From a phage: a stretch of 47,773 nucleotides of DNA. The position numbers were made by a program, and so were the translations under genes. Position 1 is the first letter of the stretch, and each line of letters opens with the position of its first letter. This document shows positions 1-47,773 of the stretch, one piece after another. The DNA lies in assembly GCA_036604865.1 (NCBI GenBank), contig GCA_036604865.1_4856.1; one strand, written 5' to 3'. Below the pieces are notes generated by a model that made no database searches, had not been told where the DNA came from, and saw only the letters and a list, made by a program, of their open reading frames with translations.

Positions 1-72
1 CGTAGCTTAATTGGTTAAAGCAACCGACTCATAATCGGCTGATTGAAGGTTCAAATCCGTCCGTGTCCACCA
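1..72 (+). tRNA. 3-prime 72 nt (including CCA) of the tRNA(CAU) whose full copy lies at 47642-47718; truncated by the window start
   Basis: Bases 1-127 are identical to 47647-47773; T-loop ggttcaaatcc and acceptor 3-prime strand cgtgtcc followed by acca are visible. Confidence 0.6.
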
Positions 73-77
73 AATTA

Positions 78-107
78 AAAGCCGCTTTATGCGGCTTTAT
101 TTATTTC
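78..107. terminator. rho-independent terminator after tRNA (hairpin agccgc-tttat-gcggct followed by T-rich run); also closes minus gene 101-475
   Basis: GC stem 80-96 followed by ttatttatttc; A-rich on the 5-prime side so it can act in both directions. Confidence 0.5.
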
Positions 108-475
108 ACGACCCGCAAAAGCAACTCATGCACAGGTCTTTTCTCTTCCGTTAACATCGGCCTACCGAGCGGCGCTTGCAACTGGATGTAGTTAACGCAT
201 GAATCAATCGGATGCGTCTTAATGTATTCGATAATCTCATTGGCTTTCGCATCGACATCAGCAACGTTGTACTGCCCATGTTTGCCAACAACATACAGCG
301 AGAAGTAGAAGTCACCACCGAGTCCATTCATAACCTGCGTGCCGCCATTGGTTTGCAGGACAATAAATTGCTCATTGCCATCTCCGGTGTCATTCCATAA
401 CTGCAACTGCGAAGTCCACCCATCATACAATCCGGCATCCTGAAGATATGCATCAACCAGTTCAAGTATATTCAC
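101..475 (-). CDS. putative tail terminator / tail completion protein (assigned by position only)
   Basis: 124-aa ORF, last minus-strand gene before the major tail gene across the window junction; no motif recognised. Confidence 0.4.
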   Translation of the reverse strand: MNILELVDAYLQDAGLYDGWTSQLQLWNDTGDGNEQFIVLQTNGGTQVMNGLGGDFYFSLYVVGKHGQYNVADVDAKANEIIEYIKTHPIDSCVNYIQLQAPLGRPMLTEEKRPVHELLLRVVK

Positions 476-870
476 AGTTTCATCTCCTTCTTAATTACGC
501 CATCAACCAGGTCTTTTGTGCGTTGCGCTGCTTTGGTCAGGAATTGTGGTTCACCACCCGGCGACCAGTGCGTGCCATTACCATTACTGCGTGGTTTACC
601 TGCAAGTTTACCGCTGGCATTGTGGACGTAAAGGGCATATTTCGCAGAGTAGCCAACCCTACCAGTGATTCGCGCCCCGCTAACTTCCACAGTATCAAAC
701 TGACTGTTAATCAGCGTTGATGTATCAATTGGCGTCAACGTGGCTGATTCGGTGCGGATGATGTATGTCGCCGATTTCAGAGCGCGAACAGCTTTCGTGG
801 CGATTATCTCATCCACAATCTGCGATGTTCTTTCTACGGCTTGCCGGATGCCACTTAATTTCGCTGGCAT
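472..870 (-). CDS. HK97 gp10-like neck / head-tail joining protein
   Basis: 132 aa; segment YALYVHNASGK...GEPQFLTKAA resembles the HK97 gp10 family signature; ATGA overlap with the downstream gene. Confidence 0.5.
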   Translation of the reverse strand: MPAKLSGIRQAVERTSQIVDEIIATKAVRALKSATYIIRTESATLTPIDTSTLINSQFDTVEVSGARITGRVGYSAKYALYVHNASGKLAGKPRSNGNGTHWSPGGEPQFLTKAAQRTKDLVDGVIKKEMKL

Positions 871-1217
871 TATGTCACCAGTGCGAAATCGGGCGGCTCA
901 TTTCTTTGAAAAGTGTTGCCATAGTTAATCACATTCAGAATCTGGTTTGCGCCAGCCGCCAGCGGGTCAACTTCTGCCACCGTGCCAATCATGATGTAAT
1001 CACCAACCTTCGCGCCAGTGTATTCTGTCCAGAAGGTATTCTTCTGCACAATCTCATTACCTTTCGCGTCGGTCGATATATCATCGTTAAAGCCATAATC
1101 GCACATGATGCTCACTGGCGCGTCAAAAGTAGGCTTTCCATACTTGTCCGTGCCGCTTTTGTGCCATATGGTGCATGGCTGCGTGTAGCTCCAGTTAGCC
1201 AGTGAAGTCATTTGCAT
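870..1217 (-). CDS. putative head closure / head-tail joining protein
   Basis: 115-aa ORF translationally coupled within the head-tail joining block; function by position. Confidence 0.4.
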   Translation of the reverse strand: MQMTSLANWSYTQPCTIWHKSGTDKYGKPTFDAPVSIMCDYGFNDDISTDAKGNEIVQKNTFWTEYTGAKVGDYIMIGTVAEVDPLAAGANQILNVINYGNTFQRNEPPDFALVT

Positions 1218-1600
1218 TTACTCCCACGCACAACCGCAAACCACGGCTTGCCGCTTCCGTCAGGGTCTTCAACCAAATCGCCAGTGCATCCGGCTGTATC
1301 CAGTAGTTTCATCTGATTGTACAACGCCACCCACGGCTTACTGCCATACGCGAATGATTGAGATGCGCCAGATGGTGCGCTCTGACTGGTAACGTAGCGA
1401 CCAGCGGTATTAGCGCTAATCAGGATTGAAGCCCACAACATGATCGCATTTTGTCGGCATTCATCGTTTGGATAGTTCAGCTCAAGGCATTCCTTGATTG
1501 ACTCCACAAGACACAGAATGCCAGACGCATCTGTTGTGGTGATAGTCATCCCGCGAGATGCCATCTGACTGACCAGTTCTTCAGGTGTTGGTGCTGTCAT
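1208..1600 (-). CDS. putative head-tail connector (adaptor) protein
   Basis: ORF track 1208-1636; internal Met (MTAPTPEEL...) at 1600 is the more likely start; position in joining block. Confidence 0.4.
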   Translation of the reverse strand: MTAPTPEELVSQMASRGMTITTTDASGILCLVESIKECLELNYPNDECRQNAIMLWASILISANTAGRYVTSQSAPSGASQSFAYGSKPWVALYNQMKLLDTAGCTGDLVEDPDGSGKPWFAVVRGSKCK

Positions 1601-1865
1601 TTCTCTTTGACTCCCGGACTTTCCACCACATTTCAAATAGATTCTTTATTACCAGAGACAGCGCACCTAGGATTGACGCTACTGCCGCCCACTCTGTCAG
1701 GCTGTGTGGAATCATGGCCTCAAAATAAGATTGCGTGACAGGTGTTTGCTCTGCGACTTTCAGACCAATGCCAGTGCCAATAGAAGCATACCCAGCCTTA
1801 TCAATCACCTGTCCTGTCGTCCCGCTTATAACTTGCTCTGCGGCCTGTCTTAGTGTTTCGTTCAT
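1581..1865 (-). CDS. hypothetical protein with C-terminal hydrophobic helix
   Basis: 94-aa ORF; hydrophobic stretch WAAVASILGALSLVIKNLF; weak ribosome-binding site. Confidence 0.35.
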   Translation of the reverse strand: MNETLRQAAEQVISGTTGQVIDKAGYASIGTGIGLKVAEQTPVTQSYFEAMIPHSLTEWAAVASILGALSLVIKNLFEMWWKVRESKRNDSTNT

Positions 1866-1897
1866 TGCGAGTCTCGCTGATAATATGTTTCCAGCAC

Positions 1898-2338
1898 TTA
1901 TAGATTTGAATCAGCGAAAAAACGATGGCAACCACGCCAAGAATAATGTCCAATTTCGCCACCCCATTTAAAAGTGATGGAAAGGATGAACAGATGGATG
2001 CCGATAATAATAAATGCGTACTGCGCATGAAGCGGCGTTTCTACAGGCGTGATAAATTCCCATACGAATGACTCTATCGCTACCAGCCATTCGTAAAGGC
2101 TCATCGTCAGCACGCAGAGCGCCATCTTTGTACTTTTGCGCAGCGCAATAGCCGGAAACGACCAGACCATAGACTGCGCAAGGTAATACAGATATTCGGC
2201 GGGAAATGAATCAACAAGCACCCATCCAAGATACACAGACATCACCATTGCCGGAATGAACACCAGAAACGCGACCATGCCTGTGCAGGCAAAACCAAGC
2301 ACATACATGATCATGATGGCAACGTCTGCGCCGAACAT
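1898..2338 (-). CDS. multi-pass integral membrane protein, function unknown
   Basis: 146 aa with at least four hydrophobic helices; start codon overlaps stop of upstream small ORF (TAATG). Confidence 0.5.
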   Translation of the reverse strand: MFGADVAIMIMYVLGFACTGMVAFLVFIPAMVMSVYLGWVLVDSFPAEYLYYLAQSMVWSFPAIALRKSTKMALCVLTMSLYEWLVAIESFVWEFITPVETPLHAQYAFIIIGIHLFILSITFKWGGEIGHYSWRGCHRFFADSNL

Positions 2339-2457
2339 TATTTTTTACCGCGCGATGGTGAACGGGTGGAGCCGTTTGGCTTCACTGCGCCAGTTTTGCC
2401 GCCAGTTTTGGTATTGCCAGTAGCGCGTGAGCGAGACGGACCGTTTGTTGAACCCAT
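2338..2457 (-). CDS. small basic protein (39 aa)
   Basis: Not in ORF track (<60 aa); strong SD caggagatttaaacATG; MGSTNGPSRSRATGNTKTGGK...; coupled to the membrane protein gene. Confidence 0.35.
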   Translation of the reverse strand: MGSTNGPSRSRATGNTKTGGKTGAVKPNGSTRSPSRGKK

Positions 2458-2504
2458 GTTTAAATCTCCTGTTGTTTGATTAGCATGATTTTAGCATATT
2501 CCTG

Positions 2505-2533
2505 TTGACGTAGATTGATGGGGCGTTTATAGT
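2505..2533 (+). promoter_or_regulatory. sigma70-type promoter TTGACG-17-TATAGT with TAGATTG motif abutting the -35 hexamer
   Basis: ttgacg at 2505-2510, 17-nt spacer, tatagt at 2528-2533; lies upstream of the plus-strand cassette 2575-4458. Confidence 0.55.
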
Positions 2534-2574
2534 TAGTGACGTAGAAACAACAATAAATGTTAGAGGTGATGAAA

Positions 2575-2748
2575 ATGGAAGGTGAAACAGAAGTTGTGGT
2601 TGTTGATGTTTTTTATCAAGCATCAGACGAAGGCATTCCAGCTCGCTGGTGCTGCGAGTTTATTCGCGATGGATGGACTGATTGTGAATATTTTGATAAC
2701 TCAGAAGATGCATATAACTATGCTTACTCACATGGATTTCAAGGATAA
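2575..2748 (+). CDS. small acidic Cys-containing protein
   Basis: ORF track 2557-2748; ATG at 2575 is best placed after SD agagg; first gene of the plus cassette. Confidence 0.45.
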   Translation: MEGETEVVVVDVFYQASDEGIPARWCCEFIRDGWTDCEYFDNSEDAYNYAYSHGFQG

Positions 2749-2751
2749 ACA

Positions 2752-3561
2752 ATGAAAACACTCAGCAAAATCTATTCAGACAAAGAAACGCGCAACGGCA
2801 TCGCTGTTAACAAAACCTATCTCGTGCCAGTGGAGCAAATATATCTGGAGCCGGGATACAACATCCGTGAAGCAGATGAGCAGCATGTGGAATATTTCGC
2901 GCAGTGCTGGGAATCAGGTCAGCCATTGCCAGCATTAACAGTTATTCCAGATGAGAAGGGAATCCGCATTCTTGATGGGCAGCATCGCTATCTCGGCGCA
3001 CTGCGTGCCATTGAGCGTGGCGCGCCAATCGCTCGCATTGAGTGTAAGGATTTCACTGGAGATGAGGCGGATAAAATTGCCTTCATGGTGTCATCCAGTC
3101 AGGGCAAGCAGCTTGACCCGTTTGAACGTGCAAAGGCTTACACGAGACTGAAAGGCTTTGGCTGGACGAATGAAGAAATCGCCAAGAAGGTGGGTCGTTC
3201 AGTATCTGACGTGCAGATGCATCTGTCACTGGGTGATGTGCCTGCGGAAGTAAAAGCGCGAATCAGTGCCGGGCAAATCAGCTATGCAAATGCCGTAGCA
3301 GTAACGCGTGAACATGGCGATGATGCGGTAAAAGTTATCGACGAGGCAGTCGAAGAGGCCAAAGCACAAGGCAAGGATAAGGTCACTGCAAAAGTGCTCA
3401 AGTCGAAAAAGATTAAGCCAGTAGACCGCCTGATTGAGTTATTGAAGCCAGCCGACCATGTAATTCTCCCCGCTGGTCATGTAGTGGCTGAGGACGAGGA
3501 ATTTATTCAGATTCCTGTTGCTGATATTCACGAGGTTATGGCAATTCTGGAGAAGATGTGA
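2752..3561 (+). CDS. ParB-like nuclease domain protein
   Basis: 269 aa; ILDGQHRYLGALRA matches the ParB N-terminal domain core (DGxHR); SD aagga upstream. Confidence 0.6.
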   Translation: MKTLSKIYSDKETRNGIAVNKTYLVPVEQIYLEPGYNIREADEQHVEYFAQCWESGQPLPALTVIPDEKGIRILDGQHRYLGALRAIERGAPIARIECKDFTGDEADKIAFMVSSSQGKQLDPFERAKAYTRLKGFGWTNEEIAKKVGRSVSDVQMHLSLGDVPAEVKARISAGQISYANAVAVTREHGDDAVKVIDEAVEEAKAQGKDKVTAKVLKSKKIKPVDRLIELLKPADHVILPAGHVVAEDEEFIQIPVADIHEVMAILEKM

Positions 3562-3752
3562 TGAGCAAGTATGAAGAGTTGGACTTGAAGATATTGCAAA
3601 TGCTTTCTGTTAAACCAACCCCTGTTTTTGATATATGGCTTAAGTTTCGTGATGATGTTAGAAACATTACGGTTATTGATCGGAGGATGCAGGTGCTGAA
3701 AAAGAAAGGTTTTGTGTACAACGTTCGTGGATGTGGTTGGGTTAAGCTATGA
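3558..3752 (+). CDS. hypothetical small protein
   Basis: 64-aa ORF with ATGA overlaps to both neighbouring genes. Confidence 0.45.
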   Translation: MMSKYEELDLKILQMLSVKPTPVFDIWLKFRDDVRNITVIDRRMQVLKKKGFVYNVRGCGWVKL

Positions 3753-3922
3753 CACCAGAACAATTCATCGAAAAACAACTTCGTGCCAAGCTGCCTGAAA
3801 TCGACCAGATGGCAATTGATGCGGCAATTCAGTATTACAAGCGCAATCAGAGCGCAAAGAAGGGTGGCATTTTTGAAGAATGCCTGAAGGTTGCAAAGCA
3901 ACACATGATTAAGGTGAAGTGA
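3749..3922 (+). CDS. hypothetical small protein (57 aa)
   Basis: Not in ORF track; fills the gap between 3752 and 3922 with start/stop overlaps on both sides; MTPEQFIEKQLRAK... Confidence 0.35.
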   Translation: MTPEQFIEKQLRAKLPEIDQMAIDAAIQYYKRNQSAKKGGIFEECLKVAKQHMIKVK

Positions 3923-4458
3923 TGAAACTAAAAATCAGCAAACTATTACTTGAATCAGCGTTAATATTTCAGGCGCGCAACGATATTCGTTACTATCTGA
4001 ACGGTATCTGCTTTATGCCTGATGGTCGCATTGCATCAACTGACGGTCATCGCGCATTTATTGGTTGCAGCCATGACAATACGCTGACAAAAAATGTGAT
4101 TATCAAGATTGGCAAATCTCCAACAAAACGCTATGACTACGCCATCATTGACACCAAGTCGAAAATTGCAACGTATCATGATGAAGCTGGCGTGATGGTT
4201 GGCGATGGTATCAGCGAAGAGATTGATGGCCGATTCCCTGACATTGACCGCGTGATACCAAAAGAAACGAAAGCAGCAGAGGAAATAGGATTCAATGCTA
4301 GCTACCTTGTTGATATTGAGAAAGTGGCGAAGCTGTTTAATCCTAAATTCTGTGGTGTCAAATTTGAACTGAATGGGAATACAAATGCCGCAGTTTGCTG
4401 TCTTAGCTCGCCATCTGGAGAGACTGCGAAGATTGTTGTTATGCCTATGCGTCTGTAG
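3922..4458 (+). CDS. hypothetical protein
   Basis: ORF track 3919-4458; ATG at 3922 overlaps the previous stop (TGATG); no domain recognised. Confidence 0.5.
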   Translation: MKLKISKLLLESALIFQARNDIRYYLNGICFMPDGRIASTDGHRAFIGCSHDNTLTKNVIIKIGKSPTKRYDYAIIDTKSKIATYHDEAGVMVGDGISEEIDGRFPDIDRVIPKETKAAEEIGFNASYLVDIEKVAKLFNPKFCGVKFELNGNTNAAVCCLSSPSGETAKIVVMPMRL

Positions 4459-4464
4459 CAATCA

Positions 4465-4490
4465 AAAGCCCCATCACGGGGCTTTTCTTT
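4465..4490. terminator. bidirectional rho-independent terminator (agcccc-atcac-ggggct plus T-run)
   Basis: Hairpin 4467-4483 flanked by A-run and T-run, between convergent genes ending at 4458 and 4493. Confidence 0.55.
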
Positions 4491-4492
4491 TA

Positions 4493-5323
4493 TCACGCCA
4501 GATAAGTATCATCCTCAAACCATGACACATATGCATTGATATTCTGCACCGAAGTATCCAGTGATGTTATGCGAAGCAAATACGTCGTATTTGGTGCCAT
4601 GATAATCTGCTCGCCGAGCTTCGCCTGCGAGTTACCCTGACCCTGATTCGATGCGTTGCCCTCACTGTACGTCGCCGCCACCGTCAGTTGCCCAATACTT
4701 GTGATCGTAGAGCCAGTCAGAAGCTGTGCCGTAACTGCCTGCGGCGTTATATCGTTTGGATTGTTAATCTCCGCCGCCGTACCGCCGGTGGCAACTGCGC
4801 CGCGATAAATTGACGCAACAACACCTTTCCCTGTATAACCAATGATGCGCTGGTTAAATATCACCTGTTTTGTTCCGGTGATAAAGATGCTGTCAAGGTT
4901 TGAGCTGCCAGCAACATCAGTTACTCTGCGCGATGCAGTGAATAGCTTTCCTTGCTTGTTAGCAAACTCTGCATAGGACTGCGCGACAACCTGACTTGAT
5001 GGTACTGATGTGGCAGATCGCCATACCAGGACTTTCAGGGATGCAATGCCAGCTGGTATTTGTGACTTAATCACCTTCAGTCGCAGCGCCACGCCATAAT
5101 AATTATTATTGTTGACGTCAATCCAGAAATCACCGGATGCAAACGGCGATACCATTACGGAAACGGAGCCGCTTGTTAATGGCTCATAGCCACCGGAAGA
5201 ATTTAGCGGCACAATTTGTACCTGCAATGCTGACCAGTCAGCTGACATGGTTTCGCTAAGCAAAACCTCTCCGTCATCCGGAGTTGCGTTTATTTCGTAC
5301 CTGACAGCCATAGAAACCCCCAA
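4493..5323 (-). CDS. putative virion structural protein
   Basis: 276-aa Ser/Thr/Gly/Val-rich ORF downstream of the capsid gene block; no catalytic motif. Confidence 0.45.
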   Translation of the reverse strand: MGVSMAVRYEINATPDDGEVLLSETMSADWSALQVQIVPLNSSGGYEPLTSGSVSVMVSPFASGDFWIDVNNNNYYGVALRLKVIKSQIPAGIASLKVLVWRSATSVPSSQVVAQSYAEFANKQGKLFTASRRVTDVAGSSNLDSIFITGTKQVIFNQRIIGYTGKGVVASIYRGAVATGGTAAEINNPNDITPQAVTAQLLTGSTITSIGQLTVAATYSEGNASNQGQGNSQAKLGEQIIMAPNTTYLLRITSLDTSVQNINAYVSWFEDDTYLA

Positions 5324-5348
5324 TAAAAAACCCGCATAATGCGGGTTC
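5321..5348 (-). terminator. rho-independent terminator on minus strand (cccgca-taa-tgcggg then T-run)
   Basis: Read on the minus strand the hairpin is followed by ttttttatt; lies between genes 5352-5549 and 4493-5323. Confidence 0.45.
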
Positions 5349-5351
5349 AGT

Positions 5352-5549
5352 TTACTCTGCTTTCTTTTTCTTTGTCGTCTTTTGTTGTGGGGTTGCTACT
5401 TCGAAAGACTTTTCCAGTTCTGGCATGACGCGCAGCTTTGACATCAGATGATCAGCAGGCTCCGTGATAACCTCGCCAAGCTGTAACTCACGAATCTTGC
5501 CTTTCTCTTTCACAAAGATTCCGCGTGCGATTACTTCGTATTTAGCCAT
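5352..5549 (-). CDS. hypothetical small protein with Lys-rich C-terminus
   Basis: 65-aa ORF in ORF track. Confidence 0.4.
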   Translation of the reverse strand: MAKYEVIARGIFVKEKGKIRELQLGEVITEPADHLMSKLRVMPELEKSFEVATPQQKTTKKKKAE

Positions 5550-5636
5550 TTAAATATCCCCATGAGTTAATGCTGGTTAATTGTAGCACACTAGTTACTA
5601 TCGTGGTAATATAAAACCAAATTAGGAGTGACTTTT

Positions 5637-6443
5637 ATGAAAACAAGAAAAGAAGCCGCGCAAGAAGCAAGGGTTGCTGGACTGAAGCAATTTGTGTGTG
5701 AATGGATTCCATGCTCCGTATGTGGTGGAACTGTGTTTTTTACAGCATCAGGCGGATGCAAGCATTGCGTATACGAAAGAACGAGAGCAAGAAGATCTAC
5801 TGCTGAATACAAAGAAAAGATGAAGCAGAAAAACAAAGAAGAGTGGTTAAAAAATAAAAACAACCCAGAATTCAAGGCTATTAAGAAAGAAAGAGATAGG
5901 GAGTTTCACAAGAAATACAAAAAAAGATTAAGCTCAGACATAAAAAAGATGGAGGAATTTCTCAGAAGAAGAAGGGATGCGTACCGTAAATGGTATTACT
6001 CTGAGAAAGGCAACAAAAAGGCTCTGGATAACGTCAAGCAATGGCAAAAGAAACACCCCCACCACGTGTTCCTAAGGAAGATGCTTGAAAGAATTGATGT
6101 GAGGTTGTCTGACGTTGCCATTGATAAAACCGTTGATGATGTGCTTGGTTATACAAAAAGTGATTTTATAAAACACATAGAGTCAACTATGGAGCCATGG
6201 ATGAGCTTTGATAATCGTAGTTGCTGGCATATAGATCACATACTTCCAGTGGACTGGTTTGTAAAAAACAACCTTGTCTACCCAGAACTGGTGAATTCAC
6301 TACATAACCTCAAAGCTGAGCCAGCAGAGTTCAACTGGAAGAAAAACAGGAAGTGGCTGCGCAAGGATATGACGCAATGGGAATTCTGCTACATGCTGCA
6401 ATATATGGTGTATGGTGAAATCAGGTATAAAGAAGGGGGCTAA
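5637..6443 (+). CDS. HNH homing endonuclease
   Basis: HNH core CWHIDHILPVDWF; N-terminal Cys cluster; ATG at 5637 after SD aggag; lone plus-strand gene inside the head block. Confidence 0.65.
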   Translation: MKTRKEAAQEARVAGLKQFVCEWIPCSVCGGTVFFTASGGCKHCVYERTRARRSTAEYKEKMKQKNKEEWLKNKNNPEFKAIKKERDREFHKKYKKRLSSDIKKMEEFLRRRRDAYRKWYYSEKGNKKALDNVKQWQKKHPHHVFLRKMLERIDVRLSDVAIDKTVDDVLGYTKSDFIKHIESTMEPWMSFDNRSCWHIDHILPVDWFVKNNLVYPELVNSLHNLKAEPAEFNWKKNRKWLRKDMTQWEFCYMLQYMVYGEIRYKEGG

Positions 6444-6454
6444 TACCCCCTTTA
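6431..6454. terminator. bidirectional terminator (ggggg-ctaata-ccccc)
   Basis: Hairpin 6435-6450 between convergent HNH and capsid genes. Confidence 0.5.
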
Positions 6455-6463
6455 AATTACATC

Positions 6464-7537
6464 TTAAGCCAATGGTGTTTGCGTCCCGTAACCATTAAAC
6501 ACTTTTGACTTCCCTGCAAAATCGCGTCTCACCTGAAGACCAAAAGCTGACCATACCATAAAGTTAAAGTTATCGTGCGGATTGTCACGGGCTGCCGCAT
6601 AGGTGGAAACAGGCTGAGCAACACGCGGACGGATGTACATGTCGTTGCGAACATAGCCAACGAAATGGTTGCCAGTCAGCAGGAAGTTGGTGCCAATCTT
6701 GCCGATGCGACCATTGCCGAACTGAGTGATGTACTGCTCAACCGTGCCGCCTTTGAAGCCAGCTGCATCAGAATACGGACGCATGAAGCTGCGACGTACT
6801 GCCGGGGAAACCCACAGAGTCACCTGCTCAAATACGTTCTGCGCATCCATAATAGCCTGGAAATCCTGATTGAAGAAGGTCACGATTTCGTCTGGCGTTG
6901 CGGTTTGCAGGTCGATATTCAGGCCGCCGGAAGCATTCAGGTTGACCTGAATAGTGTTCGGGTGGTTGGTGATACCGTAGCCAGTGTAAACGCCGTTCAC
7001 GTTCAGAGTCTGGTCGCCGGTCAGCAGATACTGCGCCATGTCAGAACGCAGGTTGAAGGTGACGTTGGCCTGATCGTCCAGCAGTGGGTCGAAGCCTTCA
7101 GACTGCATACCCAGCAGTTCGCGCCATTCGCGGCTGTAGCCAGTCTTGAAGATTGGAATCACATCGCCAGTGTAATCGTAGCGAGTTTTATCCAAATCTT
7201 CCGGTTCCTGACCAGACAGGGTGCGGACGACCTTACCAGCATCGGAAGCAATGCGGCTGATCGCCACAGTCTTACCGATATTGATGTTTGCCGCGATACC
7301 CATCAGGTCAGCCATCATATCCTGACCAGCTTCGTTGCGGAAAACGCGGGTGGTGACGTTGTCCACGTCGCGCCAGTAATCTTTCGTTACCAGCGCGGTG
7401 GCGTTAACACCGTAGGTTTTTGCCAGTTCGGCTTCTGCATTGCAGAACACTTTGCGGTCGATGGTCAGATGTTTCCACTGGTCAGCCACCACTGCGGAGT
7501 TGGCTACCAGGTCTTTGGTAAAAATAATCTTTTCCAT
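6464..7537 (-). CDS. major capsid protein
   Basis: 357-aa ORF with SD ggag, directly downstream of scaffold-like and decoration-like genes; size and position typical of HK97-fold capsid proteins. Confidence 0.6.
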   Translation of the reverse strand: MEKIIFTKDLVANSAVVADQWKHLTIDRKVFCNAEAELAKTYGVNATALVTKDYWRDVDNVTTRVFRNEAGQDMMADLMGIAANINIGKTVAISRIASDAGKVVRTLSGQEPEDLDKTRYDYTGDVIPIFKTGYSREWRELLGMQSEGFDPLLDDQANVTFNLRSDMAQYLLTGDQTLNVNGVYTGYGITNHPNTIQVNLNASGGLNIDLQTATPDEIVTFFNQDFQAIMDAQNVFEQVTLWVSPAVRRSFMRPYSDAAGFKGGTVEQYITQFGNGRIGKIGTNFLLTGNHFVGYVRNDMYIRPRVAQPVSTYAAARDNPHDNFNFMVWSAFGLQVRRDFAGKSKVFNGYGTQTPLA

Positions 7538-7539
7538 TA

Positions 7540-9419
<1,880 letters not shown>

Positions 9420-9435
9420 GGTTAACTCTCCACGG

Positions 9436-9558
9436 TTAGTTTGTGGTCGAATTATAACACAGGGAGATATAGCACCATGAGGCGGTAGCCAGTGCAAACA
9501 ATGGTGAGTCTGTGAGCGCGTATAGCGTGAGAAAGTAAGTGATAGGGATTATATTCAT
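9436..9558 (-). CDS. small hydrophobic peptide (40 aa)
   Basis: Not in ORF track; SD aggagg six nt before ATG; MNIIPITYFLTLYALTDSPLFALATASWCY... Confidence 0.25.
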   Translation of the reverse strand: MNIIPITYFLTLYALTDSPLFALATASWCYISLCYNSTTN

Positions 9559-9611
9559 GGGCTACCTCCTGATTAAATGATAGCAGCCCATGATGAACAA
9601 AAGATATACGG

Positions 9612-9760
9612 TGTTAGTCTGAAATCACATCATCCATGAATGCGAGCGCAGCACCTGACAGGCAGAACAGCGCGCCATAGCAAATCATCTGGTACAGAGT
9701 ATCAGCCTCAAATACCCTTGCGAATGCGTAGGCTGATAGTATCCACAGTAATGGAATCAT
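9612..9760 (-). CDS. small membrane protein (48 aa)
   Basis: Not in ORF track; ATGA overlap with gene 9757-9945; MIPLLWILSAYAFARVF... with a second hydrophobic segment. Confidence 0.3.
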
Positions 9761-9945
9761 GATCTACCCCTGTTTTCTTTGTAGAGTGCGTCGCAGATTT
9801 TTTGATACTCCCTCTGAAACCAGTCTATGTTCCTGTTGTAATCACTGCCTATTGCCTCAATCTTCTTTGTCGCCATTGCGCTTGCTGCATTAATCAATGC
9901 AACCTGAACCTCAATAGGCAGTTCTGGAAATTTTGGGCTGCTCAT
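9757..9945 (-). CDS. hypothetical small protein
   Basis: 62-aa ORF in ORF track; coupled to upstream gene. Confidence 0.4.
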   Translation of the reverse strand: MSSPKFPELPIEVQVALINAASAMATKKIEAIGSDYNRNIDWFQREYQKICDALYKENRGRS

Positions 9946-10268
9946 AACCCTGCCTCCTGCTTTGCGCGGTGAACGTATGACATAAACTTGCCAATCGGCA
10001 TCTCCTTGCGGATTTGCGCCAGAATAGCGCCGTGCAGCATCCTTTCTTCGCCAAAATACAGCTTATCAAGACGGGTTTTAATAAGTGCTCGCGTGCGCTT
10101 CATGTGGTCGCGTGCCTTAAGTGCTTTCTCATGCCATACGCGATCATTCTTCTTATCAGCATACTGCAGTTGACGATCGACAGTTTCGATTTCAAACGCC
10201 AGCTGCACGTCGTAATCTTCAAGCTGAATGATGTCTGCCTTCATAATGTCATTTAATTGGATAATCAT
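9942..10268 (-). CDS. hypothetical protein
   Basis: 108-aa ORF, charged, no motif recognised. Confidence 0.45.
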   Translation of the reverse strand: MIIQLNDIMKADIIQLEDYDVQLAFEIETVDRQLQYADKKNDRVWHEKALKARDHMKRTRALIKTRLDKLYFGEERMLHGAILAQIRKEMPIGKFMSYVHRAKQEAGL

Positions 10269-10516
10269 TTGCTTAACTCCTTAATGACTTCTCTTGCATA
10301 GCGCTGCGCATCACCGTAAGCGTTTGGTGTATATCGTGATGTCTCGTGACCAGCAAACCAACAATTTACAAGTAATTCTTTGATTTCCTGCTCTGTCAAT
10401 TTAATCATTTTGATTTCCTCCACTATCCACCCCATCTTTCTACGGTTACTGGCGATAAACTCATCCGATGTAATAAACAGAGTTCTGCCTGATTTATGCT
10501 TAATAGCCCATCTCAT
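10265..10516 (-). CDS. hypothetical protein
   Basis: 83-aa ORF; ATGA overlap with downstream gene. Confidence 0.45.
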   Translation of the reverse strand: MRWAIKHKSGRTLFITSDEFIASNRRKMGWIVEEIKMIKLTEQEIKELLVNCWFAGHETSRYTPNAYGDAQRYAREVIKELSK

Positions 10517-10676
10517 TTAGTACGTCCTCAGCAAGTTTGCGGAACATGATTTGCACTCTTGCCACCTTGCGCCACTCAGTCTCGGTGAGAATCACATCTT
10601 CCTGCTTCGGCATTCCCGACATTTCGCATGGCGGTAGCAGCTCATACTCTTGTTTCTTGCGTTTGGCTTTCCCCAT
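10500..10676 (-). CDS. hypothetical small basic protein (58 aa)
   Basis: Not in ORF track; MGKAKRKKQEYELLPPCEMSG...; SD aagggg; overlaps both neighbours, so uncertain. Confidence 0.25.
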   Translation of the reverse strand: MGKAKRKKQEYELLPPCEMSGMPKQEDVILTETEWRKVARVQIMFRKLAEDVLNEMGY

Positions 10677-11130
10677 GATGACCCCTTACATTGCGAAGCA
10701 GTGAATTGAACAGGTTGTTCACATTTACTTCATGCTCCTGCCATGAGTAACGCCACAGCTTCTTGTGGTGGTCATAGCTTCGCGTCACATCGCCGTTATG
10801 AAACATAATGCGAATGCGGCTTTTCACGATTCGGTAATCAATGCCAGTTGCGGCGCTGATTTCTTTCACTTCTGCGCCAGCACTATCAAGCAAATGGCAC
10901 TTAATCGCATCATCAATGCCTGCCGCATCATCAGAGACGAAATACTTATACTGCCATTTTCCACCGCGAATCACTGACTTCTCGCGGCGAATGAAGCCAA
11001 GTGCAAGCATCTCATGCAGACGATGCGTTGTAGTGCTTGAATGCTTTCCGCCGCAATTCTTCTCAATGTATGCGCGCGTTGCTCCTGGGTGATTCATAAT
11101 CACGCGCATTATTTGCGATTTATAGTCCAT
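10642..11130 (-). CDS. putative DNA-binding protein (winged-helix-like)
   Basis: 162 aa; two helix-turn-helix-like segments (IMRVIMNHPGATRAYI... and EISAATGIDYRIVKSRI...); inference from pattern. Confidence 0.4.
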   Translation of the reverse strand: MDYKSQIMRVIMNHPGATRAYIEKNCGGKHSSTTTHRLHEMLALGFIRREKSVIRGGKWQYKYFVSDDAAGIDDAIKCHLLDSAGAEVKEISAATGIDYRIVKSRIRIMFHNGDVTRSYDHHKKLWRYSWQEHEVNVNNLFNSLLRNVRGHHGESQTQETRV

Positions 11131-11377
11131 AATCGCGCTCCTCTGCTGCCTGATTGAAGTCGTCTGCGGTGTAGAGGTGTCCGTTGCGGGTATTCCATCT
11201 CTTTACGGCGTTTTCCCGTAAGCTCCAGTAGTCAGTTCCATTTCCACACATCGCACAGGCAACAAAAAATACACCTCCTTGTATATCGCTATAAGCCTCA
11301 TTTTCTCCGCAAAACGGACACTCCAGCAACCCTTCGTCGTTCATCATCGGCATATGTGGTGCGCTCATTTTACCCAC
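11120..11377 (-). CDS. Lar-like restriction alleviation protein (zinc ribbon)
   Basis: LECPFCG...CAMCG...AVKRWNTR matches the Lar family pattern CPFCG...C..CG...A..WN.R. Confidence 0.5.
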   Translation of the reverse strand: MGKMSAPHMPMMNDEGLLECPFCGENEAYSDIQGGVFFVACAMCGNGTDYWSLRENAVKRWNTRNGHLYTADDFNQAAEERDYGL

Positions 11378-11559
11378 TCCCCAAGATTGTTAAATTTAGG
11401 TGTATTGCCAGACCAGTCGATAACATCCTTCTGCTGACTGCGCTTGCGTTGCAGTCGGTTACGCACTTCTCGCAATTCGCACTCCAGCCATTCGCGAGTG
11501 CGTTCAACTTCATTTAGTCGCTGGATTAGCGATTCTTCGTACAGTTCGTCATGCGCCAT
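11365..11559 (-). CDS. hypothetical small protein
   Basis: 64-aa ORF, charged and helical-looking. Confidence 0.4.
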   Translation of the reverse strand: MAHDELYEESLIQRLNEVERTREWLECELREVRNRLQRKRSQQKDVIDWSGNTPKFNNLGEWVK

Positions 11560-11619
11560 TTATAATTTCTCCCGTAGAATTTGATAACAACGTGCTCAAC
11601 GCACAGATAACCTTCATCT

Positions 11620-11817
11620 TCAACCGTTACTGGTTGAACTATAAACCACCGCAGATATAAGTTCGTCAGCCTTTTCACGACCTGCAACCTCCGCCTCAAG
11701 CGCCAGTGAACACATGGCAGTTTCCACAAACTTAATGGTATCCTCGCGAACGTTAAGGATTTCCATAACCTCGCGAACCTCCTTCTGGTATCTCGCTGCT
11801 ATTTCTTTGTATCGCAT
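11620..11817 (-). CDS. hypothetical small protein
   Basis: ORF track 11620-11847; Met at 11817 follows SD aaggtga and leaves the promoter motif outside the CDS. Confidence 0.4.
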   Translation of the reverse strand: MRYKEIAARYQKEVREVMEILNVREDTIKFVETAMCSLALEAEVAGREKADELISAVVYSSTSNG

Positions 11818-11844
11818 TTCCACATCACCTTTTTCGTTGTGGTA

Positions 11845-11890
11845 CAATCTACGTCAATAAGTATTGACTAAATGATGTAGATTGGTCAAC
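11845..11890. promoter_or_regulatory. divergent regulatory region with TTGACGTAGATTG motif (minus orientation) and TTGACT plus GATGTAGATTG (plus orientation)
   Basis: caatctacgtcaa at 11845-11857 is the reverse complement of the motif at 2505 and 14624; promoter geometry here is not canonical. Confidence 0.4.
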
Positions 11891-11917
11891 AATAATTTTC
11901 GAGAAGGAGTAGTAAAT

Positions 11918-12112
11918 ATGCCAAGACCACGACGCGAGCCGATGGACATTATCACCAGCATTGTGGAGAAGCGGCAGCCGCTGACACTCCGTGATGTTCG
12001 CTACTTTGCCCGTTGCTATGTGGCACTGGCTGATATGCCGAAAGATGAGATGTACGATTTGATTCGTGAGAATTTTGATGTTGATGCAAATAATCGGGTG
12101 ACGATGAAATGA
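11918..12112 (+). CDS. hypothetical small protein
   Basis: ORF track 11882-12112; ATG at 11918 has SD aaggag eight nt upstream. Confidence 0.45.
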   Translation: MPRPRREPMDIITSIVEKRQPLTLRDVRYFARCYVALADMPKDEMYDLIRENFDVDANNRVTMK

Positions 12113-12693
12113 AAAAGTGGAAATATCTGAAAGGTTGTGAGGATGATTTTGCTGGCCATAACGCGGCTTATCTTGTAGTTAAGTCAGGAAGGACTGGTGA
12201 TATTTTCTATCTAAGCAAATATTATGCTGGTCGCATTGAAGTGATTGAGGGTTGCGGGGATGTAGTCATTGCATACCGCGAGCCAATTGCCGACGAACAA
12301 GACCTCAACGAATGCATTGGCGCACCGGAAGCCGATGTGAAGCGAGGTGGTTTTATTCCCAACACCACATTTGTTGGCGATTTCCTGCCTGAAGGATATC
12401 CGACTTTTGGACACACTAATTGCCGATGCAAGTCAGCTAAAGTTGGCGAGATTCACATTGACGGGAAACGTGATAAGGCGAAACTTGCAAACAAATACCT
12501 GCACGAGATTAAGCCGGGTTTATTTGTTGACGTGTACGACGTGCTTATGGCATGGAATGTCACCAACCCTGCATTGCAGCACTTAATCAAGAAGGCATTA
12601 CAGGCTGGCGAACGCGGACATAAATCACGCGAACAGGATTTGCAAGACATCATTGACAGCGCAATTCGCGCAAAAGAACTGGAGAGTAAGTAA
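12109..12693 (+). CDS. hypothetical protein
   Basis: 194-aa ORF with ATGA overlaps to both neighbours; no domain recognised. Confidence 0.5.
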   Translation: MKKWKYLKGCEDDFAGHNAAYLVVKSGRTGDIFYLSKYYAGRIEVIEGCGDVVIAYREPIADEQDLNECIGAPEADVKRGGFIPNTTFVGDFLPEGYPTFGHTNCRCKSAKVGEIHIDGKRDKAKLANKYLHEIKPGLFVDVYDVLMAWNVTNPALQHLIKKALQAGERGHKSREQDLQDIIDSAIRAKELESK

Positions 12694-13001
12694 TGGCATT
12701 TTGCGACATCACCATCGCGCAACGAAACGCGAACTACACCAACATCGCTGACACTTCCGCACAACTGGTATCACTGAACAGCGACGGCAGCGCAGTGCTA
12801 AAAATCGGCACGGAAACCGCGCAATTCATCGTGCAGAACCTGTCGCAGGCAAACGCAAAGCAGGTGCTGATTAGCACGGGTAGCGTTCTTTTTCTTGCTG
12901 GCAATTACAATGCGCCGAACCTTGAGTGTTCGCTGGTGCGCATTGTTGAAACTACGGTTGAGGAATCTGCTGATGAACCAGCAACATCAACAGCAGAGTG
13001 A
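12693..13001 (+). CDS. hypothetical protein
   Basis: 102-aa ORF, start overlaps previous stop. Confidence 0.45.
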   Translation: MAFCDITIAQRNANYTNIADTSAQLVSLNSDGSAVLKIGTETAQFIVQNLSQANAKQVLISTGSVLFLAGNYNAPNLECSLVRIVETTVEESADEPATSTAE

Positions 13002-13128
13002 ATCGCCAAAGCCATCGGCATGGTGTGAGAAAATGGAACGCAACGCAAAGGATGGTGATGAAGCGTATGCTTATTTTCAGCTGAAGCAGATGTGGAAGCA
13101 GAGAGAAGAGTCGGAACACACCAGTTGA
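12973..13128 (+). CDS. hypothetical small Gln-rich protein
   Basis: ORF track 12895-13128; ATG at 12973 after SD gaggaa; overlaps the end of the previous gene. Confidence 0.3.
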   Translation: MNQQHQQQSESPKPSAWCEKMERNAKDGDEAYAYFQLKQMWKQREESEHTS

Positions 13129-13130
13129 AA

Positions 13131-13155
13131 CAAGCCCCTTATGGGGCTTTTTTAT
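13131..13155. terminator. rho-independent terminator (agcccc-ttat-ggggct then ttttttatt)
   Basis: Hairpin 13133-13148 and T-run; terminates the plus cassette; overlaps the 3-prime end of the spanin gene. Confidence 0.55.
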
Positions 13156-13630
13156 TGCGTAATGAGTCGTACTGAAGCTGACAACTCAATCCAGCGTTGT
13201 AATACCTGTCAGCTTCTTCCGCTGTTCGTCGATAAGCATCGTTGCTTTCTTCAAGCATCCCTCCAAGCATAATGATGACCTCGCGGGTTGTCTTGCCAGA
13301 TGACTCAGTTCCGGTATATTGGCTTGCGAGCTGGCGGATTCTATCGAGTTCCCCGCGCATCCGCTTAGCACTGGACTCAGCATTAACAGCATCATTACGC
13401 GCAGCATCAATCCTTTGTTGTGCGTCGGCCTGAATCTTTTGCAGTTCTGCATTGCGTCTTTGTTCCTCTTGTTCGTCTGCTGCCTTCCGTTCTGCGATGG
13501 CTTTTGCATATCCAGCGGCATATTGTTGCTCACCATAGCTGGATACCTTATTTGCTACCCACAATGCGCCAGCAGCAACAATTATAATAATTGCCAGTGG
13601 TCGCCAGTATTTAGCGAGAATCGACATCAT
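13139..13630 (-). CDS. i-spanin (Rz-like)
   Basis: N-terminal membrane anchor WRPLAIIIIVAAGALWVA then long coiled-coil; directly downstream of endolysin; contains an embedded lipoprotein ORF. Confidence 0.6.
   Translation of the reverse strand: MMSILAKYWRPLAIIIIVAAGALWVANKVSSYGEQQYAAGYAKAIAERKAADEQEEQRRNAELQKIQADAQQRIDAARNDAVNAESSAKRMRGELDRIRQLASQYTGTESSGKTTREVIIMLGGMLEESNDAYRRTAEEADRYYNAGLSCQLQYDSLRNKKAP
13186..13407 (-). CDS. o-spanin (Rz1-like lipoprotein) embedded in the i-spanin gene
   Basis: Alternate frame inside 13139-13630; signal peptide with lipobox LSGC (MLRVMMLLMLSPVLSGCAG); ORF track 13186-13536, start trimmed to Met at 13407. Confidence 0.55.
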   Translation of the reverse strand: MLRVMMLLMLSPVLSGCAGNSIESASSQANIPELSHLARQPARSSLCLEGCLKKATMLIDEQRKKLTGITTLD

Positions 13631-13850
13631 TGCGCAGCCTCCTGTTTTCCTTTCTCATGCCGTGCATTTTGCCGAACATTGATAACACGAGTACGGAATA
13701 GCTTATCCCTTTAACCACCGAATCTGGTATCTCGGATTTTAGGTCGTCTGGCATAAACATCCATACATGCGTCATGGAGTCAGGCCACAGCTCAAGGTAT
13801 GAGCAAAATGAAAGCCAGACACCAATGAACCAGTTGCTTAGCTTTTTCAT
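13611..13850 (-). CDS. putative holin-like membrane protein
   Basis: 79 aa; two hydrophobic segments and a basic C-terminal tail (KMHGMRKENRRLRND); sits between endolysin and spanin. Confidence 0.35.
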   Translation of the reverse strand: MKKLSNWFIGVWLSFCSYLELWPDSMTHVWMFMPDDLKSEIPDSVVKGISYSVLVLSMFGKMHGMRKENRRLRNDVDSR

Positions 13851-14311
13851 GCCACAGCTCCGCCAGCCTCTTTGTATACCTGAATCAGCTTATCCAGTTT
13901 CTGCTCATGCTGACCATAACCAGCGCCCGGTAATGAAGCCCAGCGGGAGCGGCATTTATGGATAGCACCAGCAATGCGACCAGCCTCAATATCAGCAGTG
14001 GCCTTGCATTCACGGATTAGCTGCATTGCAATGGCGTCCTGCGATGCGGGGGAGAAGTCAGGCAGGCGCAGTTGCTTTTTGTATGCATCATAAAACTTAG
14101 CCAGCACCTGATAGCGCCCGGCGGCGGTGGATTTGATGCCCAGCTTAGGCAGGCTAATCAGCTTGCGCGGGTGATCAGAATAGTCAGTAAACAGTGAGCC
14201 GCCGACAATCACATCATAACCATGATTATTGGTTTTCTGTCGCCCGTTATCAGTCCCCTCGCTGTACGCCAGCATATCCAGAAACGCCTTCATGTTTTTG
14301 CTAATAGCCAT
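13847..14311 (-). CDS. endolysin, lambda R-like lytic transglycosylase
   Basis: KAFLDMLAYSEGTDNGRQKTNNHGYDVIVGG...DYSDHPRK...WASLPGAGYGQ closely parallels phage lambda R including the catalytic Glu in SEGT; ORF track start trimmed to Met at 14311. Confidence 0.8.
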   Translation of the reverse strand: MAISKNMKAFLDMLAYSEGTDNGRQKTNNHGYDVIVGGSLFTDYSDHPRKLISLPKLGIKSTAAGRYQVLAKFYDAYKKQLRLPDFSPASQDAIAMQLIRECKATADIEAGRIAGAIHKCRSRWASLPGAGYGQHEQKLDKLIQVYKEAGGAVA

Positions 14312-14579
14312 ACCAGTAAACCTCTTTTTCAGCTTTGCGTTTTGCTTTGTTGTCGGTCTTCTCGCCCCACACAATAAAGTGCGCAACGGCACATGAGAAG
14401 CAGCGGAGATTGTGTTTCTTCAGGAGCGTTGACTTGCGGAACGTGTCAATGCCAATGTCAGTGGCAAGGCTTGTCAGCGCATCAAACTGATTCTGTGTTG
14501 TCTCGGTAGTGATGTAAGGCGATATATCAACGGCATCGGTGATTCCAAGCGTCTCCACGCCGCGTTGCGATAGTTTCAT
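14301..14579 (-). CDS. hypothetical protein upstream of endolysin
   Basis: 92-aa ORF with strong SD aggagg five nt before ATG; not obviously membrane-spanning. Confidence 0.45.
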   Translation of the reverse strand: MKLSQRGVETLGITDAVDISPYITTETTQNQFDALTSLATDIGIDTFRKSTLLKKHNLRCFSCAVAHFIVWGEKTDNKAKRKAEKEVYWYGY

Positions 14580-14623
14580 TCTGCCTCCTGTTCAAATAAT
14601 GATTAATTCTATCACAACAGGTA

Positions 14624-14652
14624 TTGACGTAGATTGAGTGGTGGTGCATAGT
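14624..14652 (+). promoter_or_regulatory. sigma70-type promoter TTGACG-17-CATAGT with TAGATTG abutting the -35
   Basis: ttgacg at 14624-14629, catagt at 14647-14652; same architecture as the promoter at 2505. Confidence 0.55.
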
Positions 14653-14680
14653 ATCTACATCAAATAGAGAGGTGGTAAAC

Positions 14681-14872
14681 ATGAGTACGCTTGAATTGGT
14701 TGAACGCTCGATAATTACGCTGTGGGTTCTTTCTTTGGCTTTTGGTTTGTGCGCGTTCTATAAACCATGGGCATGGCAAAGAAAAAGCTACTTCGCCATA
14801 ATTTACGGCCCATTCTGCGTTATGAGCATGATTGCGGCGCTATTCTTCGTTATTGATTTGGTGTGGTCATGA
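14681..14872 (+). CDS. small two-helix membrane protein
   Basis: ORF track 14672-14872; ATG at 14681 after SD agagaggtgg; two hydrophobic helices. Confidence 0.5.
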   Translation: MSTLELVERSIITLWVLSLAFGLCAFYKPWAWQRKSYFAIIYGPFCVMSMIAALFFVIDLVWS

Positions 14873-15015
14873 TGGTAATGGTCAAATTCAAAGAAAACGG
14901 ACGCTGCGGAATGTTCGGACTTGAGCAAATCAAAATCCGCCCATGCGGCAAGGTGGCTGCGCCATTTGGCCTGTTGCAGATGCGTGAATGCGAAATTATT
15001 GAATATATTAAGTGA
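14869..15015 (+). CDS. hypothetical small Cys-containing protein (48 aa)
   Basis: Not in ORF track; ATGA overlap with the previous gene; MMVMVKFKENGRCGMFG... Confidence 0.3.
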   Translation: MMVMVKFKENGRCGMFGLEQIKIRPCGKVAAPFGLLQMRECEIIEYIK

Positions 15016-15023
15016 GGTTGGTG

Positions 15024-15323
15024 ATGAAAGAATTTAAAGGTACGCATGGCCCGTGGAATTACTGCGCTGATGAGCCAGATTGGGTTACAGATAGCAATGA
15101 CAATATAGCTGTAGCAAGGGTCACTCGTTACAACGCGGATGCGGAAGCTCAACATGCAAACGCAAAATTAATCGCAGCATCACCGGAACTGCTCGCAGCA
15201 CTCCAGCAATTACTGGAAATCTACGACGACAACTCCGACAAAGTCTGGACAACATCAAGCAAGCGTCGCGCTCTGGGTAATGCGCGTGCGGCGGTTAATA
15301 AGGCATTGGGAGAAACAAAATGA
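15024..15323 (+). CDS. hypothetical protein
   Basis: ORF track 15012-15323; ATG at 15024 after SD gaggttggtg. Confidence 0.5.
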   Translation: MKEFKGTHGPWNYCADEPDWVTDSNDNIAVARVTRYNADAEAQHANAKLIAASPELLAALQQLLEIYDDNSDKVWTTSSKRRALGNARAAVNKALGETK

Positions 15324-15964
15324 AACTTATCGACTTGTTAGTTCAAGAATTGCCTAAGCGTGGCGGGTGGCCTAATGGTGCGGAATACTGTCATCTAACA
15401 CAATACGATCGCCACTGCTTAACCATTGTTTTTTCTCACAAGCAGGTTGGCACAGGAAATAATTCAACAATATCAAAGGAAGAAATGGTTTTTTCTGGTA
15501 TTGGTTACCTTGGCGATACATTGTATGGATGCATAGTTACAGCTAAAGAATACGAATCCGCACTCTCAGCATCGAAAAAGCCAACATGGAACGGAGAAGG
15601 TCTTCCTCCGGTTGGTGCAAAAGTAGAATTCTTCATTAATCCAAAGTTAAGATACCGCAATGCCTGGATTCCTGATGCCGGCACTGAAATGGAAGTTGTG
15701 GCGCACAAAACAACAACGGACGGGAACGATGTTGCTGTTTGCTATTGGGATGATGATGGCGCTGGTCGGTCATGCTGCTTCGTACCGGAAAGCCTAAAAC
15801 CACTACGCACAGAAGCAGATAAGAAACGAGATGCCGCGGCTGAGGCCATTGATCGGTATATGCCTGAATTTATCCCTGACACACCAAATGAGTATTATCA
15901 CGCAAAGAAAATTTACGACGCCATCGCAGCAGGCAAGATTCCCGGCGTGAAACTGGATGATTAA
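15320..15964 (+). CDS. hypothetical protein
   Basis: 214-aa ORF, ATGA overlap with the previous gene; no domain recognised. Confidence 0.5.
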   Translation: MKLIDLLVQELPKRGGWPNGAEYCHLTQYDRHCLTIVFSHKQVGTGNNSTISKEEMVFSGIGYLGDTLYGCIVTAKEYESALSASKKPTWNGEGLPPVGAKVEFFINPKLRYRNAWIPDAGTEMEVVAHKTTTDGNDVAVCYWDDDGAGRSCCFVPESLKPLRTEADKKRDAAAEAIDRYMPEFIPDTPNEYYHAKKIYDAIAAGKIPGVKLDD

Positions 15965-16040
15965 AACAATATTCAGCGTCGTAGAGATATTGTGCTACGC
16001 GATAATAATATTTGTTCTGTGTATGCTGATAAGATAAAAC

Positions 16041-16070
16041 CAAGCCCTCACTTCGAGGGCTTTTTGTTTG
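16041..16070. terminator. rho-independent terminator (gccctc-acttc-gagggc then tttttgtttg)
   Basis: Hairpin 16044-16060 and T-run after the plus cassette; overlaps the 3-prime end of minus gene 16048-16998. Confidence 0.5.
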
Positions 16071-16998
16071 CCGATTGCCATGCCTCACGCTGCTTATCAA
16101 GCCTTTCCTGCGATGACTCAAGAATGACTGGTTTTCCATCCATTAACAATGCTGGAGTTTGAGCGCAGTGGCAATTATATCTATTGCCATTCTCGCTATA
16201 GAACGTGTCAATCTCTTCTGGCGTGTAAAACCGCCCGTGTCTCGCCGCGTGAGTCTGGCGTGTTGTGCGCATTAATGCTGATTGCCACAACATCACTGTT
16301 TCAATACCTAATTCCTCGCGCGCCTCAATGACCTCCCGCCTGTTTGCCTGCCGCAGCGTTCCGGTTATTTCAGTCTGCGCTAACTGCTTCGCGTAACTGT
16401 GAGATACATCAACACGCTTGGCGATGTCAGCCTCAACATCACGAGGATTAGCACCACGAGCAATGCCTTCCATAATGACAGATGCCAGTTGCTGACGGGA
16501 ATAATCACTCAATCCGCGCCAGTCTGAGTAACCTTGCGTGTACGCCAGTTGCAGTCGACTCAGGTAAGGCTCACTGTAGAGTATTGCAGCAATCGGCCTC
16601 TGCTCGGCGTAAACCGGAGACAGACTTGACAGTTCTGAGTTTGCCTTCTGCGTTCCGGCCTGATACGCATCACCAATGAATACGTTAGCCCACATCATGC
16701 CGTGACCGAAATCATCACCTTCAAGCAGGATTTCATCAATCAGCGCCTGTAATTCATCCATGAAAGTGGCGGCCCGCGCACTGCTGAAGTCATAGAAATA
16801 CAGGCCACTTGATTCTGCATTAGCCTGACTACCAGGAATAGTGCGAAACAACTCAAGCGCACGACTCCTTAGTTGTTTGTATTTGCGCGTTATCACCTTA
16901 TCCATTTTCGAAAGGCGAGTCGCAGCGCCTAACGGGTCGGTAAGGCTCTGCGATATGCGCGGTTGCGGAAGTCTGGCGTTAAACCGGAGTATCTTCAT
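16048..16998 (-). CDS. head morphogenesis protein (SPP1 gp7 / Mu F-like minor head protein)
   Basis: 316-aa ORF in the conserved terminase-portal-head morphogenesis order; assignment from size, position and general resemblance. Confidence 0.5.
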   Translation of the reverse strand: MKILRFNARLPQPRISQSLTDPLGAATRLSKMDKVITRKYKQLRSRALELFRTIPGSQANAESSGLYFYDFSSARAATFMDELQALIDEILLEGDDFGHGMMWANVFIGDAYQAGTQKANSELSSLSPVYAEQRPIAAILYSEPYLSRLQLAYTQGYSDWRGLSDYSRQQLASVIMEGIARGANPRDVEADIAKRVDVSHSYAKQLAQTEITGTLRQANRREVIEAREELGIETVMLWQSALMRTTRQTHAARHGRFYTPEEIDTFYSENGNRYNCHCAQTPALLMDGKPVILESSQERLDKQREAWQSANKKPSK

Positions 16999-17899
16999 TT
17001 CCCTTTTCCTCCATGCTTTAAAACCAAATCAGCCGCCTCGTGGGTTGATATATTGAAAAATTCGCTCGCCCCATCAAATCCGGTTAATCCTGCATTTTTA
17101 TGTTTTATTTCTTTATGTATCATTGATTCAGCCCTTCTCGCGTCAGCCCATGATGGGAATGAGTGCTCAGCAACCACGGTAACAGTTTTCCCTGCTGATT
17201 TTGATATGCTCTTCATTCTTCTTTTGGTGTTGTTGCTTATCCCGATCTTGCACATGCCATCCATTTCAGCCACATATAAGTTTGCAGGCTTAAACCCATA
17301 AGCAGTGCATTTATTGCAACCTGATCCCCTTAAGTGTGAGTTTGGTGTCTGGTAAAAATCGCCATGGATATGACATGTTATACATACTTTCCTTGAGCTT
17401 TTCACATAATTAACTTCTCGTATGAGTATCTCTTCCCATGAATTGCTTTTGCTTTTGTTATGAATGATGCTTTATTGTCGCTGAATTTGTCGGACAGATG
17501 CTCAAGTTTGCACAAGGGGCAACCATTACCTGATAAATGGTTGGCTGGTTGCTGGGAAAAATCACCGTGCTTTTGGCATGTTATTACCACCTTTCGGTGA
17601 GTTCCGGTATATACGCACTTGTCATATGAATATTTATCACCATGGACCATTTTAGCCTTGGAGATAAATTCATCATTTGATGCCATCAATTTTCTTGCCC
17701 GAACATCTCTAGCGCAAAGTTCGCAGCCGTAGCCAGCGAGATGGCACTCCGCTTTTTGAGTAAAGTCGCCATGTTTTCTGCACGTTATTGTTACTTGATT
17801 CTTCGTTCCGGAGAATGCCAATTTATCATAAATGTACTTGTCACCATGTTTTTGCTTGGCGCGAGAAATGAAGTCTTCCGTGGTGAGTCTTTTAGCCAT
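16995..17899 (-). pseudogene. T5orf172 (GIY-YIG-like) domain protein with three N-terminal Cys/His repeats, split into two ORFs by a single-nucleotide frame change near 17403
   Basis: Repeats FI(S/T)(R/K)AK..HG.KY.Y.K....(11 aa)..ITC..HGDF.Q....HL.G.GC..C occur three times; the third spans the ORF junction with correct spacing only after a -1 shift at ATGTGAAAAG; C-terminal LYVAEMDGMCKIGISNN..RR resembles the T5orf172 core. Confidence 0.5.
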
Positions 17900-17993
17900 G
17901 ATTAACCCCGTAGTAGGTTCGTAGATTGAGGATGCAGCAGGGTGTCTACGTTCACCTTTTCGTCTGGCCGGACTAGCTGCACTTGTGATTATA

Positions 17994-19418
<1,425 letters not shown>

Positions 19419-19422
19419 TCAC

Positions 19423-19454
19423 CAATAAAAAATCCCATCACGTTGGATGGGATT
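19423..19454 (-). terminator. rho-independent terminator on minus strand (atcccatc-acgtt-gatgggat then T-run)
   Basis: Read on minus strand the hairpin 19432-19453 is followed by ttttttatt; located just upstream of the portal gene. Confidence 0.5.
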
Positions 19455-19488
19455 ATAACACGAGCTTGCAGTGGCTATGGTTGATGGC

Positions 19489-19722
19489 TTATTCTCTCCG
19501 TGATGGCATTGCAATCATCGGTTGCGTTTGTCTTTGCATGATAGATAATAGCTCACCCTTGTAATGTTCTGTAATTTCATTTTGCCCTTTCATGTAAATC
19601 AAGATGGCTTCCTGTTCAGTGACAATTCCTTGCTTAAACAAGGTTATTATTTTCCTTGCCATAGTATCGCAAAGAGACAATTCTTCAAGGTATTGAATCG
19701 GCGTTTCGCAGTTATCCATCAC
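19489..19722 (-). CDS. hypothetical small protein
   Basis: 77-aa ORF in ORF track. Confidence 0.4.
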   Translation of the reverse strand: MMDNCETPIQYLEELSLCDTMARKIITLFKQGIVTEQEAILIYMKGQNEITEHYKGELLSIMQRQTQPMIAMPSRRE

Positions 19723-19847
19723 TCCACCTTTTCCAGTTTATCAATAACAATATCGAACCCTTGTGATTGGAATCTGGCGGCATTCTCGTCCGCCATAAAT
19801 ACTTCGAAAGCATGAGCTGAGTTTGACGCAGCTATCACCATAGACAT
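19719..19847 (-). CDS. hypothetical small protein (42 aa)
   Basis: Not in ORF track; ATGA overlap with gene 19489-19722. Confidence 0.25.
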   Translation of the reverse strand: MSMVIAASNSAHAFEVFMADENAARFQSQGFDIVIDKLEKVE

Positions 19848-19902
19848 TTTGCGGCAACTTCACCACCACCAAGCACTTCAGCATGAATAAAATAAACGCT
19901 CA

Positions 19903-20094
19903 TCACTCAATCTCCTCACCATTAACCCAGCGCTGCAGGACTTCGATAAGCTGCGCGGCCTGATGTTTGTCGATGCCGATAGAGTTAACATCATCACCTT
20001 CACGGAATGAAGTGAGCATAATGATATTGTAATCACCAAAACTATCACTGACTTGCAGTTCATAGCAATTTTTCGTTTCATCAATAATCATCAC
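19903..20094 (-). CDS. hypothetical small acidic protein
   Basis: 63-aa ORF in ORF track. Confidence 0.4.
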   Translation of the reverse strand: MMIIDETKNCYELQVSDSFGDYNIIMLTSFREGDDVNSIGIDKHQAAQLIEVLQRWVNGEEIE

Positions 20095-20095
20095 A

Positions 20096-20302
20096 TCACC
20101 CTCTCAAAAAATCATTCTTGCAGCAGATACCCTTGTACCCACGCTTCTCTTGCAGGTTAACGAAAACATCATCCAGAACGCGCAGCAGGAAATCCTCGTC
20201 GATGTCATACCGACGGCAAATCACATCATCAGGCACACCAGCCCGCGCCAGTGAATAAACCTGCTCTTTTTCCTCCTGTGTGAATCCTGCATAGCTGCGC
20301 AT
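20096..20302 (-). CDS. hypothetical small protein
   Basis: ORF track 20096-20434; Met at 20302 (MRSYAGFTQEEKE...) keeps the promoter-motif cluster intergenic. Confidence 0.35.
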   Translation of the reverse strand: MRSYAGFTQEEKEQVYSLARAGVPDDVICRRYDIDEDFLLRVLDDVFVNLQEKRGYKGICCKNDFLRG

Positions 20303-20329
20303 AGTGATATCTCCGGTAAACCTGATGTA

Positions 20330-20430
20330 GATTATACTATGCGCTCGGTGTAGATTGGTCAAGTGTGGTGATGCGGATTTATCAACAATAATAAATGTTG
20401 ACGTAGATATGATGGTGATGTAGATTGTAA
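20330..20430. promoter_or_regulatory. cluster of four GTAGAT(T) motif copies including promoter TTGACG-17-TAGATT (20398-20426)
   Basis: gatgtagatta, ggtgtagattgg, gacgtagatat and gatgtagattgt lie within 100 bp; last two form a -35/-10 pair with 17-nt spacer. Confidence 0.5.
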
Positions 20431-20471
20431 TCATTGATGCAGCAATGGTGCTGCTGAAAAAAGAGGGCTGG

Positions 20472-21056
20472 ATGATGGGATGCGATATTCATTTATACAA
20501 AGAGAAAATGATTGATGGGAAATGGGTTTCCGCTGACACATGGGTTAAGGAAGATGACTGGGATGGCGCAGAATACTTTGAGGTGCCTTGGCGCGAAAGA
20601 TTCACCGATCGCAACTACAATCTCTTTGGCCTTTTGTGTGGCGGGGTTAGATCTGAGCATCCTTACTCATTCACCGAGCGTGGAATACCGTTTGATGTAT
20701 GCACAGAGATTGCAGAAAATATTAAACGCTGGGGTTGTGACGGCCATTCTCATAGCTATCTTTATCTGCATGAGTTGAAATGCATGTTGGAATTTCTTGA
20801 AACTGTCACGGTGAATGTTTCAGGAATGAAAGATAAAGACCAACTGGAAGAGCTGCGTAAGTCAATCGCAAGCGGCAACCCTGACTGGAAACTATTGTGG
20901 CCATACTGTGGATGGGCAAGCAGTGATGAACACGAAGAGTTCGACATTGATGTTCCAGCAAATGTAATGCTTGGCGATGGCCTTAAAAAAATCATCTCTG
21001 GATTTGATGGCATTGATGGCGAAAATCATCGAATCGTGTTCTGGTTCGATAACTAA
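20472..21056 (+). CDS. hypothetical protein (moron-like insert between terminase and portal genes)
   Basis: ORF track 20445-21056; ATG at 20472 after SD aaagaggg; own promoter and terminator; opposite strand to the structural genes. Confidence 0.5.
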   Translation: MMGCDIHLYKEKMIDGKWVSADTWVKEDDWDGAEYFEVPWRERFTDRNYNLFGLLCGGVRSEHPYSFTERGIPFDVCTEIAENIKRWGCDGHSHSYLYLHELKCMLEFLETVTVNVSGMKDKDQLEELRKSIASGNPDWKLLWPYCGWASSDEHEEFDIDVPANVMLGDGLKKIISGFDGIDGENHRIVFWFDN

Positions 21057-21061
21057 AAGAT

Positions 21062-21085
21062 AAAGCCCTCCAATGAGGGCTTTTC
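21062..21085. terminator. bidirectional rho-independent terminator (agccctc-caat-gagggct)
   Basis: Hairpin 21064-21082 with flanking A-run and T-run, between gene 20472-21056 and the terminase gene end. Confidence 0.55.
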
Positions 21086-22507
21086 TTATCTCCTGCGCCG
21101 GATTAGCATCCCGCTACCGCGCTGAACGATGTGGTCATTTAGTGCATAGCGAACCGCATCCCAGAAGTGGTTGAATGCGTCAACAATATCAGTCAGCACA
21201 TTCCCTGTCAGCTTATCAACCTTATAGCTGTACATTGCCGCTTCATTCTGCATTTCCTTGCATCGTTCGTGAATGATGATACTGTCGCATCCACGCAGCC
21301 ATGTCACACCATCCTCAACACTGCCAGGCCATTTTGTGCATGGATGAATATCAAAACCAGAGCGCTTGATGTGGCTGATGGTTTCAGGTCGAGCGCAGTC
21401 GGCATACCATCGTGCGCGCTTAGCCATCGGGAATGATTGCTCCATCGCAGCTGGTGTATCGGTAATCTCAAGCCCCACCTTGCCGTACTCGCGATTAATA
21501 TAAATGTTGCGCCGCCCACCTGGCAATTCTTCGATGTAAACCTCAACCATTGCGGTCGGATCAGTGGAAAACCCGAAGTCCATGCCGAAGTATGGACCAT
21601 GCCATTCAGGTTTGGCCTCAAAGTTATCAATGCGCCATTTGCCGCCGAAGACCTGCTCGTCACTGCGCTTGTTAAATTTTCCTTCCCAAATCCACATGTA
21701 ACGGTCGAAGTCGACGCGCTTCATCTTATCTTTTGAACGGATTAACTCCTCTGTCATCCATGGGTTATCGGTCCAGTTACACTCAATGATGAGTATTTCA
21801 TCATCCTCGTAAATTCCGTTTACCATTTTGTCGTGCCACGGAGCCACCCAGCGCGTCCATGTGGCGTCGGTTTCTTTGTTGGGGTTGAATGTCACCCATA
21901 TTTCAGCGCCGGGGTTGCGAACGGTAGGCTCAAGGATATCCCATGATGCCTGACTGACGTTTTCAGCCTCCTCAATCCATGCCTTCGTGATGCCAGCAAA
22001 ACCCTTAACACCTGTCACGTTGCGATAAAGACCACGGAAGCGGAACTTTGATTTCGTCTTTTTGTGGGTAATCTTGCCATCAATGCAACGATACTCTTTT
22101 GATTCTCCCTTGCGATCAATCTCGTCCACCAGCTCCTGATAGCTGGAATCTTCAATTGATTGCTGAATCTCGCGGAAGCACCCGATACGCTCGGATTTAA
22201 ATCTTGCCGACTCAGTGAGGATTGTCGACACTGTGCGAGTCTTTGCCGACCCGCGTCCACCATAAACAACCTTCCACGGCTTCGGATAAAGCAGTCGCTC
22301 AAGTTTTGCGGGAATCAGGTGGTCGGCATGAGTAGTTACATTGGTCACATCATCAACGCCAGTGGCAGTCATCCTTAACCGTTTAATGACGTTCTTTTGC
22401 ATGTCACAGATACCAAAGATGGCAGACCCTGCAACATCTGTCATTGCATCATCAATCTGCGCTTCCAGCTTTTCAATTGCCAATGCAGAGAGGCGTTTAC
22501 GAGCCAT
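21086..22507 (-). CDS. terminase large subunit
   Basis: Walker A VYGGRGSAKT near N-terminus; C-terminal nuclease-type motif GMDFGFSTDPTA; 473 aa. Confidence 0.85.
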   Translation of the reverse strand: MARKRLSALAIEKLEAQIDDAMTDVAGSAIFGICDMQKNVIKRLRMTATGVDDVTNVTTHADHLIPAKLERLLYPKPWKVVYGGRGSAKTRTVSTILTESARFKSERIGCFREIQQSIEDSSYQELVDEIDRKGESKEYRCIDGKITHKKTKSKFRFRGLYRNVTGVKGFAGITKAWIEEAENVSQASWDILEPTVRNPGAEIWVTFNPNKETDATWTRWVAPWHDKMVNGIYEDDEILIIECNWTDNPWMTEELIRSKDKMKRVDFDRYMWIWEGKFNKRSDEQVFGGKWRIDNFEAKPEWHGPYFGMDFGFSTDPTAMVEVYIEELPGGRRNIYINREYGKVGLEITDTPAAMEQSFPMAKRARWYADCARPETISHIKRSGFDIHPCTKWPGSVEDGVTWLRGCDSIIIHERCKEMQNEAAMYSYKVDKLTGNVLTDIVDAFNHFWDAVRYALNDHIVQRGSGMLIRRRR

Positions 22508-22643
22508 TGATTAGCCCCTGCAAAACAGTCATCACCTCTTCATCGGTCATTGCTTTATCAAATGTAACGCCGCGACTACTGCTGTTGCGTGGCAATAGCA
22601 CCTCATCACATTTTGATTTATAGTTATTTGCTTCATCATCCAT
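22497..22643 (-). CDS. hypothetical small protein between terminase subunits
   Basis: ORF track 22497-22748; internal Met at 22643 fits between the two terminase genes with short overlaps. Confidence 0.3.
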   Translation of the reverse strand: MDDEANNYKSKCDEVLLPRNSSSRGVTFDKAMTDEEVMTVLQGLINGS

Positions 22644-23055
22644 TCTGCTGCTCCAGTAATTTTTCCAGTCGCTCAAGGCGTGCTGCGAGTTCGGTAACTT
22701 CAGCAATATCAAGCCCAGTCCTGATAACCTCCGCAAATGTCTTTCCAATGTCCACAGGTATAACGCCAGCGGCTATACCACGAATAACGGCGTCAATCTT
22801 CTGAACCGGAGTTCCATCATCAGGAAAGTCCACTTCAAATACTGGAGCAACTGGCTTCGGTAGCGGGCTGAATCGAACGATAAGTTCCTTCATCATTGAG
22901 GTGTCACGTTCAATCATTGCCATCTCAACGATGGTGTCATAGAGCTTTTCTTCGCTAAACCCCTTTCTCTCAAGAGCCTCAACAAGCAACTTTCGCTTAT
23001 CTTTCCCGCGCTTGTTTTGTGGTTGATTTTCTTTACTGAATAGCTTTTTAGCCAT
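22636..23055 (-). CDS. putative terminase small subunit
   Basis: 139 aa immediately upstream of the large subunit; basic N-terminus KRGKDKRK; positional inference. Confidence 0.45.
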   Translation of the reverse strand: MAKKLFSKENQPQNKRGKDKRKLLVEALERKGFSEEKLYDTIVEMAMIERDTSMMKELIVRFSPLPKPVAPVFEVDFPDDGTPVQKIDAVIRGIAAGVIPVDIGKTFAEVIRTGLDIAEVTELAARLERLEKLLEQQNG

Positions 23056-23098
23056 AGATAAAACCTATCAATATTCCGCTTTTTTTCCGTTATTCGAT

Positions 23099-23128
23099 AT
23101 TGTAACAGATTCTACACCATGACGTTAA
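23099..23128 (-). promoter_or_regulatory. candidate promoter for the late operon (TTAACG-18-TACAAT on minus strand)
   Basis: Reverse complement of 23099-23128; spacer contains gtagaat; lies between an upstream terminator and the terminase small subunit start. Confidence 0.3.
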
Positions 23129-23130
23129 TG

Positions 23131-23160
23131 GCAAAAAAGAACCCGCACAAGGCGGGTTAA
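23131..23160 (-). terminator. rho-independent terminator on minus strand (aacccgc-acaag-gcgggtt then T-run) ending the early operon
   Basis: Read on minus strand the hairpin 23140-23158 is followed by cttttttg. Confidence 0.5.
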
Positions 23161-23202
23161 ATGCTGGGTGATGATATGAGTGAAGCAATGGTGGTTATGC
23201 GT

Positions 23203-23376
23203 TTATTGTACACCATCATTATCACGCTTGCCAGCATAGCACCATGCGTTTTCATTACGAGTCTGCACATGAACTATTTCAAGCGCATCAGGGAATGTCT
23301 TTGCGACCTTCGCGATGAAATCGTCCAGCTCGTGCTGCTTTGCGAGTTGCCAGACTTTCTGTTTAGTTGTTTGCAT
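23203..23376 (-). CDS. hypothetical small protein
   Basis: ORF track 23203-23442; Met at 23376 (MQTTKQKVWQ...) preferred; the plus-strand ORF 23161-23409 is Cys-rich and less credible. Confidence 0.35.
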   Translation of the reverse strand: MQTTKQKVWQLAKQHELDDFIAKVAKTFPDALEIVHVQTRNENAWCYAGKRDNDGVQ

Positions 23377-23542
23377 TTGCAAAAGCCCTCGTTGAGCACA
23401 TGCACTTAATGTTATGCACGCCATTGTCAGGCACAACCTCAATGTAATTACCTATCTGCACCATCATGTAATGACATGTCTTCATGCTGTTCCAGTGGCG
23501 TTCCCACATGTTTTGCATTGCGTCGCTGATGTCGTTAAACAT
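23363..23542 (-). CDS. hypothetical small protein (59 aa)
   Basis: Not in ORF track; starts immediately after the stop of gene 23535-23855; MFNDISDAMQNMWERHWNSMKTCHYMM... Confidence 0.3.
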   Translation of the reverse strand: MFNDISDAMQNMWERHWNSMKTCHYMMVQIGNYIEVVPDNGVHNIKCMCSTRAFANANN

Positions 23543-23855
23543 AATGCTGCCACTCCCTTTTAACCCATGCTACGCGATTCTTGTTGGTGTGAATTGTTCC
23601 GTTAATGCTTTCCATACAGTATGAGTTATCTGCGTTATTAAACGGGTAATCACTGCTGAGTCCGGCCTTAATGAATTGCGACTTCATTAACTGCAGCGCC
23701 ATATCCCTTTCCTGGAATCTGCAGCCTTTGTTTGTAAGGTATAAACGTAAAGAACCGCAAAGCCCGATGCGACGACTAAATGGCTCACCCTCTGGTGCGC
23801 CAGCATCAATCCAGTCGGAATATGCTTTATAAAACTCAGCTAATTTATTAAACAT
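23535..23855 (-). CDS. hypothetical protein
   Basis: 106-aa ORF in the minus-strand early cluster. Confidence 0.45.
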   Translation of the reverse strand: MFNKLAEFYKAYSDWIDAGAPEGEPFSRRIGLCGSLRLYLTNKGCRFQERDMALQLMKSQFIKAGLSSDYPFNNADNSYCMESINGTIHTNKNRVAWVKREWQHYV

Positions 23856-23976
23856 AATGTAAAACTCCTGCGATAGCTGCTACCAGTGACAGAACATAAA
23901 CAGCAATGAAGATTTTAGCGCCAGTGGTGTATCGGCGTCGTTGGTGTTTAGTAATCATCACTATCATCCTCATCAT
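23848..23976 (-). CDS. hypothetical small membrane protein
   Basis: ORF track 23848-24087 overlaps the upstream gene; start trimmed to MMRMIVMITK...; C-terminal hydrophobic helix. Confidence 0.3.
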   Translation of the reverse strand: MMRMIVMITKHQRRRYTTGAKIFIAVYVLSLVAAIAGVLHYV

Positions 23977-24334
23977 TGTATTCGATAAACTTTCCAAGTC
24001 GCTGCAACTCTGCGCCAGCCATAAAGTAACCAAGCGACTCTGCTCGCTCTGAGTCGATCTTAAATTCAGAAAGAGGATAACGCTCATAGAATTTGTTAAT
24101 CAAAAACGCCTGGTCGAATTTTGTTGCGTCATACTCTTCGTCGTCATTCTCTCGCCCGAGATATGAGAGCGATGTGACTGCCGCTGCAGTGAACCTGTCA
24201 CTGCCAATCAAACTCTTCAGCACCTCGACATCTTCTTGCGATTTAATTCTGAACGTCAACTGAGCTATGCCAGACACTGATGATGCACCGCCTGCAGATA
24301 ATGCGTTGTAGTGATAAATATATCTATTGCTCAT
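23948..24334 (-). CDS. hypothetical protein with acidic C-terminus
   Basis: 128-aa ORF in ORF track. Confidence 0.45.
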   Translation of the reverse strand: MSNRYIYHYNALSAGGASSVSGIAQLTFRIKSQEDVEVLKSLIGSDRFTAAAVTSLSYLGRENDDEEYDATKFDQAFLINKFYERYPLSEFKIDSERAESLGYFMAGAELQRLGKFIEYNDEDDSDDY

Positions 24335-24397
24335 CCATACATCTCCACTAAAGCGCGCGCCCCATAGAGCGCACTGATAATCAATATGAACTGGTAG

Positions 24398-24700
24398 CTA
24401 TTCACTTTTAGCCAGGCTTTCGAACTTCTGAGTGGTTGTATCAAACTCAAGCAACTTAACCACGTCATCAAACAGGACATAATCGCCACCAGAATCTTCA
24501 GTCATATCAGCGCCACAATCCTGACCGCAAGAGTCACAGCCACCCATATCAAGCTCGTATCGCTTTAGTTTTGCGATATTTGATAAATTCAGTGCCAGTA
24601 CAGCAAGGTCATAAACCTCTTCGGCGGTATAACCTGCACCATGCCCATACATTTCAATGCGAGATATAATTTCTTCTACTCGTTGTTTTGTGATTGTCAC
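24398..24700 (-). CDS. hypothetical protein with Cys cluster
   Basis: 100 aa; GGCDSCGQDCG suggests a metal-binding knuckle. Confidence 0.45.
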   Translation of the reverse strand: MTITKQRVEEIISRIEMYGHGAGYTAEEVYDLAVLALNLSNIAKLKRYELDMGGCDSCGQDCGADMTEDSGGDYVLFDDVVKLLEFDTTTQKFESLAKSE

Positions 24701-25182
24701 TTTTGCTCACCACTCTGTTCTTCCAGAAAAATACGCATAGCTTCAAGCATCTCTTCGGTGTCATACGGTGACAACCTGTCGCGTAGGATGTGTTCAATGC
24801 TGTTAATGAACTTGCGGATTGCTTTGCGTTCAATGTCGGCCAGGAAAGCATCGGTGGCTGGGATTGATAATCCACTTAAGGCCTCATCAACCATTGTGGT
24901 TATAGGGTTTGGATACTTATTGCCATTCCCGGTTGATGCGTAAAACCCTTTCATTATAGCTTCGTTACGGAACCCGGCAGAAGCGATTGCGTTGCAAGCC
25001 TCAAGAACGTTCTCAGACAGCACCGCTCTACTTAGATTCAGAATTGAGTTCTCCGCCGTAAGCGCAGCGCATTCGTATTCTAGTGCCGCATAGTCCTCGT
25101 AATTAACATAAGCACCATCGGTACACTCATCCCTAGACATGCCACCAAAAGCAGAAATGTCATAACGCTTAACTTCGCTCAT
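24697..25182 (-). CDS. hypothetical protein
   Basis: 161-aa ORF; ATGA overlaps with both neighbours. Confidence 0.5.
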   Translation of the reverse strand: MSEVKRYDISAFGGMSRDECTDGAYVNYEDYAALEYECAALTAENSILNLSRAVLSENVLEACNAIASAGFRNEAIMKGFYASTGNGNKYPNPITTMVDEALSGLSIPATDAFLADIERKAIRKFINSIEHILRDRLSPYDTEEMLEAMRIFLEEQSGEQK

Positions 25183-25412
25183 ACCATAATCCCTATAATT
25201 TCTTCGTAATAGCCATCTTCTTCAAACTCAATCTTTGCGATTGTGAGCGCATCCTCATCTGTGATGTCAATCGCTTTGAATTTGCATTTTGCCAGCACGA
25301 TGCAGCCGGAAACGATTAGCCACTTATTCCACCAGTACGCTCGCTTGATTGTCTTGCTTGAATACATTTTGTTCTGCACAAACAAGAACTCGTATGTTTT
25401 TACTTTTCCCAT
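25179..25412 (-). CDS. hypothetical small protein
   Basis: 77-aa ORF in ORF track. Confidence 0.45.
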   Translation of the reverse strand: MGKVKTYEFLFVQNKMYSSKTIKRAYWWNKWLIVSGCIVLAKCKFKAIDITDEDALTIAKIEFEEDGYYEEIIGIMV

Positions 25413-25448
25413 ATCATCACCATTAAAAATAAGAGAGCTGAATCGATA

Positions 25449-25631
25449 TCAGAATACGATAATCAACTCATCCATTACTCTTCGCTTACCTTCACCATTA
25501 AACACGCGCACAACGCGATTTACACGGATTGATTCCATTGCATTACGTGCTTGCTTGCTCATAAAATTCTGCGCGCCAACGTGACCGAGTTCTTGCTCAA
25601 GTTTCTCGCGACGATAGATAGTCTTTGCCAT
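25449..25631 (-). CDS. hypothetical small basic protein
   Basis: 60-aa ORF in ORF track. Confidence 0.4.
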   Translation of the reverse strand: MAKTIYRREKLEQELGHVGAQNFMSKQARNAMESIRVNRVVRVFNGEGKRRVMDELIIVF

Positions 25632-25715
25632 TTATTGCACCTCGTGAGAGTTAATGATTGCCTTAATGCGTCGACGATACCATTGCATGATGTGCTCGTT
25701 ATGCCAGTTGCTCAT
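25632..25715 (-). CDS. hypothetical small protein (27 aa)
   Basis: Not in ORF track; SD aggag six nt before ATG; stop abuts the next start; very short, so uncertain. Confidence 0.25.
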   Translation of the reverse strand: MSNWHNEHIMQWYRRRIKAIINSHEVQ

Positions 25716-25719
25716 TCTG

Positions 25720-25815
25720 TTACTCCTTATACCCTGACTTAGAAACTGCCACTGCGATAATGATGAATGCCACGATAAACAGACTGGCAATAAGTTCAAA
25801 TGCTGCGCCTGTCAT
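25720..25815 (-). CDS. small hydrophobic membrane peptide (31 aa)
   Basis: Not in ORF track; MTGAAFELIASLFIVAFIIIAVAVSKSGYKE; ATGA overlap with gene 25812-25997. Confidence 0.3.
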   Translation of the reverse strand: MTGAAFELIASLFIVAFIIIAVAVSKSGYKE

Positions 25816-25997
25816 TTCTTCGAAGCCTTATATTCATCTTCACTCATCGCATATGCCTCGCAAATCATGTTTGCCGCATCAATGATTGCATTTGAGCGCA
25901 TGTCAGCAGGCAGACTTGCAACCTGTTGTGACAATGCCATGCATATATCGCTGAACAACTTCATCTGGTCAATGTTGTACGTGCTTTCTTCTTTCAT
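25812..25997 (-). CDS. hypothetical small protein, first gene of the minus-strand early operon
   Basis: 61-aa ORF; SD gagggtga; directly downstream of the minus-strand promoter at 26028-26056. Confidence 0.45.
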   Translation of the reverse strand: MKEESTYNIDQMKLFSDICMALSQQVASLPADMRSNAIIDAANMICEAYAMSEDEYKASKK

Positions 25998-26027
25998 CTC
26001 TTCACCCTCGTTTGTTCCGATGAGTTC

Positions 26028-26056
26028 AATCTACATCAACGATGATTCTACGTCAA
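26028..26056 (-). promoter_or_regulatory. sigma70-type promoter on minus strand (TTGACG-17-TAGATT)
   Basis: Reverse complement gives ttgacg (26051-26056), 17-nt spacer, tagatt (26028-26033); opening matches cctgttgacgtaga as at 2501. Confidence 0.5.
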
Positions 26057-26077
26057 CAGGAATGCGTTAAAAACGTG

Positions 26078-26366
26078 CTCGTGGGGTAAATTTTTGCCCG
26101 TGGGGCAGGTCGTGGGGCAGGTCGGTTGCCCCACGTTTTTCATCGTAAATCATTGATTTGAATGTTTTTATTTTTCGTGGGTAAAAAGGGGCAGATTTCA
26201 TACCCATCCCCTTATAAGTATATTCAAATAATCCATTTGTTAATATTATGTTAATTACTATCTATAATATGAATAATAATATTACCCATTAACCCAAATA
26301 ATAATAATTTTATTATATTACATATACTTAGATGAATGTTTCGTGGGGCAGGTTGGTTGCCCCACG
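26078..26366. repeat. iteron-like direct repeats CGTGGGG(C/T)A with inverted CCCCACG copies flanking a ~150-bp AT-rich stretch
   Basis: cgtggggcaggt is tandemly duplicated at 26099-26122 and recurs at 26342-26353, each followed by ttgccccacg; related copies at 26080 and 26176; centre is about 80 percent A+T. Confidence 0.5.
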
Positions 26367-26462
26367 TTAACCCAATTTACCCCTTTTGACGCTTTTTGTT
26401 GTGTTGCAATGCTGGGGAGTAAGTGGTAGTATTTTGGGGAAATAGTTGATTGGGGAGCGGAA

Positions 26463-26735
26463 ATGAGCAATCACGGTGTATTATTAAAGCGCAAATTAAA
26501 CAAACATGGTCGTGGTGCTGGGTGGGTTGCATCATCAAAATCAACCACTGGATACTACGGTGTTGATTACCACAAGGCATCAAAAAAATTCAGAGCGAGA
26601 GTGATGGTACTCAAGAAAAGATATGAGCTTGGTATGTTTGAAACGGCAGAGGAAGCAAACGCTGCTGTTTTGAGAGCCAAGGAATGGTTATCAGAGAATC
26701 CTCATGAGAAATTTGAAACAGAGTACGAGGTCTAA
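26463..26735 (+). CDS. AP2-domain DNA-binding protein
   Basis: GYYGVDYHKASKKFRARV...GMFETAEEANAAVLRAKEWL fits the AP2 fold pattern; first gene of the plus replication module. Confidence 0.55.
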   Translation: MSNHGVLLKRKLNKHGRGAGWVASSKSTTGYYGVDYHKASKKFRARVMVLKKRYELGMFETAEEANAAVLRAKEWLSENPHEKFETEYEV

Positions 26736-28289
26736 ATGATTACAGCTCAAGACATCTTCAACGAAGCAAGGGAATTAAAAGTATCTCCTGCTCGCGTTGC
26801 CTTCCATCATGGCATGACACCAAGCTCAAACATGTGGCTTGACATCAAGGAAGGTAAGGAGCGTGATGTAACGTACTCAGAAACAGAACTGACCAGTGAG
26901 CACCGGACTGATTTACTGTCTCGTTATGCAATCTCAGCTGCTCGCGCCGTTCAGTTCCCAATAAATACATCGTTCATGCATTTACTTGGGTGCGTTGCCA
27001 GCGCAATGACGAGAAACTTTAGCGTTGAGTATTACCATTCAGAGCTTCCAGTTTCTCTTTACGTGGTTACTTCTCAGCCTCCATCAGCTGGGAAAACCGC
27101 CATTAACTCAATGCACATGAATCCGGTGAAGATTGAATATGACAACCTTTCCAAAAAGATGGAAAAGCAGATCATAAAAATAAATCTTCGCATTGAAGAA
27201 CTGATGAAGGCATACAAAGAGGCCAGTAATCAGAATGCAAAGGCACTAATCGGCGACGATATTGCTCGGGAAAAGGAGAAGCTGGAAGAGCTTTATACGA
27301 TTACATATCCACTGACGGACGCAACTCCAGAGGCTGTTCAGCATCAGGCCATTCATGAAGGTGGTTTTTTTAATCTGATAAGTGACGAGGCAAGCGTTCT
27401 TAACACCTGCCTTGGCCTCTCTTACGGAAAAGAAGGTGGAAAGGCAAACGCCGAAGTCATCCTGAAGGGCTGGGATGGCGGATTCATTGGTTCTGCTCGT
27501 GTTGGTCGTGGCGTTTCATCTGGTTACGTGCTTGGAAACATAAGTGTGATTGCGCAGGATGAAAGTATTGATGCCATTCTTGCCGCTGGCGACAGGGGGA
27601 ACGGTCTTTCTGAACGTTTCCTGATGTTGCGAGAGCAATCGATGCTTGGCTATCGCGAACACTGGGACATGGTTAATGACTGCCCTGTAAGCAAGCCAAT
27701 GCCAGACAGCTTGAGGTCGGAATATGCAAGATTTATACATAATGTTGTGTCAGCAGAAAAAACAAAACTGACGCTTCACAATGACTCAGCAAGAATGATC
27801 GGCCTGTTACGAAATCAGTGGGAGAAAAACTTCCTTCCCGGCGGTAAGTGGGACCACGTTCTTCTTCGTGGTGCAATGGGTAAAGCTGATAAGCAAATAA
27901 TCCGCCTGGCAGCAATATTTCACGCTGCTGAAAACTGGTGCGATGGAGGAAGACGGTCAAAAATTATCGGTGAAAATGAAATTAGTCGCGCTATCAGTGT
28001 TTATGACGCACTGACAAAAACATTCACCGACGCCGTGGAATCAAATGGATATGCTGGCGAGCGTTCTGAATTTGATGTTGTTGCCGAAAAGCTACGCTCT
28101 GCCGCTCAGAAAGGAAAAACAAACGTAACGGTGAAGTGGCTTTATGATTCACTTAAAAACGTTCGACCATTCAAAGGGATACCTAAAATTTATGACCGAC
28201 TCAGATCAAGTGTATTGCCATCACTTGAAGAGGATGGTTACTGCGTTTTTATTGGTAATACTGTCCACATTAATCCGAGGTTGAAATGA
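26736..28289 (+). CDS. replication-module protein, possibly DUF3987-like helicase/primase-associated
   Basis: 517 aa; P-loop-like SQPPSAGKT; sits beside primase and helicase genes; family assignment from memory, unverified. Confidence 0.5.
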   Translation: MITAQDIFNEARELKVSPARVAFHHGMTPSSNMWLDIKEGKERDVTYSETELTSEHRTDLLSRYAISAARAVQFPINTSFMHLLGCVASAMTRNFSVEYYHSELPVSLYVVTSQPPSAGKTAINSMHMNPVKIEYDNLSKKMEKQIIKINLRIEELMKAYKEASNQNAKALIGDDIAREKEKLEELYTITYPLTDATPEAVQHQAIHEGGFFNLISDEASVLNTCLGLSYGKEGGKANAEVILKGWDGGFIGSARVGRGVSSGYVLGNISVIAQDESIDAILAAGDRGNGLSERFLMLREQSMLGYREHWDMVNDCPVSKPMPDSLRSEYARFIHNVVSAEKTKLTLHNDSARMIGLLRNQWEKNFLPGGKWDHVLLRGAMGKADKQIIRLAAIFHAAENWCDGGRRSKIIGENEISRAISVYDALTKTFTDAVESNGYAGERSEFDVVAEKLRSAAQKGKTNVTVKWLYDSLKNVRPFKGIPKIYDRLRSSVLPSLEEDGYCVFIGNTVHINPRLK

Positions 28290-28483
28290 TTCCAGAAGAT
28301 GATTGGTATGATGTTGAATGGTTTGATTGCTATCTGTGGCGTCCGCAGATAGGAAGAAATGTTATGGCATTGACTGTTGGTGGTGAAAGAATTCACGCAA
28401 TTTATGATGGTAATAAATTTTTATCATCAAATGATTTGGTTGAAATAATTCACGTTGCATATTGGTGTTATGAGGATGTTTGA
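28286..28483 (+). CDS. hypothetical small Trp-rich protein
   Basis: 65-aa ORF, ATGA overlap with the upstream gene. Confidence 0.4.
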   Translation: MIPEDDWYDVEWFDCYLWRPQIGRNVMALTVGGERIHAIYDGNKFLSSNDLVEIIHVAYWCYEDV

Positions 28484-28557
28484 AATGAGCAAAACACACG
28501 AACTAAAAATCTTACATGAACACTTCTGGCCTAAAGCGCCAGAGTTTAATGAATAAC

Positions 28558-28588
28558 AAAAACCCTCCATATGGAGGGTTTCTTTTAT
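28558..28588. terminator. bidirectional rho-independent terminator (accctcc-atat-ggagggt then T-run)
   Basis: Hairpin 28563-28579 between convergent genes. Confidence 0.55.
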
Positions 28589-29538
28589 CTGCTGACTGAC
28601 ATTTTTTCTATCAACTCGCCAGCGTCATAAATCTTTCTCCTGATTCGCTTCGCCATCATGATAGTGTCCGCATCATCAGGCAGCATCACCGGTAGTCCTG
28701 CGTTTTCCGCAGCGCAAAGTTCATCAAATTTATAATTAACTATGCAGCGCAATCTCGCTTTCACCTCATCGCTAACCGAGCGCACAACCTCCCACATGTT
28801 TTCTGGCGACCAGCAGCACCATACGTGAGCGCCAGTGAAGTAATGGCACTTCCACGCGTCGGCATAATCAGATACCAGGTAAATGAACTTCCCGTTATCT
28901 TCTCCGATTGGGCTTATCGCGCCGCGCGTGAGTTTGCCGTTGATGGCTGAGTCCTTGTTGTACCCTGCGCGGAAAAACGTTTTGAATGAATCACCATCCA
29001 TGCCAATGAATGCCACGTTGCACGGCTTCATTGTGTCAGCTCGCATCATCTCAACCGCAATAAGCTCTCCAGATTTACCTCTGGCAACATTAACGTCGCA
29101 ACCAATACCATTTATCAACGTCCACTCATTCATCTCGACACGCGTCGTTTTAGCCATGATTGCGGCGACTTCCTGTTCGGTGATGAAGTCATCGTTGTAA
29201 TTTATCTTCGGCATCTCCTTCCTGATTGCCTCCAGCTTTTCGCATGGGTGCATGTTCAGGAATCCTCCCAGCGCCTCCAGTGCTTCAGGAAAGCTCATGC
29301 CTGAAAGTTTCATCAGCCAGTTCATGCCGCTGCCGGAGCCGCACTGATTGCAGATTGCACCGCCATCGCCTTTTGTTTCTAAGTTGTCATCAAAGCGATA
29401 TCTGTCTGTTCCACCACAACTTGGACATGGCTGGTGCTTACCATTGAAAACTCTGCTATCCACATTGACGATAGACATGATGGCGGCCTGCCAATTTCCG
29501 AGCATTTTTGGCTCAATGTCTTTCCAGTCGTATCTCAT
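28585..29538 (-). CDS. DNA primase (zinc ribbon plus TOPRIM-like)
   Basis: C4 zinc ribbon HQPCPSCGGTDRYRF...CNQCGSG then acidic motifs (FIGMDGD); ORF track begins with TTG at 29601, Met at 29538 preferred. Confidence 0.6.
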   Translation of the reverse strand: MRYDWKDIEPKMLGNWQAAIMSIVNVDSRVFNGKHQPCPSCGGTDRYRFDDNLETKGDGGAICNQCGSGSGMNWLMKLSGMSFPEALEALGGFLNMHPCEKLEAIRKEMPKINYNDDFITEQEVAAIMAKTTRVEMNEWTLINGIGCDVNVARGKSGELIAVEMMRADTMKPCNVAFIGMDGDSFKTFFRAGYNKDSAINGKLTRGAISPIGEDNGKFIYLVSDYADAWKCHYFTGAHVWCCWSPENMWEVVRSVSDEVKARLRCIVNYKFDELCAAENAGLPVMLPDDADTIMMAKRIRRKIYDAGELIEKMSVSR

Positions 29539-29613
29539 AAATTGACCCTTGATTGTTGGTGTAGATTGAGTATAAGCTAACTGACGTAGAAACATCAACA
29601 AAGGTTAGTTGCT

Positions 29614-31539
29614 ATGACGCATAAAATAGACAAGATGATTTCAGAGATTGACATTAACTTACTGAAATCCTGCTTGGATACTGGTGATATCGAGCCAAGA
29701 CCCTATCAGTGGTTGATATATAAGTTAACTGGTGATGTGATTCGTCATTATGTTGGCCCGAGCTATGTAACGGCAAGTGTAGGTAGTGGAAAGTCACTGA
29801 TGATTGCCATGATAGCAAAGCGTTTTCAGGAAATGGGATATTCAGGGATGATTTTATCAAGACAGGGAGAAATAGTGGAGCAGGATGCGGAAGAGCTATG
29901 GTCGCTTGGTGTTAGAAACTCGCTATTCAGTGCTTCGTTGGGTAGGAAAAGTTCTACTTATCCAATAATCTGTGGTTCTGAGGGTACTGTTATAAATGCT
30001 TTGTTTGATAAAAAGGATGAGTCAGGGAATGTTATTGCAAAAGGTGCGCTCTCTGACTTTTGCCCAAGATTCCTGCTTATCGATGAAAATCATATGGTTA
30101 ATGACATTGATGTTGTTAATAATGGTGATACGCAGTATGCAGTGATAATTAATGAGCTAATGAAAAGGTGCAAAGATAAGCACGGCCATGAGTTGAGAAT
30201 AATAGGTTATACAGGCTCACCGTTTCGCGGAACTACATCAATAAAAGGCGCTTTCTGGAAGAAGGAGATTATCAACATAGACACCAAATACATGGTTGAA
30301 AACGGTTTTCTTGTGCCAACAATTTTTGGTCTTCATGATGTTGATAGTCTGCATTATGACCTTTCAGATTTTCATGGTTCAGATGTTGATGGCACTCAGG
30401 ACTTTACCTCCGAGCAGCTCAAGCAGATGCAAAAAGAAATTCTTGAGCAAGGTACGTTGACGCAGAAAATCATGCTCAAGGTTATGGAGTTGACTAAAAA
30501 CAGAAACGGCGTACTGATTACATGTGCTGGTAAAAAACATTGTCAGGAGGCGGCAAAATACCTACCAGAAGGGAGTTATTCAATAGTTACAGAAGATATG
30601 GGGTCAAAAGCCAGAAGGAAGGCTCTAAAAGATGCATACACCGGGCGCAAAAAATTCACATTCCAGATAGCCGCCCTTACCACTGGCGTAAATATACCGT
30701 TATGGGATACGAGCTGCATATTACGAAAAATAATGTCGCTCACCCTTCTTGTTCAGTTGCTTGGTCGCGGAATGCGCCTGCTGAAGAAAGAGCAAATTGA
30801 TGCCGGGTATCATAAAGAAGACCATTTGGTTCTTGATTTCTCTGGCACGATGTTTGAGCTTGGTCAGTTATATGAAGACCCAATTCTGGAAGAAGCTGAA
30901 GCGCAGCGTTCAAAACGCATTGGTGAACAGGTTCCGTGTCCGAAATGTGGAACAATGAACAGCCCATATGCGCGCCGCTGCATTGGCAAAGATGCATTGT
31001 CGACAGATGGTAGATGCGAAGAGTTTTTCAGTTACATTCGCTGTGGATTTGACAAGCACGGAATCCGTATTTTTGATGATGGCTGCGGCACTAAAAACGA
31101 CCCTACAGCTCGCTATTGCAGACATTGCGATCACGTTTTGCGTGACCCGAATGCGGCACTGAATGAGCGTGCGTATACAGATAATGAGTGGGCTGATGTT
31201 ATGGATTTCAAAGTCCAGTTAACGAAGGATGGAGATGGGATTTTGTATCGCTACTGGATTAATCGTTGTGATGGCAAAGAGGGATGGGCTAATGAGGTTT
31301 TCTATCCATACGGCGGCGCAACTCACATGAAAAACATGTTCAAGGCGAAGGCCATCTTCCCTCACCTTGATGATAAATCAATGGCTGGGAGAATCCTGAA
31401 ATGCCAGAACGCAAAACAATTCATGATGTATGCGGGGTTAATTAAAGCGCCAAAACGCATCACGCATCGGATTAATGATAAAGGTCGCGACATTATCCAC
31501 AGAAAAGAATTTAAAGGAGAACAAAGTGAAGCAGCTTGA
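29614..31539 (+). CDS. superfamily 2 DNA helicase (DExH-type)
   Basis: Walker A ASVGSGKS, motif II LLIDENH, C-terminal Cys-rich zinc-finger-like region; 641 aa. Confidence 0.75.
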   Translation: MTHKIDKMISEIDINLLKSCLDTGDIEPRPYQWLIYKLTGDVIRHYVGPSYVTASVGSGKSLMIAMIAKRFQEMGYSGMILSRQGEIVEQDAEELWSLGVRNSLFSASLGRKSSTYPIICGSEGTVINALFDKKDESGNVIAKGALSDFCPRFLLIDENHMVNDIDVVNNGDTQYAVIINELMKRCKDKHGHELRIIGYTGSPFRGTTSIKGAFWKKEIINIDTKYMVENGFLVPTIFGLHDVDSLHYDLSDFHGSDVDGTQDFTSEQLKQMQKEILEQGTLTQKIMLKVMELTKNRNGVLITCAGKKHCQEAAKYLPEGSYSIVTEDMGSKARRKALKDAYTGRKKFTFQIAALTTGVNIPLWDTSCILRKIMSLTLLVQLLGRGMRLLKKEQIDAGYHKEDHLVLDFSGTMFELGQLYEDPILEEAEAQRSKRIGEQVPCPKCGTMNSPYARRCIGKDALSTDGRCEEFFSYIRCGFDKHGIRIFDDGCGTKNDPTARYCRHCDHVLRDPNAALNERAYTDNEWADVMDFKVQLTKDGDGILYRYWINRCDGKEGWANEVFYPYGGATHMKNMFKAKAIFPHLDDKSMAGRILKCQNAKQFMMYAGLIKAPKRITHRINDKGRDIIHRKEFKGEQSEAA

Positions 31540-31942
31540 CAGCGGTATATGGGTATTTGATAGCGGTTATCGTGGTGAGTGTCCGAAAGAAGAGACTGAG
31601 CAGATGATGTACGGTTGCTGGATGGACTATCAATTCCCAAATGCAATATGGTTTCACGTTCCAAACGAGACGGGAACAAAAAGCGGACCTCAGTTCGTTC
31701 TTAAACGCCAGAAAATGGGCGTAAAACGAGGCGTTAGCGATGTAATCATACTAAGTAATGGTGTAGCTCATTGCGGAGCAGTAATGGAGCTTAAGCGAGC
31801 TGACAGAACAAAATCAAAGGTATCAAAAGAGCAAGCTACGTTTCTTGAGAAGGTGGCTGATCAAGGAAAGTTCGCGGCCATAGCCTACGGCGCTGAGCAA
31901 TTAAAAAAAGCTACACTTTTCTATTTTGGAGTTGACAAGTAA
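31526..31942 (+). CDS. VRR-NUC domain nuclease
   Basis: PD-(D/E)xK-type core GVSDVIIL...MELK; GTG start at 31526 after SD aggag (ORF track 31475-31942). Confidence 0.55.
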   Translation: MKQLDSGIWVFDSGYRGECPKEETEQMMYGCWMDYQFPNAIWFHVPNETGTKSGPQFVLKRQKMGVKRGVSDVIILSNGVAHCGAVMELKRADRTKSKVSKEQATFLEKVADQGKFAAIAYGAEQLKKATLFYFGVDK

Positions 31943-31984
31943 ATCATACCACTTTACAATCCAATCATACCAAAGAGGTGTCGC

Positions 31985-32488
31985 ATGGATAAAGAATATG
32001 TAGATGAATGGCTTGTTGTTAATGCGGATGAGGGCACTGTTTTTTGGCGAAAGAGTAGAGGGCTAGCGAAAGCAGGTAATTCTGCAATACATAAACATGA
32101 AATCACTTCCAGAGGAGGAGCGAAATACAAAGTTATATCATTCGGAAGGAGACAGTGGTTATTACATAGATTTATCTGGACGTATGTTAACGGTGAAATA
32201 CCTGATGGAATGGTTATCGATCACATTGATGGAGACACAAGCAATAATTCAATAAAAAACTTAAGAATTGCCAGTAGGTCTGAGAGTTCATTTAACAAAG
32301 GGATGTTTAAAAATAACACATCTGGCGTAAAGGGTGTTTATTGGGATAAGAGAAATAAGAAGTGGATGGCGTACGGAAGAATAAATGGAAGGATGAAAAA
32401 TCTTGGAAGGTATTCCTCAATTGAGGATGCTAGAAATGCCGCAGATACATTCAGGCGAGTTAATTTTAAGGAATTTTACAGGCGGTGA
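31985..32488 (+). CDS. HNH homing endonuclease with AP2 DNA-binding domain
   Basis: HNH_3-type motif VIDHIDGDTSNNSIKNLR followed by AP2-like GVKGVYWDKRNKKWMAYGRINGRMKNLGRYSSIEDARNAA. Confidence 0.65.
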   Translation: MDKEYVDEWLVVNADEGTVFWRKSRGLAKAGNSAIHKHEITSRGGAKYKVISFGRRQWLLHRFIWTYVNGEIPDGMVIDHIDGDTSNNSIKNLRIASRSESSFNKGMFKNNTSGVKGVYWDKRNKKWMAYGRINGRMKNLGRYSSIEDARNAADTFRRVNFKEFYRR

Positions 32489-32491
32489 ATA

Positions 32492-33430
32492 ATGAGAGTT
32501 TATTTTAACAATGAATTAAGCAATCATGATTACCACGCCGACACAGAGCACATTAATGGTTCTGGTTTGTGGAACATTTATGACAGATGTCCCGCAGCTT
32601 GGCGCTACAAAGACGAAGAAGATGAGCAATCAAAAGCTCTTGTCTTCGGAACTGGCAGCCATACAGCCCTGCTTGAACCTGAGCGTTTTGATGATGAATA
32701 TGCTCGTATGCCAACCAAAGAAGATTTTGGTGATGACCTGCTTGTTACTGTAAGCGATATGAACTCATGGGCGAAAGAGCGTGGCATCAAGGGACTTTCA
32801 GGGAAGTCGAAATCTGAGGTAATCAAAATCATTCAGGCGACTGGCGAACAGGTGAAGATTTACGATGTTATCCGTGAAGAAGCTGAAAAAGCCGCAGCGG
32901 GAAAGAAAATGCTGGAAGGTGGTGATTATGACGCCATTCAGCAAATGCGTGCTGTAATCCACGCAAACAGCTATTACAGCAGTCTTCTTGCTGGTGCTTA
33001 TGCTGAGGTGTCAATTCTTGGTGAGCTTAATGGAGAGAAAGCAAAGGTTCGTTTTGACTGTCTGACAAAAGGTGGTGACATCATTGACTACAAGACAGCG
33101 GTTAGCGCCAAGCCTGATGAGTTTTTCCGACATGCTGCGCGACTTGGCTACTTTATGAAAATGGCGATGCAACACGATATGTTTGTTGCAGCATATGGTC
33201 ACGCGCCGCGTTCGGTAAATCTTTTAGTTCAGGAAAAGAAAGCTCCATTCATTCCTGCGTTAATTCGATTAACGGAAGAGCAATTGCATATAGGTCGAAT
33301 TCAGTTGAATGGTGCTATGGAAATTTACAAGGCGTGCAAAAAAGCCAATTCATGGCCGGGTTACTCAATGGGTAATCCCGTCATCGAAATGGAAACGCCT
33401 GAATGGTTCAAGAAGCAATTTAATTTATAA
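32492..33430 (+). CDS. PD-(D/E)xK recombination exonuclease (RecE-like)
   Basis: ALVFGTGSHTALLEPERF and DCLTKGGDIIDYKT motifs; adjacent to recombination ATPase and SSB. Confidence 0.55.
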   Translation: MRVYFNNELSNHDYHADTEHINGSGLWNIYDRCPAAWRYKDEEDEQSKALVFGTGSHTALLEPERFDDEYARMPTKEDFGDDLLVTVSDMNSWAKERGIKGLSGKSKSEVIKIIQATGEQVKIYDVIREEAEKAAAGKKMLEGGDYDAIQQMRAVIHANSYYSSLLAGAYAEVSILGELNGEKAKVRFDCLTKGGDIIDYKTAVSAKPDEFFRHAARLGYFMKMAMQHDMFVAAYGHAPRSVNLLVQEKKAPFIPALIRLTEEQLHIGRIQLNGAMEIYKACKKANSWPGYSMGNPVIEMETPEWFKKQFNL

Positions 33431-33447
33431 TTAGTGAGGTGATGCAA

Positions 33448-34488
33448 ATGGGTATTCTTAATATTAAACCAGCAGAGCGTTCCGGTTCTCGCGTGGTCAT
33501 CGGTATCTCAGGTCAGTCTGGTAGCGGAAAAACATATAGCGCACTTAAGCTGGCGCGAGGCATGGTTGATTCACCAGAAGAAATCGGATTCCTTGACACT
33601 GAGAATGGTCGCGGTCGCCTGTACTCAAACATCCTTGATGGTAAATTCCTGCACGCTGACATGTATGCACCATTCAGCCCTGCACGTTACCGTCAGGCCA
33701 TTGAAGAATTTCAGGCTGCAGGAGTTAAGGTTCTCGTTATTGATTCAGGTTCACACGAATGGGAAGGGGAAGGCAGTTGCACGGAGATTGCTGAAAAGCC
33801 ACTGCTTAACGGAAAAAAGATGGCTGACTGGAAGCGCGCCAAAGCTGAACACAAGAAGTTCATGAACGCCATGCTGCAAAGCAATATGCATATCATTGTC
33901 TGTCTTCGCGCTCGCCAGAAAACTGACTTCGCAAACCCGAAGGAACCTGTATCACTTGGATTGCAGCCAGTGTGCGAGAAAGATTTCATGTTCGAGATGA
34001 CCGTGAGCATGATGATGCACGATGGAGGCAAAATTCAGGAGTTCACCAAACTACCAGAAGAACTACGCCCAATCTTCTTTGAGTCTGGTCGTGAAAGTGT
34101 TCGTCATGGATACATTGGCGAGGCTCACGGTCGCGGACTCATCAAATGGGTGGACTCTGGCGTTAAAGTTGACGAAGAGTTTGAATCATGGCGATCACGA
34201 CTTCAGCTTTCAGCCGCAAAAGGCATGGAAGGCTTGAAGGAAGAAGCAAAATCAATACCTGACAACCTGAAAGATAAGATTCGCGCAATCTGGCCTTCTC
34301 TGGCCGCTTCTGCTGCAGAATACGATCGCATTGAGTCTTTCATCAATGATGAGCAATTATCTCCTGTGGTAATAACTCCGCAGGATAAATTCAACCCTGC
34401 AAAACTGGCTAAACCACAACATCATCAGCCAGAACAGCAGGAAGAAACAAAAACCGAACATAAACCAACTCCAATTGAAGGATTTTAA
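33448..34488 (+). CDS. RecA-like recombination ATPase (Sak4-like)
   Basis: Walker A GISGQSGSGKT, Walker B LVIDS; ATG at 33448 after SD tgagg (ORF track 33439). Confidence 0.55.
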   Translation: MGILNIKPAERSGSRVVIGISGQSGSGKTYSALKLARGMVDSPEEIGFLDTENGRGRLYSNILDGKFLHADMYAPFSPARYRQAIEEFQAAGVKVLVIDSGSHEWEGEGSCTEIAEKPLLNGKKMADWKRAKAEHKKFMNAMLQSNMHIIVCLRARQKTDFANPKEPVSLGLQPVCEKDFMFEMTVSMMMHDGGKIQEFTKLPEELRPIFFESGRESVRHGYIGEAHGRGLIKWVDSGVKVDEEFESWRSRLQLSAAKGMEGLKEEAKSIPDNLKDKIRAIWPSLAASAAEYDRIESFINDEQLSPVVITPQDKFNPAKLAKPQHHQPEQQEETKTEHKPTPIEGF

Positions 34489-34491
34489 TAA

Positions 34492-34986
34492 ATGGCACGC
34501 GGCGTAAATAAAGTAATTATTGTCGGCACTCTCGGTAACGACCCTGAAGTTAAATATTCTGCATCAGGATCTGCAATTGCTAATCTTTCTGTTGCAACAT
34601 CTGAGCAGTGGAAAGATAAACAAACAGGAGAAAAGAAAGAACAGACTGAATGGCATCGCGTAGTCATCTTCGGGAAACTTGCAGAAGTTGCAGGAGAATA
34701 CCTTCGAAAAGGTTCGCAGGTTTACATCGAAGGACAACTTCGCACTCGTAAATGGTCTGACAGCAACGGCATTGACCGATATACAACGGAGATTGTCATT
34801 CCGCAGATGGATGGCGTAATGCAGATGCTTGGCGGTAAGCGTGATGATTCTGGTCAGCAACAACACCAGCAATCAGGACAACAACCGCAACGACAGCAAC
34901 GACAGCAACAGCAGCCACCAAAACAACAAATCCCACAAGGAGGCAATGAGCCTCCGATGGACTTCGACGATTCAATACCATTCTGA
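34492..34986 (+). CDS. ssb: single-stranded DNA-binding protein
   Basis: OB-fold N-terminus [16 protein letters not shown]...[14 protein letters not shown], Gln-rich linker, acidic tail DFDDSIPF. Confidence 0.9.
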
Positions 34987-35236
34987 TGATAAAACTAACC
35001 CCGCCGAAGCGGGGTTGTGTCACTTACTTACCCGCAATTCCCACCAGTAAAGTTTCGAGGGATTCAATCGTTACTCCAGTCTGACTAGAAGCAGCTCACC
35101 TGATTCATTCATAATATTACCGTAGTTGTAAAGTTAGGAACCCAAATAGGGTCGTATCATAAGATGACTCTTAGATAATACTTAGCATGATGGAGTACAC
35201 CCAGACATAGTGTCTGGTATTACCTGCGAGGTAACT

Positions 35237-35812
35237 ATGTCTATCAAAGATATTTTCCAGAGTGGTAAGGATGTTGTATGTAAAATGAAGGGTGGTTTGC
35301 TGGTCGTGGGGAGTTATGGGGAACGAATAGTTTCTGCTAATAGCATCTCAGAGATTCCTCCAGAACTTCTACCTTTCCCGCCAACAGAGTTAGAAGATAC
35401 TTTCCTCCTGGATTTGTATGCATGGACGGGGAACCAAGCAGTAAATGATCAGTCTTGGTTCAATTACTTTTCATTACCAGGGATATCTAAATCACCTGGG
35501 GGTACAGCAGCTTTAACTATTGAGGAGGGTAATCTTAAGTTCCCTGTTAGAACCAGGAACACCCAAGTGATGTTCAGTGTTCGTATCTCAGGAACTATTG
35601 CAGGAGGTGCTGGTACAGCAAGAGAATGGAGAACACAAGCAAGACGAACCAATGGAACTACGGTAGTGGGTTCAGGCGCTAGTGTTAAAGTACAGGGTAC
35701 GGACATTGCTAACAGAGATAACGTATTAGCTACTTACACACTTGGTTCAACGGACCATTTCATGGTAGATGGTATTCAGTTAGGTATGTTTATAATATCT
35801 CTGGGTAAGTAA
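35237..35812 (+). CDS. hypothetical protein
   Basis: ORF track 35210-35812; likely start MSIKDIFQ at 35237; convergent with the tailspike gene; no motif recognised. Confidence 0.45.
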   Translation: MSIKDIFQSGKDVVCKMKGGLLVVGSYGERIVSANSISEIPPELLPFPPTELEDTFLLDLYAWTGNQAVNDQSWFNYFSLPGISKSPGGTAALTIEEGNLKFPVRTRNTQVMFSVRISGTIAGGAGTAREWRTQARRTNGTTVVGSGASVKVQGTDIANRDNVLATYTLGSTDHFMVDGIQLGMFIISLGK

Positions 35813-35865
35813 TCACCTTAACAGCAGTATCTATTAGGGTAATGCAAACGGTAAACGCTATATAA

Positions 35866-35900
35866 GAAAAGGCCCCGTGAGGGGCCTTAGTTATTTTTAT
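35866..35900. terminator. bidirectional rho-independent terminator (aggcccc-gtga-ggggcct, T-runs on both sides)
   Basis: Hairpin 35870-35887 between convergent genes ending at 35812 and 35903. Confidence 0.55.
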
Positions 35901-35902
35901 TT

Positions 35903-38275
35903 CTACCCCCTATCCGCCCACCAACCAGTACTCGTTCTGTAAAGCATAATAGCCGCCGCCGAAAGCGTCTTATTAACGCGGATGCGTCTTTCAATAGGTA
36001 TTGATGTACTCTCCTGCAAGGTAATCGGCTGAGAAGACGTAGTGCTGACTAATAATACTTTATCCGCATTACCCGTTATCTCATTCAGGGTCATGCTAGC
36101 GCTTAGATAATAAATACCTGCGTTGTTTGAGTTTATGAATGTTGTTGGAGTTGAAACGGTTAGTGTCACTGCCGAGGTTGAGAGCTGCACTGCCGAGCCG
36201 AAAATGTTGGCTTTGAGCGTACGAGAATCTGAATTCCAGAACAGACTCAATTGAGGGATGTCATAAGAAGCACATAAAGCATTTTCCTGTGAACCAATAA
36301 CCGACGGTAACTTCCCCCAACTTTTTGCATAGTTACTAACGCCAGAAAATGCCCCGATAGCCCGGTGTTTAACCCTCAAGAAATTGAAAGTGTTTTGGCC
36401 TTCTGTGATAGACATAAAACCACCAGAACCAACTGGGGTTATTGTGCTGTACCCCGTATAGAGTCCTGGGTCATCAAACATAGTTCCTGTGAACTCAGTC
36501 CAGGAAACCCCGTTATTAGTTGAAACCCATGTCCTTAAATCATTTCTGAATCGATAGTCGTGGTTGTCACCTGTCGGCGCAGTTACGAGCAACACATCAC
36601 GGGAGTCACCATTAGACATTGATGAATATAAGCACATGCCCGCTTTACAATTCGTGGTGTCAATAGATGACTGATAAATCCAATTTACGGAGTCAAAACT
36701 TCGATAGACACGCTGCCGCCCTTTTGTGACGCTGGTGTCGTCGTTATAATAATCACGGATTAGCGCCAGAAGAGATCCATCCCCAAGCTGGGTTATCTGT
36801 AGTTCACCAGCCCCGTTAGACCCTTCTGTCCCACCAGCCAGGATGAGTTGACGATTGTATTTGAAAGTCCCATCGGCGTTTTCAGAAACACGGATATAGC
36901 CGTGATAGAAAACGCCACCATTGAGAATCCAGGCATAAGGGACAAGAAGGTCTCCGTCTCCGGTTACGCAGAGAGGAGATGGAGAGAACCAGGCAGAAGT
37001 AGCATTTTCGGGCTTAACTGAGGTGGTAATATTTACCGGGTTAGTCCATTGGGTGCCGTAGTTATCGCTATAGGTCATCCAGTTCTGGAAAGTAGTGTTA
37101 GGGTCGAAACCAGTAGAGCCATGTCCTACCCCTACCCTGCCGCGCGCGGTGGTATAGAAACACCAGATGCGTCCCCTTTTGTGGTCAAAAGCAAAGCATG
37201 GTTCTGCTGCTTGCTGCTCCCCTTCTGTTGAAATAACAATTGGCGGGTCAAAAGATAGATTGTTGTTTGAGTTTCTAATCTCTATTCTTGACGTTTGGTT
37301 CGCATCTTGACCGGGGTCAAAAGATGTACCAACCAGCACTGTGTACATAAGAAAAACGCGGTTGTTAAATGAGGTGTGAACCATCGACGGCTCTCGATAG
37401 AACTCACCAGTATTTGCGGTGATAGTAGTGTAATTATCTGAATACAAGATGCCACCAGTATTTTTATTAATATATACTGGAAGATTTTTTTGGACTGAGT
37501 CCTGCCCGACGGGTAGAATTTTTACCGTGCCTGACCCGGTGATAGTGACTTCACCATCTGTGGTGTATGTCGGGGCGAGATTTGACTCAATTTTATAAGT
37601 ACCAGTGGGGATTAGAGCCCCGCCAGCCTGGATAAATGCTGCGGTAGAATCGGCAACGCCTGTCCTGTCAGCCCCAAAATCGATCACATTAAACGGTGAG
37701 GTAGCCTTTATCGCTGACATGGCAGAAGGTGAGTCGATCAATATCCGCCACTGCGTACCGCCACCAGTAGTTACCGTATCCCCTGCCTTAAGGGTTACCG
37801 TCTGACCGCTAGATGTAGTCCCGGTAAAAATGTCACCTACGGTATTGAATGTTAATCCAGAAAGAGAACCCAGCTGTCCACGTAATGCTGCATCACCAAC
37901 ACCAATCCACGCACCAACACCAATACCACCAGATGTTTCTGGAGTTGATCCGGCAGGAACAGTTTTAGGAAACTCACCGTCCCAGCGGTAATACTCTCCA
38001 TTGGTTTCATCCTGCAAAACATGATTTGGAAGAGTTAATTCATTGTTAGGAAGTGGCGCGCCAAGCTGAAAGCTCTTTAAAGTGATATATCCATAGTTGC
38101 GGATAGCTTCTTCTGCTGTGTACTGAAATCCAGCAATTGTCCAGCGGCGAACTCCGAACCTGTCGGTGTAGTAATGCGCGTCAGATGTCACTACCTCGTC
38201 GATTTTCCCTGCATTAAATTTAAGGTCGCGCGGGTCTTCTGATGGGATTGGTTTATTGGTTGGTGTGGTAGCCAT
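35903..38275 (-). CDS. tailspike / tail fibre protein with Asp-box (BNR) repeats, probable glycan hydrolase
   Basis: 790 aa, last gene of the tail operon; degenerate Asp boxes YSDNYGTQW and STNNGVSWT; SD aggag before ATG. Confidence 0.6.
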   Translation of the reverse strand: MATTPTNKPIPSEDPRDLKFNAGKIDEVVTSDAHYYTDRFGVRRWTIAGFQYTAEEAIRNYGYITLKSFQLGAPLPNNELTLPNHVLQDETNGEYYRWDGEFPKTVPAGSTPETSGGIGVGAWIGVGDAALRGQLGSLSGLTFNTVGDIFTGTTSSGQTVTLKAGDTVTTGGGTQWRILIDSPSAMSAIKATSPFNVIDFGADRTGVADSTAAFIQAGGALIPTGTYKIESNLAPTYTTDGEVTITGSGTVKILPVGQDSVQKNLPVYINKNTGGILYSDNYTTITANTGEFYREPSMVHTSFNNRVFLMYTVLVGTSFDPGQDANQTSRIEIRNSNNNLSFDPPIVISTEGEQQAAEPCFAFDHKRGRIWCFYTTARGRVGVGHGSTGFDPNTTFQNWMTYSDNYGTQWTNPVNITTSVKPENATSAWFSPSPLCVTGDGDLLVPYAWILNGGVFYHGYIRVSENADGTFKYNRQLILAGGTEGSNGAGELQITQLGDGSLLALIRDYYNDDTSVTKGRQRVYRSFDSVNWIYQSSIDTTNCKAGMCLYSSMSNGDSRDVLLVTAPTGDNHDYRFRNDLRTWVSTNNGVSWTEFTGTMFDDPGLYTGYSTITPVGSGGFMSITEGQNTFNFLRVKHRAIGAFSGVSNYAKSWGKLPSVIGSQENALCASYDIPQLSLFWNSDSRTLKANIFGSAVQLSTSAVTLTVSTPTTFINSNNAGIYYLSASMTLNEITGNADKVLLVSTTSSQPITLQESTSIPIERRIRVNKTLSAAAIMLYRTSTGWWADRG

Positions 38276-38314
38276 TATAATAAATGCTCCTTTGTGAATT
38301 TGATGTATATTGTA

Positions 38315-42115
<3,801 letters not shown>

Positions 42116-42116
<1 letters not shown>

Positions 42117-44491
42117 TATTCGGTTGCTCTCCTGTTGGTGTTGTAGTTTCTTGAGATGGCTTGCCCTATTGGGCCATTTTCCGAAATATCACTAACAATA
42201 GTCTCAATCGTCACGCTGCCGTCACCGTTATCTCTGGCGCTACTGCTAACCTGCGCTGAGCTGTTATTGATGACGTTATTATAAACCACAACGCCACTGC
42301 CACTTCCGGTAATGTCTTTGTTGCTGATAACTGAGCCATCGTTACCGGGAATCATATACTGGCGACCGTTGGAAGCATGGAATATTTCAGGCAAGCCATT
42401 TTCTCCCACTTCGTACATGCTTCCGGCGCTAACAGGGCCACCATTTTTACGCTTGCCAGCAATACCCATCGCCAGTGCTCCGAGAACGGCACCTACCCCA
42501 ATTGCAGCTGCCCCGCCGAATGATCCGATTGATGCTACGATTGCCGCAGGAGTCCATGCCGCCGTGGTGGTGGCTGCCGCAGCAGTGGATGCTGCTGTTG
42601 TGGTTGCCAGTCCTGCCGTTTGCGCCGCCGTTGTGGTTGCCGTTGCCGAAACCTGCGCAGTCTGTCCCATAACAGCAGATTTAACCCACTGCACACCCAT
42701 TTCGACGAAACTATTTACTAGAGAGTTGAGTACCGTAGAGCCGAGACTGCGCATGGCATCCTGAACGCTCATTGTGCCTGTCAATAATCCGGTTATGCTG
42801 TTTGATGCCGTGCTCATTGCCGAATCAAGAGCGGTGCCGAACAGTTGCGCGCCGAGGCTTTGTTGCTGCCACTCAGCCCACATGGCGTCCATTCGCTGCT
42901 GGCGATATTGCGCTTCAATTGCTGCGCGAGTCTGCTCAATCTCTGTTATTTTTTGCGGATATGCTGTGGCGTATGCGTCAAGGTCATCCATGCGCTGCTG
43001 GTATTCACTATCAATGCCAGTTGTTGGCGACGCAATGCCGCGCAATCCCTGATATGACTTTTCTACGCGCTGCTTTTCCTTCTCCGCTTCTGCCTGCTCC
43101 TTCAGTGCATTTTTCTGGTCCCAAATCTTCGCAGCGTACTCGCCAGCAAGTTTTATCTGCTCCTGAGTGGCTGCTTTACCAAGCGATTGCTGCGCGTTGA
43201 GAATGGCTTGCTCGCGGGATAGTTCGCTGGTAGATGTTGCATTGAGCATGGTTTGCTGGCGTAATTTCTCCAGCTTTTCAGCAACTGACTCAGCTTGTCG
43301 TTCTTCGGCGCTTTTGCCTTTTCCTTTGCCTTTTTTGTCTTTGGTTGGTGCTTGTGCAATCTTCAGGTGTTTTGTTGCTTCAGCCTGTTTCTTTGTCTGC
43401 TCGTAACCTTCTTTTGACGCCTTAACGAATCGCTCGACTTGATCGTTATATTGTTTTTGCTTTTCAATATCGTCATCACCAAAAAGCGCATCAACTCCCA
43501 TTTGCGCCCATGCGCCCGGGTTTAATTTCGAGATAACCGTGGCGAGAGATAAAATCTTATCGCTTGTGCTGGTTGATTTATCACCGAGGAAATCAATGTA
43601 TTTTGCCAGCTGGTCGATAATCTCTACTGCTGTTTTTGATGCGCCAGTGGCATCGTTAACGGCAACTACAAGTTTGGAGAATGAAACCTCGAGAGAGCCG
43701 ACAGCCTGATCCATTGTGCGAGGAAGCTTTTCGAACTCAGCATTGACGACGCTTGTTCTGTCCTGAATGGCATTCAGTGCATCTTCTGCCGTCAGTTTTC
43801 CGTCAAGCATTCTGGCCCGAAGTTCACCCATTGAAATGCCAAGTCCAGCCGCAATCTGGCGCGCAAGTTCAGGCATCTGTTCAAGGATTGAGTTAAATTC
43901 TTCTGCACGTACTGTGCCTGATGCGATTGACTGACCAAACTGGCGCAGTGCGTTAGCCATTTCTTCGGTTGATGACCCGCCGATTCGACCTATTTTTTGC
44001 AGGGTATCTGTAAGGTTCAGAACCTGCGCATTTGTCGCGCCAGCCTCTTTCAGTGATGACGTCAATGTTTCCCACAACTTCGTGGTGTCGCTGAGGCTTG
44101 CGCCAGTGGTTGATGCGATATTTGCCAGTGTGCTGAATGTTTCGTTCGCGGTTTTTGCGTCAGTTGACAGGCGAGCAATCCTTGCCTGAAGCTGTGTCAT
44201 GTTATCGGCAACCTCAAGGAATCTCTTTCCCCATTCGATAATCAGTGATACTGATATTGCTCCAGCAAGAGCCGTCATCTGCGTTTTTAAACCAGAAACA
44301 GAGCCAGATAGTCCGCCGAATGTTTTGCCGGTTTTCTTTGCTGCGTTATCAACGCCATTAAGTGTATCGGTTGCTGACGTTCCTGATTTAACGAATCTTC
44401 CAAATTCATCTCGCGCGCGTTGCGTGCCTTTTTTTAGCCCCTCAACATCCATCCCGACTTCATAGACAATTCCGCCGACTTCTTCAGCCAT
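42116..44491 (-). CDS. tail tape measure protein
   Basis: 791 aa, long coiled-coil-like Ala/Gln/Glu-rich regions and Ala/Thr-rich low-complexity C-terminal part; position between chaperone and minor tail genes. Confidence 0.7.
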
Positions 44492-45207
44492 TATGTATTC
44501 CTCGCTTTTTTCGCTTTGCGTTCAGCCAGTTCCTTCATGCGCTCGCGGTCTGCTTTGGCCTGATCATACTCTGCTGCGCGCTCTTCTTTTGTTAACCCTT
44601 TCGGCTCTGGATATTTATTCTTAATCATCATCTGAAACTCTGTCATGGACAAGTTTTCAGCCTCATCGCGCGTCATGTCGAAATGCGTGCGTGCTGAGAT
44701 GATGTATTGCGACGCATGAAATTCGTTTGTGGTTTTCTTGCCCTGCTCTTCCAGTCGCTCAGGCACTTTGAGTGGAGACTTGCCAATGATGCCATGCTGC
44801 ATCAGGTTGCGCGCAATAATAATAATGTCGCTCACTGGCATTACTCCAGGAACATATCTCACACCGCGCGGTGTTGGCTTCCAGCTACCAATCAACACAG
44901 AAATATCATCTTCACAGCATGACTGCATGACAATATAGGCTGCACTCAGCACATGGCGACCATACACGGGCTTACTGATAGTCTTCATAACCTGCATCTG
45001 CGCACCAAATGGCAGGTATTCTACGTGCTGCAACGGTGCAACATAATCAATGCCATTGAGTCTGGCGTACACCTCAACAATTTCCTTTGGTGTGCCAATT
45101 TCATTCATTGCGCGGAATGATGGCTTAAAGAAAAAACTCCTGTCAGAAAGCGAGATGCGCATCTCCCCGATTTCTGTTAGTGGCGTGCGATTGCTCATGT
45201 TTTGCAT
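44491..45207 (-). CDS. putative tail assembly chaperone
   Basis: 238-aa ORF immediately upstream of tape measure gene (TAATG overlap); basic C-terminus; positional inference. Confidence 0.4.
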   Translation of the reverse strand: MQNMSNRTPLTEIGEMRISLSDRSFFFKPSFRAMNEIGTPKEIVEVYARLNGIDYVAPLQHVEYLPFGAQMQVMKTISKPVYGRHVLSAAYIVMQSCCEDDISVLIGSWKPTPRGVRYVPGVMPVSDIIIIARNLMQHGIIGKSPLKVPERLEEQGKKTTNEFHASQYIISARTHFDMTRDEAENLSMTEFQMMIKNKYPEPKGLTKEERAAEYDQAKADRERMKELAERKAKKARNT

Positions 45208-45247
45208 CCTGAATTTGACTGATGTTGATTATATCATCTCAGTGGTG

Positions 45248-45276
45248 TTGACACCTGCGAGGTGGTGATGTAGATT
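45248..45276 (+). promoter_or_regulatory. sigma70-type promoter TTGACA-17-TAGATT
   Basis: Consensus -35 ttgaca at 45248-45253, 17-nt spacer ending gtgatg, -10 tagatt at 45271-45276; 35 nt upstream of gene 45312. Confidence 0.6.
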
Positions 45277-45311
45277 CAAGTCATCGAAACGAGTGATGAA
45301 TGAGGTGAGTT

Positions 45312-45506
45312 ATGGATGTTGTTATTTTGTTGTTTTTTGTTGGATTAGTGATATTTGCTTATCTTCTCCCATCATTTGTGGCATTGCAAAGAAAGCACAC
45401 AAACACGACAGCAATCTGTGTACTGAATATTCTTGTCGGGTGGAGCTTTATTGGGTGGGTTGCAGCACTTGTCTGGGCATTAGTTAACAGTGGCGACAAA
45501 AAATGA
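45312..45506 (+). CDS. superinfection immunity (Imm-like) membrane protein
   Basis: YLLPSFVALQRKHTNTTAICVLNILVGWSFIGWVAALVWAL matches the superinfection-immunity family signature (LPS..A..R.H.N...I..LN.L.GW..IGW..AL.WAL). Confidence 0.6.
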   Translation: MDVVILLFFVGLVIFAYLLPSFVALQRKHTNTTAICVLNILVGWSFIGWVAALVWALVNSGDKK

Positions 45507-45646
45507 ACGAACAAACAAAAGCCGACCTGATTTTCTATACTGAACTGTATGTTGATGCAGGTTACGATTACGAAGAAGCCGAGCAGATGGCGAAAGACTT
45601 GCTTCGTGTGATTGGCGTGATTTTTGACGAGGATAAAGTGATATGA
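45503..45646 (+). CDS. hypothetical small acidic protein (47 aa)
   Basis: Not in ORF track; ATGA overlaps with both neighbouring genes. Confidence 0.35.
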   Translation: MNEQTKADLIFYTELYVDAGYDYEEAEQMAKDLLRVIGVIFDEDKVI

Positions 45647-45996
45647 AAAATTATGAAGATATGAGTGATTCACAAATAGCGCAAAAGGTTTTCTTTTTTG
45701 TGAGTGGCAATCTTTGCCCAAAAGGAGGGTTGGCTCATATCAGTTCAGATGGCTTTTTCTTTTTTGATGACAAGAACATTAAGCGAAAGTTTGACCCATG
45801 CAATAATCCAGAGGATGCCGGTCCTATTATTATTGAAAACAGAATTGGCACCATTCCAGCACCAGATAATGGATTATGGAAAGCCGCACACAGAAAGGTT
45901 GGCAACGATGATACGCCATACCATTTTACTCAAGATAAAAATCCACTCCGCGCCGCCATGATTGTCTTCCTTAAAATGAATGAGGATAAATTATGA
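45643..45996 (+). CDS. hypothetical protein
   Basis: 117-aa ORF in the plus cassette inside the tail module. Confidence 0.5.
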   Translation: MKNYEDMSDSQIAQKVFFFVSGNLCPKGGLAHISSDGFFFFDDKNIKRKFDPCNNPEDAGPIIIENRIGTIPAPDNGLWKAAHRKVGNDDTPYHFTQDKNPLRAAMIVFLKMNEDKL

Positions 45997-46202
45997 GCCA
46001 GTTGATTAAGTGCAGTGAGAGGATGCCACCAAAAATGACAGGGGTTATTGTAGCTACAGAGTTTGGTCATCGAGGCGACTGGCGGATGAAGTGGGCTACT
46101 TATATCCCGGGGCATCCTGACGCTGATGACGGGTGGATAATTCCAGGCGCTTCGTGGAAGCCATCTCACTGGATGCCTCCGCCTAAGCCACCGCAAGAAT
46201 AA
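45993..46202 (+). CDS. DUF551-like phage protein
   Basis: CSERMPPKM...W...HWMPPPKPP resembles the DUF551 pattern (Trp-rich, C-terminal HWMPLPxPP). Confidence 0.5.
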   Translation: MSQLIKCSERMPPKMTGVIVATEFGHRGDWRMKWATYIPGHPDADDGWIIPGASWKPSHWMPPPKPPQE

Positions 46203-46203
46203 A

Positions 46204-46231
46204 ACAAAGCCCCTTTCGGGGCTTTTTCTTT
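46204..46231. terminator. bidirectional rho-independent terminator (agcccc-tttc-ggggct then T-run)
   Basis: Hairpin 46208-46223 between the plus cassette and the major tail gene end. Confidence 0.55.
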
Positions 46232-46232
46232 A

Positions 46233-46949
46233 TCAGGATACGGTGCAAGCCGTGCTGATGATAATTTCAGGGTCAGTAGATGAATCCGTTACTGTGACGG
46301 TGTACACACCAGCGGTAGGACTTGTCAGCGTTGCACCAGATTCACCACCAACAACTACGCCATCTTTGCGCCACACGTAGGTGTAAGGAGAGACGCCTCC
46401 TTCAACAGCGACAGTTAACGGACTGCCGGTGCTGCCAGTTGGCGATAAGTCGGTAGTAAATTTTAGAGGCTCAAGGCTTTCGACGGTGACGCTGTCAGAA
46501 TCGTAAACCTTAAACTCAAGGCTGCCGGTTACGATGTCGTTCGTGCCACCTTCGTAGCTGATACTGGTGATGTTGCAATACGCAGTAACGATAGTGGCGC
46601 CAGTTACCTCACGCACCCACAATGAAGGCTGGCGACGTGCTTTAAGTTCAGTGGTGTAAATCTCAACCAGGCGATGGAAGCCAAATTCATCGCTCGGGTC
46701 ATTCTTGCGGATTTCAACCTCTGCGCTGATGGTCATATCAGAGCTGGTAACGAGAGTGGAAACAAAGCCGCCAGTGGTATCAGCTTCCGACGTAGTGGTC
46801 TGCGGCGAGTAGTCAACGCCTTTACTGGTGGTTGAGCCTAAATACTTCCAGTCTCCCGCCTCTGGAACTGCGTCACCACATCCCTCAGCAAGGAACAGTC
46901 GGGTCATGCGACCGACCAGAACACCTTTATCATTTGCACAAATAGCCAT
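46233..46949 (-). CDS. major tail protein with C-terminal Ig-like domain
   Basis: 238 aa with SD ggaga; C-terminal Thr/Val/Ser-rich beta-type segment TVAVEGGVSPYTYVWRKDG...TVTVTD resembles Big_2-type Ig domains on lambda V-like proteins. Confidence 0.65.
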   Translation of the reverse strand: MAICANDKGVLVGRMTRLFLAEGCGDAVPEAGDWKYLGSTTSKGVDYSPQTTTSEADTTGGFVSTLVTSSDMTISAEVEIRKNDPSDEFGFHRLVEIYTTELKARRQPSLWVREVTGATIVTAYCNITSISYEGGTNDIVTGSLEFKVYDSDSVTVESLEPLKFTTDLSPTGSTGSPLTVAVEGGVSPYTYVWRKDGVVVGGESGATLTSPTAGVYTVTVTDSSTDPEIIISTACTVS

Positions 46950-47000
46950 TTCGATCTCCGAATTGTGTTAGCTGCTAACGTGGTGATTATATCACAGGTG

Positions 47001-47029
47001 TTGACAGTGATTATTTTGTGGTGTAGATT
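47001..47029 (+). promoter_or_regulatory. sigma70-type promoter TTGACA-17-TAGATT driving the non-coding region and tRNA
   Basis: ttgaca at 47001-47006, 17-nt spacer ending gtggtg, tagatt at 47024-47029. Confidence 0.55.
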
Positions 47030-47641
47030 GTATTTCAGATAGTTTTCGTGAGCGACTTTGCGGACTTTTTAGAAACTGACCACAAAGATAAATGCAAACG
47101 ATGATGTTGTTCTGATGGCGGCGTAACAGCCTGTAAGTCAGCAAGGTCTTCCGATTCCTTGTAAACAAATTCGGCGCAGTGGCCCGCTGTGATTAATAAT
47201 GGGCACGCAACAAGCCCAGACGATATCTGAGTGGCTTAAAAAACAGATGGGAGCCGGTGGAATCCCGGCAAGTGGGTCTCATGTACCGAATGAACACATG
47301 ATGACGCGGGGAAAGAACCGTGACAGGAGGGAAGTAGACCCCGCGAACGCAACAGGTAAGAGCATTGGCGCATATAAGTGGAACTCGAACCCATTGCGCA
47401 GGCGACACAGACGTGTGTTTCAGTGCTCTTTCCGTTGTGGTAATGCGGCTATGCGCACGCGGCAAGGTAAAAACGCACTCCATTTGAATGTTGCCTGCTG
47501 GCTTTACCGACCAGCAATCTGGAGGCACCAGAGCCACAACACTTAACATCCAGCATTATCGCAATCATATGTAGGGGTATGTATGGGTTACGGGGCTGGA
47601 TGTTAAGAAAGCACGCTGGCAATGCTTAAACCAGCACTTAT

Positions 47642-47718
47642 GGACGCGTAGCTTAATTGGTTAAAGCAACCGACTCATAATCGGCTGATTGAAGGTTCAA
47701 ATCCGTCCGTGTCCACCA
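47642..47718 (+). tRNA. tRNA with anticodon CAU (Met, or Ile if lysidine-modified), CCA encoded
   Basis: Cloverleaf: 7-bp acceptor stem with one G-U, D arm gctt/aagc, anticodon loop cuCAUaa, T loop ttcaaat, one A-G mismatch in T stem, discriminator A plus CCA. Confidence 0.75.
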
Positions 47719-47773
47719 AATTAAAAGCCGCTTTATGCGGCTTTATTTATTTCACGACCCGCAAAAGCAACTC
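47647..47773. repeat. 127-bp direct repeat of window positions 1-127 (genome closure overlap or terminal redundancy)
   Basis: Exact identity read from the sequence: cgtagcttaattggttaaagc...cgcaaaagcaactc at both ends. Confidence 0.9.
47724..47753. terminator. rho-independent terminator after the tRNA (same element as 78-107)
   Basis: Identical sequence to 78-107 within the terminal repeat. Confidence 0.5.

Follow-up and report, generated by a model that had tools for sequence, protein, structure and literature searches.

Why a lysis cassette that encodes a complete endolysin should begin with a further gene carrying the same label is the question raised by positions 14579-13139 (minus strand) of the window, i.e., the whole 47,773-nucleotide stretch of phage DNA that was analysed (GenBank assembly GCA_036604865.1, contig GCA_036604865.1_4856.1). 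The model that we favour, to which we assign a probability of about 0.8, is that this cassette mediates canonical three-step lysis and that its first gene encodes a retained, non-catalytic half of a GH24 lysozyme. The region comprises five overlapping genes with a hairpin at the end, the overlaps being, in order, 11, 4 and 20 nt. An earlier note, made from the sequence alone, had proposed a lysis cassette at 13139-14579, and all of its ORFs were recovered at the coordinates it gave, each with a match to a lysis family in Pfam and PHROG profile searches. The whole lysis block exhibits 84-90% DNA identity to more than 130 phage records, which, together with the family match for every gene, places the cassette far above chance.

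The region is the ordinary lysis module of a Skate/swi2/C1-like virulent siphophage of Salmonella or E. coli, and the cassette is also seen in Cedarrivervirus, Akiravirus, Saltrevirus and Deseoctovirus. As such it is already known: Salmonella phage Skate, reported in 2019 (MH321493; PMC6606912), possesses the same five genes in the same order and with the same overlaps, as do Seszw_1, Sf11, Akira, 64795_sal3, C1 and Bas78. The Skate annotation lists an endolysin/glycosidase, an endolysin/transglycosylase, a class II holin, an I-spanin with an embedded O-spanin, and a terminator (PMC6606912). The window itself is mosaic, its closest matches showing 89-91% identity across approximately 70% of the first 25 kb, while the holin allele is that of KE12, CHRF_10034 and ST46, and the C-terminal halves of the spanins are those of ZK22 and Seszw_1. 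Literature searches for DUF7940, phrog_13249, DUF2514 and Skatevirus returned no functional study of any protein of the cassette families.

The first gene (14301..14579, minus strand) encodes a 92-aa protein and is preceded by the Shine-Dalgarno sequence AGGAGG at 14589-14584, in agreement with the strong ribosome-binding site previously noted for it. The accompanying remark that it lacks a clear transmembrane helix was equally borne out, as no hydrophobic segment was found in the protein (best 19-residue Kyte-Doolittle mean 0.82). This, together with its GH24 homology, rules out the upstream ORF as the holin. The GH24 ancestry of this gene had been missed in the earlier note. The protein matches PF00959 with an E-value of 6e-10, covering only profile positions 55-112 of 125, and matches phrog_10457, a family labelled endolysin, over its full length. 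Alignment with the 145-146-aa orthologues of CF-SP1 and ZC2 leaves a gap of approximately 50 residues in the 92-aa protein, and hhalign equates its residues 18-89 with residues 68-144 of the full-length enzyme; in both comparisons the region homologous to E15/D24/T33 of the full-length orthologue is absent. The boundaries of the deletion are unchanged among short forms down to 39% identity. Judged by these alignments, the 92-aa gene is a GH24 (T4/P22-type) lysozyme gene from which the catalytic N-terminal lobe has been deleted in frame. A reading of D15 as a substituted catalytic Glu was considered and set aside, since hhalign and a two-residue offset favour outright deletion, and the Glu is absent either way. 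As far as the searchable literature shows, the deletion is new; the papers that could be searched held no description of this gene as a deleted, non-catalytic lysozyme.

An AF2 model of the 92-aa protein is all-helical and devoid of beta-strands (pLDDT 94.8, pTM 0.87), and an independent BFVD model of the KFS-SE2 orthologue superposes on it at TM 0.99. In Foldseek comparisons with GH24 endolysins, TM scores of 0.7-0.8 were obtained when normalised to the query and of 0.35-0.5 when normalised to the target, with approximately half of each target covered. The prediction, one of high confidence, is thus that the protein adopts the fold of the lysozyme C-terminal subdomain; it belongs to the GH24 fold, and lacks the catalytic triad and the beta-sheet cleft of the N-lobe. 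A laboratory precedent exists in T4 lysozyme, whose C-terminal subdomain, consisting of residues 75-164 plus 1-12, folds on its own (bioRxiv 10.1101/353649). In that fragment, CTF, the N-terminal subdomain is gone and the A-helix remains together with the C-terminal lobe, the same cut as in the 92-aa protein, whereas the latter is natural and conserved in a phage lineage, and bears DIGID in place of NIGxG, a CxxC pair and a Y[WY]YGY tail. The muramidase domain of SpmX from the Caulobacterales offers a further parallel, by analogy only, as it retains the GH24 fold without bulk cell lysis; SpmX structure 6H9D was among the structural matches of the 92-aa protein and NF051871 was a sub-threshold match, but SpmX has the whole two-lobe domain, half of which is gone here. 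Other GH24 matches of ~100 aa, drawn from a library of 1.84 billion proteins, mostly start inside helix C or have N-termini that are assembly artefacts, and represent a different architecture. One protein, P0107 (locus L021), may be a separate case of a short GH24 protein; its genomic context is uninformative.

The distribution of the short and full-length forms indicates how this arrangement arose. CF-SP1 (Swiduovirus), Klebsiella phage ZC2 and related phages resemble the window in their upstream regulatory region, holin, spanins and the presence of a GH24 gene in first position. They differ in that the GH24 protein is of full length, has E15/D24/T33 intact and is the sole endolysin, whereas in the window GH24 has lost its approximately 50 residues and a GH104 gene is inserted between GH24 and the holin. 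In CF-SP1, ZC2 and 30 IMG/VR loci, a 144-149-aa GH24 gene directly precedes the holin and spanin genes, and a second endolysin was absent in 30/30 of the full-length GH24 relatives. Conversely, a short form of 92-93 aa is followed by the R-like (GH104) gene in 36/36 loci, and each of the 34 R-like loci with an identity of 86% or more has the short form upstream. In one deep branch (L019), a 98-aa short form is followed by a GH108+PG_binding_3 gene and then by DUF7940. A second endolysin thus co-occurs strictly with the short form. A full-length GH24 gene ahead of holin and spanin is taken as the ancestral state, and a short form plus second endolysin as the derived one. The catalytic lobe would have been lost by one ancient in-frame deletion, with catalysis handed to a newly acquired enzyme, GH104 here and GH108 in the deep branch. 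The locus would represent a non-orthologous endolysin replacement, in which the old enzyme was halved and a new one inserted beside it.

The leftover half is still preserved by selection over deep divergence. The short form as a whole is under purifying selection (pN/pS 0.09-0.17), with dN/dS of 0.14-0.17 within type A and of 0.12-0.24 between types, where synonymous sites are saturated. Its RBS and upstream region are conserved, its GH24 core motifs and CxxC pair are invariant, and the C-terminal Y[WY]YGY motif is present in 69/69 distinct short forms. Based on these patterns, the half-lysozyme is read as a retained non-catalytic protein of the lysis cassette, and our best guess is that it plays an accessory role in lysis. 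It would then be neither holin nor active endolysin, consisting of the C-terminal subdomain and N-terminal A-helix of the GH24 enzyme of the sister phages and maintained under selection as a soluble protein that folds but does not catalyse; it might attach to murein once the holin has triggered, or adjust the timing of the holin while in the cytoplasm. A more specific proposal, which is possible and which we hold only tentatively, is that it is a pseudo-enzyme with its own job in lysis and a new soluble component, e.g., a helper that binds murein or a regulator that sets holin timing from within the cytoplasm. Such a job would explain its retention as first gene while the adjoining catalytic endolysin was exchanged on two or more occasions (GH24 to GH104, and GH108). 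Alleles of the short form, endolysin and holin are shuffled among genomes, and therefore give no sign of a specific partner for the short form. The short form, R and holin genes are also kept in all 70 records of at least 99% identity from genome-reduced seszw mutants, the smallest of which has lost the neighbouring genes 69-72 and 79. The genome-reduction study spared genes judged essential by homology from targeting (NAR 2022, PMC9825161), and for this reason the retention is uninformative and was given no weight. If the half-lysozyme does help to time lysis or to target murein, the well-studied holin-endolysin-spanin scheme would gain a component, and the protein would also illustrate that a lysozyme subdomain able to fold autonomously occurs in nature. 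Tractable members of the group include Skate, seszw, and Bas77 and Bas78 of the BASEL collection (E. coli K-12).

The alternative that survives best, which we nevertheless consider unlikely, is that the 92-aa ORF is a decaying pseudogene, left behind when the R-like gene displaced GH24 and kept open only as a translational leader that supplies a promoter-proximal RBS and the start region of R. The loss of the catalytic lobe would fit such decay, as would the relaxed constraint on the first 17 codons (pN/pS 0.43), and the 3' end of the ORF does overlap the start of R, with the Shine-Dalgarno sequence of R inside the ORF. A leader ORF, however, must merely stay open, and the conserved amino-acid sequence therefore speaks against it: codons 18-89 show a pN/pS of 0.09, compared to 0.045 for the same region in active enzymes and 0.045 for the R-like gene. 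Furthermore, the length stays within 92-98 aa and the deletion keeps its boundaries although synonymous divergence has reached saturation, the core motifs and CxxC pair are invariant as stated above, and the fold prediction is of high confidence. Nor does conservation of the Y[WY]YGY tail depend on overlap with the next start: L019 retains the tail, although its 4-nt overlap with the following gene does not reach it.

The retained-half reading places the holin elsewhere in the cassette. The candidate is the 79-aa DUF7940 protein encoded at 13611..13850 (minus strand), whose start overlaps the endolysin stop (ATGA). It matches phrog_13249 ('holin') over its full length with an E-value of 3.5e-42 and PF25612 (DUF7940) with an E-value of 6e-9, and its counterpart was named a class II holin by the authors of Skate (PMC6606912). 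The earlier note had singled out this ORF as the best, and an unusual, holin candidate; the choice is upheld by these holin-annotated families, while the supposed oddity disappears, as the order endolysin-holin-spanin is the norm in this phage group, and the endolysin-DUF7940-spanin position is conserved in phages of Salmonella, Klebsiella, Serratia, Pseudomonas and Xanthomonas. The protein has two weakly hydrophobic segments (residues 4-22 and 41-59), with Kyte-Doolittle maxima of 0.96 and 1.27 over 19 residues, where the usual threshold is 1.6, and of 1.31 and 1.71 over 15 residues. The second hydrophobic core comprises 13 residues between two invariant lysines. The distribution of charges, i.e., an MKK N-terminus, an acidic loop and a basic tail, is consistent with an N-in/C-in topology, the highly charged C-terminal tail being RKENRRLRNDVDSR. 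An AF2 model shows two long helices at low confidence (pLDDT 67). The protein is thus a putative class II holin by annotation and gene position only.

The weak hydrophobicity leaves some room for a different arrangement, in which DUF7940 is not the hole-former and acts as an antiholin or accessory factor, the real holin being another small membrane protein such as that encoded by the 63-aa ORF at 14681-14872 (plus strand). This two-helix protein reaches Kyte-Doolittle values of 1.68 and 2.34, and its gene, preceded by a divergent promoter, adjoins the cassette. A search of 17 related loci, however, recovered the ORF from Skate, ZK22, Sf11 and C1 alone, with different genes occupying its position in Seszw_1, Akira, sal3, Bas78 and KE12, and it has no PHROG or Pfam match. 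No other membrane ORF in the window matches a holin family, and DUF7940 is the sole small membrane protein that is always located between endolysin and spanin, including in the Pseudomonas and Xanthomonas phages. We therefore regard a holin outside the DUF7940 family as quite improbable. Four ORFs were rejected as holin candidates, i.e., 14681-14872 (plus strand), 1581-1865 (minus), 1898-2338 (minus) and 45312-45506 (plus), their matches being limited to membrane-protein, lipoprotein or superinfection-immunity families or to no family.

It is very unlikely that the 92-aa protein serves as a second active endolysin in miniature, with E9, D18 and T24 as a GH24-type triad. The string E9-x8-D18-x5-T24 does have canonical GH24 spacing, which makes some residual activity conceivable on sequence grounds, and occurs in the window and in 51/69 distinct short forms, a Skate GenBank note cites such a motif ('Ex5Dx8T'), and the GenBank and PHROG labels read endolysin/glycosidase. 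In the alignments, however, E9 corresponds to a non-catalytic A-helix Glu that is present in full-length enzymes too, and D18 and T24 to G68 and T74 of the full-length enzyme, while the deletion has taken away both the true E15/D24/T33 region and the beta-sheet wall of the cleft. Furthermore, 16/69 forms have D, K, H or M at position 9 and T24 varies in 9/69, the string is missing in 18/69 and absent from deep branches that are themselves equally conserved, the substrate-cleft NIG motif is altered to DIG, SIG or AIG, and a complete endolysin lies beside every short form and beside no full-length GH24. The point is of practical consequence, given that PHROGs and more than 130 phage records list the gene as 'endolysin' or 'lysozyme', and that several of the phages concerned are under development for Salmonella biocontrol. 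By homology, the 92-aa protein lacks the catalytic lobe, and its gene should therefore not be counted or cloned as one for a lytic enzyme.

The active enzyme is expected to be the product of the second gene (13847..14311, minus strand), a 154-aa endolysin whose residues 3-153 align with residues 4-153 of lambda lysozyme (3D3D/1AM7) in a phmmer search against the PDB, with an E-value of 8e-62. It also matches phrog_90 (endolysin; E 5e-57), while none of the Pfam or NCBIfam models matched it. The catalytic Glu of AYSEGT is conserved, AYSEGTDNGRQKT aligning with AWSEGTDNGRQKT of lambda lysozyme, and this SEGT residue is presumably the equivalent of Glu19 of lambda R. The close parallel to lambda R claimed in the earlier note thus holds along the full length, and by this homology the protein is a GH104 lambda-type lytic transglycosylase. 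A hydropathy scan revealed no signal or SAR sequence and no hydrophobic segment, as expected of a soluble protein, and the gene evolves at a dN/dS of 0.03-0.045. The cassette accordingly shares with lambda S-R-Rz/Rz1 a homologous endolysin and embedded two-component spanins, and, as predicted from these genes, soluble-endolysin, holin-dependent lysis. It differs from lambda in that the holin candidate follows the endolysin, has no relationship to S, a class I holin with three helices, and lacks a dual-start motif, in that its spanins belong to other families (DUF2514, phrog_11621), and in the extra gene ahead of the endolysin.

Expression of the cassette is likely to start from a putative extended -10 element, TGATAGAAT, at 14606..14614 (minus strand), approximately 27 nt upstream of the first ATG. 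In an alignment of 14 upstream regions, with full-length GH24 phages among them, the block TTGTGATAGAAT shows little or no variation, and we infer from this conservation that TGATAGAAT may drive transcription of the cassette. A sigma-70 consensus scan reported no minus-strand promoter upstream of the cassette, the element having escaped the scanner owing to the lack of a good -35. At the other end, the terminator scan returned the GC-rich hairpin AAGCCCC-TTAT-GGGGCTT (13132..13149; 7-bp stem, 4-nt loop), which covers the i-spanin stop codon, as the reported overlap between the 3' end of the spanin gene and a terminator hairpin would have it, and which is annotated as a terminator in Skate (MH321493, PMC6606912). 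On the plus strand the stem is followed by a T-run (TTTTATT), while the minus-strand tail reads GTTTCAA; because of this plus-strand T-run, the hairpin looks convergent or bidirectional and is likely a terminator of that kind.

One transcript would thus probably run from the extended -10 element upstream of 14579 to the hairpin at 13132-13149, with five translationally coupled genes, and lysis would most likely follow the canonical three-step Gram-negative route. In the first step, the soluble lambda-R-like transglycosylase would build up in the cytoplasm; in the second, the 79-aa DUF7940 protein, with its two putative transmembrane helices, would gather in the inner membrane and form timed holes that free the enzyme to the murein; and in the third, the i-spanin and the embedded lipoprotein o-spanin would disrupt the outer membrane.

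The i-spanin (13139..13630, minus strand; 163 aa) possesses an N-terminal transmembrane helix at residues 12-30 (Kyte-Doolittle mean 1.98) and a helical periplasmic domain, and matches PF10721 DUF2514 (E 1e-21) and the Rz-like spanin family phrog_312 (E 5e-46). The o-spanin precursor lies entirely within 13630-13139 in the +1 frame (13186..13452, minus strand, with an alternative start at 13407) and matches phrog_11621, likewise an Rz-like spanin family (E 4e-24), consistent with the fully embedded Rz/Rz1-type pair described previously. It has the h-region VMMLLMLSPVL and the lipobox LSGC at 13368-13357 (Cys codon 13359-13357), which is followed by Ala, so that Asp is absent from +2; the +1 frame of 13/13 relatives examined likewise encodes a lipobox L[AS]GC. 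By these features the pair is a two-component embedded spanin with a predicted lipoprotein o-spanin. The lipobox of the o-spanin previously delimited as 13186-13407 is thereby corroborated, but its start requires revision: Met 13452 is found in 13/13 relatives and is the upstream start taken in the Skate annotation (MH321493, PMC6606912), whereas Met 13407 is present in 10/13, being replaced by Thr or Ile in 3/13, and 13452 is therefore the more likely start. Among relatives, the alleles of the C-terminal halves of the i-spanin and o-spanin switch together, which hints at an interaction between the two subunits.

The lysis cassette is located on the minus strand (14579-13139), with plus-strand genes on either side. 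It comprises a 92-aa ORF (14579-14301) with AGGAGG 5' of its start, a 154-aa lambda R-like endolysin ORF (14311-13847), a 79-aa putative holin ORF (13850-13611) and a 163-aa i-spanin ORF (13630-13139), consecutive genes overlapping by 11, 4 and 20 nt, while an o-spanin ORF that ends at 13186 and whose product contains MLLMLSPVLSGC lies inside the i-spanin gene in the +1 frame. A GC-rich hairpin with a 7-bp stem (13132-13149) spans the i-spanin stop codon and, since a terminator scan places its T-run on the plus strand, probably also acts as terminator for the converging plus-strand genes. The ORFs and the hairpin over the end of the spanin gene were all found as described in the earlier note, whose overall interpretation of a lysis cassette is sound.

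The cassette block is 84-90% identical at the DNA level to more than 130 phage records, including Salmonella phages Skate, ZK22 and Seszw_1, Shigella phage Sf11 and Escherichia phages C1, swi2 and Bas78, and the first 25 kb of the window are 89-91% identical over ~70% to swi2, C1 and Sf11; on account of these matches the window is placed in a group of 45-48-kb siphophages with Skate, swi2 and C1. The same five genes of Skate (MH321493) are labelled endolysin/glycosidase, endolysin/transglycosylase, class II holin, I-spanin and O-spanin, with a terminator behind them; a cassette of this kind is no novelty, having been annotated before and being ordinary for its phage group. What is added here is the identity of its first gene, which carries a wrong endolysin label in many records and encodes, as judged from its sequence, a conserved GH24 pseudo-enzyme from which the N-lobe has been deleted (hereafter half-lysozyme or short form).

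GenBank labels among the relatives vary for this gene (endolysin, lysozyme, putative lysozyme), the i-spanin appears as 'tail protein' or 'putative endopeptidase', the GH104 enzyme of Sf11 is labelled GH24/pfam00959, and Skate alone has an annotated o-spanin. The borders of the cassette seem to be hot spots of insertion. Insertions that have no counterpart in the window include an HNH homing endonuclease directly 3' of the spanin genes in ZK22 and Seszw_1 (L002 3497-3997, L016 2404-2904), an extra 49-56-aa ORF at the holin/i-spanin junction in NX263 and contig L013 (L008 1950-2099, L013 3950-4120), and a DUF1353 gene after the spanin in Sf11 (L005 2175-2516).

The 92-aa protein matches the Pfam Phage_lysozyme (GH24) profile in the C-terminal half of the profile alone. 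Its nearest full-length relatives (46-53% identity) are the 145-146-aa endolysins of Salmonella phage CF-SP1 and Klebsiella phage ZC2, which occupy the identical position and are directly followed by a DUF7940 holin and a DUF2514 spanin, with no R-like gene. Alignment indicates that the first ~11 residues (MKLSQRG.E.L, the A-helix) and everything from ~residue 68 onwards are kept, while ~50 internal residues and 5-6 more near the C-terminus are absent; in a profile-profile alignment, residues 18-89 correspond to residues 68-144 of the full enzyme. Lost with the deleted segment are the beta-sheet lobe and the catalytic residues Glu, Asp and Thr. What is retained corresponds to the T4 lysozyme C-terminal subdomain (residues 75-164 plus A-helix 1-12), a fragment known to fold by itself (bioRxiv 10.1101/353649). 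The AF2 model is a compact all-helical domain that superposes on about half of each of several solved GH24 endolysins, among them R21, P22 lysozyme, AbLys1 and PHAb11. The presence of full-length lysozymes in the alignment may have raised its confidence (pLDDT 94.8, pTM 0.87), although the BFVD model of the KFS-SE2 orthologue, obtained independently, agrees with it (TM 0.99). A CxxC pair (C60/C63; 14391-14402, minus strand) is also present in the closest full-length GH24 enzymes (CYTC) and absent from the P22 and T4 lysozymes.

By simple Nei-Gojobori counts on related, non-independent sequences, dN/dS or pN/pS within the common type of short form is 0.14-0.17, compared to 0.13-0.24 for the putative holin and 0.03-0.045 for the R-like gene, while codons 18-89 of the short form give 0.09 (33 IMG/VR loci) and the matching region of 30 full-length GH24 enzymes 0.045. 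A translational leader or a pseudogene is an unlikely reading of the 92-aa ORF, given this purifying selection and the unchanged deletion boundaries of divergent short forms (93-98 aa; 55%, 52% and 39% identity), between types of which dN/dS is 0.12-0.24 despite saturated synonymous sites. Furthermore, GH24 core residues, the CxxC pair (68/69), D45 (DIGID for NIGxG) and a C-terminal Y[WY]YGY are invariant over 69 distinct short forms, and the tail is kept even in the sole lineage where it does not overlap the start codon of the next gene. Genes 75-78 were retained in every genome-reduced seszw mutant (NAR 2022, PMC9825161), a study which probably never targeted them and is given no weight here. 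A 101-aa GH24-derived protein (P0107; L021 120-425, on a 2.8-kb JGI metagenome contig) retains the whole A-helix and the DIGID motif, has an internal deletion that is somewhat shorter, lacks the Y[WY]YGY tail and adjoins genes without family matches; this may be a half-lysozyme of independent or older origin.

The 79-aa protein is the probable holin of the cassette. It matches phrog_13249 ('holin') over its full length as well as Pfam DUF7940, and is the only small membrane protein constantly found between endolysin and spanin, a position that holds in Klebsiella, Aeromonas and Vibrio sister phages and in distant Serratia, Pseudomonas and Xanthomonas phages, where the DUF7940 protein is likewise annotated as putative holin. 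Its charge pattern (N-terminal MKK, an acidic conserved loop PDDLK and a basic tail) fits an N-in/C-in class II topology. Its two hydrophobic segments nevertheless score low (Kyte-Doolittle 0.96 and 1.27 over 19 residues), the core of the second comprising only 13 residues flanked by two invariant lysines, and its AF2 model is of low confidence; 'unusual holin candidate', as it had been called, is thus a fair label. The literature searched returned no experimental work on the DUF7940/phrog_13249 family. It is quite unlikely that another protein is the holin: a 63-aa ORF (14681-14872, plus strand) encodes two helices of strong hydrophobicity (Kyte-Doolittle 1.68 and 2.34), yet it turned up in no more than four of 17 related loci searched, matches nothing in Pfam, PHROG or NCBIfam, and is the poorer candidate. 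This ORF has a good RBS, is transcribed divergently from the cassette and has counterparts in Skate, ZK22, Sf11 and C1 (78-87% identity), other small genes taking its place in Seszw_1, Akira, sal3, Bas78 and KE12. Three further membrane proteins were rejected as belonging to families unrelated to holins, i.e., a 64-aa superinfection-immunity-like protein (45312-45506, plus strand; phrog_1039), a 94-aa protein (1581-1865, minus strand; phrog_13738) and a 146-aa three-helix protein (1898-2338, minus strand; phrog_14688, labelled lipoprotein).

The parallel previously drawn between the 154-aa endolysin and lambda R is borne out by an end-to-end alignment to lambda lysozyme (PDB 3D3D, 1AM7; E 8e-62) with an intact SEGT catalytic motif. 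Kyte-Doolittle analysis revealed no hydrophobic N-terminus, so that a hole-forming holin would be needed. The short form is very unlikely to be an active mini-endolysin in its own right, as the GH24-like string E9-x8-D18-x5-T24 of the window's protein (probably what the Skate GenBank note means) aligns with an A-helix Glu that is not catalytic and with full-enzyme positions 68 and 74, and is missing in 18 of the 69 distinct short forms, among them all deep branches.

A short-form profile search of IMG/VR found the R-like gene and then the holin following the short form in 36/36 loci, and the holin next, with a second endolysin absent, in 30/30 full-length GH24 loci, while a search from the R side found the short form immediately upstream in 34/34 R-like loci of at least 86% identity and unrelated contexts in 13/13 at 51-68%. 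Since close relatives are numerous among these loci, the counts do not stand for independent events. P0092, the most divergent of the short forms, lies on a 45-kb contig that shares the portal/head-morphogenesis synteny and has a GH108 + PG_binding_3 endolysin behind it, then a DUF7940 holin, the half-lysozyme hence being kept next to two unrelated catalytic endolysins. These patterns fit a half-lysozyme that would be unable to lyse alone and may be retained for a function of its own. Alleles of short form, R and holin are shuffled among genomes (R being 95-97% identical where short forms differ by 45%), which gives no hint of a specific half-lysozyme partner. Between the window and L012-L014 and L022-L057, the R-like protein is 95-99% identical with a dS of only 0.2-0.7, compared to half-lysozymes down to 55% identity with saturated dS and holins at 60-70% (dS 0.9-1.4), a pattern that points either to a horizontal spread of the R allele in recent times or to a constraint of unusual strength.

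The i-spanin is a DUF2514 and phrog_312 member with one strong N-terminal transmembrane helix. The embedded Rz/Rz1-type arrangement with a lipobox, as proposed in the earlier note, is upheld by a match of the inner ORF to phrog_11621 (o-spanin) and by an L[AS]GC lipobox kept in the +1 frame of 13/13 relatives examined. The start then assigned (13407) is not, its Met being lost in three of the 13; Met 13452 is kept in all 13 and is the annotated start in Skate, which places the o-spanin precursor at 13452-13186, the mature lipoprotein being identical with either start. The C-terminal halves of both spanins change allele jointly among relatives; those of the window (13139-13400, minus strand, both frames) are of the ZK22/Seszw_1 type, its i-spanin being 77-80% identical to these two and 57-69% to other relatives. 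Such a joint switch is as expected for C-termini that would interact, combined with mosaic exchange.

The best-supported account of the cassette, resting on homology, synteny and selection as do all functional statements on it, is the canonical holin-endolysin-spanin route. Transcription would start at an extended -10-like element, TGATAGAAT (14614-14606, minus strand), proposed from its conservation alone, and the five genes would be translated in a coupled manner. The transglycosylase would build up in the cytoplasm until the DUF7940 protein opens holes in the inner membrane, whereupon murein would be degraded and the outer membrane disrupted by the spanin pair. The half-lysozyme would likewise be soluble and cytoplasmic until the holin fires; we would guess at an accessory non-catalytic role in murein binding or holin timing. 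Its RBS and ~100 bp upstream are almost invariant, phages with full-length GH24 included, and the 100-bp intergenic region (14580-14680) is better conserved than the flanking genes over 14 phages. Back-to-back with TGATAGAAT lies a promoter-like TTGACG-17-CATAGT (14624-14652), directed towards the plus-strand genes.

What the first reader, a model, noticed from the sequence alone, without database searches (positions are those of the whole stretch)
16995..17899. T5orf172 (GIY-YIG-like) gene with triplicated Cys/His module, split by a single frame change inside the structural block
ORFs 17402-17899 and 16995-17405 together encode three copies of a ~53-aa module (FISRAKQKHGDKYIYDK...VTITCRKHGDFTQKAECHLAGYGCELC and variants) followed by a T5orf172-like domain. 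The third module spans the ORF boundary, and a -1 shift at ATGTGAAAAG (about 17403) restores the exact 11-residue spacing seen in modules 1 and 2. So this is one gene disrupted by a 1-nt indel, a sequencing error in an A-run, or a programmed frameshift. It is inserted between portal and head morphogenesis genes, where mobile nuclease genes often land.
Basis: seen in the sequence. Interest (0 to 1): 0.65.

Follow-up and report, generated by a model that had tools for sequence, protein, structure and literature searches.

The report
Frameshifted phage homing-endonuclease gene
This is an ordinary selfish nuclease gene of a well-known phage type, sitting between the portal and head-assembly genes, and in this genome a single missing base has cut it into two pieces.

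Summary
On the minus strand, ORF A (17402-17899) and ORF B (16995-17405) are two pieces of one 301-codon gene. It encodes three tandem 68-residue-period Cys/His zinc-finger modules (Pfam DUF723/DUF4379, CapR-like) followed by a T5orf172 (GIY-YIG superfamily) nuclease domain.

Five related natural Salmonella phages (NX263, Seszw_1, BS5, PHA46_2, VSt472) carry it as one uninterrupted 906-nt ORF. The window lacks one base: GAGAA^GTT versus GAGAA(A/G)GTT, between 17415 and 17414.

A programmed frameshift is not supported. There is no slippery heptamer and no downstream structure, and the split is not conserved.

The gene has the signatures of a free-standing homing-endonuclease gene:
- It is present or absent at the same site among related phages.
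- It lies between essential genes.
- Its synonymous divergence is 4-8 times lower than that of its flanks.
- Lab deletion mutants of the Seszw lineage are deposited as complete phage genomes.
- A relative carries an independent nonsense mutation.

This class, including repeated zinc-finger modules and frequent frameshifts, has been described (Barth et al. 2023). I cannot tell a real mutation from an assembly error without the reads. Interest is low.

The parts
16995..17899 (-). Whole disrupted homing-endonuclease gene: 905 nt here, 906 nt and 301 codons in intact relatives.
   Evidence: Single ORF in NX263, Seszw_1, BS5, PHA46_2 and VSt472. dN/dS is 0.06-0.19 across the full length.
17402..17899 (-). 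ORF A, 165 aa from MAKRL: modules 1 and 2, the N-terminal helix part of module 3, then 3 out-of-frame residues (LIM) and TGA. PGAP protein MEF4813157.1.
   Evidence: The MAKRL start is the one annotated in BS5, PHA46_2, VSt472 and Skate, with an RBS annotated in Skate. The longer ORF reaching 18058 overlaps the portal gene, and its extra 50 residues model at pLDDT below 50.
16995..17405 (-). ORF B, 136 aa with a GTG start that overlaps the ORF A stop (GTGA): the Cys/His knuckle of module 3 plus the T5orf172 nuclease domain. PGAP protein MEF4813156.1, 'GIY-YIG nuclease family protein'.
17714..17872 (-). Zinc-finger module 1 core (aa 10-62).
17510..17668 (-). Zinc-finger module 2 core (aa 78-130).
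17307..17464 (-). Zinc-finger module 3 core, interrupted by the frameshift.
   Evidence: tblastn splits it into 17464-17411 and 17408-17307, in two frames.
17414..17415 (-). Site of the missing base. The window reads GAGAA^GTT; relatives read GAGAAAGTT or GAGAAGGTT.
   Evidence: Alignment A1; coordinates.
17022..17276 (-). T5orf172 / MUG113 (GIY-YIG clan) nuclease domain, ORF B residues 44-128. The family-invariant residues Y, K-x-G, R, E, H, GFxG and E are all present.
17900..17993 (-). 94-nt spacer between the portal stop and the endonuclease start. It travels with the gene: 100% identical to NX263, Seszw_1 and BS5, and absent from the empty sites of C1 and swi2.
17000..18100 (.). Tract of low divergence from NX263, Seszw_1 and BS5: 0-7 mismatches per 100 nt, against 3-24 (mostly 7-20) in the flanks. 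It covers the gene, the spacer and about 100 nt of the portal 3' end.
   Evidence: Fisher test, gene plus spacer against flanks, p = 2e-18.
16995..16998 (-). ATGA overlap of the endonuclease stop with the head-morphogenesis start.
17994..19415 (-). Portal gene, the upstream neighbour.
   Evidence: PHROG 146, 4e-94.
16048..16998 (-). Head-morphogenesis gene, the downstream neighbour, followed by a terminator-like hairpin at 16042-16062.
   Evidence: PHROG 758, 7e-119.

Best explanation
The region holds one free-standing homing-endonuclease gene of the T5orf172 branch of the GIY-YIG superfamily.

Inferred mechanism from the family: three tandem Cys/His zinc-finger modules (DUF723/DUF4379, CapR-like) read a long DNA target. 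The C-terminal nuclease domain cuts endonuclease-less phage genomes near the portal/head-morphogenesis junction during co-infection. Repair from the endonuclease-carrying genome then copies the gene and some flanking DNA into the cut genome.

In this genome a 1-nt deletion at 17414/17415 has very recently split the gene inside module 3. The intact enzyme can therefore no longer be made. This is the usual decay stage of such selfish genes.

Shown here: the single-gene origin, the exact lesion, the domain content, the variable occupancy of the site and the anomalously low divergence.

Inferred: DNA binding, cleavage, homing, and that the deletion is real rather than an assembly error.
For: One gene: five natural relatives have an uninterrupted 301-codon ORF, and the window lacks one base relative to all of them.

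Selection on the whole length as one frame: dN/dS is 0.06-0.19. Window-specific changes are 7 synonymous and 1 non-synonymous, so the split is recent.

Mobility signatures:
- 144 phage records share the flanks, but only 28 carry this gene.
- C1 and swi2 have empty sites in which the portal end directly abuts or overlaps the head-morphogenesis start.
- Phage Skate has a 42%-identical allele with the same architecture at the same site.
- dS of the gene against NX263, Seszw_1 and BS5 is 0.07-0.10. The portal gives 0.35-0.49 and head morphogenesis 0.60-0.69.
- Gene GC is 41% against 48-51% in the flanks.

Dispensable and decay-prone:
- Lab mutants of seszw lack the gene entirely. They carry the same phage name as the CRISPR genome-reduction study PMC9825161, although the clone names were not found in that paper's text.
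- Two seszw mutants carry a +1 A that produces the same split.
- Klebsiella phage YX3973 has an in-frame stop at the Cys59 codon.

Literature: T5orf172 homing-endonuclease genes with repeated CapR/DUF723/DUF4379 zinc-finger domains are described as frequently frameshifted and as lying near essential genes (PMC10448857).

Real mutation rather than error: the contig closes on itself with an exact 127-nt overlap. From my own knowledge this is typical of a short-read k=127 assembly, a data type in which single-base indels in a 2-3-base run are rare.
Against: - No reads were available, so a consensus or assembly error cannot be excluded.
- The split allele is on record on this one contig only. Its exact junction is absent from IMG/VR and JGI metagenome contigs.
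- Neither cleavage nor homing has been demonstrated for this protein or for any close orthologue. According to PMC10448857, homing of the T5orf172 genes in ICP1 is itself unverified.
- The low-divergence tract could also come from ordinary recombination unrelated to a nuclease.
Confidence: 0.65

Rival explanations
1. The gene is intact in the real phage. The missing base is an error of sequencing or assembly in the deposited E. coli draft contig.
For: - The split allele is seen on one contig only and nowhere in IMG/VR or JGI contigs.
- There is no other sign of decay: window-specific changes are 7 synonymous to 1 non-synonymous, and all catalytic and zinc-ligand positions are kept.
- The lesion lies in a short purine run, AAA or AAGG in relatives.
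Against: - The run is only 2-3 bases long.
- The 127-nt terminal self-overlap points to a short-read assembly, where such indel errors are uncommon. This step is inference from my own knowledge.
- Genuine inactivating mutations of this gene do occur: the YX3973 nonsense codon and the seszw +1 A mutants.
Confidence: 0.25
2. The split is functional. ORF A is made as a stand-alone zinc-finger DNA-binding protein, comparable to the domesticated CapR repressor. ORF B is made by termination-reinitiation at the overlapping GTGA, as a nuclease that keeps one zinc knuckle. The two act separately or together.
For: - The ORF A stop and the ORF B GTG start overlap as GTGA. This arrangement allows translational coupling.
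- ORF B keeps the full CxxH...CxxC knuckle of module 3 and the whole nuclease domain.
- Stand-alone DNA-binding derivatives of T5orf172 endonuclease genes are known, namely CapR (PMC10448857).
Against: - No natural relative has this arrangement; all five are single ORFs.
- The GTG codon is simply Val166 of the ancestral protein, so the overlap is a by-product of the deletion.
- There is no strong Shine-Dalgarno sequence upstream of it.
- The allele is found on one contig only.
Confidence: 0.07
3. A programmed -1 ribosomal frameshift joins the two ORFs into the full-length enzyme.
For: Only the geometry: ORF B is in the -1 frame relative to ORF A, and the two frames are both open over 70 nt.
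Against: - There is no X_XXY_YYZ heptamer in the 70-nt overlap at 17471-17402.
- The 91 nt from 17420 to 17330 fold at -11.9 kcal/mol against a shuffle mean of -11.7, z = -0.07.
- All five natural relatives encode the protein in one frame, so there is no conserved recoding site.
Confidence: 0.01

Closest known systems
T5orf172 homing-endonuclease genes with repeated CapR/DUF723/DUF4379 zinc-finger DNA-binding domains (Barth, Dunham & Seed 2023, PMC10448857; ICP1 vibriophages and others)
   Same: - N-terminal tandem zinc-finger modules followed by a C-terminal T5orf172 domain.
- Variable presence among close relatives.
- Location next to essential genes, at a boundary of sequence exchange.
- Frequent frameshifts and premature stops.
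   Different: - A different phage lineage: 9NA-like Skatevirus and relatives infecting Salmonella, E. coli and Klebsiella.
- The modules score as DUF723/DUF4379 and not as CapR (PF21817 did not appear for this protein at E<=1).
- Only one copy per genome here, whereas ICP1 has many.
- These phages are not mentioned in that paper or its supplements.
Orthologous 'endonuclease' genes of Salmonella phages NX263, Seszw_1, BS5, PHA46_2 and VSt472 (e.g. QQV87715.1, QAY00271.1, YP_010053690.1)
   Same: Same locus and same architecture, 90-98% nucleotide identity.
   Different: Those genes are intact single ORFs. The window copy lacks one base and is annotated as two proteins.
Free-standing GIY-YIG homing endonucleases of phage T4 (Seg proteins) and I-TevI
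   Same: - Modular build of a nuclease domain plus a separate DNA-binding region.
- Intergenic insertion between conserved genes, with co-conversion of the flanks.
   Different: - The domain order is reversed: the nuclease is C-terminal here.
- The DNA-binding part is a tandem array of Cys/His zinc modules, not the zinc finger, minor-groove helix and helix-turn-helix of I-TevI. This last comparison is from my own knowledge, not tested here.
CapR of Vibrio cholerae PLE satellites (PMC8096241)
   Same: A related zinc-finger DNA-binding module family (as stated in PMC10448857).
   Different: CapR is a domesticated repressor without a nuclease domain. ORF A resembles it only in being a nuclease-less array of such modules, and that is by accident of a frameshift.

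Membership tests
T5orf172 / GIY-YIG nuclease superfamily | Match to the Pfam T5orf172 (PF10544) or MUG113 model above the curated cutoff | tested here: met
   ORF B scores 45.0 bits against a cutoff of 20 for T5orf172, and 43.0 against 22.3 for MUG113.
T5orf172 / GIY-YIG nuclease superfamily | Conserved core residues: Tyr of the first motif, K-I-G second motif, Arg, and the C-terminal Glu | tested here: met
   The invariant columns Y44, K53, G55, R63, E93, H97, G109, F110, G112 and E115 (ORF B numbering) are all present in the window copy. A catalytic role for the Glu is stated for one T5orf172 protein in PMC10448857. Which Glu in this protein corresponds to it was not mapped.
T5orf172 / GIY-YIG nuclease superfamily | GIY-YIG alpha/beta fold | tested here: met
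   [not shown]
T5orf172 / GIY-YIG nuclease superfamily | Metal-dependent DNA cleavage | not testable with these tools
   Needs purified protein.
DUF723 / DUF4379 / CapR-like zinc-finger DNA-binding repeats | Profile match above the cutoff | tested here: met
   DUF723 scores 27.6 bits against 20.9 on ORF A. DUF4379 scores 24.3 against 24.5 on the restored protein, just below cutoff. CapR (PF21817) is not listed.
DUF723 / DUF4379 / CapR-like zinc-finger DNA-binding repeats | Conserved Cys/His pattern repeated in each module | tested here: met
   The pattern H..Y.Y...C..HG.F.Q....H..G.GC..C is invariant or nearly so in all three modules across 16-18 homologues. The modules have an exact 68-aa period.
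DUF723 / DUF4379 / CapR-like zinc-finger DNA-binding repeats | Zinc binding and sequence-specific DNA binding | not testable with these tools
   Inferred from the literature on CapR.
Free-standing homing-endonuclease gene | Sporadic presence or absence at one site among otherwise collinear relatives | tested here: met
   28 of 144 flank-sharing records carry the gene. C1 and swi2 have empty sites. Skate has a divergent allele at the same site.
Free-standing homing-endonuclease gene | Evidence of recent horizontal spread: the gene is much less diverged than its flanks, with a co-conversion tract | tested here: met
   dS is 0.07-0.10 for the gene, against 0.35-0.69 in the flanking genes. The low-divergence tract runs from about 17000 to 18100.
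Free-standing homing-endonuclease gene | Dispensable for the phage | tested here: met
   The seszw_70L-type lab deletion mutants lack the gene and are deposited as complete phage genomes. The genome-reduction study is PMC9825161; the clone names were not found in its main text.
Free-standing homing-endonuclease gene | Site-specific cleavage of the gene-less allele and super-Mendelian inheritance in mixed infection | not testable with these tools
   Requires cleavage assays and phage crosses.
Programmed -1 ribosomal frameshift | Slippery X_XXY_YYZ heptamer in the zero frame within the overlap | tested here: not met
   None in 17471-17402.
Programmed -1 ribosomal frameshift | Stable downstream stimulatory structure | tested here: not met
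   z = -0.07 against shuffles.
Programmed -1 ribosomal frameshift | Two-frame arrangement conserved in relatives | tested here: not met
   All five natural relatives have a single frame.

The most novel reading that the evidence does not exclude
The split is not decay but the first step of domestication. ORF A, with two and a half zinc-finger modules and no nuclease, would act as a CapR-like DNA-binding regulator inside the head-gene operon. ORF B would be reinitiated at the overlapping GTGA and persist as a minimal one-knuckle T5orf172 nuclease with relaxed or altered specificity.
Probability: 0.05. Interest if true: 0.45.

Novelty: new member of a known kind. Interest (0 to 1): 0.12.

Why it matters
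It matters little beyond annotation.
- The two PGAP proteins (MEF4813157.1 and MEF4813156.1) should be read as one disrupted homing-endonuclease gene, not as two genes.
- The locus is a clean, small example of what Barth et al. 2023 described for vibriophages: a nuclease gene at a boundary of genetic exchange. Its synonymous divergence is 4-8 times lower than that of the adjoining portal and head-morphogenesis genes.
- Intact, divergent, nonsense, frameshifted, deleted and empty states of the site are all available in sequenced relatives. That makes the locus a convenient system for a first experimental test of T5orf172 homing in enterobacterial siphophages.

Tried and rejected
- A sequence search of the PDB found no solved relative at E<=1.
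- NCBIfam has no model for either ORF.
- The look-up of encoding contigs found no record for ORF B. The listing of cluster members did find it.
- I looked for other copies of the module or the nuclease domain in the window. There are none.
- I looked for the phage in complete E. coli genomes and in plasmids. There is no match.
- I looked for the exact frameshift junction in IMG/VR and JGI metagenome contigs. It is absent. The positive control with the intact junction found two contigs whose lengths (45,881 and 47,604 nt) equal those of the Seszw_1 and BS5 records.
- I checked whether the Barth et al. supplements list these phages. They do not.
- I checked the CiPGr paper for the named mutants. 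The clone names are not in its main text.
- The promoter and terminator scan found nothing above the shuffle expectation inside the gene.

Full report
WHAT IS THERE

The feature lies on the minus strand, between the portal gene (17994-19415, PHROG 146, 4e-94) and the head-morphogenesis gene (16048-16998, PHROG 758, 7e-119).
- ORF A runs from the ATG at 17899 (MAKRL...) to the TGA at 17404-17402.
- ORF B runs from the GTG at 17405 to the TGA at 16997-16995.
- The ORF B stop overlaps the head-morphogenesis ATG as ATGA.
- ORF A matches Pfam DUF723 (27.6 bits, cutoff 20.9) and, more weakly, the 'probable treble-clef zinc finger' DUF4379.
- ORF B matches T5orf172 (45 bits, cutoff 20) and MUG113.
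- The two ORFs hit consecutive parts of one PHROG profile, phrog_681 'endonuclease', positions 237-388 and 396-539.

THE REPEAT IS REAL

In the frame-restored protein the modules start at residues 10, 78 and 146, an exact 68-residue period. Their 53-residue cores share 24-32 of 53 residues without gaps. 100,000 shuffles gave a mean of 3.4 and a maximum of 13. Each module keeps the pattern H..Y.Y...C..HG.F.Q....H..G.GC..C, which is invariant or nearly so across distant homologues.

THE LESION

Four natural relatives were aligned across the junction: Salmonella phages NX263, Seszw_1 and BS5 at 97-98% nucleotide identity, plus a seszw lab mutant. PHA46_2 and VSt472 (90%) were checked by translation. 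All five natural relatives carry the gene as one 906-nt ORF of 301 codons.

The alignment shows that the window lacks one base. It reads TACGAGAA-GTTAATTATGTGA where relatives read TACGAGAA(A/G)GTTAATTATGTG. The deletion lies between window 17415 and 17414, ambiguous by one or two positions because of the purine run.

The ancestral reading is ...SYEK VNY VKSSRKVCITC.... In the window, ORF A ends ...SYEK LIM*. ORF B begins at the codon for Val166, so only residues 163-165 are lost.

NOT A PROGRAMMED FRAMESHIFT

- The stretch in which both frames are open (17471-17402, 70 nt) holds no X_XXY_YYZ heptamer.
- The 91 nt from 17420 to 17330 fold no better than shuffles: -11.9 against -11.7 kcal/mol, z = -0.07.
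- The two-frame arrangement is not conserved in any natural relative.

WHAT KIND OF GENE IT IS

The family is large. A search found 2,347 proteins at E below 1e-5. Many are 400-520-residue arrays of the same module, with or without a C-terminal T5orf172 domain, and some carry a DUF559/Vsr-like domain instead. 662 phage records encode a homologue, often several per genome, annotated as endonuclease, homing endonuclease or T5orf172 protein.

No relative has a solved structure by sequence search. An AlphaFold2 model of a 98%-identical intact homologue is confident over all four domains, with block means mostly 80-95. It is disordered (pLDDT below 50) over the 50-residue N-terminal extension that some GenBank records annotate inside the portal gene.

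SIGNATURES OF A MOBILE, SELFISH GENE

1. Patchy occupancy. 144 phage records share the flanks, but only 28 carry this gene. About 19 of those are derivatives of one lab phage. The E. coli phages C1 and swi2 are among the best overall matches to the first 25 kb of the window. In both, the site is empty and the portal end directly abuts or overlaps the head-morphogenesis start. Phage Skate has a 42%-identical allele with the same three-module-plus-T5orf172 architecture at the same site.
2. Anomalously low divergence. Against NX263, Seszw_1 and BS5, the gene is 97-98% identical and the 94-nt upstream spacer is 100% identical. The portal is about 92% and head morphogenesis about 87% identical (Fisher p = 2e-18). 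At synonymous sites the gene has dS 0.07-0.10, against 0.35-0.49 for the portal and 0.60-0.69 for head morphogenesis. The quiet tract runs from about 17000, with a sharp edge at the gene's stop, to about 18100, roughly 100 nt into the portal gene.
3. Lower GC. The gene is 41% GC, against 48-51% for its neighbours.
4. Dispensability and repeated inactivation.
   - Lab mutants of phage seszw lack the gene precisely. The genome-reduction study on that phage is PMC9825161.
   - Two other seszw mutants have a +1 A about 20 nt upstream of the window's lesion, giving the same 411-nt second ORF.
   - Klebsiella phage YX3973 has an in-frame stop at the Cys59 codon.
5. Selection while intact. dN/dS is 0.06-0.19 across all pairs.

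COMPARISON WITH WHAT IS KNOWN

Barth, Dunham and Seed (2023, PMC10448857) describe exactly this class. Their points are:
- T5orf172 homing-endonuclease genes carry one to several CapR/DUF723/DUF4379 zinc-finger DNA-binding repeats.
- Their presence varies among close relatives.
- They are often frameshifted.
- They lie near essential genes and at boundaries of genetic exchange.
- Homing itself has not been shown experimentally for these genes.

The phages related to this window are not in that paper or its supplements. The present gene is therefore a new, and here broken, member of a known kind.

REAL MUTATION OR ERROR?

The window is the whole 47,773-nt contig of an NCBI E. coli draft assembly. 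PGAP called the pieces as MEF4813157.1 (hypothetical protein, 165 aa) and MEF4813156.1 (GIY-YIG nuclease family protein, 136 aa).

For an artefact, or for a very recent event:
- The split allele is on record only on that contig.
- Its junction is absent from IMG/VR and JGI metagenome contigs. The intact junction was found there as a positive control.
- Window-specific substitutions are 7 synonymous to 1 non-synonymous.

For a real mutation:
- The contig's ends overlap by exactly 127 nt. In my experience this marks a short-read k=127 assembly of a circular or permuted molecule, a data type with few single-base indel errors in 2-3-base runs.
- Genuine knock-outs of this gene occur in relatives.

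I put a real deletion at about 2:1 to 3:1 over an error. Only the reads can settle it.

VERDICT

The single-gene, 1-nt-indel interpretation is supported. The programmed-frameshift option is rejected. The feature is an ordinary decaying or mis-assembled homing-endonuclease gene of a described class, and its interest is low.

Noticed in passing
window 1-127 and 47647-47773: The first and last 127 bases are identical. The contig is therefore a circular or circularly permuted phage genome closed by the assembler, with a true length of 47,646 nt. The overlap length suggests a k=127 short-read assembly.
   Followed up: partly
window 47642-47718 (+): A tRNA-Met (anticodon CAT) gene lies at the contig end, mostly inside the 127-nt terminal overlap. 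Its 3' portion is also present at the start of the window.
   Followed up: no
whole window: The window is a complete 9NA-like siphophage genome, related to Skatevirus, Swiduovirus and Deseoctovirus. It is deposited as a contig of an Escherichia coli draft assembly (PGAP proteins MEF48131xx). The gene region has no match in 5,426 complete E. coli genomes or in PLSDB plasmids. It looks like a contaminating or carried lytic phage and not a prophage.
   Followed up: partly
window 17000-19460 versus L009 (swi2) and L010 (C1): There is a mosaic boundary at the endonuclease gene. Head morphogenesis is 86-87% identical to E. coli phages C1 and swi2. The portal is only 73-75% identical to them, yet about 92% identical to Salmonella Skatevirus phages. 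The last 55 or so portal codons have no nucleotide match in C1 or swi2.
   Followed up: partly
window 17900-18058; L001 2602-2715; L002 2602-2745: The GenBank records for NX263 (1020 nt) and Seszw_1 (1050 nt) start this gene inside the portal gene. The extra 50 or so residues model as disordered (pLDDT below 50), and other records start at MAKRL. Those starts are probably over-extended.
   Followed up: partly
L007 (Klebsiella phage YX3973) 1600-2622: The orthologue, 87% identical at the nucleotide level, is split by an in-frame stop at the Cys59 codon of module 1. This is an inactivation independent of the one in the window.
   Followed up: yes
L003 (seszw_2t1, OL964751) about 2106-2111: Lab mutants of seszw carry a +1 A (GGGAAAAAG) about 20 nt upstream of the window's lesion, giving the same 411-nt second ORF. 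These could be CRISPR-escape indels from the genome-reduction experiments. I did not verify this.
   Followed up: partly
L011 (Skate) 1745-2644: Skate carries a 42%-identical allele with the same architecture at the same site. It shares the upstream spacer and the first 144 nt with the window gene at about 81% nucleotide identity, then diverges. This suggests allele replacement or recombination within the gene.
   Followed up: partly
hits H87-H92 (Klebsiella phages VLCpiS13c, ZCKP8, vB_Kpn_ZC2): The first 79 nt of the gene (MAKRLTTEDFISRAKQKHGDKYIYDK) recur at 89-91% nucleotide identity in otherwise divergent family members (about 38% aa identity) of Klebsiella phages. Some of those are annotated 'HNH endonuclease', which may be a mis-annotation. 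The conserved 5' end hints at exchange of modules between such genes.
   Followed up: no
proteins P0006, P0007, P0015, P0052, P0057, P0062 (P0007 re-scanned): Arrays of the same zinc-finger module are also fused to a DUF559/Vsr-like endonuclease domain in place of T5orf172. The DNA-binding array is therefore shuffled between different nuclease types.
   Followed up: no

Follow-up and report, generated by a model that had tools for sequence, protein, structure and literature searches.

Does the noncoding region that separates the divergent early operons of this phage contain its origin of replication, or is it simply the control region from which those operons are transcribed? The window, by which we mean the whole stretch of 47,773 nucleotides that was analysed, is from a phage of the Salmonella/Shigella type. 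Because the two ends of the window overlap by 127 bp with 100% identity, the genome is complete and circular, with a size of 47.6 kb. No origin has been defined for the phage group to which Macdonaldcampvirus, Deseoctovirus, Akiravirus, Roufvirus and Caminolopintovirus belong, or for their T1-like relatives, and a 2024 re-annotation of phage TLS sought origin repeats and found none (PMC11447400).

The noncoding region had been put at about 400 bp in the preliminary description. Examination of the ORF list and the sequence confirmed it but showed that the gap is wider, at 465 bp (25998–26462, no strand), lying between a leftward early/late operon (first gene 25812–25997, minus strand) and the rightward replication operon. 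The element proper occupies approximately 26028–26432 within this gap. When 27 distinct relatives were compared, the conservation score over 26003–26382 was 0.65–0.9, versus 0.8–0.9 for the DUF3987 helicase gene and 0.2–0.6 for the flanking small genes. Judged from this comparison, the noncoding segment 26003–26382 is evidently under purifying selection, at a level that matches the helicase gene and is far above that of the flanking small genes. A small ORF in this segment (26067–26207, minus strand, 46 aa), annotated in DS8 and Bas78, was treated as spurious, as the Klebsiella, Roufvirus, C1 and STGO records lack this annotation and the relatives carry 1-nt indels and a segment replacement inside it.

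The repeats reported previously in this region were recovered. The perfect tandem 12-mer CGTGGGGCAGGT at 26099–26122 was read directly and was also detected by a repeat search and by TRF (2.2 copies, 100% match), and sequence reading and the repeat search found the further exact copy at 26342–26353. The degenerate copies at 26080 (CGTGGGGTAA) and 26176 (CGTGGGTAAA) are real and both are kept in relatives. The inverted copies TTGCCCCACG at 26126–26135 and 26357–26366 complete two 25-bp palindromes of the form CGTGGGGCA-N7-TGCCCCACG, found at 26111–26135 and 26342–26366. The repeats, described earlier as iterons, are not simple direct iterons but short oriented boxes in two mirror-image arrays.

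Read from left to right, the module consists of outer G boxes and a palindrome, two inner G boxes and an AT-rich core, followed by a mirrored half with two inner C boxes, then a palindrome and outer C boxes. The outer-left array of G-orientated boxes (26080–26122, plus strand) contains CGTGGGGTAA at 26080–26089 and the tandem CGTGGGGCAGGT at 26099–26110 and 26111–26122; the positions of these boxes are kept in relatives and TGGGG is invariant. The left palindrome (26111–26135, no strand) is CGTGGGGCA-GGTCGGT-TGCCCCACG, followed by TTTTT. The inner-left boxes (26176–26212, no strand) are the tandem G boxes CGTGGGTAAA and AAGGGGCAGA (26176–26195) and an inverted ATACCCATCCCCT (26200–26212), and equivalents of the tandem pair were found in C1/STGO (TTTGGGGAAGTGGGGCAG), the Klebsiella group, Ymer, D93 and lineages L042, L048, L050, L051 and L074. 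The inner-right tandem C-orientated boxes (26283–26296, minus strand) read TACCCA TTAACCCA and are directly followed by an (AAT)4 run at 26297–26308, one of only two perfect trinucleotide runs in the genome. Equivalents of the inner-right pair are present in L042 (ACCCCAGTTACCCCAA), Ymer (TTACCCATTTTCCCCAC), D93, L047, L050 and L074. The right palindrome (26342–26366, no strand) is CGTGGGGCA-GGTTGGT-TGCCCCACG, 231 bp from the left one, and is adjoined by the outer-right C-orientated boxes TTAACCCAA and TTTACCCCT (26367–26384, minus strand), which correspond to TGCCCCACG and TTACCCACG in C1/STGO/Bas78 and to two copies of TTCCCCACGG in Ymer.

The boxes are confined to this region. CGTGGGGCA is present in five exact copies in the complete genome, all inside 26099–26366, and GTGGGGYA in six, all in 26081–26365, where about 1.9 would be expected genome-wide; six copies were reached in one of 100 shuffles. 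TGGGG/CCCCA words number nine per 400 bp here versus a genome mean of 0.35. In total, at least 13 boxes lie in 26080–26384 and none elsewhere in the complete genome, the clustering of repeats looked for in an iteron-type origin. Over 11 loci, G and C runs were in a ratio of 60:30 to the left of the core and 19:56 to the right (Fisher p = 2e-7, for loci that are not independent of one another). TGGGG-N11-CCCCA does not vary among the palindromes aligned for the window clade. The palindromes are 231–232 bp apart (approximately 22 helical turns) in the window, Vi II-E1, Bas78, the Klebsiella group and Roufvirus, and the spacing is different in C1 and STGO. The two-palindrome pattern was found in only 22 stretches amongst 2.9 million viral contigs in IMG/VR, 17 of them in this clade and the other five in unrelated-looking arrays. 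In Salmonella phage Vi II-E1 the same 25-mer, GTGGGGCAACCAACCTGCCCCACGA, carries two repeat_region annotations at the homologous positions of the GenBank entry (AM491472), which assigns it no function. GTGGGGCAACCAACCTGCCCCACGA was absent from the text covered by a full-text literature search, whose reach did not extend to Pickard 2008 on phage E1 or Zeng 2019 on the 9NA-like phages.

The AT-rich core noted in the preliminary description (26213–26341, no strand, 16% GC) is a candidate unwinding element. It includes the lowest 100-bp GC window of the genome (26219–26318, 14% GC), the next-lowest being 27% and the genome mean 46%. Boxes also flank the lowest-GC 100 bp in D93 and JMPW1, unlike Ymer, where the AT segment of the module is 28% GC and not the lowest in the genome. 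The core contains a nearly invariant block (26236–26332), and the 20-mer TATAATATGAATAATAATAT occurs unchanged in all relatives for which the compared DNA spans the region. An exact IHF consensus, AATCAATGATTTA, lies at 26146–26158 (minus strand), and the genome has just one other match; as it is kept only in the closest subgroup, the site is optional. DnaA boxes (TTWTNCACA) were not enriched, with two one-mismatch sites in the region versus 0.97 expected from the genome density, and the region contains no GATC. With neither DnaA-box enrichment nor a GATC cluster, the idea of a DnaA-dependent origin was rejected.

The genes to the right of the element include several candidate binders. The first gene of the right operon encodes a 90-aa AP2-domain protein (26463–26735, plus strand; Pfam AP2 E = 7e-4, below the curated cut-off; phrog_35306), which had been suggested, along with the 517-aa protein, for footprinting. 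As the box binder it was rejected, since many box-bearing phages lack it. Unrelated proteins take its place in C1/STGO/Bas78, L042, Ymer and D93, and in Vi II-E1 it is an annotated pseudogene; it is probably a local regulator and not the binder. The second gene encodes a 517-aa DUF3987 helicase (26736–28289, plus strand; SF6, MCM-like; Pfam DUF3987 E = 1e-34), for which the AlphaFold model (pLDDT 90.7) has a C-terminal winged-helix-like domain at approximately residues 440–517. In a Foldseek search with this protein, each of the top 50 PDB hits was an MCM subunit or a complex that includes MCM (best E = 6e-5, TM 0.35), and PDB sequence searches with the helicase and the AP2 protein gave no significant match. 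In the literature on the DUF3987 family (PMC4889955, PMC11724360) it is widespread and MCM-related, and sequence analysis predicts that its members are replicative helicases (PMC4889955); one member has helicase activity in vitro and unwinds 5′ to 3′. INPHARED alone contains 1,163 records of phages that encode a DUF3987 protein. DUF3987 is also mentioned in a paper on PICMI satellites that has no bearing on this locus. An MCM-related replicative helicase with a modelled C-terminal winged helix would fit a role at an origin, and we infer that the DUF3987 protein is the candidate initiator and replicative helicase and the most likely box binder. When box type was compared with helicase residues, the wing, the recognition helix and the N-terminal helix-turn-helix-like segment did not sort by box type. 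The genes common to the window, Ymer and D93 (tblastn, 1e-4) are those for the DUF3987 protein, the DnaG-type primase (28585–29601, minus strand; zinc ribbon; also in JMPW1), an SF2 helicase, VRR-NUC, a PDDEXK exonuclease and SSB; the terminase, the AP2 protein and the small regulators were not amongst those detected in all three. The SF2 helicase (29614–31539, plus strand; 641 aa, with zinc ribbons) is an alternative candidate origin binder, and in Ymer its gene is 11 kb away from the boxes. Of the shared genes, only that for the DUF3987 protein is always within 1.5 kb of the module.

The preliminary description depended on the repeats being kept in related genomes that retain the replication genes. 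They were found in all such relatives and also in very distant phages. The same layout was present within 1.5 kb of the DUF3987 gene, on either side of it, in 10 of the 11 non-T1 lineages sampled, which include a myovirus (D93), with helicase identities of 62% (L042), 49% (Ymer), 42% (L047), 39–40% (L048, D93, L074), 38% (L075), 37% (L050) and 36% (L051). L049 (39% identity) has GGGAT boxes instead, and no module was found within 6 kb in L076 (37%). The adjacency is partly built in, since sampling began from the helicase and most of the distant loci were found from DUF3987 homologues, within 6 kb; whole-genome box scans of the window, Ymer and D93 lessen this bias but do not remove it. The sole such cluster in the 79 kb of D93 has 10 boxes, placed around a segment of 12% GC. 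In the T1-like lineages (34% identity) the geometry is the same and the boxes are different. In JMPW1 the 100 bp with the highest AT content in the genome are flanked by TTGTCTA/TAGACAA boxes, and L077 has the palindrome TTGTACGC-N7-GCGTACAA plus an (AAT)6 run. Such differences would be the pattern expected if initiator and site had co-evolved.

As very distant phages have this layout next to their genes for the same MCM-like helicase, the region most likely represents the replication origin of this phage group, which has yet to be described. We favour, with reasonable confidence, a bidirectional origin that would be recognised by the phage replication module and bracketed by two outward sigma-70 promoters. 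In the same measure, the segment at approximately 26080–26384 is likely to be a cis-acting origin module that moves together with the gene for the DUF3987 (MCM-like, SF6) helicase. The earlier proposal of a candidate origin or initiator-binding region has, on the sequence comparisons available, survived every test run, and its direct-iteron, AP2 and TGGGGA components have not. The GC-skew check that had been suggested did place the global minimum of cumulative skew at 26057. However, this coincides with the switch in gene orientation and is therefore not independent evidence, and the maximum (7094) is not opposite the minimum. The coding-strand skew in the right arm was 0.128 for genes co-oriented with forks leaving 26057 versus 0.013 for others, and in the left arm 0.097 versus 0.078, figures that are based on noisy gene calls.

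The region is also a promoter region, as it contains two conserved outward-facing promoters. The leftward sigma-70-like promoter (PL-proximal, 26028–26056, minus strand) has a −35 of TTGACG (26056–26051), a 17-nt spacer and a −10 of TAGATT (26033–26028), and a promoter scan placed its predicted start approximately 24 nt upstream of the ATG at 25997. TCTACGTCAA at this promoter is invariant in 27 of 27 relatives; L042 has TTGACG-17-TAGATT, and the Klebsiella/Roufvirus group has TATAGT at the same −10 position. The rightward promoter (PR-proximal), part of a promoter-proximal cassette at 26404–26462 (plus strand), has a −35 of TTGCAA (26404–26409) and a −10 of TAGTAT (26427–26432). It matches at eight of 12 hexamer positions, below the scan threshold, and the −10 position is kept in relatives as TAGTGT, TATGTT, TATCAT or TATGAT. 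Three TGGGGA repeats, previously described as spaced at about 16 nt, are present in this cassette at 26413, 26435 and 26451, but the spacing is 22 and 16 nt. The hexamer is not enriched genome-wide (12 found, 16 expected), the third copy is the Shine-Dalgarno sequence of the AP2 gene, and the TGGGGA segment is conserved only in relatives with that gene. In C1/STGO/Bas78 the segment 26404–26462 has been replaced whole, together with the first gene. The triplet belongs to a swappable promoter-plus-first-gene cassette and not to the conserved element.

The region holds these promoters and the core contains sigma-70-like hexamers such as TTAATA-17-TATAAT (26240–26268) and other hexamer pairs, so the conservation could instead reflect transcription signals. 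The boxes and palindromes would then be operators or enhancer-like sites at which a host or phage regulator, looping the 231 bp, switches the divergent early promoters, and strong early promoters and their UP elements would be clustered in the AT core. Consistent with this, the outward promoters flank the element, a spacing of 22 helical turns is as expected for looping, a TTGACG hexamer lies immediately next to the outermost C box in the window and in D93, and the region always heads at least one operon. The palindromes lie 55–80 bp upstream of the two proximal promoters and approximately 75–130 bp from the best core hexamer pairs, and overlap no predicted −35 or −10. However, promoter-like sites in the region (eight versus 4.1 ± 1.7 in shuffles) are just about twice the shuffle mean. 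In the three complete genomes scanned (window, Ymer and D93) the box motif was found at no other promoter. No regulator gene is common to the box-bearing phages compared, and the first gene varies by phage, encoding AP2, a YdaS-like protein or an unrelated protein. A cognate regulator would be expected to accompany the boxes, and AP2 does so in some subgroups only, although very fast-evolving small proteins may escape tblastn. A host factor is argued against by the variation in box sequence between helicase lineages while the hosts are similar. DnaA-box enrichment, GATC and a sigma-54 match are also lacking. A sigma-54 promoter had been considered, as GGCAGG-N4-TTGC is similar by eye to part of the palindrome, and was rejected when no match was found at up to two mismatches; the GC dinucleotide is also absent in GGGGAA/TTCCCC variants. 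In L047, L051, L074 and L075 the module immediately follows the helicase gene on its downstream side, and the genes around it are not divergent. The mirror-image left array is kept in these four lineages despite there being no leftward gene, and control of divergent promoters therefore fails to explain the symmetry. Overall, pure transcription control seems rather unlikely.

Another explanation is that the palindromes act as RNA, either as 5′-leader stem-loops (stabilisers or processing sites) or as inward-facing intrinsic terminators by which the core would be insulated. Folded as single strands of DNA, the palindromes had predicted energies of −11.4 kcal/mol (left, z −5.7) and −12.0 kcal/mol (right), with z about −5.6 overall. 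The left one, with its T-run, was called terminator-like on the plus strand, the T-run is seen again in the Klebsiella group and L051, and the stem at the same place in Ymer is longer, at 13 bp. In the palindrome alignment (27 rows, with 11 left-site and 18 right-site variants listed), arm covariation was partial, with pair 8/18 being CG in 12 rows, AU in nine and unpaired in six. The covariation score of 0.155 versus 0.094 in shuffles was reached by three of 500 shuffles. However, variable pairs are mismatched in 6–8 of the 27 rows, and L020-type left sites keep GGGG…CCCC and lose the stem. The T-run follows the left palindrome only, on the plus strand, where no gene ends and no upstream gene lies in the terminating orientation of the hairpin; the right palindrome of the window and C1/STGO have none. 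In L047, L051 and L075 a separate hairpin and T-run, read by eye as a likely terminator, lies between the helicase gene and the module. No known RNA family was matched in Rfam (best E-values 0.034 and 0.22, far below gathering scores). As most boxes are single and unpaired, the hairpin model leaves most of them unexplained, and we consider it very unlikely.

The boxes could also be a pac site, bound by the small terminase subunit and flanking a cleavage region as at phage P1 pac, where repeats flank a central segment in a similar architecture. The candidate TerS and TerL genes lie 3–4 kb leftward, the Akira and Ymer GenBank records are cut within the AT core, and the analogous T1-like region is at the left end of its record, which could mark a packaging start. 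This explanation is most improbable, as record starts vary by approximately 100 bp among relatives and may be copied conventions, the D93 module is approximately 24 kb from the terminase gene, and the terminases are unrelated among phages with common boxes, those of the window (22636–23055 and 21086–22507) having no detectable homologue in Ymer, D93 or JMPW1 and the TerS families differing (GP3_package in L048 and L051, Terminase_2 in L047 and a function-unknown PHROG family in the window).

Returning to the origin, binding, melting and initiation at the module may proceed as follows. A replication-module protein would bind the short oriented boxes (core TGGGG, extended GTGGGG[C/T]A), most likely the DUF3987 helicase, by way of either the helix-turn-helix-like segment at its N-terminus or the winged helix at its C-terminus. 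The two mirror-image arrays, G-orientated to the left of the core and C-orientated to the right, each with a 25-bp palindrome and a tandem inner pair, are separated by 231 bp (22 helical turns) and would seat two oppositely oriented complexes, one at each flank of the 16%-GC core. The core would then melt, and the palindromes, once single-stranded, could extrude as hairpins. Two helicase rings would be loaded, the DnaG-type primase would prime and the host polymerase would replicate bidirectionally. The outward sigma-70 promoters (PL-proximal, 26056–26028; PR-proximal, 26404–26432) would drive the early operons and may help to open the origin. As a conserved, unique and mirror-symmetric module that follows the helicase gene through siphoviruses and myoviruses, the element offers a concrete candidate loading site. 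The phages with the box module infect Salmonella, Escherichia, Klebsiella, Pectobacterium and Vibrio, and several serve in the biocontrol of Salmonella and Klebsiella. The module would be useful for orienting and annotating their genomes, for building phage-derived replicons and for interpreting satellite or defence systems aimed at phage replication.

A more ambitious version, which as a whole we regard as unlikely, is that this is a widespread and hitherto unrecognised origin module of phages with an MCM-like (DUF3987/SF6) helicase, in which the helicase is itself the initiator and melting of the core is guided by trinucleotides. The mirror-image arrays of double-stranded boxes would recruit the helicase, and the inner box pair beside a trinucleotide run (AAT, TAG or TAC, four to six times) would guide the AAA+ oligomer onto single-stranded DNA, after which the MCM-type enzyme would load as two opposed rings. 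This would be a phage analogue of the bacterial system of a DnaA-box pair plus DnaA-trios. If true, it would provide the first defined origin for T1-like/Drexlerviridae phages, Macdonaldcampvirus/Roufvirus-type phages and related vibriophages, and a bacterial-virus model for origin-specific loading of an MCM-like helicase without ORC/Cdc6-type loaders.

Amongst known origins, E. coli oriC has two half-arrays in opposite orientation, as in the window. The basal unwinding system of bacterial oriC consists of tandem DnaA boxes plus DnaA-trios (PMC8287927). The window is similar in having a tandem box pair beside a central-A trinucleotide run within an AT-rich segment, examples being TACCCATTAACCCA plus (AAT)4 in the window and the runs (TAG)4 in L047/L048, (TAC)5 in L051 and (AAT)6 in L077. 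However, the run is absent from L042, D93, L050 and Ymer, and which side of the box pair it occupies varies with the lineage. The boxes also differ from DnaA boxes (best fit five of nine positions), and the phage encodes no DnaA homologue.

At the SV40 origin (T antigen) and HSV-1 oriS (UL9), double hexamers form on dyad-symmetric sites between divergent early promoters. The window shares with these the inverted boxes either side of an AT-rich centre, the hairpin-capable arms and the divergent early genes. It differs in belonging to a bacterial virus, in its unrelated box sequence and in being far larger (approximately 300 bp with at least 13 boxes). In four lineages the module is not between divergent genes, and the 5′ to 3′ unwinding by one DUF3987 homologue sets it apart from MCM, T antigen and UL9.

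In the ori/crr of P4 (alpha protein) and the ori of SaPI (Rep), short direct and inverted binding repeats flank an AT-rich segment beside a helicase gene whose product has a DNA-binding domain at its C-terminus, and the site sequence varies by helicase lineage. The enzyme there is of the SF3 D5/P4 type, whereas here it is DUF3987/SF6 (MCM-like) with a separate DnaG-type primase, and its binding to the boxes is putative. The boxes of the window are also much shorter (5–8 nt core) and form two mirror-image arrays with two 25-bp palindromes. Common to both are the direct and inverted repeats, the AT-rich segment, the adjoining helicase gene and a site sequence that varies between helicase lineages.

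All of the features listed in the preliminary description were present, and they form an ordered module in the non-coding DNA between the leftward and rightward operons. Outer G boxes (short repeats with the core TGGGG, in G orientation) and the left palindrome occupy 26080–26135, which includes the perfect tandem 12-mer CGTGGGGCAGGT at 26099–26122 and a degenerate copy at 26080. Two inner G boxes in tandem and a short inverted box that accompanies them lie at 26176–26212, with the other degenerate copy at 26176. The AT core (26213–26341, 16% GC) separates the two palindromes, and an inner tandem pair of C boxes (boxes in C orientation) was found within it at 26283–26296. The right palindrome and outer C boxes (26342–26384) complete the module, and the further copy of the 12-mer starts at 26342. 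The inverted copies said to form hairpins are part of two 25 bp palindromes (26111–26135 and 26342–26366), both of which were stable in single-stranded folding.

In a whole-genome scan, all copies of the exact sequence CGTGGGGCA (5 of 5) and of GTGGGGYA (6 of 6) fell inside 26081–26365, and TGGGG/CCCCA words numbered nine per 400 bp in the region compared with a genome mean of 0.35. This clustering exceeds chance by far. The most AT-rich 100 bp in the genome (14% GC) was found at 26219–26318. The IHF consensus WATCAANNNNTTR has only two exact matches in the genome, one of which falls after the left palindrome and before the inner G boxes (26146–26158, minus strand); only the closest subgroup keeps this site.

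The window begins and ends with the same 127 bp (1–127 and 47647–47773, 100% identical), which makes it a complete assembly, circular or circularly permuted, with 47,646 unique bases. Its nearest relatives comprise Shigella phage DS8 (97% over the region), Salmonella phages IME207, Vi II-E1 and Akira and Escherichia phages C1 and Bas78/79, together with Klebsiella phages and the Roufvirus vibrio/aeromonas phages at about 72%. When 27 distinct homologous regions from GenBank and IMG/VR were aligned, conservation in the non-coding stretch 26003–26382 was 0.65–0.9 per 20 bp block, the level seen in the DUF3987 helicase gene, and was 0.2–0.6 in the flanking small genes. The AT core was almost invariant from 26236 to 26332. 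In the palindromes TGGGG-N11-CCCCA alone was invariant; the neighbouring arm positions mostly covary (GCA/TGC to GAA/TTC, GTG/CAC to TTG/CAA), with 6–8 of the 27 rows mismatched. Dyad symmetry is thus under some selection, though the constant feature is the boxes rather than a perfect stem. Spacing between the palindromes was 231–232 bp in most relatives, C1 and STGO being the exceptions. Two outward-facing promoters of sigma-70 type, TTGACG-17-TAGATT (minus strand, 26056–26028) and TTGCAA-17-TAGTAT (plus strand, 26404–26432), lie outside the box arrays and are conserved in position.

To the left of the module the genes are oriented leftward, starting with small early genes that include those for a Stp-like peptide and a DUF7540 protein, beyond which are a candidate small terminase, the large terminase and the portal. 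The Stp-like ORF (55 aa, 25632–25799, minus strand) has a hit to PF08133, the 'anticodon nuclease activator' family of T4 Stp (E = 5e-8; phrog_6763), and could have a host-takeover or anti-restriction role. Genes to the right are oriented rightward and encode an AP2-domain protein (90 aa, 26463–26735), the DUF3987 helicase (517 aa), a DnaG-type primase (on the minus strand), an SF2 helicase, a VRR-NUC protein, an HNH-AP2 endonuclease, a PDDEXK exonuclease, an AAA_24 protein and SSB. The second AP2 domain, within this replication/recombination operon (31985–32488, plus strand), is fused to an HNH_3 nuclease domain in what looks like a homing endonuclease. The free-standing AP2 protein matches the same HNH-endonuclease PHROGs and may derive from a gene of this type.

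The segment to the right of the C boxes (26404–26735, and the homologous place in the comparison loci L005, L006 and L008) is an exchangeable cassette. It contains the AP2 gene, whose promoter and leader are overlaid by three TGGGGA words, in the window, DS8, Vi II-E1 and the Klebsiella and Roufvirus groups, and in C1, STGO-35-1 and Bas78 an unrelated 72-aa gene with the palindrome TTATGAT-N8-ATCATAA over the promoter; the arrangement resembles a regulator paired with an operator of its own. Those TGGGGA words, at 26413, 26435 and 26451, had been counted among the origin repeats. All are present but they are not enriched genome-wide, the one at 26451 serves the AP2 gene as ribosome-binding site, and the segment occurs only in relatives carrying that gene, placing the triplet in the swappable promoter cassette rather than in the conserved element. 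The AP2 protein, suggested earlier for footprinting, is unlikely to bind the boxes since it is not a constant partner of the module: the first gene to the right encodes AP2 in some subgroups, the 72-aa protein in C1, STGO and Bas78, and in L042, Ymer and D93 other proteins that are likewise unrelated. The record of Vi II-E1, a viable phage, marks the AP2 gene (L001 2944–3245) as a pseudogene in two pieces, which suggests that the protein is dispensable or that the record has a sequencing error.

Distant loci were found from homologues of the 517-aa helicase and the surrounding DNA was fetched. Those with an adjacent module shared the order G boxes, palindrome, inner pair, AT core, inner pair, palindrome, C boxes. 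The module was upstream of the helicase gene in L042 (helicase 62% identical to that of the window, same synteny), in Vibrio myovirus D93 (39.5%), where it is the sole box cluster and the most AT-rich spot in 79 kb, and in L050 (37%), which has 27 GGGG/CCCC words in 400 bp. It was directly downstream in L047 (42%) and L051 (36%), about 0.3 kb downstream in L074 (39%), about 1 kb downstream in L048 (39%) and downstream in L075 (38%), and in Pectobacterium phage Ymer (49%) it spans the junction of the linear record. L049 (39%) had the same geometry but with GGGAT boxes. Over eleven loci, G and C runs numbered 60:30 to the left of the core and 19:56 to the right. Comparison with relatives shows the element to be a mirror-symmetric module.

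No module was found within 6 kb in L076 (37%), and G boxes were absent throughout the T1-like phages (34%), in which the most AT-rich DNA, flanked by other inverted boxes, heads the operon containing DUF3987. These boxes are TTGTCTA/TAGACAA in JMPW1, and L077 has the palindrome TTGTACGC-N7-GCGTACAA with an (AAT)6 run. In the reverse direction, searching 2.9 million viral contigs for a pair of TGGGG-N11-CCCCA palindromes separated by 195–225 bp returned only 22 stretches, 17 of them from the clade of the window.

Several further features were noted in these loci. Next to the tandem inner boxes, the AT core contains trinucleotide runs in the window ((AAT)4, 26297–26308, directly after the C-box pair), L047 ((TAG)4, 7840–7851), L048 ((TAG)4, 5003–5014), L051 ((TAC)5, 7900–7914) and L077 (about 4255–4275); perfect runs are otherwise rare (one or two per genome), and only six of the lineages examined had one. 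A GC-rich motif, GGCGCGGCTCTCAGCGTGGGG (GTGCGGCCTCCAGCGCGGGG in L074), just precedes the right palindrome in Ymer (about 41090–41110), L048 (5062–5085) and L074 (8150–8170), whose helicases are only 39–49% identical to that of the window, which lacks the motif. Position 1 of the Akira record corresponds to window 26241, and the Ymer record also ends inside the AT core, linearised directly after the inner G boxes; mapped DNA ends and convention are both possible in these two. In an unrelated 58,938 bp IMG/VR contig (L064 4503–4747) the hairpin GTGGGGGCAGAAAGCGCCCCCA is repeated seven times in tandem at about 32 nt spacing, with DUF3987, primase and SF2 helicase all absent from the 13 kb fetched. 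Three short viral contigs (L071 1600–1915, L072 1000–1345, L073 1055–1365), in which a DUF3987 gene was not detected, contain another mirror-image family of GGGG/CCCC palindrome arrays, with a core of about 150 bp and the opposite polarity, extra C-orientated boxes being on the left and G-orientated boxes on the right.

The proteins common to the window, Ymer and D93 are confined to the replication/recombination module, with terminases and small regulators not shared. DUF3987 is the one shared gene that stays within 1.5 kb of the module in every case; in D93 the distance to the primase is 17 kb, and in Ymer that to the SF2 helicase is 11 kb. The sequence of the boxes varies between helicase lineages with similar hosts, which fits phage-encoded specificity better than a host factor. 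The AlphaFold model of the DUF3987 protein (pLDDT 90.7) had MCM subunits or MCM-containing complexes as all of its best 50 PDB matches, at low TM (0.35; best E = 6e-5), and the last ~75 residues are predicted to follow the helix-strand-helix-helix-strand-strand order typical of a winged helix. A PriCT-DUF3987 protein has been shown to be an ATP-dependent 5′-to-3′ helicase (PMC11724360). For the T1-like phages, a 2024 study of phage TLS sought origin repeats and reported none (PMC11447400).

The best-supported reading, as in the preliminary description, is that the element is a candidate replication origin, and we consider this probable. The cumulative GC skew proposed as a check fits this reading, as its global minimum falls at 26057 and genes that point the same way as forks departing from there have the higher coding-strand skew, but the skew is confounded with gene orientation. 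A replication protein, most plausibly DUF3987 itself, would bind the oriented boxes, and two opposed assemblies would form on the two arrays, on the same helix face 22 turns apart. The 16% GC core would then melt and two helicase rings be loaded, with primase and host polymerase completing bidirectional initiation. The flanking promoters would drive the early operons and may assist opening.

A region serving purely to control transcription is unlikely. It would account for the promoters and for spacing compatible with looping, but no cognate regulator goes with it, and the restriction of sharing to replication/recombination genes makes a dedicated phage transcription factor less plausible. It also leaves one-sided contexts unexplained: in L047, L051, L074 and L075 the module is downstream of the helicase gene with genes on one side only (after a likely terminator, read by eye, in L047, L051 and L075), yet retains full mirror symmetry. 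A left array with no gene in front of it can be explained by a bidirectional origin but not by divergent-promoter control. The probability left by the named readings falls to other functions, for instance that the shared module uses the element for recombination or as a partition-like site. That the palindromes act as RNA hairpins or terminators is improbable, as this covers only the palindromes, and those just partly. A pac site is very improbable and was set aside, as box-bearing phages have unrelated terminases and the window, Ymer and D93 share none.

Many phage genera share this conserved module. It would offer the first testable site for the loading of phage replicative helicases of a widespread but uncharacterised class. 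Origins made up of iterons and AT-rich DNA adjoin the helicase-initiator gene in P4 (ori/crr) and in SaPIs, and the logic of the module appears similar, with iterons and AT-rich DNA beside a helicase gene. Its geometry recalls the dyad-symmetric origins of SV40 and HSV (oriS), which lie between divergent promoters and are loaded with two helicase rings. It differs from these in the helicase family (MCM-like DUF3987), in the short G/C boxes, array size and mirror layout, and in having a tandem box pair beside a trinucleotide run, an arrangement that resembles the bacterial DnaA-box/DnaA-trio unwinding system (PMC8287927).

Follow-up and report, generated by a model that had tools for sequence, protein, structure and literature searches.

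In RecET of the Rac prophage and in lambda Red, the gene for a 5'-3' PD-(D/E)xK exonuclease adjoins that of a strand-pairing protein, which is a Rad52-fold annealase (RecT and Beta, respectively). The Sak4-SSB modules of PA73 and HK620 (Lopes et al. 2010, PMC2896510; Hutinet et al. 2018, PMC5928155) contain an AAA_24 ATPase with a RecA/Rad51 core and an adjacent SSB gene, whose product carries an acidic aromatic C-terminal tip, and their exonuclease is either of the Cas4 type or an Abc2-modified RecBCD. PA73 Sak4 has annealing activity in vivo (PMC2896510), and annealing by HK620 Sak4 is stimulated by the adjacent SSB via the last six residues of the latter (PMC5928155). In PA73, the block combines Sak4 and SSB with a Cas4-type exonuclease and a zinc-ribbon SF2 helicase. 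The closest described proteins further include E. coli RadD (YejH; PDB 6JDE/7R7J), which binds SSB-Ct and speeds strand exchange by RecA (PMC8887467, PMC10238739), and the stand-alone prokaryotic and viral VRR-Nuc resolvases psNUC (PDB 4QBL), stNUC, and saNUC (Pennell et al. 2014, PMC4103454), among which psNUC has junction-resolving activity.

The locus described here belongs to a Skatevirus-like siphophage and lies in a window of 47,773 nucleotides, i.e., the whole stretch of DNA that was analyzed (GenBank assembly GCA_036604865.1, contig GCA_036604865.1_4856.1). Six plus-strand genes occupy positions 29614-34986, encoding a helicase, a VRR-NUC nuclease, an HNH+AP2 protein, an exonuclease, an ATPase, and SSB; this is an ordinary early-gene recombination cassette of Skatevirus-like Salmonella/E. 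coli phages. We consider it likely that the segment is an early-expressed homologous-recombination and branch-processing cassette of a virulent, polymerase-less phage of this type, in which the module proteins have the homologies detailed below and would have the corresponding activities. The features of the region are as follows:

26463-26735, plus strand, small protein of 90 aa with an AP2 domain, directly adjacent to the DUF3987 helicase gene
26736-28289, plus strand, DUF3987 putative replicative helicase, 517 aa
28585-29538, minus strand, zinc-ribbon DNA primase, 317 aa from ATG 29538, divergent from the module
29539-29613, no strand assigned, divergent intergenic region of 75 bp between primase and helicase genes
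29614-31539, plus strand, RadD-like SF2 (DExH) helicase/translocase with two zinc ribbons, 641 aa
31526-31942, plus strand, VRR-NUC nuclease, 138 aa, GTG start
31932-31960, plus strand, sigma-70-like promoter match (TTGACA-17-TACAAT, 11/12), directly upstream of the HNH gene and within the inserted cassette
31985-32488, plus strand, free-standing HNH + AP2 homing endonuclease, 167 aa
32492-33430, plus strand, RecE-type PD-(D/E)xK 5'-3' exonuclease, 312 aa
33448-34488, plus strand, AAA_24 RecA/Rad51-fold P-loop ATPase, 346 aa from ATG 33448
34492-34986, plus strand, SSB with OB fold, 164 aa
34997-35016, no strand assigned, GC-rich hairpin, 10 nt past the ssb stop codon

The module genes match Pfam, PHROG, and PDB entries with E-values of 1e-12 to 1e-93, far above chance. 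All the module elements named in the first-pass annotation were recovered at their positions, with every gene assignment upheld by profile or structure evidence; its description of the genes as consecutive is correct as to order but not strictly so, as the HNH+AP2 gene between the VRR-NUC and exonuclease genes had been overlooked. The module is present in 186 GenBank phages at ~85-92% nucleotide identity, where its genes are usually labelled helicase, exonuclease VIII, recombinase, and SSB. Near-identical copies are thus already known from public phage genomes, and the features not yet described are those of the ATPase only.

As in RecET and lambda Red, the exonuclease gene adjoins that of a putative strand-pairing protein, and full-length homology links the exonuclease to the catalytic domain of RecE (family profile against 3H4R, E 1e-43), with further matches to Pfam DUF3799 (E 8e-26) and phrog_412, exonuclease VIII (E 7e-93). 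The loss of catalytic residues on alignment had been named as the observation that would speak against a PD-(D/E)xK exonuclease; the H...D...DxK positions are conserved, with H57, D189, and D199 nearly invariant and K201 lying within the consensus DYKT. In contrast to RecE, the phage protein has no long N-terminal region and carries an insertion of ~45 aa, in which a weak SAP/Rho_N-like signal is found. The phage module also differs from RecET and lambda Red in that the exonuclease is paired with a RecA-fold protein that binds ATP and that a helicase, a candidate resolvase, and SSB are added.

The helicase matches RadD (PDB 6JDE) over residues 29-516 (phmmer, E 8e-34), in an alignment that takes in the two motor lobes as well as the DExH motifs and the zinc-ribbon region, and its Pfam domains are Helicase_C, ResIII, and zinc ribbons (phrog_16, E 2e-76); the motifs are GSGKS at residue 57, DENH at 157-160, CPKC at 442, and CRHC at 502. 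The description as a DExH helicase with a zinc-finger C-terminus is borne out, and the protein is specifically RadD-like. Two of the three arginines of the SSB-tip pocket of RadD are conserved, since equivalents of Arg21 and Arg145 are present, whereas Arg49 is replaced by Gln, with an Arg two residues earlier. Unlike RadD, the phage-encoded helicase is ~26% longer at its C-terminus, in a part that shows no similarity, and its gene is translationally coupled to that of VRR-NUC. The proposed start of the latter at a GTG within the helicase 3' end holds: AAAGGAG, a Shine-Dalgarno sequence, precedes GTG 31526, and the resulting 14-nt overlap is identical in the annotated orthologues of VSt472, HC6, and swi2.

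Similar to the stand-alone VRR-Nuc resolvases, the VRR-NUC protein is a single domain of ~140 aa with the active-site motif E-(P)D-ExK-Q, in which E48, D72, E88, K90, and Q103 are invariant among 19 homologues. The single sequence scores 20.7 bits against Pfam VRR_NUC, under the cut-off of 23.8; phrog_824 is matched with an E of 2e-40, and the family profile matches psNUC, a Holliday-junction resolvase (4QBL), with an E of 3e-6. The phage protein differs from these resolvases in having SD where PD is expected and in a conserved N-terminal DSGYRGxC motif outside the 4QBL match. On these homologies, it is probably a junction or branch resolvase. A second nuclease, an endonuclease VII-like protein, is encoded in the window (5628-6443), and, given its presence, the packaging resolvase need not be VRR-NUC.

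Gene linkage was surveyed in 61 IMG/VR loci, each of which offered 3 kb or more of sequence upstream of the ATPase gene. A nuclease gene adjoins the ATPase gene in all 61 of these related viral loci, although the nuclease family varies: a RecE-like gene is directly upstream in 51, and the remaining 10 have another nuclease directly downstream (seven of phrog_4763/5715, which are exonuclease-related, and three PDDEXK_1-FtsK fusions). In Vibrio phage 1.123.O, a YqaJ exonuclease takes the place of the RecE-like partner, and the replicative helicase there is DnaB. The swapping of partners with conserved adjacency is a hallmark of two-component phage recombinases, and the exonuclease-plus-recombinase reading of the module is well supported. 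The first-pass annotation had proposed an exonuclease-plus-annealase set; the pairing of exonuclease and recombinase stands on the nuclease neighbor in every locus and the matching functional layout of PA73, whereas an annealase function of the ATPase is what we infer. An adjacent SSB gene was detected in 15 of 47 loci, probably an underestimate with a single-sequence query, and the primase and DUF3987 helicase were detected near the ATPase mainly in closely related loci.

It is possible, although we would hold this view only tentatively, that the segment consists of two independent units, neighbors solely by virtue of being early genes and uncoupled physically and functionally, in which helicase and VRR-NUC would serve fork reversal, the clearing of branches, and clean-up for packaging, while exonuclease, ATPase, and SSB would carry out end-directed recombination. 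Of the 54 loci in which exonuclease and ATPase stay paired, 33 lack the helicase and VRR-NUC genes; however, these two stand alongside the ATPase gene in the other 21 of 54, some with an ATPase only 44-51% identical, and the order helicase, VRR-NUC, exonuclease, ATPase is repeated at this identity and in a myovirus. The two halves tolerate unrelated genes between them (the HNH gene, a 397-aa ORF, and small ORFs), and VRR-NUC has a mosaic history of its own (~70% identity to relatives vs ~92% nucleotide identity for the helicase gene), yet in PA73, too, an SF2 zinc-ribbon helicase is found together with exonuclease, SSB, and Sak4, and RadD of E. coli, which binds the tip of SSB, is active on RecA intermediates (PMC10238739, PMC8887467).

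The ATPase ORF opens at GTG 33439, but homologues and a GAGGTGA Shine-Dalgarno sequence favor ATG 33448; the product consists of a core of ~225 aa, a helical C-terminal domain, and a disordered acidic tail ending in PIEGF. It scores 46.9 bits against Pfam AAA_24 (curated cut-off 27; E 4e-12), to which the validated Sak4s of HK620 (30.0 bits) and PA73 (62.9 bits) also belong, and, with its RecA/RAD51 fold, it does not group with unrelated P-loop families, as it might have if the earlier Sak4-like label were wrong. This label is upheld in family and gene setting but not in size: Sak4 is defined as core-only and under 290 aa (PMC2896510), and validated Sak4s have 226-245 aa, whereas the 346-aa phage ATPase adds the helical domain and the acidic Phe-terminated tail and is thus not a canonical core-only Sak4. 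The ATPase belongs to phrog_1366 (labelled unknown function; E 2e-83), with a lesser match to the Sak4-like phrog_124 (E 2e-9), while HK620 Sak4 belongs to phrog 2872; the modules also differ in that the exonuclease here is RecE-type.

The ATPase looks more RecA-like than the validated Sak4s are, since its family aligns with E. coli RecA at a probability of 92% (hhalign, E 7e-7, 138 columns), far above its match to HK620 Sak4 (9%, P-loop only) and PA73 Sak4 (18%). The RecA alignment covers Walker A, Walker B, and the catalytic Glu (FLDTEN with FIDAEH), as well as L1-like (HEWEGEG with EIEGEIG) and L2-like (FANPKEP with FGNPETT) segments. A reading that we regard as unlikely holds that the ATPase is more than a Sak4-type annealase, namely a filament-forming RecA-like strand-exchange protein, for which the RadD-like helicase would be a dedicated accelerator, as RadD is for RecA (PMC8887467), and which the RecE-type exonuclease would feed. 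The AlphaFold (AF2) model (pLDDT 82.6) includes the additional helical domain with confidence (residues 228-303), but the best Foldseek matches, namely RAD51 paralogues (BCDX2 chains), RecA, and RAD51, reach TM-scores of just 0.32-0.42, no Pfam RecA or Rad51 match is found at E <= 0.01, and neither a RecA_C match nor the N-terminal helix and C-terminal domain of RecA are present. The acidic tail ends in Phe, as do those of SSB and of E. coli RecA (ETNEDF), and some homologues end in SNEDF or TNEDF; the C-terminus is aromatic in 14 of the 21 loci that have the RadD-like helicase vs 8 of the 33 that lack it, although these counts ignore relatedness. Moreover, strand exchange was not achieved by HK620 Sak4 plus SSB (PMC5928155), and the consistent pairing with a 5'-3' exonuclease, in which the gene differs from that of bacterial RecA, is typical of annealase systems.

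It is highly improbable that the ATPase acts in replication instead of recombination, e.g., by loading the DUF3987 helicase or organizing a replisome for this helicase and the primase, with the exonuclease serving to salvage nucleotides or degrade host DNA. In favor of this reading, genes for primase and the DUF3987 helicase lie beside the module, GenBank names of homologues span 'recombinase' to 'replicative DNA helicase' ('putative replicative DNA helicase' in some records), loaders are often P-loop ATPases of similar size, and phage replication in S. aureus needs Sak4 (PMC5499656), but the conserved neighbor is a nuclease rather than these two genes, the ATPase-exonuclease pair persists where the replicative helicase varies (DnaB in the Vibrio phage), the fold is that of RecA/RAD51 and not DnaC/AAA+, and RecE-type enzymes are processive end-resection nucleases.

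Under the preferred reading of a recombination and branch-processing cassette, the RecE-type exonuclease would resect double-strand ends in the 5'-3' direction, and the exposed 3' single strand would be coated by the phage SSB, which is matched by Pfam SSB (E 2e-38) and phrog_44 (E 2e-56) and ends in a canonical tip, MDFDDSIPF. The AAA_24 ATPase may then be recruited to the SSB-coated strand, in the way demonstrated for HK620 Sak4 via the SSB C-terminal tip, and would pair or anneal it with a complementary strand, which could lie, e.g., in a terminal redundancy, at a replication fork, or on a sister genome, providing primers and templates for synthesis by the host polymerase and concatemers for packaging. 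Branched intermediates would be driven or cleared by the RadD-like motor, and junctions and branches would be cut by dimeric VRR-NUC ahead of packaging. Recombination-dependent replication is plausible for this phage because the whole window contains neither a DNA polymerase match nor an ORF of sufficient size for one.

The HNH+AP2 gene (Pfam HNH_3, E 1e-18; AP2, E 2e-8; phrog_99, E 3e-53) is a sporadic selfish mobile insertion between module genes and stands outside the machinery. Homology to relatives is lost at ~31935 and returns at ~32484-32489; Salmonella phage 64795_sal3 alone shares the allele (93.8%), while the same site holds a different HNH-AP2 gene in HC6 and a 58-aa ORF in VSt472 and swi2. 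The promoter match at 31932-31960 is the best promoter-like site in 26-36 kb and is a lead only, as such sites are not enriched overall (16 found vs 19.6 expected).

The primase had been placed on the opposite strand just upstream of the module, where it is indeed found (Pfam Zn_Ribbon_Prim, E 1e-13; phrog_510 DNA primase, E 6e-82); its longest ORF, up to 29601, is probably too long because the orthologues of HC6, VSt472, and swi2 have 954 nt. The 75-bp gap between the primase and helicase genes is presumed to be the early promoter region, and a weak minus-strand promoter-like site (29598-29569) is the only one in it. The DUF3987 helicase (DUF3987, E 1e-34; phrog_2373 'DNA helicase', E 5e-194) is the replication part of the early region and forms the context of the module. 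The 90-aa AP2 protein (phrog_35306, E 1e-56; Pfam AP2 under the cut-off at E 7e-4), likewise context and possibly a DNA-binding partner, has an ORF at its position in HC6, VSt472, and swi2 as well. Downstream of ssb, the gene block ends at the hairpin, whose T-run lies only on the minus strand.

The first-pass annotation had described the helicase, VRR-NUC, exonuclease, ATPase and SSB genes of the plus-strand block at 29614-34986, along with a primase on the opposite strand. All of these genes are present; one further gene, encoding an HNH-AP2 protein at 31985-32488, had been overlooked.

Genes of the module and the adjacent primase. The HNH-AP2 gene was identified from its domain matches; for all other entries, ORFs were listed, their starts inspected and the annotation of orthologues consulted.
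28585-29538, minus strand, primase
29614-31539, plus strand, RadD-like helicase
31526-31942, plus strand, VRR-NUC nuclease
31985-32488, plus strand, HNH-AP2 ORF of 167 aa (HNH_3, E = 1e-18; AP2, E = 2e-8)
32492-33430, plus strand, RecE-type exonuclease
33448-34488, plus strand, AAA_24 ATPase
34492-34986, plus strand, SSB

Apart from the overlap of the helicase and VRR-NUC genes, the intergenic spacers of the module measure 3-42 nt. The 6.6 kb around the module match 186 GenBank phage records, and the best matches, at ~91-92% nucleotide identity, are Escherichia phages HC6, 6947, HC8A and ZCEC08 and Salmonella phage VSt472 (genus Skatevirus). Phages of the HC6/VSt472 type are small siphoviruses of 46-48 kb with tailspikes (PMC11990801). 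The module is already in many public phage genomes, where it is largely annotated, and its type, in which an SF2 helicase joins an exonuclease, a Rad51-like recombinase and SSB, has been in the literature since 2010. No description was found of the long, tailed, RecA-like ATPase subfamily or of the possible link between its tail and the RadD-like helicase.

Single-sequence phmmer searches of the exonuclease and the ATPase against the PDB returned noise or, at most, a marginal match to 3L0A; since these were uninformative, profiles or structures were needed for both proteins. The exonuclease homologues among the matches listed were all at least 87% identical and unsuited to a profile; a 50%-representative library was used instead, and the family profile was built from 30 diverse representatives. 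This profile aligns over its full length with the RecE catalytic domain (3H4R; E = 1e-43; positions 12-307 against chain residues 4-262). His57, Asp189 and Asp199 are nearly invariant in the 30 diverse homologues and, together with Lys201 within the consensus DYKT, fall on the GTAFH, RPD and MDVK columns of RecE. The protein also matches Pfam DUF3799 (91.6 bits, cut-off 26, E = 8e-26) and phrog_412 "exonuclease VIII" (E = 7e-93). The earlier proposal of a RecE-like PD-(D/E)xK enzyme is thus borne out, with both the catalytic residues and the upstream His in place, and at the level of sequence the predicted RecE assignment is decisive. The window exonuclease differs from the RecE catalytic domain in an insertion of ~45 residues (residues ~75-125, window 32714-32866). 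Rho_N (E = 3e-3) and the Ku70 SAP domain (E = 0.47) are weakly matched there, and the insertion may represent an extra helix-extended-helix module that binds DNA.

The 346-aa ATPase carries Walker A (GSGKT, residues 25-29) and Walker B (VLVIDS, residues 95-100) motifs and matches Pfam AAA_24 (46.9 bits, cut-off 27, E = 4e-12). Kinship with Sak4 was tested via the Pfam and PHROG scores of validated proteins because hhalign against the Sak4 of HK620 reached the P-loop only (probability 9% for the ATPase family profile); the alignment with PA73 Sak4 is also weak (probability 18%, E = 1e-3, 93 columns from the N-terminus to Walker B). The validated Sak4 proteins of HK620 (30.0 bits) and PA73 (62.9 bits) match the same AAA_24 model, and membership therefore holds at the family level. 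Among PHROG families, the ATPase is a member of phrog_1366 (E = 2e-83, "unknown function"), in which at least 1900 homologues and 417 phage records were counted, and it matches phrog_124 "Sak4-like" at E = 2e-9. An AlphaFold model based on a 30-sequence alignment (mean pLDDT 82.6) was compared with the PDB using Foldseek; the RAD51 paralogue chains of BCDX2 ranked best, followed by RecA and RAD51, with E-values of 3e-7 to 1e-5 and TM scores of 0.32-0.42 for the top matches. In a viral structure library, the model has "AAA domain" proteins and proteins labeled "RecA-like recombinase" as its neighbors. The Sak4-like label given to the ATPase from sequence alone, the least certain of the first-pass calls, consequently stands with regard to AAA_24 membership, the RecA/Rad51 fold and the adjacent SSB, but not with regard to size and architecture. 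Sak4 as defined by Lopes et al. in 2010 is core-only, with <290 residues and no further domain (PMC2896510), whereas the window ATPase is longer than the textbook protein and falls outside this definition, with 346 aa, a confident helical domain (residues 228-303) and a disordered tail.

The ATPase family aligns with E. coli RecA over 138 columns (probability 92%, E = 7e-7). The alignment covers both Walker motifs and stretches similar to the DNA-binding loops L1 and L2, and it places FLDTEN of the ATPase on FIDAEH of RecA, which holds the catalytic Glu. It is conceivable, though doubtful, that the phrog_1366 ATPase is an intermediate between core-only Sak4 and full RecA, with L1/L2-type loops, a helical C-terminal domain and an acidic, Phe-ended tail. 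A RecA-like variant capable of strand exchange, with which the loop and Glu correspondences would agree, is unlikely; none of the Pfam models RecA, RecA_C and Rad51 matched the ATPase at E ≤ 0.01, while E. coli RecA scored 475 bits with the same library. A DnaC-like loader or a DnaB-like helicase was rejected on the basis of the fold and the conserved neighbors.

The ATPase-containing module is probably of the annealase type. PA73, whose Sak4 has annealing activity in vivo (PMC2896510), shows the same layout of Sak4, SSB (DUF669), Cas4-type exonuclease and SF2 helicase with a zinc ribbon, and Lopes et al. reported RecE-like genes beside Rad51-like recombinases, together with an SF2 helicase, primase and ssb (PMC2896510). 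The neighborhood was examined in 80 related viral loci collected via the ATPase, in which neighbors were scored with profiles built in this analysis. A RecE-type gene lies directly upstream of the ATPase in 51 of the 61 loci with at least 3 kb of upstream sequence, and in the remaining 10 a nuclease gene lies directly downstream. Seven of these downstream nucleases are members of phrog_4763 or phrog_5715, each an exonuclease family or one with a weak relationship to such a family, and three were counted as PDDEXK_1-FtsK fusions. Vibrio phage 1.123.O, which from its baseplate genes appears to be a myovirus, pairs the ATPase with a YqaJ-type exonuclease. Two-component exonuclease/recombinase systems would be expected to show just this combination of constant ATPase-nuclease adjacency and changing nuclease families. 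The RadD-like helicase and VRR-NUC accompany the exonuclease-ATPase pair in 21 of 54 loci, and the loci bearing them include ATPases that are 44-51% identical. Three related viral contigs encode, after the ATPase, a 707-720-aa FtsK/HerA-type translocase protein (L032:8861-11020, L033:4438-6558 and L048:9074-11233), an unusual partner for a RecA-fold ATPase; those of L032 and L033 contain an N-terminal PDDEXK_1 nuclease domain according to Pfam.

The start codon of ssb lies 3 nt past the ATPase stop codon, and its product matches Pfam SSB (131 bits, E = 2e-38) and terminates in MDFDDSIPF, an acidic tip with an IPF end. Annealing by HK620 Sak4 is stimulated by the adjacent SSB through the last six residues of the latter (PMC5928155). 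The tail of the window ATPase (residues about 304-346, window 34357-34488) is disordered and acidic and ends in ...PIEGF. Among 116 full-length homologues, Phe is the last residue in 91, typically within [IV]-[ED]-x-F; the FNPA motif occurs in the tail of 86, and the acidic linker gives a mean net charge of -4.7 over the last 45 residues. The tail thereby resembles both the SSB tip and the C-terminus of E. coli RecA (...AETNEDF). The C-terminal tail of RecA is autoregulatory and modulates competition with SSB. The ATPase tail could act like the C-terminal tips of RecA or SSB.

The sole match of the helicase among PDB sequences (phmmer) is E. coli RadD (6JDE, E = 8e-34), with residues 29-516 aligning to chain residues 6-462 across both RecA-like lobes and both zinc ribbons. 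The helicase carries GSGKS and DENH motifs, and Lys60 and D157-E-N-H160 are kept in 24-25 of 25 phage homologues. RadD displays no stand-alone helicase activity on branched DNAs and speeds RecA strand exchange (PMC8887467), and its pocket for the SSB C-terminal tip is framed by Arg21, Arg49 and Arg145 (PMC10238739). The equivalents of Arg21 and Arg145 are Arg in 22/25 and 13/25 phage sequences, respectively, the window helicase included in both cases, while the equivalent of Arg49 is Gln in the window helicase, with an Arg two positions earlier; Arg occupies this RadD-47 position in 15/25. With two of the three positions kept and Arg49 replaced by Gln, the alignment makes it plausible that the phage helicase retains the SSB-tip pocket. 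The ATPase tail might autoregulate DNA binding or dock in this pocket of the co-encoded RadD-like motor; if true, these phages would be equipped with a miniature, self-contained RecA-RadD-resolvase system with the RecE-type exonuclease as its feeder. An aromatic ATPase C-terminus is found in 14 of the 21 loci that have the RadD-like helicase, compared with 8 of the 33 that lack it, counts in which kinship is ignored, and the link between tail and helicase is a lead.

The single VRR-NUC sequence scores 20.7 bits against Pfam PF08774 (cut-off 23.8), and a precomputed PF08774 match exists in two distant homologues. The family profile, built from 19 sequences, matches psNUC (4QBL) at E = 3e-6, and the residues invariant in all 19, namely Glu48, Asp72, Glu88, Lys90 and Gln103, correspond to the E-PD-ExK-Q active site of that enzyme. 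psNUC, which carries the motif E-(P)D-ExK and a Gln, acts as a dimer on Holliday junctions, which it binds and cuts symmetrically (PMC4103454). The first-pass annotation correctly placed the VRR-NUC start at a GTG within the 3' end of the helicase gene; this codon, at 31526, creates an overlap of 14 nt and is preceded by AAAGGAG 6 nt upstream, and the identical overlap is annotated in VSt472, HC6 and swi2. The ribosome-binding motif and the conserved overlap suggest that the helicase and VRR-NUC are translationally coupled. An alternative start at ATG 31475, which would yield a 155-aa ORF, was rejected in favor of the GTG on the basis of the Shine-Dalgarno sequence and orthologue lengths. Elsewhere in the genome, an endonuclease VII-like protein (5628-6443; phrog_1035, E = 1e-24) provides another junction-resolvase candidate in addition to VRR-NUC.

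From the observed homologies, motifs and synteny, we infer the activities of the module, which would act in the following order. Ends would be resected by the RecE-type exonuclease, and the resulting 3' single strand would be coated by SSB. The RecA-fold ATPase, recruited through the SSB tip, would then pair or anneal this strand with its complement, creating substrates for the host polymerase as well as concatemers; branches would be moved or cleared by the RadD-like motor and resolved by VRR-NUC. In the whole window, neither an ORF large enough for a DNA polymerase nor a polymerase match was detected, and the largest non-structural products are two helicases. These assignments offer a cleaner annotation for widespread O-antigen-dependent enterobacterial siphophages, some of which are phage-therapy candidates and in whose genomes the ATPase labels range from "hypothetical" to "replicative helicase". 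The trio of exonuclease, RecA-fold ATPase and SSB is a candidate recombineering system of a little-exploited, ATP-dependent and SSB-stimulated type, and the long, tailed ATPase subfamily could reveal how strand-exchange capacity is gained or lost in RecA-core proteins. The annotation gain and these prospects do not overturn current understanding.

From its domains and distribution, the HNH-AP2 gene is a free-standing homing endonuclease gene, which we interpret as a selfish element outside the recombination machinery. Homology with relatives breaks at ~31935 and returns at ~32484-32489, defining a cassette of ~550 bp (about 31936-32488) that contributes the last VRR-NUC codons, a sigma-70-like promoter match and the HNH-AP2 ORF. 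The allele of the window was found elsewhere only in Salmonella phage 64795_sal3 (93.8%); the HNH-AP2 gene that HC6 carries at this site is a different one, and in VSt472 and swi2 the site holds a 58-aa ORF and no HNH gene. Further HNH genes of relatives occupy the primase-helicase or the ATPase-SSB interval. Within VRR-NUC, the catalytic core is encoded by a central/3' segment (31726-31873) that is too divergent for DNA-level alignment with the relatives whose helicase genes match at ~92%; this segment is a mosaic junction next to the insertion. Divergence in this position is compatible with co-conversion during homing, which it may reflect.

The promoter match within the cassette (TTGACA-17-TACAAT, 11/12, 31932-31960) lies across the final codons of VRR-NUC, and transcription of the HNH gene and of the exonuclease, ATPase and ssb genes beyond it could start from here; overall, the scan shows no enrichment. 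Judged against shuffled sequence, 16 promoter-like sites were found where 19.6 were expected, whereas terminator-like sites were mildly enriched (13 against 8.4); operon boundaries are thus inferred. A perfect GC-rich hairpin (AACCCCGCCGAAGCGGGGTT) lies at 34997-35016, 10 nt past the ssb stop codon; its T-run is on the minus strand only, and the transcripts that it terminates may therefore be leftward ones and not that of the module itself.

Upstream of the primase gene, a 90-aa protein consisting of an AP2 domain only (26463-26735) stops exactly where the DUF3987 helicase gene (26736-28289) begins, and relatives have an ORF at the same position. As a partner, this protein could bind the origin or have a regulatory role; alternatively, it could be what is left of an HNH-AP2 gene. 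A ParB-like protein is encoded at 2752-3561 (phrog_1033, E = 9e-91) in this apparently virulent siphophage.

Follow-up and report, generated by a model that had tools for sequence, protein, structure and literature searches.

The stretch of DNA analysed here (the window, a phage contig of 47,773 nucleotides) carries at positions 34492..34986 on the plus strand an ssb gene, which encodes a bacterial-type single-stranded DNA-binding protein of 164 residues, followed by a stop codon. The reading frame was taken from the list of open reading frames, and its product was identified by profile, structure and name. The Pfam profile PF00436 (SSB) matches the product with an E-value of 2e-38 (131 bits compared to a cut-off of 26), and the match spans residues 5-106, corresponding to profile positions 1-101 of 104. 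PHROG 44 (“single strand DNA binding protein”) matches with an E-value of 1.5e-56. SSB chains from the PDB align with the phage protein as well (7f2n, E 1.2e-63; the E. coli chains 1eqq/4mz9, E 4.4e-58), and the NCBI name for the identical protein MEF4813184.1 is “single-stranded DNA-binding protein [Escherichia coli]”.

The protein is organized in three parts, all encoded on the plus strand. The OB-fold DNA-binding domain comprises residues 1-113 (34492..34830), ends with ...GVMQML, and was delimited by the Pfam match, the structure alignment, its constant length in related alleles and an AF2 model. It is followed by a low-complexity linker of 42 residues (114-155; 34831..34956), recognized by its composition, the lack of predicted secondary structure and its richness in indels among relatives. 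The last nine residues, MDFDDSIPF (156-164; 34957..34983), represent the acidic C-terminal tip; they align with the C-terminus of 7f2n and are free of gaps in 24 alleles. The features of the SSB family found in the window protein are the OB domain, the conserved W/H/F/W residues, a variable and poorly conserved linker, and a tip of the form (D/E)-x-I-P-F. The conserved residues lie in the motifs SEQW, EWHRV, IFGK and RKW, which align with enterobacterial SSB, the numbering in the window protein being one lower. In E. coli SSB the corresponding positions are W40, W54, H55, F60 and W88, which we take to be the aromatic residues stacking on ssDNA and the His of the tetramer interface. The phage SSB is presumably a homotetramer.

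The linker contains 17 Gln, 6 Gly, 6 Pro and 8 charged residues out of 42, and no aromatic residue; direct reading found no PxxP motif in it. [quoted passage not shown] A single-sequence AF2 model recovers the strands of the OB domain and a helix at residues 62-72, and contains no secondary structure after residue 102; the block-mean pLDDT is 44-61 over residues 101-164, compared to a mean of 59.5 for the model. As the model was built without an alignment and is poor overall, it adds little weight to a disordered state, but together with composition and homology it suggests that the linker is disordered. At the border between OB domain and linker, residue 108 (34813..34815) is Asp in the window protein only, compared to Gly in 23 out of 23 close relatives (PQ[MIV]GG...).

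The three parts are shared with E. coli SSB (1EQQ, 4MZ9, 1EYG) and other enterobacterial SSBs (7F2N, 7F25). The OB domains align end to end (E 4e-58 to 1e-63), the Trp/His/Phe/Trp motifs are common to both, and both linkers are low-complexity stretches in which Gln, Gly and Pro abound. The tip differs by a single residue (MDFDDSIPF compared to MDFDDDIPF) and is preceded by NEPP in both. The linkers themselves differ more clearly. That of the window is shorter (42 compared to 56 residues in E. coli), contains 40% Gln (17 residues) compared to approximately 20% (11 Q), and only 14% Gly compared to approximately 30% (17 G).PMC12143593 Charged residues make up approximately 19% of the window linker, whereas the E. 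coli linker has two Arg (R116, R155), and the aromatic residues W136 and F148 of E. coli have no counterpart in it.PMC12143593 A further difference is that the window ssb is encoded by a phage and lies inside a recombination module.

Directly upstream, at 33439..34488 on the plus strand, lies the gene of an AAA_24 / Sak4-like ATPase of 349 residues, identified by Pfam, PHROG and the annotation “recombinase” in relatives; its stop codon precedes the ssb start codon by 3 nt. The protein is matched by PF13479 (AAA_24) with an E-value of 3.9e-12. PHROG 124 (“Sak4-like ssDNA annealing protein”) matches weakly (E 2.4e-9), covering residues 1-163 and thus the N-terminal half only, and the best PHROG, 1366 (E 2.3e-83), is one of function not known. 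In relatives, the annotated genes follow one another as exonuclease - recombinase - SSB. A comparable arrangement was reported for phage HK620, where ssb adjoins sak4, and where the last six residues of the SSB are needed for Sak4 loading and stimulation and for annealing (PMC5928155). As may be the case in the window, the HK620 ssb gene is located directly downstream of a gene for a core-only RecA-like/AAA_24 protein, and both SSBs end with an acidic C-terminal tail terminating in PF (PMC5928155). They differ in the tip (NDYPPF in HK620, DDSIPF in the window) and in the size of the neighbor: Sak4 of HK620 has 25.6 kDa, while the window protein is longer, with its 349 residues matching Sak4/AAA_24 in the N-terminal half alone. 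By this analogy the upstream Sak4-like protein is a likely, or at least plausible, functional partner of the SSB.

The recombinase gene upstream of ssb comes in two size classes among related phages, a short one of approximately 660-669 nt (ASO78B, Akira, S192, seszw, Segz_1) and a long one of approximately 1038-1041 nt (6947, Bas80, Bas81, KFSST1, AB4P2, ST1UNAM). The C-terminal tail of the window recombinase is itself of low complexity (...KPQHHQPEQQEETKTEHKP...), with a period-11 repeat reported by TRF at 34446..34466. The closest relatives over the whole genome are phages 6947, HC6 and HC8A, with 91.4-91.6% identity over 71% of a 24-kb query; judged from such matches, the window phage seems close to no phage record in the searched GenBank collection. 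In these three phages an additional gene for a hypothetical protein of 166 residues is inserted between recombinase and ssb, and the SSB has a different N-terminus (MSSIGINKCIIL...); both differences are seen on comparing 10521..11512 of 6947 (L112) with 34488..34492 of the window. The recombination module is therefore mosaic.

Downstream of ssb, a G+C-rich, terminator-like hairpin (AACCCCGC CGAA GCGGGGTT, 34997..35016) starts 11 nt past the stop codon. The terminator scan scores it on the minus strand, and the T tract on the plus strand is weak; for the homologous position in ASO78B the annotation gives a terminator in both orientations. The slot between ssb and the tail gene is variable. In the window it holds an ORF at 35210..35812 (+) of 200 residues (PHROG 17779, E 7e-99; no Pfam match), followed by a bidirectional hairpin at 35869..35888. 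In ASO78B, Akira and Bas80/81 ssb is directly followed by a tail fibre gene, and S192 has an endonuclease VII gene in the slot. The tail spike of the window (35903..38275, minus strand, 790 residues) begins with a domain of the TSP1/Gp66 N-terminal type (PF18668, E 1.3e-18); a BNR/sialidase-like profile (PF13859, E 1.9e-4) matches it below the threshold. At the equivalent position downstream of ssb an endo-N-acetylneuraminidase is annotated in ST1UNAM, and this annotation is also given to a gene of ZCEC08. These matches hint at a receptor-binding protein that degrades capsule.

The window starts and ends with the same 127 nt (1..127 and 47647..47773). A tRNA-Met is found at 47642..47718, and Rfam reports a copy of the tRNA cut at its 5' end at 1..69. 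At NCBI the window corresponds to an entire contig of 47,773 bp that is filed under Escherichia coli. It has the appearance of a phage genome of 47,646 bp, complete and closed into a circle, within a bacterial assembly, and the length of the terminal overlap suggests a short-read de Bruijn assembler with k=127.

The linker had been described in an earlier note on this DNA as Gln-rich and of low complexity, and as encoded by near-tandem codon repeats prone to slippage. Direct reading, TRF and codon usage confirm the Gln-rich core: the 26 residues quoted there are found exactly, at 34852..34929 (+), and the interval 34835-34945 given for them brackets the peptide with approximately 16 nt to spare on either side. 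The repeat itself had to be corrected. The 12-mer caacgacagcaa (CAACGACAGCAA) indeed occurs twice, at 34888 and 34897, but the second copy begins 3 nt before the first one ends, which makes the period 9 and not 12. The perfect tandem is GCAACGACAGCAACGACAGCAAC, 23 nt at 34887..34909 (+), composed of CAACGACAG twice (at 34888 and 34897) and then CAAC; it encodes an additional QRQ. Around it, at 34855..34915, TRF recognizes an imperfect array of period 9 that has 6.4 copies, 72% matches and a score of 53, barely above the default threshold of 50.

To judge the repeat against the composition of the tract we counted perfect two-copy tandems of at least 23 nt in randomized sequences. They occur in 0.27% of the codon shuffles if the whole linker is shuffled, in 3.0% if the shuffling is restricted to the Gln-rich core, and in 1.8% of the permutations that exchange synonymous codons and leave the protein unchanged. 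The exact repeat thus modestly exceeds the expectation from Gln richness (P 0.003-0.03), while the looser near-tandem appearance is largely due to Gln having only two codons. Among the Gln codons of the 42-residue linker there are 11 CAA and 6 CAG; this CAA share of 65% compares to 33% outside the linker (Fisher P 0.009). Nowhere in the linker does a codon follow itself more than once. Scans with Rfam and for tRNAs found nothing within or close to the tract.

The CAA/CAG tract also produces open reading frames in other frames. Two of them, at 34796..35023 (−) and 34829..35050 (+, +2 frame), were rejected as genes and regarded as low-complexity shadows of the tract: their translations, 73-75 residues long, show runs of Val/Ala on the minus strand and a stretch rich in Asn and Ser in the +2 frame. 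In KFSST1, D10 and PHA46_2, small “hypothetical proteins” are annotated across the 3' end of ssb; they are probably spurious and caused by the same kind of tract.

Relatives of the gene are abundant. A megablast search of the GenBank phages with ssb gave 110 matches at 80-95% identity, from Salmonella/Escherichia siphoviruses belonging to the group of Vi II-E1, Skatevirus, Akiravirus, Deseoctovirus and Segzyvirus, and in IMG/VR at least 575 stretches encode a relative. The SSBs of this phage group (e.g. ASO78B, KFS-SE2, Akira, Skate, Bas77-81) are orthologous to the window SSB, with 88-93% identity in protein and 88-90% in DNA. They share with the window the gene order exonuclease - recombinase - ssb - hairpin - tail spike, and their linkers are similarly rich in Gln (Q fraction 0.32-0.44). 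In a broader sample of 77 distinct phage SSBs the Q fraction of the linker ranges from 0.03 to 0.54 and its length from 29 to 61 residues; the window clade is located at the Gln-rich end of this sample without being its extreme.

For a closer comparison 24 alleles with all distinct gene sequences were used: the window, 11 contigs of IMG/VR that are closely related to it, and 12 phages from GenBank. The length variation between isolates expected in the earlier note is found, with linkers of 38-46 residues in place of identical ones, and proteins of 160-168 residues; the 164 residues of the window SSB are unique among the 24. The tip has 9 residues in every allele. The OB domain has 113 residues in 22 of the 24 alleles and 114 in the other two, both of which have a different N-terminus. 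Apart from these two, indels are confined to the linker, where 10 out of 46 alignment columns contain gaps compared to 1 out of 114 in the OB domain. All indel sizes are multiples of three, so that the tip is kept in frame throughout. The mean pairwise identity is 0.957 in the OB domain, 0.799 in the linker and 0.867 in the tip, where the variants DDS and DDD occur.

The differences within the linker are of several kinds. One codon (CAA/CAG) is gained or lost in the first Gln run, and another one-codon change is found in the last Gln run; both one-codon indel sites resolved at the DNA level lie inside CAA/CAG runs. A Pro codon before R/H is present in some alleles and absent in others. The largest length difference is a block of 18-21 nt encoding GGWGTNP, which has no repeat context and may have arisen by allele exchange or been lost in an old deletion. 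It separates linkers of 44-46 residues with a GGWGTNP-like block (6 out of 24: L002, L004, L005, L012, L114, L115) from those of 38-42 residues. The block holds the only Trp of the linker and resembles the GGWGQPQQ of enterobacterial SSB; its counterpart in E. coli SSB is the region of W136. The remaining 18 alleles, the window included, have R or QRQ at the site of the block (window 34885..34900) and no aromatic residue.

One difference is found in the window alone. Among the 24 alleles only the window SSB reads QRQQRQ, while 23 out of 23 relatives contain a single CAACGACAR (CAACGACA(A/G)) or a diverged single copy. The additional 9 nt repeat the 9 nt next to them exactly and form a gap-free insertion in the alignment. 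Two further searches agree with this. A scan of IMG/VR for the exact 21-mer CAACGACAGCAACGACAGCAA gave 31 stretches, none of them from the phage group of the window, and among the best 40 of the 110 GenBank matches no fully aligned match has a subject span of 495 nt, the length of the window gene. The duplication is private to the window genome as far as these 23 aligned relatives, the 21-mer scan and the best 40 of the 110 matches reach, and parsimony would place its origin in the lineage of the window. Besides the duplicated CAACGACAG, the window differs from its phage group by H in place of PR and by the change G108D.

Out of the 31 stretches with the 21-mer, 26 did not match any SSB and were set aside as Gln tracts without relation to it. 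In the linker of an unrelated SSB type (L082, L083, L086, L092, L101) the identical 21-mer is present, apparently by convergence. The L082-type protein (ORF 2606..3109) is 58% identical to the window SSB, and its linker has 50 residues and 54% Q. The 21-mer shared with this type shows that SSB linkers rich in Q/R and built with CAR/CGA repeats have more than one origin. Its ORF runs 9 residues past DDDIPF, whereas the window SSB ends at the tip. Such extensions are seen more widely: the SSB ORFs of L021, L027, L073, L082, L083, L086, L092 and L101 continue for 9-15 residues past ...D(D/S)DIPF (e.g. DDDIPFAPLHHLAGG, DDDIPFAPIGLMHPTHAIFSI), so that in these viral contigs the tip would not lie at the C-terminus.

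An event of the slippage type is the most likely cause of the duplication, and the exact 9-nt copy as well as the one-codon indels within CAA/CAG runs fit such a mechanism. The expectation that the tract is prone to slippage is supported to this extent. With approximately 2.5 repeat copies and no codon run longer than two, its instability can be at most mild, and with its Gln codons interrupted it is not a highly unstable microsatellite. The most serious alternative is that homologous recombination among ssb alleles that have diverged, i.e. mosaicism, and not slippage, accounts for most of the length differences between the alleles. We regard this as possible, although somewhat doubtful. It would account for the GGWGTNP block and the resulting split between long and short linkers, and the variants of the tip (DDS/DDD) and of the linker (IPQGG/SPQGG) are indeed combined differently among the alleles; phage 6947, the closest relative over the whole genome, likewise points to a mosaic locus with its other SSB N-terminus and extra upstream gene. 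An imported allele, however, hardly explains an exact copy of the neighboring 9 nt that no sampled allele carries, nor the position of both DNA-resolved one-codon indels within CAA/CAG runs. Recombination and slippage are not mutually exclusive. We regard it as very unlikely that the tandem is a mere by-product of a Gln-rich peptide written with CAA and CAG, lacking any history of duplication, in spite of a TRF score just over the threshold at 72% matches, of the 3% of core shuffles in which a perfect tandem reaches at least this length, and of the identical 21-mer in 31 unrelated stretches, the linker of another SSB type among them. The permutations with a fixed protein reproduce the DNA repeat in 1.8% of the trials, and decisive is the comparison of the alleles, in which each of the 23 relatives has a single copy, while the addition in the window is free of gaps and identical to its neighbor.

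Two further readings are still less probable. That the duplication is an artefact of assembly or sequencing in a region of low complexity we consider very unlikely. The allele is a singleton from one contig: the exact protein was found on no other contig, and it is the sole member of its 90% cluster among approximately 15 billion proteins. On the other hand the insertion is in frame and copies its neighbor exactly, and the 23-nt repeat is far shorter than the read or k-mer length suggested by the 127-nt terminal overlap, so that an assembler would have no reason to resolve it wrongly; if that overlap does reflect a short-read de Bruijn assembly, this argues against an artefact. The other private changes in ssb (H for PR at residues 125-126; G108D) also mark a truly distinct allele. 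Equally improbable is a contingency locus, i.e. a hypermutable switch of SSB properties, or diversifying selection by host defences that sense SSB, even though no part of ssb varies more than the linker, and Retron-Eco8 and similar defences are activated by phage SSBs (PMC13402713). A long uninterrupted array is missing, with approximately 2.5 perfect 9-nt copies and interrupted Gln codons, and the 24 alleles contain no copy changes that shift the frame; on/off switching is thus absent, every indel being in frame. In PMC13402713 the phage SSB is described as binding the msdDNA, and recognition of ssDNA by T7 SSB is ascribed to the OB fold; these passages give no role to the linker. High variability is in any case the default for a disordered linker under relaxed constraint (PMC7145534).

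The reading we hold to be very probable is therefore that of a bacterial-type phage SSB with a disordered linker as tether, in which small indels from slippage, the QRQ duplication included, are tolerated, and whose tip docks partner proteins. The OB domain (residues 1-113) would bind ssDNA, and the Gln/Pro/Gly-rich linker of 42 residues would act as a flexible tether under weak constraint of both sequence and length. The tip MDFDDSIPF may dock SSB-interacting proteins, i.e. replication and repair factors of the host, and, by analogy with HK620, also the Sak4-like annealase encoded directly upstream. The tip is one residue off its enterobacterial counterpart; most simply read, the phage SSB would plug into the network of host SSB partners. 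The linker codons, mostly CAA and CAG, would create short direct repeats, which may lead by slipped-strand mispairing to small in-frame indels, and their tolerance to the length polymorphism among related phages. In the window genome one such slippage event would have duplicated CAACGACAG and added QRQ, probably as a nearly neutral change.

This is in agreement with what is reported for bacterial SSBs, and tethering and partner binding are proposed here by analogy with these. Their linkers are poorly conserved, range from approximately 16-25 to approximately 125 residues, are rich in Gly and Pro and have few charges, and partners bind the acidic tip, which in E. coli SSB has 9 residues, whatever the length of the linker (PMC7145534). 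Cooperativity, condensate formation and exposure of the tip do depend on linker length and composition (PMC7145534, PMC12143593), and the region of W136 in E. coli SSB influences condensation (PMC12143593). As in E. coli the linker's length and its composition decide on co-condensation of variants and tip exposure (PMC12143593), its form in these phages, either long with the GGWG block or shorter, Q/R-rich and devoid of Trp as in the window with its added QRQ, could be functional instead of neutral, and could tune the mixing with host SSB condensates, the hand-off of ssDNA to the Sak4-like annealase, or the sensing by defences. We consider this very improbable.

The linker feature is a known and ordinary property of SSB linkers and has little import beyond annotation. 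For annotation it follows that the tract should be described as a disordered SSB linker, and that no genes should be called from the ORFs that overlap it in other frames. With its private 9-nt duplication the window offers a clean in-frame tandem duplication of textbook size in a low-complexity coding tract, and linker length represents a handy small marker to separate related phages of the group. Mildly interesting is the occurrence of linkers with and without Trp in SSBs that are 88-93% identical, which could serve as natural variants for ideas on condensation and tip exposure.

Follow-up and report, generated by a model that had tools for sequence, protein, structure and literature searches.

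To our knowledge, the GH58 endosialidases, which are specific for polysialic acid, are the only phage sialidases characterised so far, and every GH33 enzyme characterised to date acts in exo mode or as a trans-sialidase. The GH58 tailspikes (e.g., endoNF of K1F, gp143 of phi92 (4HIZ), and that of CUS-3) bear a six-bladed propeller of the sialidase type on anchors that are exchanged modularly, and end in an intramolecular Peptidase_S74 chaperone, which is cleaved after trimerisation. The K1 prophage CUS-3 also encodes NeuO, an O-acetyltransferase whose modification of the sialic-acid polymer increases resistance to phage (PMC3046976, PMC13001214).

By displaying sialic acid in capsules and O-antigens, bacteria mimic their host. 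A review of six sialylated O-antigens of enterobacteria places Neu5Ac inside the main chain in each case, with substitution at C4 or C7 (PMC9631793). Specificity for a Neu5Ac-containing O-antigen was demonstrated experimentally for the tail spike of a P22-like prophage of E. coli O104:H4 (EGR74047 / WP_000129924.1; PMC3303846). The O-antigen is also the primary receptor for the tailspikes of Shigella phage Sf11 and of Skatevirus (PMC12724387; PMC11990801). In Sf11, the tailspike gp13 has an Sf6/P22-like receptor domain, its three N-terminal helices are bound by the adaptor helix of gp17, and the gp14-type hub is termed 'baseplate hub 2' (PMC12724387).

The tailspike described here, encoded in a 47,773-nucleotide stretch of phage DNA (hereafter, the window; GCA_036604865.1), belongs to a known kind of protein but is a variant that has received little study, in which an Sf11-type anchor carries a sialidase propeller instead of the Sf6/P22-like domain. 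No activity, host-range, or structural experiment on this tailspike or any close relative was found in the literature.

Gene context and mosaic architecture

The gene closes the tail module, directly downstream of the tail hub gene; the ORF list agrees on this point with the sequence-only reading, which had described a terminal tail gene of 790 aa. The ATG start is backed by the homology of residues 1-139 to the Sf11 tailspike gp13 (N-terminus MATVPTNNPIPSEDPRD). The identical protein at NCBI is MEF4813186.1, 'hypothetical protein U9725_21015 [Escherichia coli]'. Residues are given in true numbering; the alignment and the AlphaFold model lacked Met1, so that their numbers equal the true ones minus 1. 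The module and the non-catalytic parts of the protein comprise:

35903..38275, minus strand: tailspike gene, 790 aa plus stop codon (ORF list; PHROG tail fiber/spike families)
38315..40801, minus strand: tail hub/tip protein, 828 aa, called 'J-like' in the earlier reading (phmmer to Sf11 gp14 (9occ_E), 1848 bits, residues 1-827; phrog_469 'tail protein', E 8e-254)
41643..42116, minus strand: distal tail protein of 157 aa (phmmer E 2.7e-100 against Sf11 gp17 (9occ_C), residues 1-155)
37859..38275, minus strand: virion-anchor domain, residues 1-139 (phmmer to Sf11 tailspike gp13 (9occ_G), E 1.6e-59)
37508..37855, minus strand: neck domain, residues 141-256 (AlphaFold pLDDT 82-93)
35906..36313, minus strand: C-terminal beta domain, residues 655-790, ending in RTSTGWWADRG
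35020..37880, no strand assigned: cassette swapped relative to Escherichia phage 6947 (tailspike residues ~132-790 and ORF 35210-35812)

The anchor is near-identical to that of Sf11 gp13 (PDB 9OCC), contains a match to Pfam Tail_spike_N (PF18668, residues 84-128, E 1.3e-18), and shares 76-80% identity with the tailspike N-termini of swi2, C1, DS8, Sa179lw, and IME207. Judged by homology, the anchor, the hub next door, and the cognate distal tail protein are a tailspike set of the Sf11/Skatevirus type, although the distal tail protein lacks the 300-aa C-terminal appendage of gp17. The tailspike N-terminus is predicted to dock on this distal tail protein. By analogy with the cryo-EM structure of Sf11 (PMC12724387), the anchor would form a homotrimer docked on this protein, with six trimers per tail tip; the model computed here is that of a monomer. 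Over 64-72% of a 17.8-kb query, the genome is 89-91% nucleotide-identical to phages 6947, VSt472 (genus Skatevirus), and Bas77-81. The source is probably a virulent siphophage of E. coli of the Skatevirus/Sf11 type.

When window positions 34000-42000 were compared by blastn with phage 6947, the closest genome, identity reached 87% at 37881-42000 and 89-92% at 34000-35019, with no match in between; DNA homology stops at 37881. The tailspike is a mosaic of its own lineage's anchor (residues 1-139) and a swapped-in module (residues ~132-790), the latter also being found on P22-like, T7-like, and myovirus-type anchors. Neck, GH33-type propeller (281-641), and small C-terminal beta domain would together constitute a horizontally acquired receptor module. 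The neck holds 'NVIDFGADRTGVADSTAAF', a stretch with weak similarity to the N-terminal cap seen in beta-helices of the pectate-lyase type, gives a weak profile match to the alpha-1,3-glucanase 7c7d (E 9e-5; Pfam PF12708, E 0.61), and co-occurs with the propeller in most homologues. The C-terminal 136 aa are predicted to fold into a small beta domain without a strong match, possibly serving trimerisation or extra glycan binding. A Pfam search of the tailspike for the chaperone domain of the GH58 tailspikes (PF13884/Peptidase_S74) returned no match at E <= 1.

The propeller and its predicted active site

The central domain is a six-bladed beta-propeller of the GH33 superfamily, as the sequence-only reading had proposed in naming a sialidase-type propeller. 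Its catalytic residues were mapped to those of Salmonella typhimurium NanH in a MAFFT alignment of 160 sequences:

36353..37435, minus strand: six-bladed GH33-type sialidase beta-propeller, residues 281-641
37388..37399, minus strand: Y293-R294-E295-P296, a variant of (F/Y)RIP, R294 being the first Arg of the triad (aligns with NanH F36-R37-I38-P39)
37316..37318, minus strand: D320, predicted general acid/base (aligned to NanH D62 and conserved in all family members that reach this site)
37046..37069, minus strand: Asp box SDNYGTQW, residues 403-410 (matches an Asp box in 6mnj/4fj6/9db6)
36803..36805, minus strand: E491, the Glu predicted to pair with the Tyr nucleophile (counterpart of NanH E231 and of the Glu in Bacteroidales sialidases; invariant in the family)
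36755..36757, minus strand: R507, second triad Arg (counterpart of NanH R246; aligned to 'NMRD' in 6mnj/4fj6)
36545..36547, minus strand: R577, third triad Arg (counterpart of NanH R309; aligned to 'GRRDITIKAS' in 6mnj)
36500..36523, minus strand: Asp box STNNGVSW, residues 585-592 (matches 'SLDGGVTW' in 6mnj)
36449..36451, minus strand: Y609 in 'TGYS', predicted catalytic nucleophile (aligns with NanH Y342 ('AGYSCL') and 'GYS' of all Bacteroidales sialidases)
36401..36403, minus strand: E625, the Glu stabilising the first Arg (aligns with NanH E361; invariant in the family)

The Arg triad is invariant in the close family, whose consensus at the (F/Y)RIP site is YR[EL]P. By residue conservation, the propeller has the full active site of a retaining sialidase, and enzymatic activity would be expected. 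In the mechanism proposed, R294, R507, and R577 would hold the sugar carboxylate, while Y609, activated by E491, would act as the nucleophile, D320 as the acid/base, and E625 as the brace of R294.

The two degenerate Asp boxes that had been pointed out earlier as the minimum (YSDNYGTQW, 402-410, and STNNGVSWT, 585-593) were both located. The pattern S-x-[DN]-x-G-x-x-W occurs twice in the tailspike; 20,000 shuffles that preserved composition contained it 0.019 times on average (P = 5e-5). Both occurrences align with true Asp boxes in GH33 sialidases of known structure ('tySDtyGttWs' with 'arSdDdGrTWS', 'iStdngetW' with 'aSlDgGvTW'). The query scores 21.4 bits on Pfam BNR_3, under the curated cutoff of 27, and has no NCBIfam match; many close homologues have precomputed PF13088 (BNR_2) matches and are named 'exo-alpha-sialidase' or 'sialidase family protein' by PGAP. 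Two more degenerate Asp-box-like motifs, NSNNNLSF (335-342) and SFDSVNW (526-532), were seen by eye.

The bacterial GH33 exo-alpha-sialidases (e.g., NanH 2SIL/1DIL, Micromonospora 1EUR, Bacteroidales 6MNJ/4FJ6/4BBW) are only 15-22% identical to the propeller. Moreover, the domain lies here within a 790-aa phage protein, between an N-terminal anchor and neck on one side and a C-terminal beta domain on the other. YREP stands where NanH has FRIP, and its substrate is presumed to be a bacterial O-polysaccharide in which Neu5Ac is probably internal, rather than terminal host sialoglycans. As Neu5Ac is internal in the O-antigens reviewed, depolymerisation would need an opened pocket. A distant homologue, the spike of a 157-kb myovirus, was seen in virions by mass spectrometry (PMC10892097); it is 26-28% identical over residues 292-783, shares the propeller and C-terminal domain, and has all seven catalytic residues, but differs by its N-terminus and its branched four-spike apparatus. 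No reported receptor or activity was found for this spike.

O131 association and candidate receptors

A survey of 5,426 complete genomes of E. coli located the sialidase module in only four, all of which belong to the 13 with the O131 O-antigen cluster; the module comes in two variants, which sit in two different prophages. The O131 O-antigen contains Neu5Ac. The O131 strains encountered include AR_0118, AR_0119, AR_0128, FDAARGOS_1373, and Ecol_224. The four lysogens have a single neuB locus, located in the O-antigen cluster, with no second neuB of the K1 type, and the searches showed no close-family member in genomes whose O-type lacks sialic acid. Beyond the complete genomes, a second copy of the query lies on a 48,621-bp contig, many draft E. 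coli genomes carry 773/774-aa variants (one cluster counting at least 16 sequences), and there are lysogens in Mixta calida, Aeromonas caviae, and Enterobacter hormaechei. As the prophage relatives in complete E. coli genomes are found only in strains with a sialic-acid O-antigen, the tailspike most probably targets and cleaves a sialylated O-antigen, rather than the K1 capsule. We consider it probable that its function is to bind a Neu5Ac-containing O-antigen and hydrolyse its ketosidic linkages, O131 or a related structure being the candidate substrate, as judged from relatives 52-59% identical to the query and not from this phage itself. Such hydrolysis would let the tail tip reach the outer membrane. 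The O131 genomes are perhaps partly clonal, and another clone-specific surface structure may, therefore, lie behind the association. We infer the substrate of this variant, the endo or exo mode of cleavage, and the trimer geometry.

The identity to the O131-associated variants is modest, and the closest relative of the query (63-64%) comes from Mixta calida. The enzyme might, thus, be an active glycosidase that attacks capsules or O-antigens at another 2-keto-3-deoxy sugar acid, such as Kdo, KDN, legionaminic acid, or pseudaminic acid, in which case the O131 link of the relatives would not carry over to this variant; KDNases use the same Arg triad and Tyr/Glu/Asp machinery, and are among the top fold matches (7p1v, 4m4n). 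Nevertheless, the two O131 variants are as divergent from each other (56% identity) as the query is from them, tailspike receptor domains that share a serogroup specificity are reported to differ by as much as 70% (PMC10408124), and the close family was met only with sialylated O-types, which makes this reading unlikely, if worth keeping in mind.

A lectin-like propeller, binding a sialylated glycan without hydrolysis, is quite improbable. Some viral attachment proteins with a sialidase fold are catalytically dead (those of henipaviruses are among the weaker fold matches), and a tailspike-like side branch lacks the first Arg and the bracing Glu. That branch, however, shows that such residues drift once constraints change, whereas the seven catalytic and bracing residues are kept across the close family at ~50% overall identity, which argues for selection on catalysis. 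The capsule part of the sequence-only reading, an endosialidase-type tailspike degrading the alpha-2,8 polysialic acid capsule K1 (or K92) of a K1-type encapsulated E. coli, is, unlike the propeller, not supported and very improbable, since the relatives' lysogens are O131 with their only neuB in the O-antigen cluster, the Pfam search gave no S74 chaperone, and the catalytic domain does not have its closest sequence or structural similarity in the endoNF/phi92-type GH58 domain.

The acyltransferase-linked cassette and its implications

Under the preferred reading, cleavage of a sialylated O-antigen, the family may tentatively be regarded as the first GH33 tailspike depolymerases of sialylated O-antigens (e.g., O131), cutting at internal Neu5Ac; in temperate phages, the module and its cognate AT3 O-acyltransferase would then make up an attack-and-protect cassette. 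This suggestion, which we hold with less than even confidence, would provide the O-antigen counterpart of the endosialidase/NeuO pair of CUS-3, and the acyltransferase linked to the module hints at a way for prophages to modify the O-antigen. The O104-specific spike also combines a Neu5Ac O-antigen target with an adjoining AT3-family acyltransferase gene. Its acyltransferase is, however, a 636-aa AT3-SGNH fusion on the opposite strand, whereas that of the sialidase-module cassette is AT3-only (347-365 aa), and its receptor domain is unrelated to the sialidase module (hhalign probability 0.1%; no BNR/sialidase Pfam match). A sialylated receptor, therefore, does not require a sialidase fold.

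If confirmed, a GH33-type tailspike for sialylated O-antigen would represent a second, mechanistically different class of phage sialidase, show that an enzyme family trimming terminal sialic acids was adapted to a polymer, and offer a reagent to detect or strip the sialylated LPS of O131 and perhaps other Neu5Ac O-types. The strict O131 association of the relatives constitutes a concrete host prediction for a phage without a recorded host serotype.

The tailspike gene and its phage background

The window comprises an entire contig of 47,773 bp, and the ORF predicted for the tailspike is real. Its product is deposited under E. coli as a 'hypothetical protein' (MEF4813186.1), and a near-identical copy is found on a second contig (48,621 bp). 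The tail genes considered here are:

35903-38275 (-), tailspike gene, ORF of 790 aa
38315-40801, upstream of the tailspike gene, tail hub of 828 aa, equivalent to gp14 ('baseplate hub 2') of Shigella siphophage Sf11 (1848 bits)
41643-42116 (-), distal tail protein of 157 aa, matching the first 155 residues of Sf11 gp17 (E 2.7e-100)

The tail and replication region shares 89-91% nucleotide identity with Escherichia phage 6947, HC6, Salmonella virus VSt472 and the BASEL phages Bas77-81, over 64-72% of a 17.8-kb query. VSt472 is classified in the genus Skatevirus, and Bas77-81 fall in a cluster made mainly of this genus (PMC11990801). Placement of the window phage in the Guernseyvirinae was rejected. 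Skatevirus isolates are reported to depend on the O-antigen via an enzymatic tailspike, the gene of which lies just downstream of that for the J-like protein (PMC11990801).

The tail proteins are near-identical to those of Sf11, for which a cryo-EM tail structure is available (PDB 9OCC). In Sf11, whose primary receptor is the O-antigen, six trimers of the tailspike gp13 dock via their N-terminal helices onto the gp17 adaptor helix (PMC12724387). While Sf11 gp17 counts 457 aa, the distal tail proteins of the window and of VSt472 count 157 aa and match residues 1-155 only; that of the window is, therefore, devoid of the large Sf11 C-terminal appendage. It retains most of the N-terminal gp17 region built into the cryo-EM map (residues 3-165).

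Tailspike residues 1-139 match Sf11 gp13 (E 1.6e-59) and Pfam Tail_spike_N (E 1.3e-18), with 76-80% identity to many related phage spikes, and are, judging from these matches, a lineage-specific virion anchor. Beyond it, DNA homology to phage 6947, the closest genome, ends at 37881 (codon ~131) and picks up again at ~35019, so that a cassette spanning 35020-37880 has been exchanged. In the AlphaFold model (mean pLDDT 73.7), confidence is good for a neck (residues 141-256), a large beta domain folded as a sialidase propeller (281-641) and a C-terminal beta domain (~655-790), together referred to below as the module (residues ~132-790). It is poor for the anchor, as would be expected of a trimeric helical bundle predicted as a monomer, with a mixed alignment as input. 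The neck weakly resembles a beta-helix cap, and no confident fold match was found for the C-terminal domain.

The cassette also holds a 200-aa ORF (35210-35812, +), convergent to the tailspike gene, which belongs to phrog_17779 (unknown function) and has no Pfam match. This ORF is absent at the equivalent position in phage 6947 and VSt472. An 88-93% identical protein, named 'tail needle knob' in some records, is carried by the podophages UE-S5a, UE-M3, pSb-1 and Bp4 (72-76 kb), which we take to be N4-like Gamaleyavirus phages; the ORF may have been transferred together with the receptor module. In the SSB gene region (34586-35019), a 437-bp stretch matches, inverted and at 88% identity, positions 4964-5388 of the phage 6947 record (L001), inside its annotated 860-aa tailspike CDS; the SSB gene of 6947 gives a further match, as expected. 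The inverted match suggests a duplication in that record, or a chimeric assembly or annotation.

Predicted active site of the propeller

The pattern S-x-[DN]-x-G-x-x-W occurs twice in the tailspike; 20,000 shuffles of its sequence gave 0.019 occurrences on average (P = 5e-5). Both motifs cited in the sequence-only reading were recovered, SDNYGTQW at residues 403-410 and STNNGVSW at 585-592, and the true Asp boxes of solved sialidases align with them. Residue numbers are true ones; alignment A1 and the full-length AlphaFold model lack Met1 and run one lower.

An exhaustive HMM search gathered 790 matches at E <= 1e-3, of which the close family represents only three 50%-identity clusters, and 159 of these relatives were aligned with the Salmonella typhimurium sialidase NanH (sequence 100% identical to PDB 2SIL/1DIL). 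NanH R37, D62, E231, R246, R309, Y342 and E361, which define the GH33 active site, share alignment columns with tailspike R294, D320, E491, R507, R577, Y609 and E625, respectively. R294 lies within Y-R-E-P, a variant of the sialidase RIP motif (family consensus YR[EL]P), and the spacing from the first Arg to the Asp is 26 residues (R294-D320) vs 25 in NanH (R37-D62). All seven residues are kept in every close relative aligned, with the N-truncated P0016 lacking the first Arg only.

KDNases share this catalytic machinery and the closest relative originates from Mixta calida, so a different ulosonic acid as the substrate of the window variant deserves mention, unlikely as it is. That the propeller only binds its glycan, without cleavage, is highly improbable: the catalytic residues are invariant despite module identities of only 48-63%, which argues for a working retaining sialidase rather than a binding-only domain. 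Such residues do change under altered constraints, as seen in a side branch of longer tailspike-like relatives with the sialidase fold (P0023, P0025-P0027, P0030, P0034, P0035, P0040, P0041) and in the Sashavirus BDX09P1 homologue (L002:2830-4962). Here, Tyr, Phe or Gln takes the place of the first Arg, and Asp, His or Asn that of the bracing Glu, while D/E/R/R/Y are kept in the branch, which hints at an altered substrate or a loss of carboxylate binding.

In fold and active site alike, the propeller agrees with GH33 on every testable sequence and structure criterion, with a Pfam score of its own slightly below the curated threshold. Automatic annotation already names homologues 'exo-alpha-sialidase' or 'sialidase family protein', and the tailspike belongs with the sialidase-fold, glycan-degrading tailspikes, without being categorically new. 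No study of the biochemistry, structure or host range of a GH33-type phage tailspike turned up in the searchable literature, nor any earlier link of such a spike to sialylated O-antigens. Its interest is moderate, and would be greater if an endo-acting O-antigen sialidase activity were shown.

O-antigen type of the lysogens

Since a prophage tailspike normally fits the surface glycan of the lysogen that carries it, the lysogens were typed. Out of 5,426 complete genomes of E. coli, four contain the module. PT62 and LP5-1, which seem to be one and the same pigeon strain, share one variant in a prophage adjoining yfgI, while EC7518 and AR_0118 carry another, only 56% identical, in a P22-like prophage adjoining yfdC/mlaA. 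All four have the O131 O-antigen cluster, which comprises genes for a NeuD-like acetyltransferase, neuB, a CMP-sugar cytidylyltransferase, neuC, O131 wzx, a GT52 glycosyltransferase and O131 wzy (assignments from PMC4384082). As no more than 13 of the complete genomes have O131 wzy, the chance of such a coincidence is 2e-11 for the four genomes, 8e-9 with PT62 and LP5-1 counted once (three strains), and 6e-6 with two independent prophage acquisitions. According to Perepelov et al. (2016), as cited in PMC7685785, N-acetylneuraminic acid is a component of the O131 O-antigen.

With O131 neuB as the query, a sensitive search detected some neuB in 455 genomes, at >=99% identity in 13 (the O131 set), 80-90% in 53 (including O104:H4) and 60-80% in 389 (presumably K1 and similar). 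The module was found in none of the other 442 neuB-positive genomes. P22-type head-binding spike genes were detected in 1,193 genomes, and scarcity of such prophages does not, therefore, explain why the module is rare. Each O131 genome has exactly one neuB locus, and the lysogens are thus without a K1-type neu cluster.

The sequence-only reading had likened the spike to endosialidases for polysialic acid capsules, and suggested a capsulated host, for example of K1 type. Little speaks for this proposal. The propeller falls outside the GH58 endosialidases, and a K1/K92 endosialidase is most improbable given the fold ranking, the lack of an S74 chaperone in the tailspike, its GH33 nucleophile pair, and lysogens of relatives that are O131 only, with a single neuB.

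Lesions were observed in O-antigen genes of two lysogens. In PT62 (L006:15150-17559 and 23482-24459), wzy is truncated beside a copy of ISVsa5 and an internal stop interrupts wzzB; in EC7518 (L010:10925-13240), ISVsa5 splits wzzB. They might reflect selection by O-antigen-targeting phages, or be incidental.

Proposed mechanism and mobility of the module

By analogy with Sf11, six trimeric spikes would be anchored on the distal tail protein by their conserved N-terminus. Their GH33-type active sites would bind the Neu5Ac of a sialylated O-antigen through the Arg triad and cut the ketosidic bond by a retaining Tyr609/Glu491/Asp320 mechanism, the particle thereby working its way through the O-antigen layer to bring the gp14-type hub to the outer membrane. 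The substrate of the window variant, 52-59% identical to the O131-associated prophage relatives, is deduced from their hosts. Each repeat of the six sialylated enterobacterial O-antigens studied has a main-chain Neu5Ac with a substituent at C4 or C7, and in five of these antigens Neu5Ac also occupies the non-reducing terminus (PMC9631793), so that endo and exo cleavage are both conceivable. The experimentally O104-specific tail spike (659 aa) is unrelated to the module (hhalign probability 0.1%). Not every spike for a sialylated O-antigen, therefore, has the sialidase fold, and two such antigens would be recognised by spikes of unrelated fold.

The module is mobile. Close homologues (named members from E. 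coli, Mixta calida and Aeromonas caviae) display the same neck, propeller and C-terminal unit behind varied virion anchors, including Tail_spike_N, the P22 head-binding domain and the T7 tail-fibre N-terminus. Gene context places them in P22-like prophages, in another prophage of E. coli, and in a temperate phage whose tail genes are of the contractile type. More distant sialidase-fold spikes occur in Enterobacter hormaechei and Alcaligenes faecalis prophages and in Kuttervirus myophages; the Kuttervirus homologue, subtype TSP1-20 (ECML-4 gp189), has retained the full set of seven catalytic residues.

Immediately downstream of the spike gene, three of four temperate contexts carry an Acyl_transf_3 gene (347-365 aa), on three different temperate phage backbones:

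L005:9943-11031, Acyl_transf_3 gene
L007:12472-13515, Acyl_transf_3 gene
L009:12553-13650, Acyl_transf_3 gene

The three copies are 51-56% identical, a divergence about that of the spikes, and neither the P0011-type P22-like prophage (L003/L004) nor the virulent window phage has the gene. The arrangement suggests a cassette of tailspike and O-acyltransferase in the temperate relatives. Prophage acyltransferases adjoining tailspike genes typically O-acetylate the O-antigen recognised by the spike. An acyltransferase gene likewise lies beside the tail spike gene in the O104:H4 prophage (PMC3303846), although in O104:H4 FDAARGOS_349 (L014:4001-7961) it encodes a 636-aa AT3-SGNH fusion on the opposite strand. 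In the K1 prophage CUS-3, the polysialic-acid O-acetyltransferase NeuO raises phage resistance (PMC3046976, PMC13001214).
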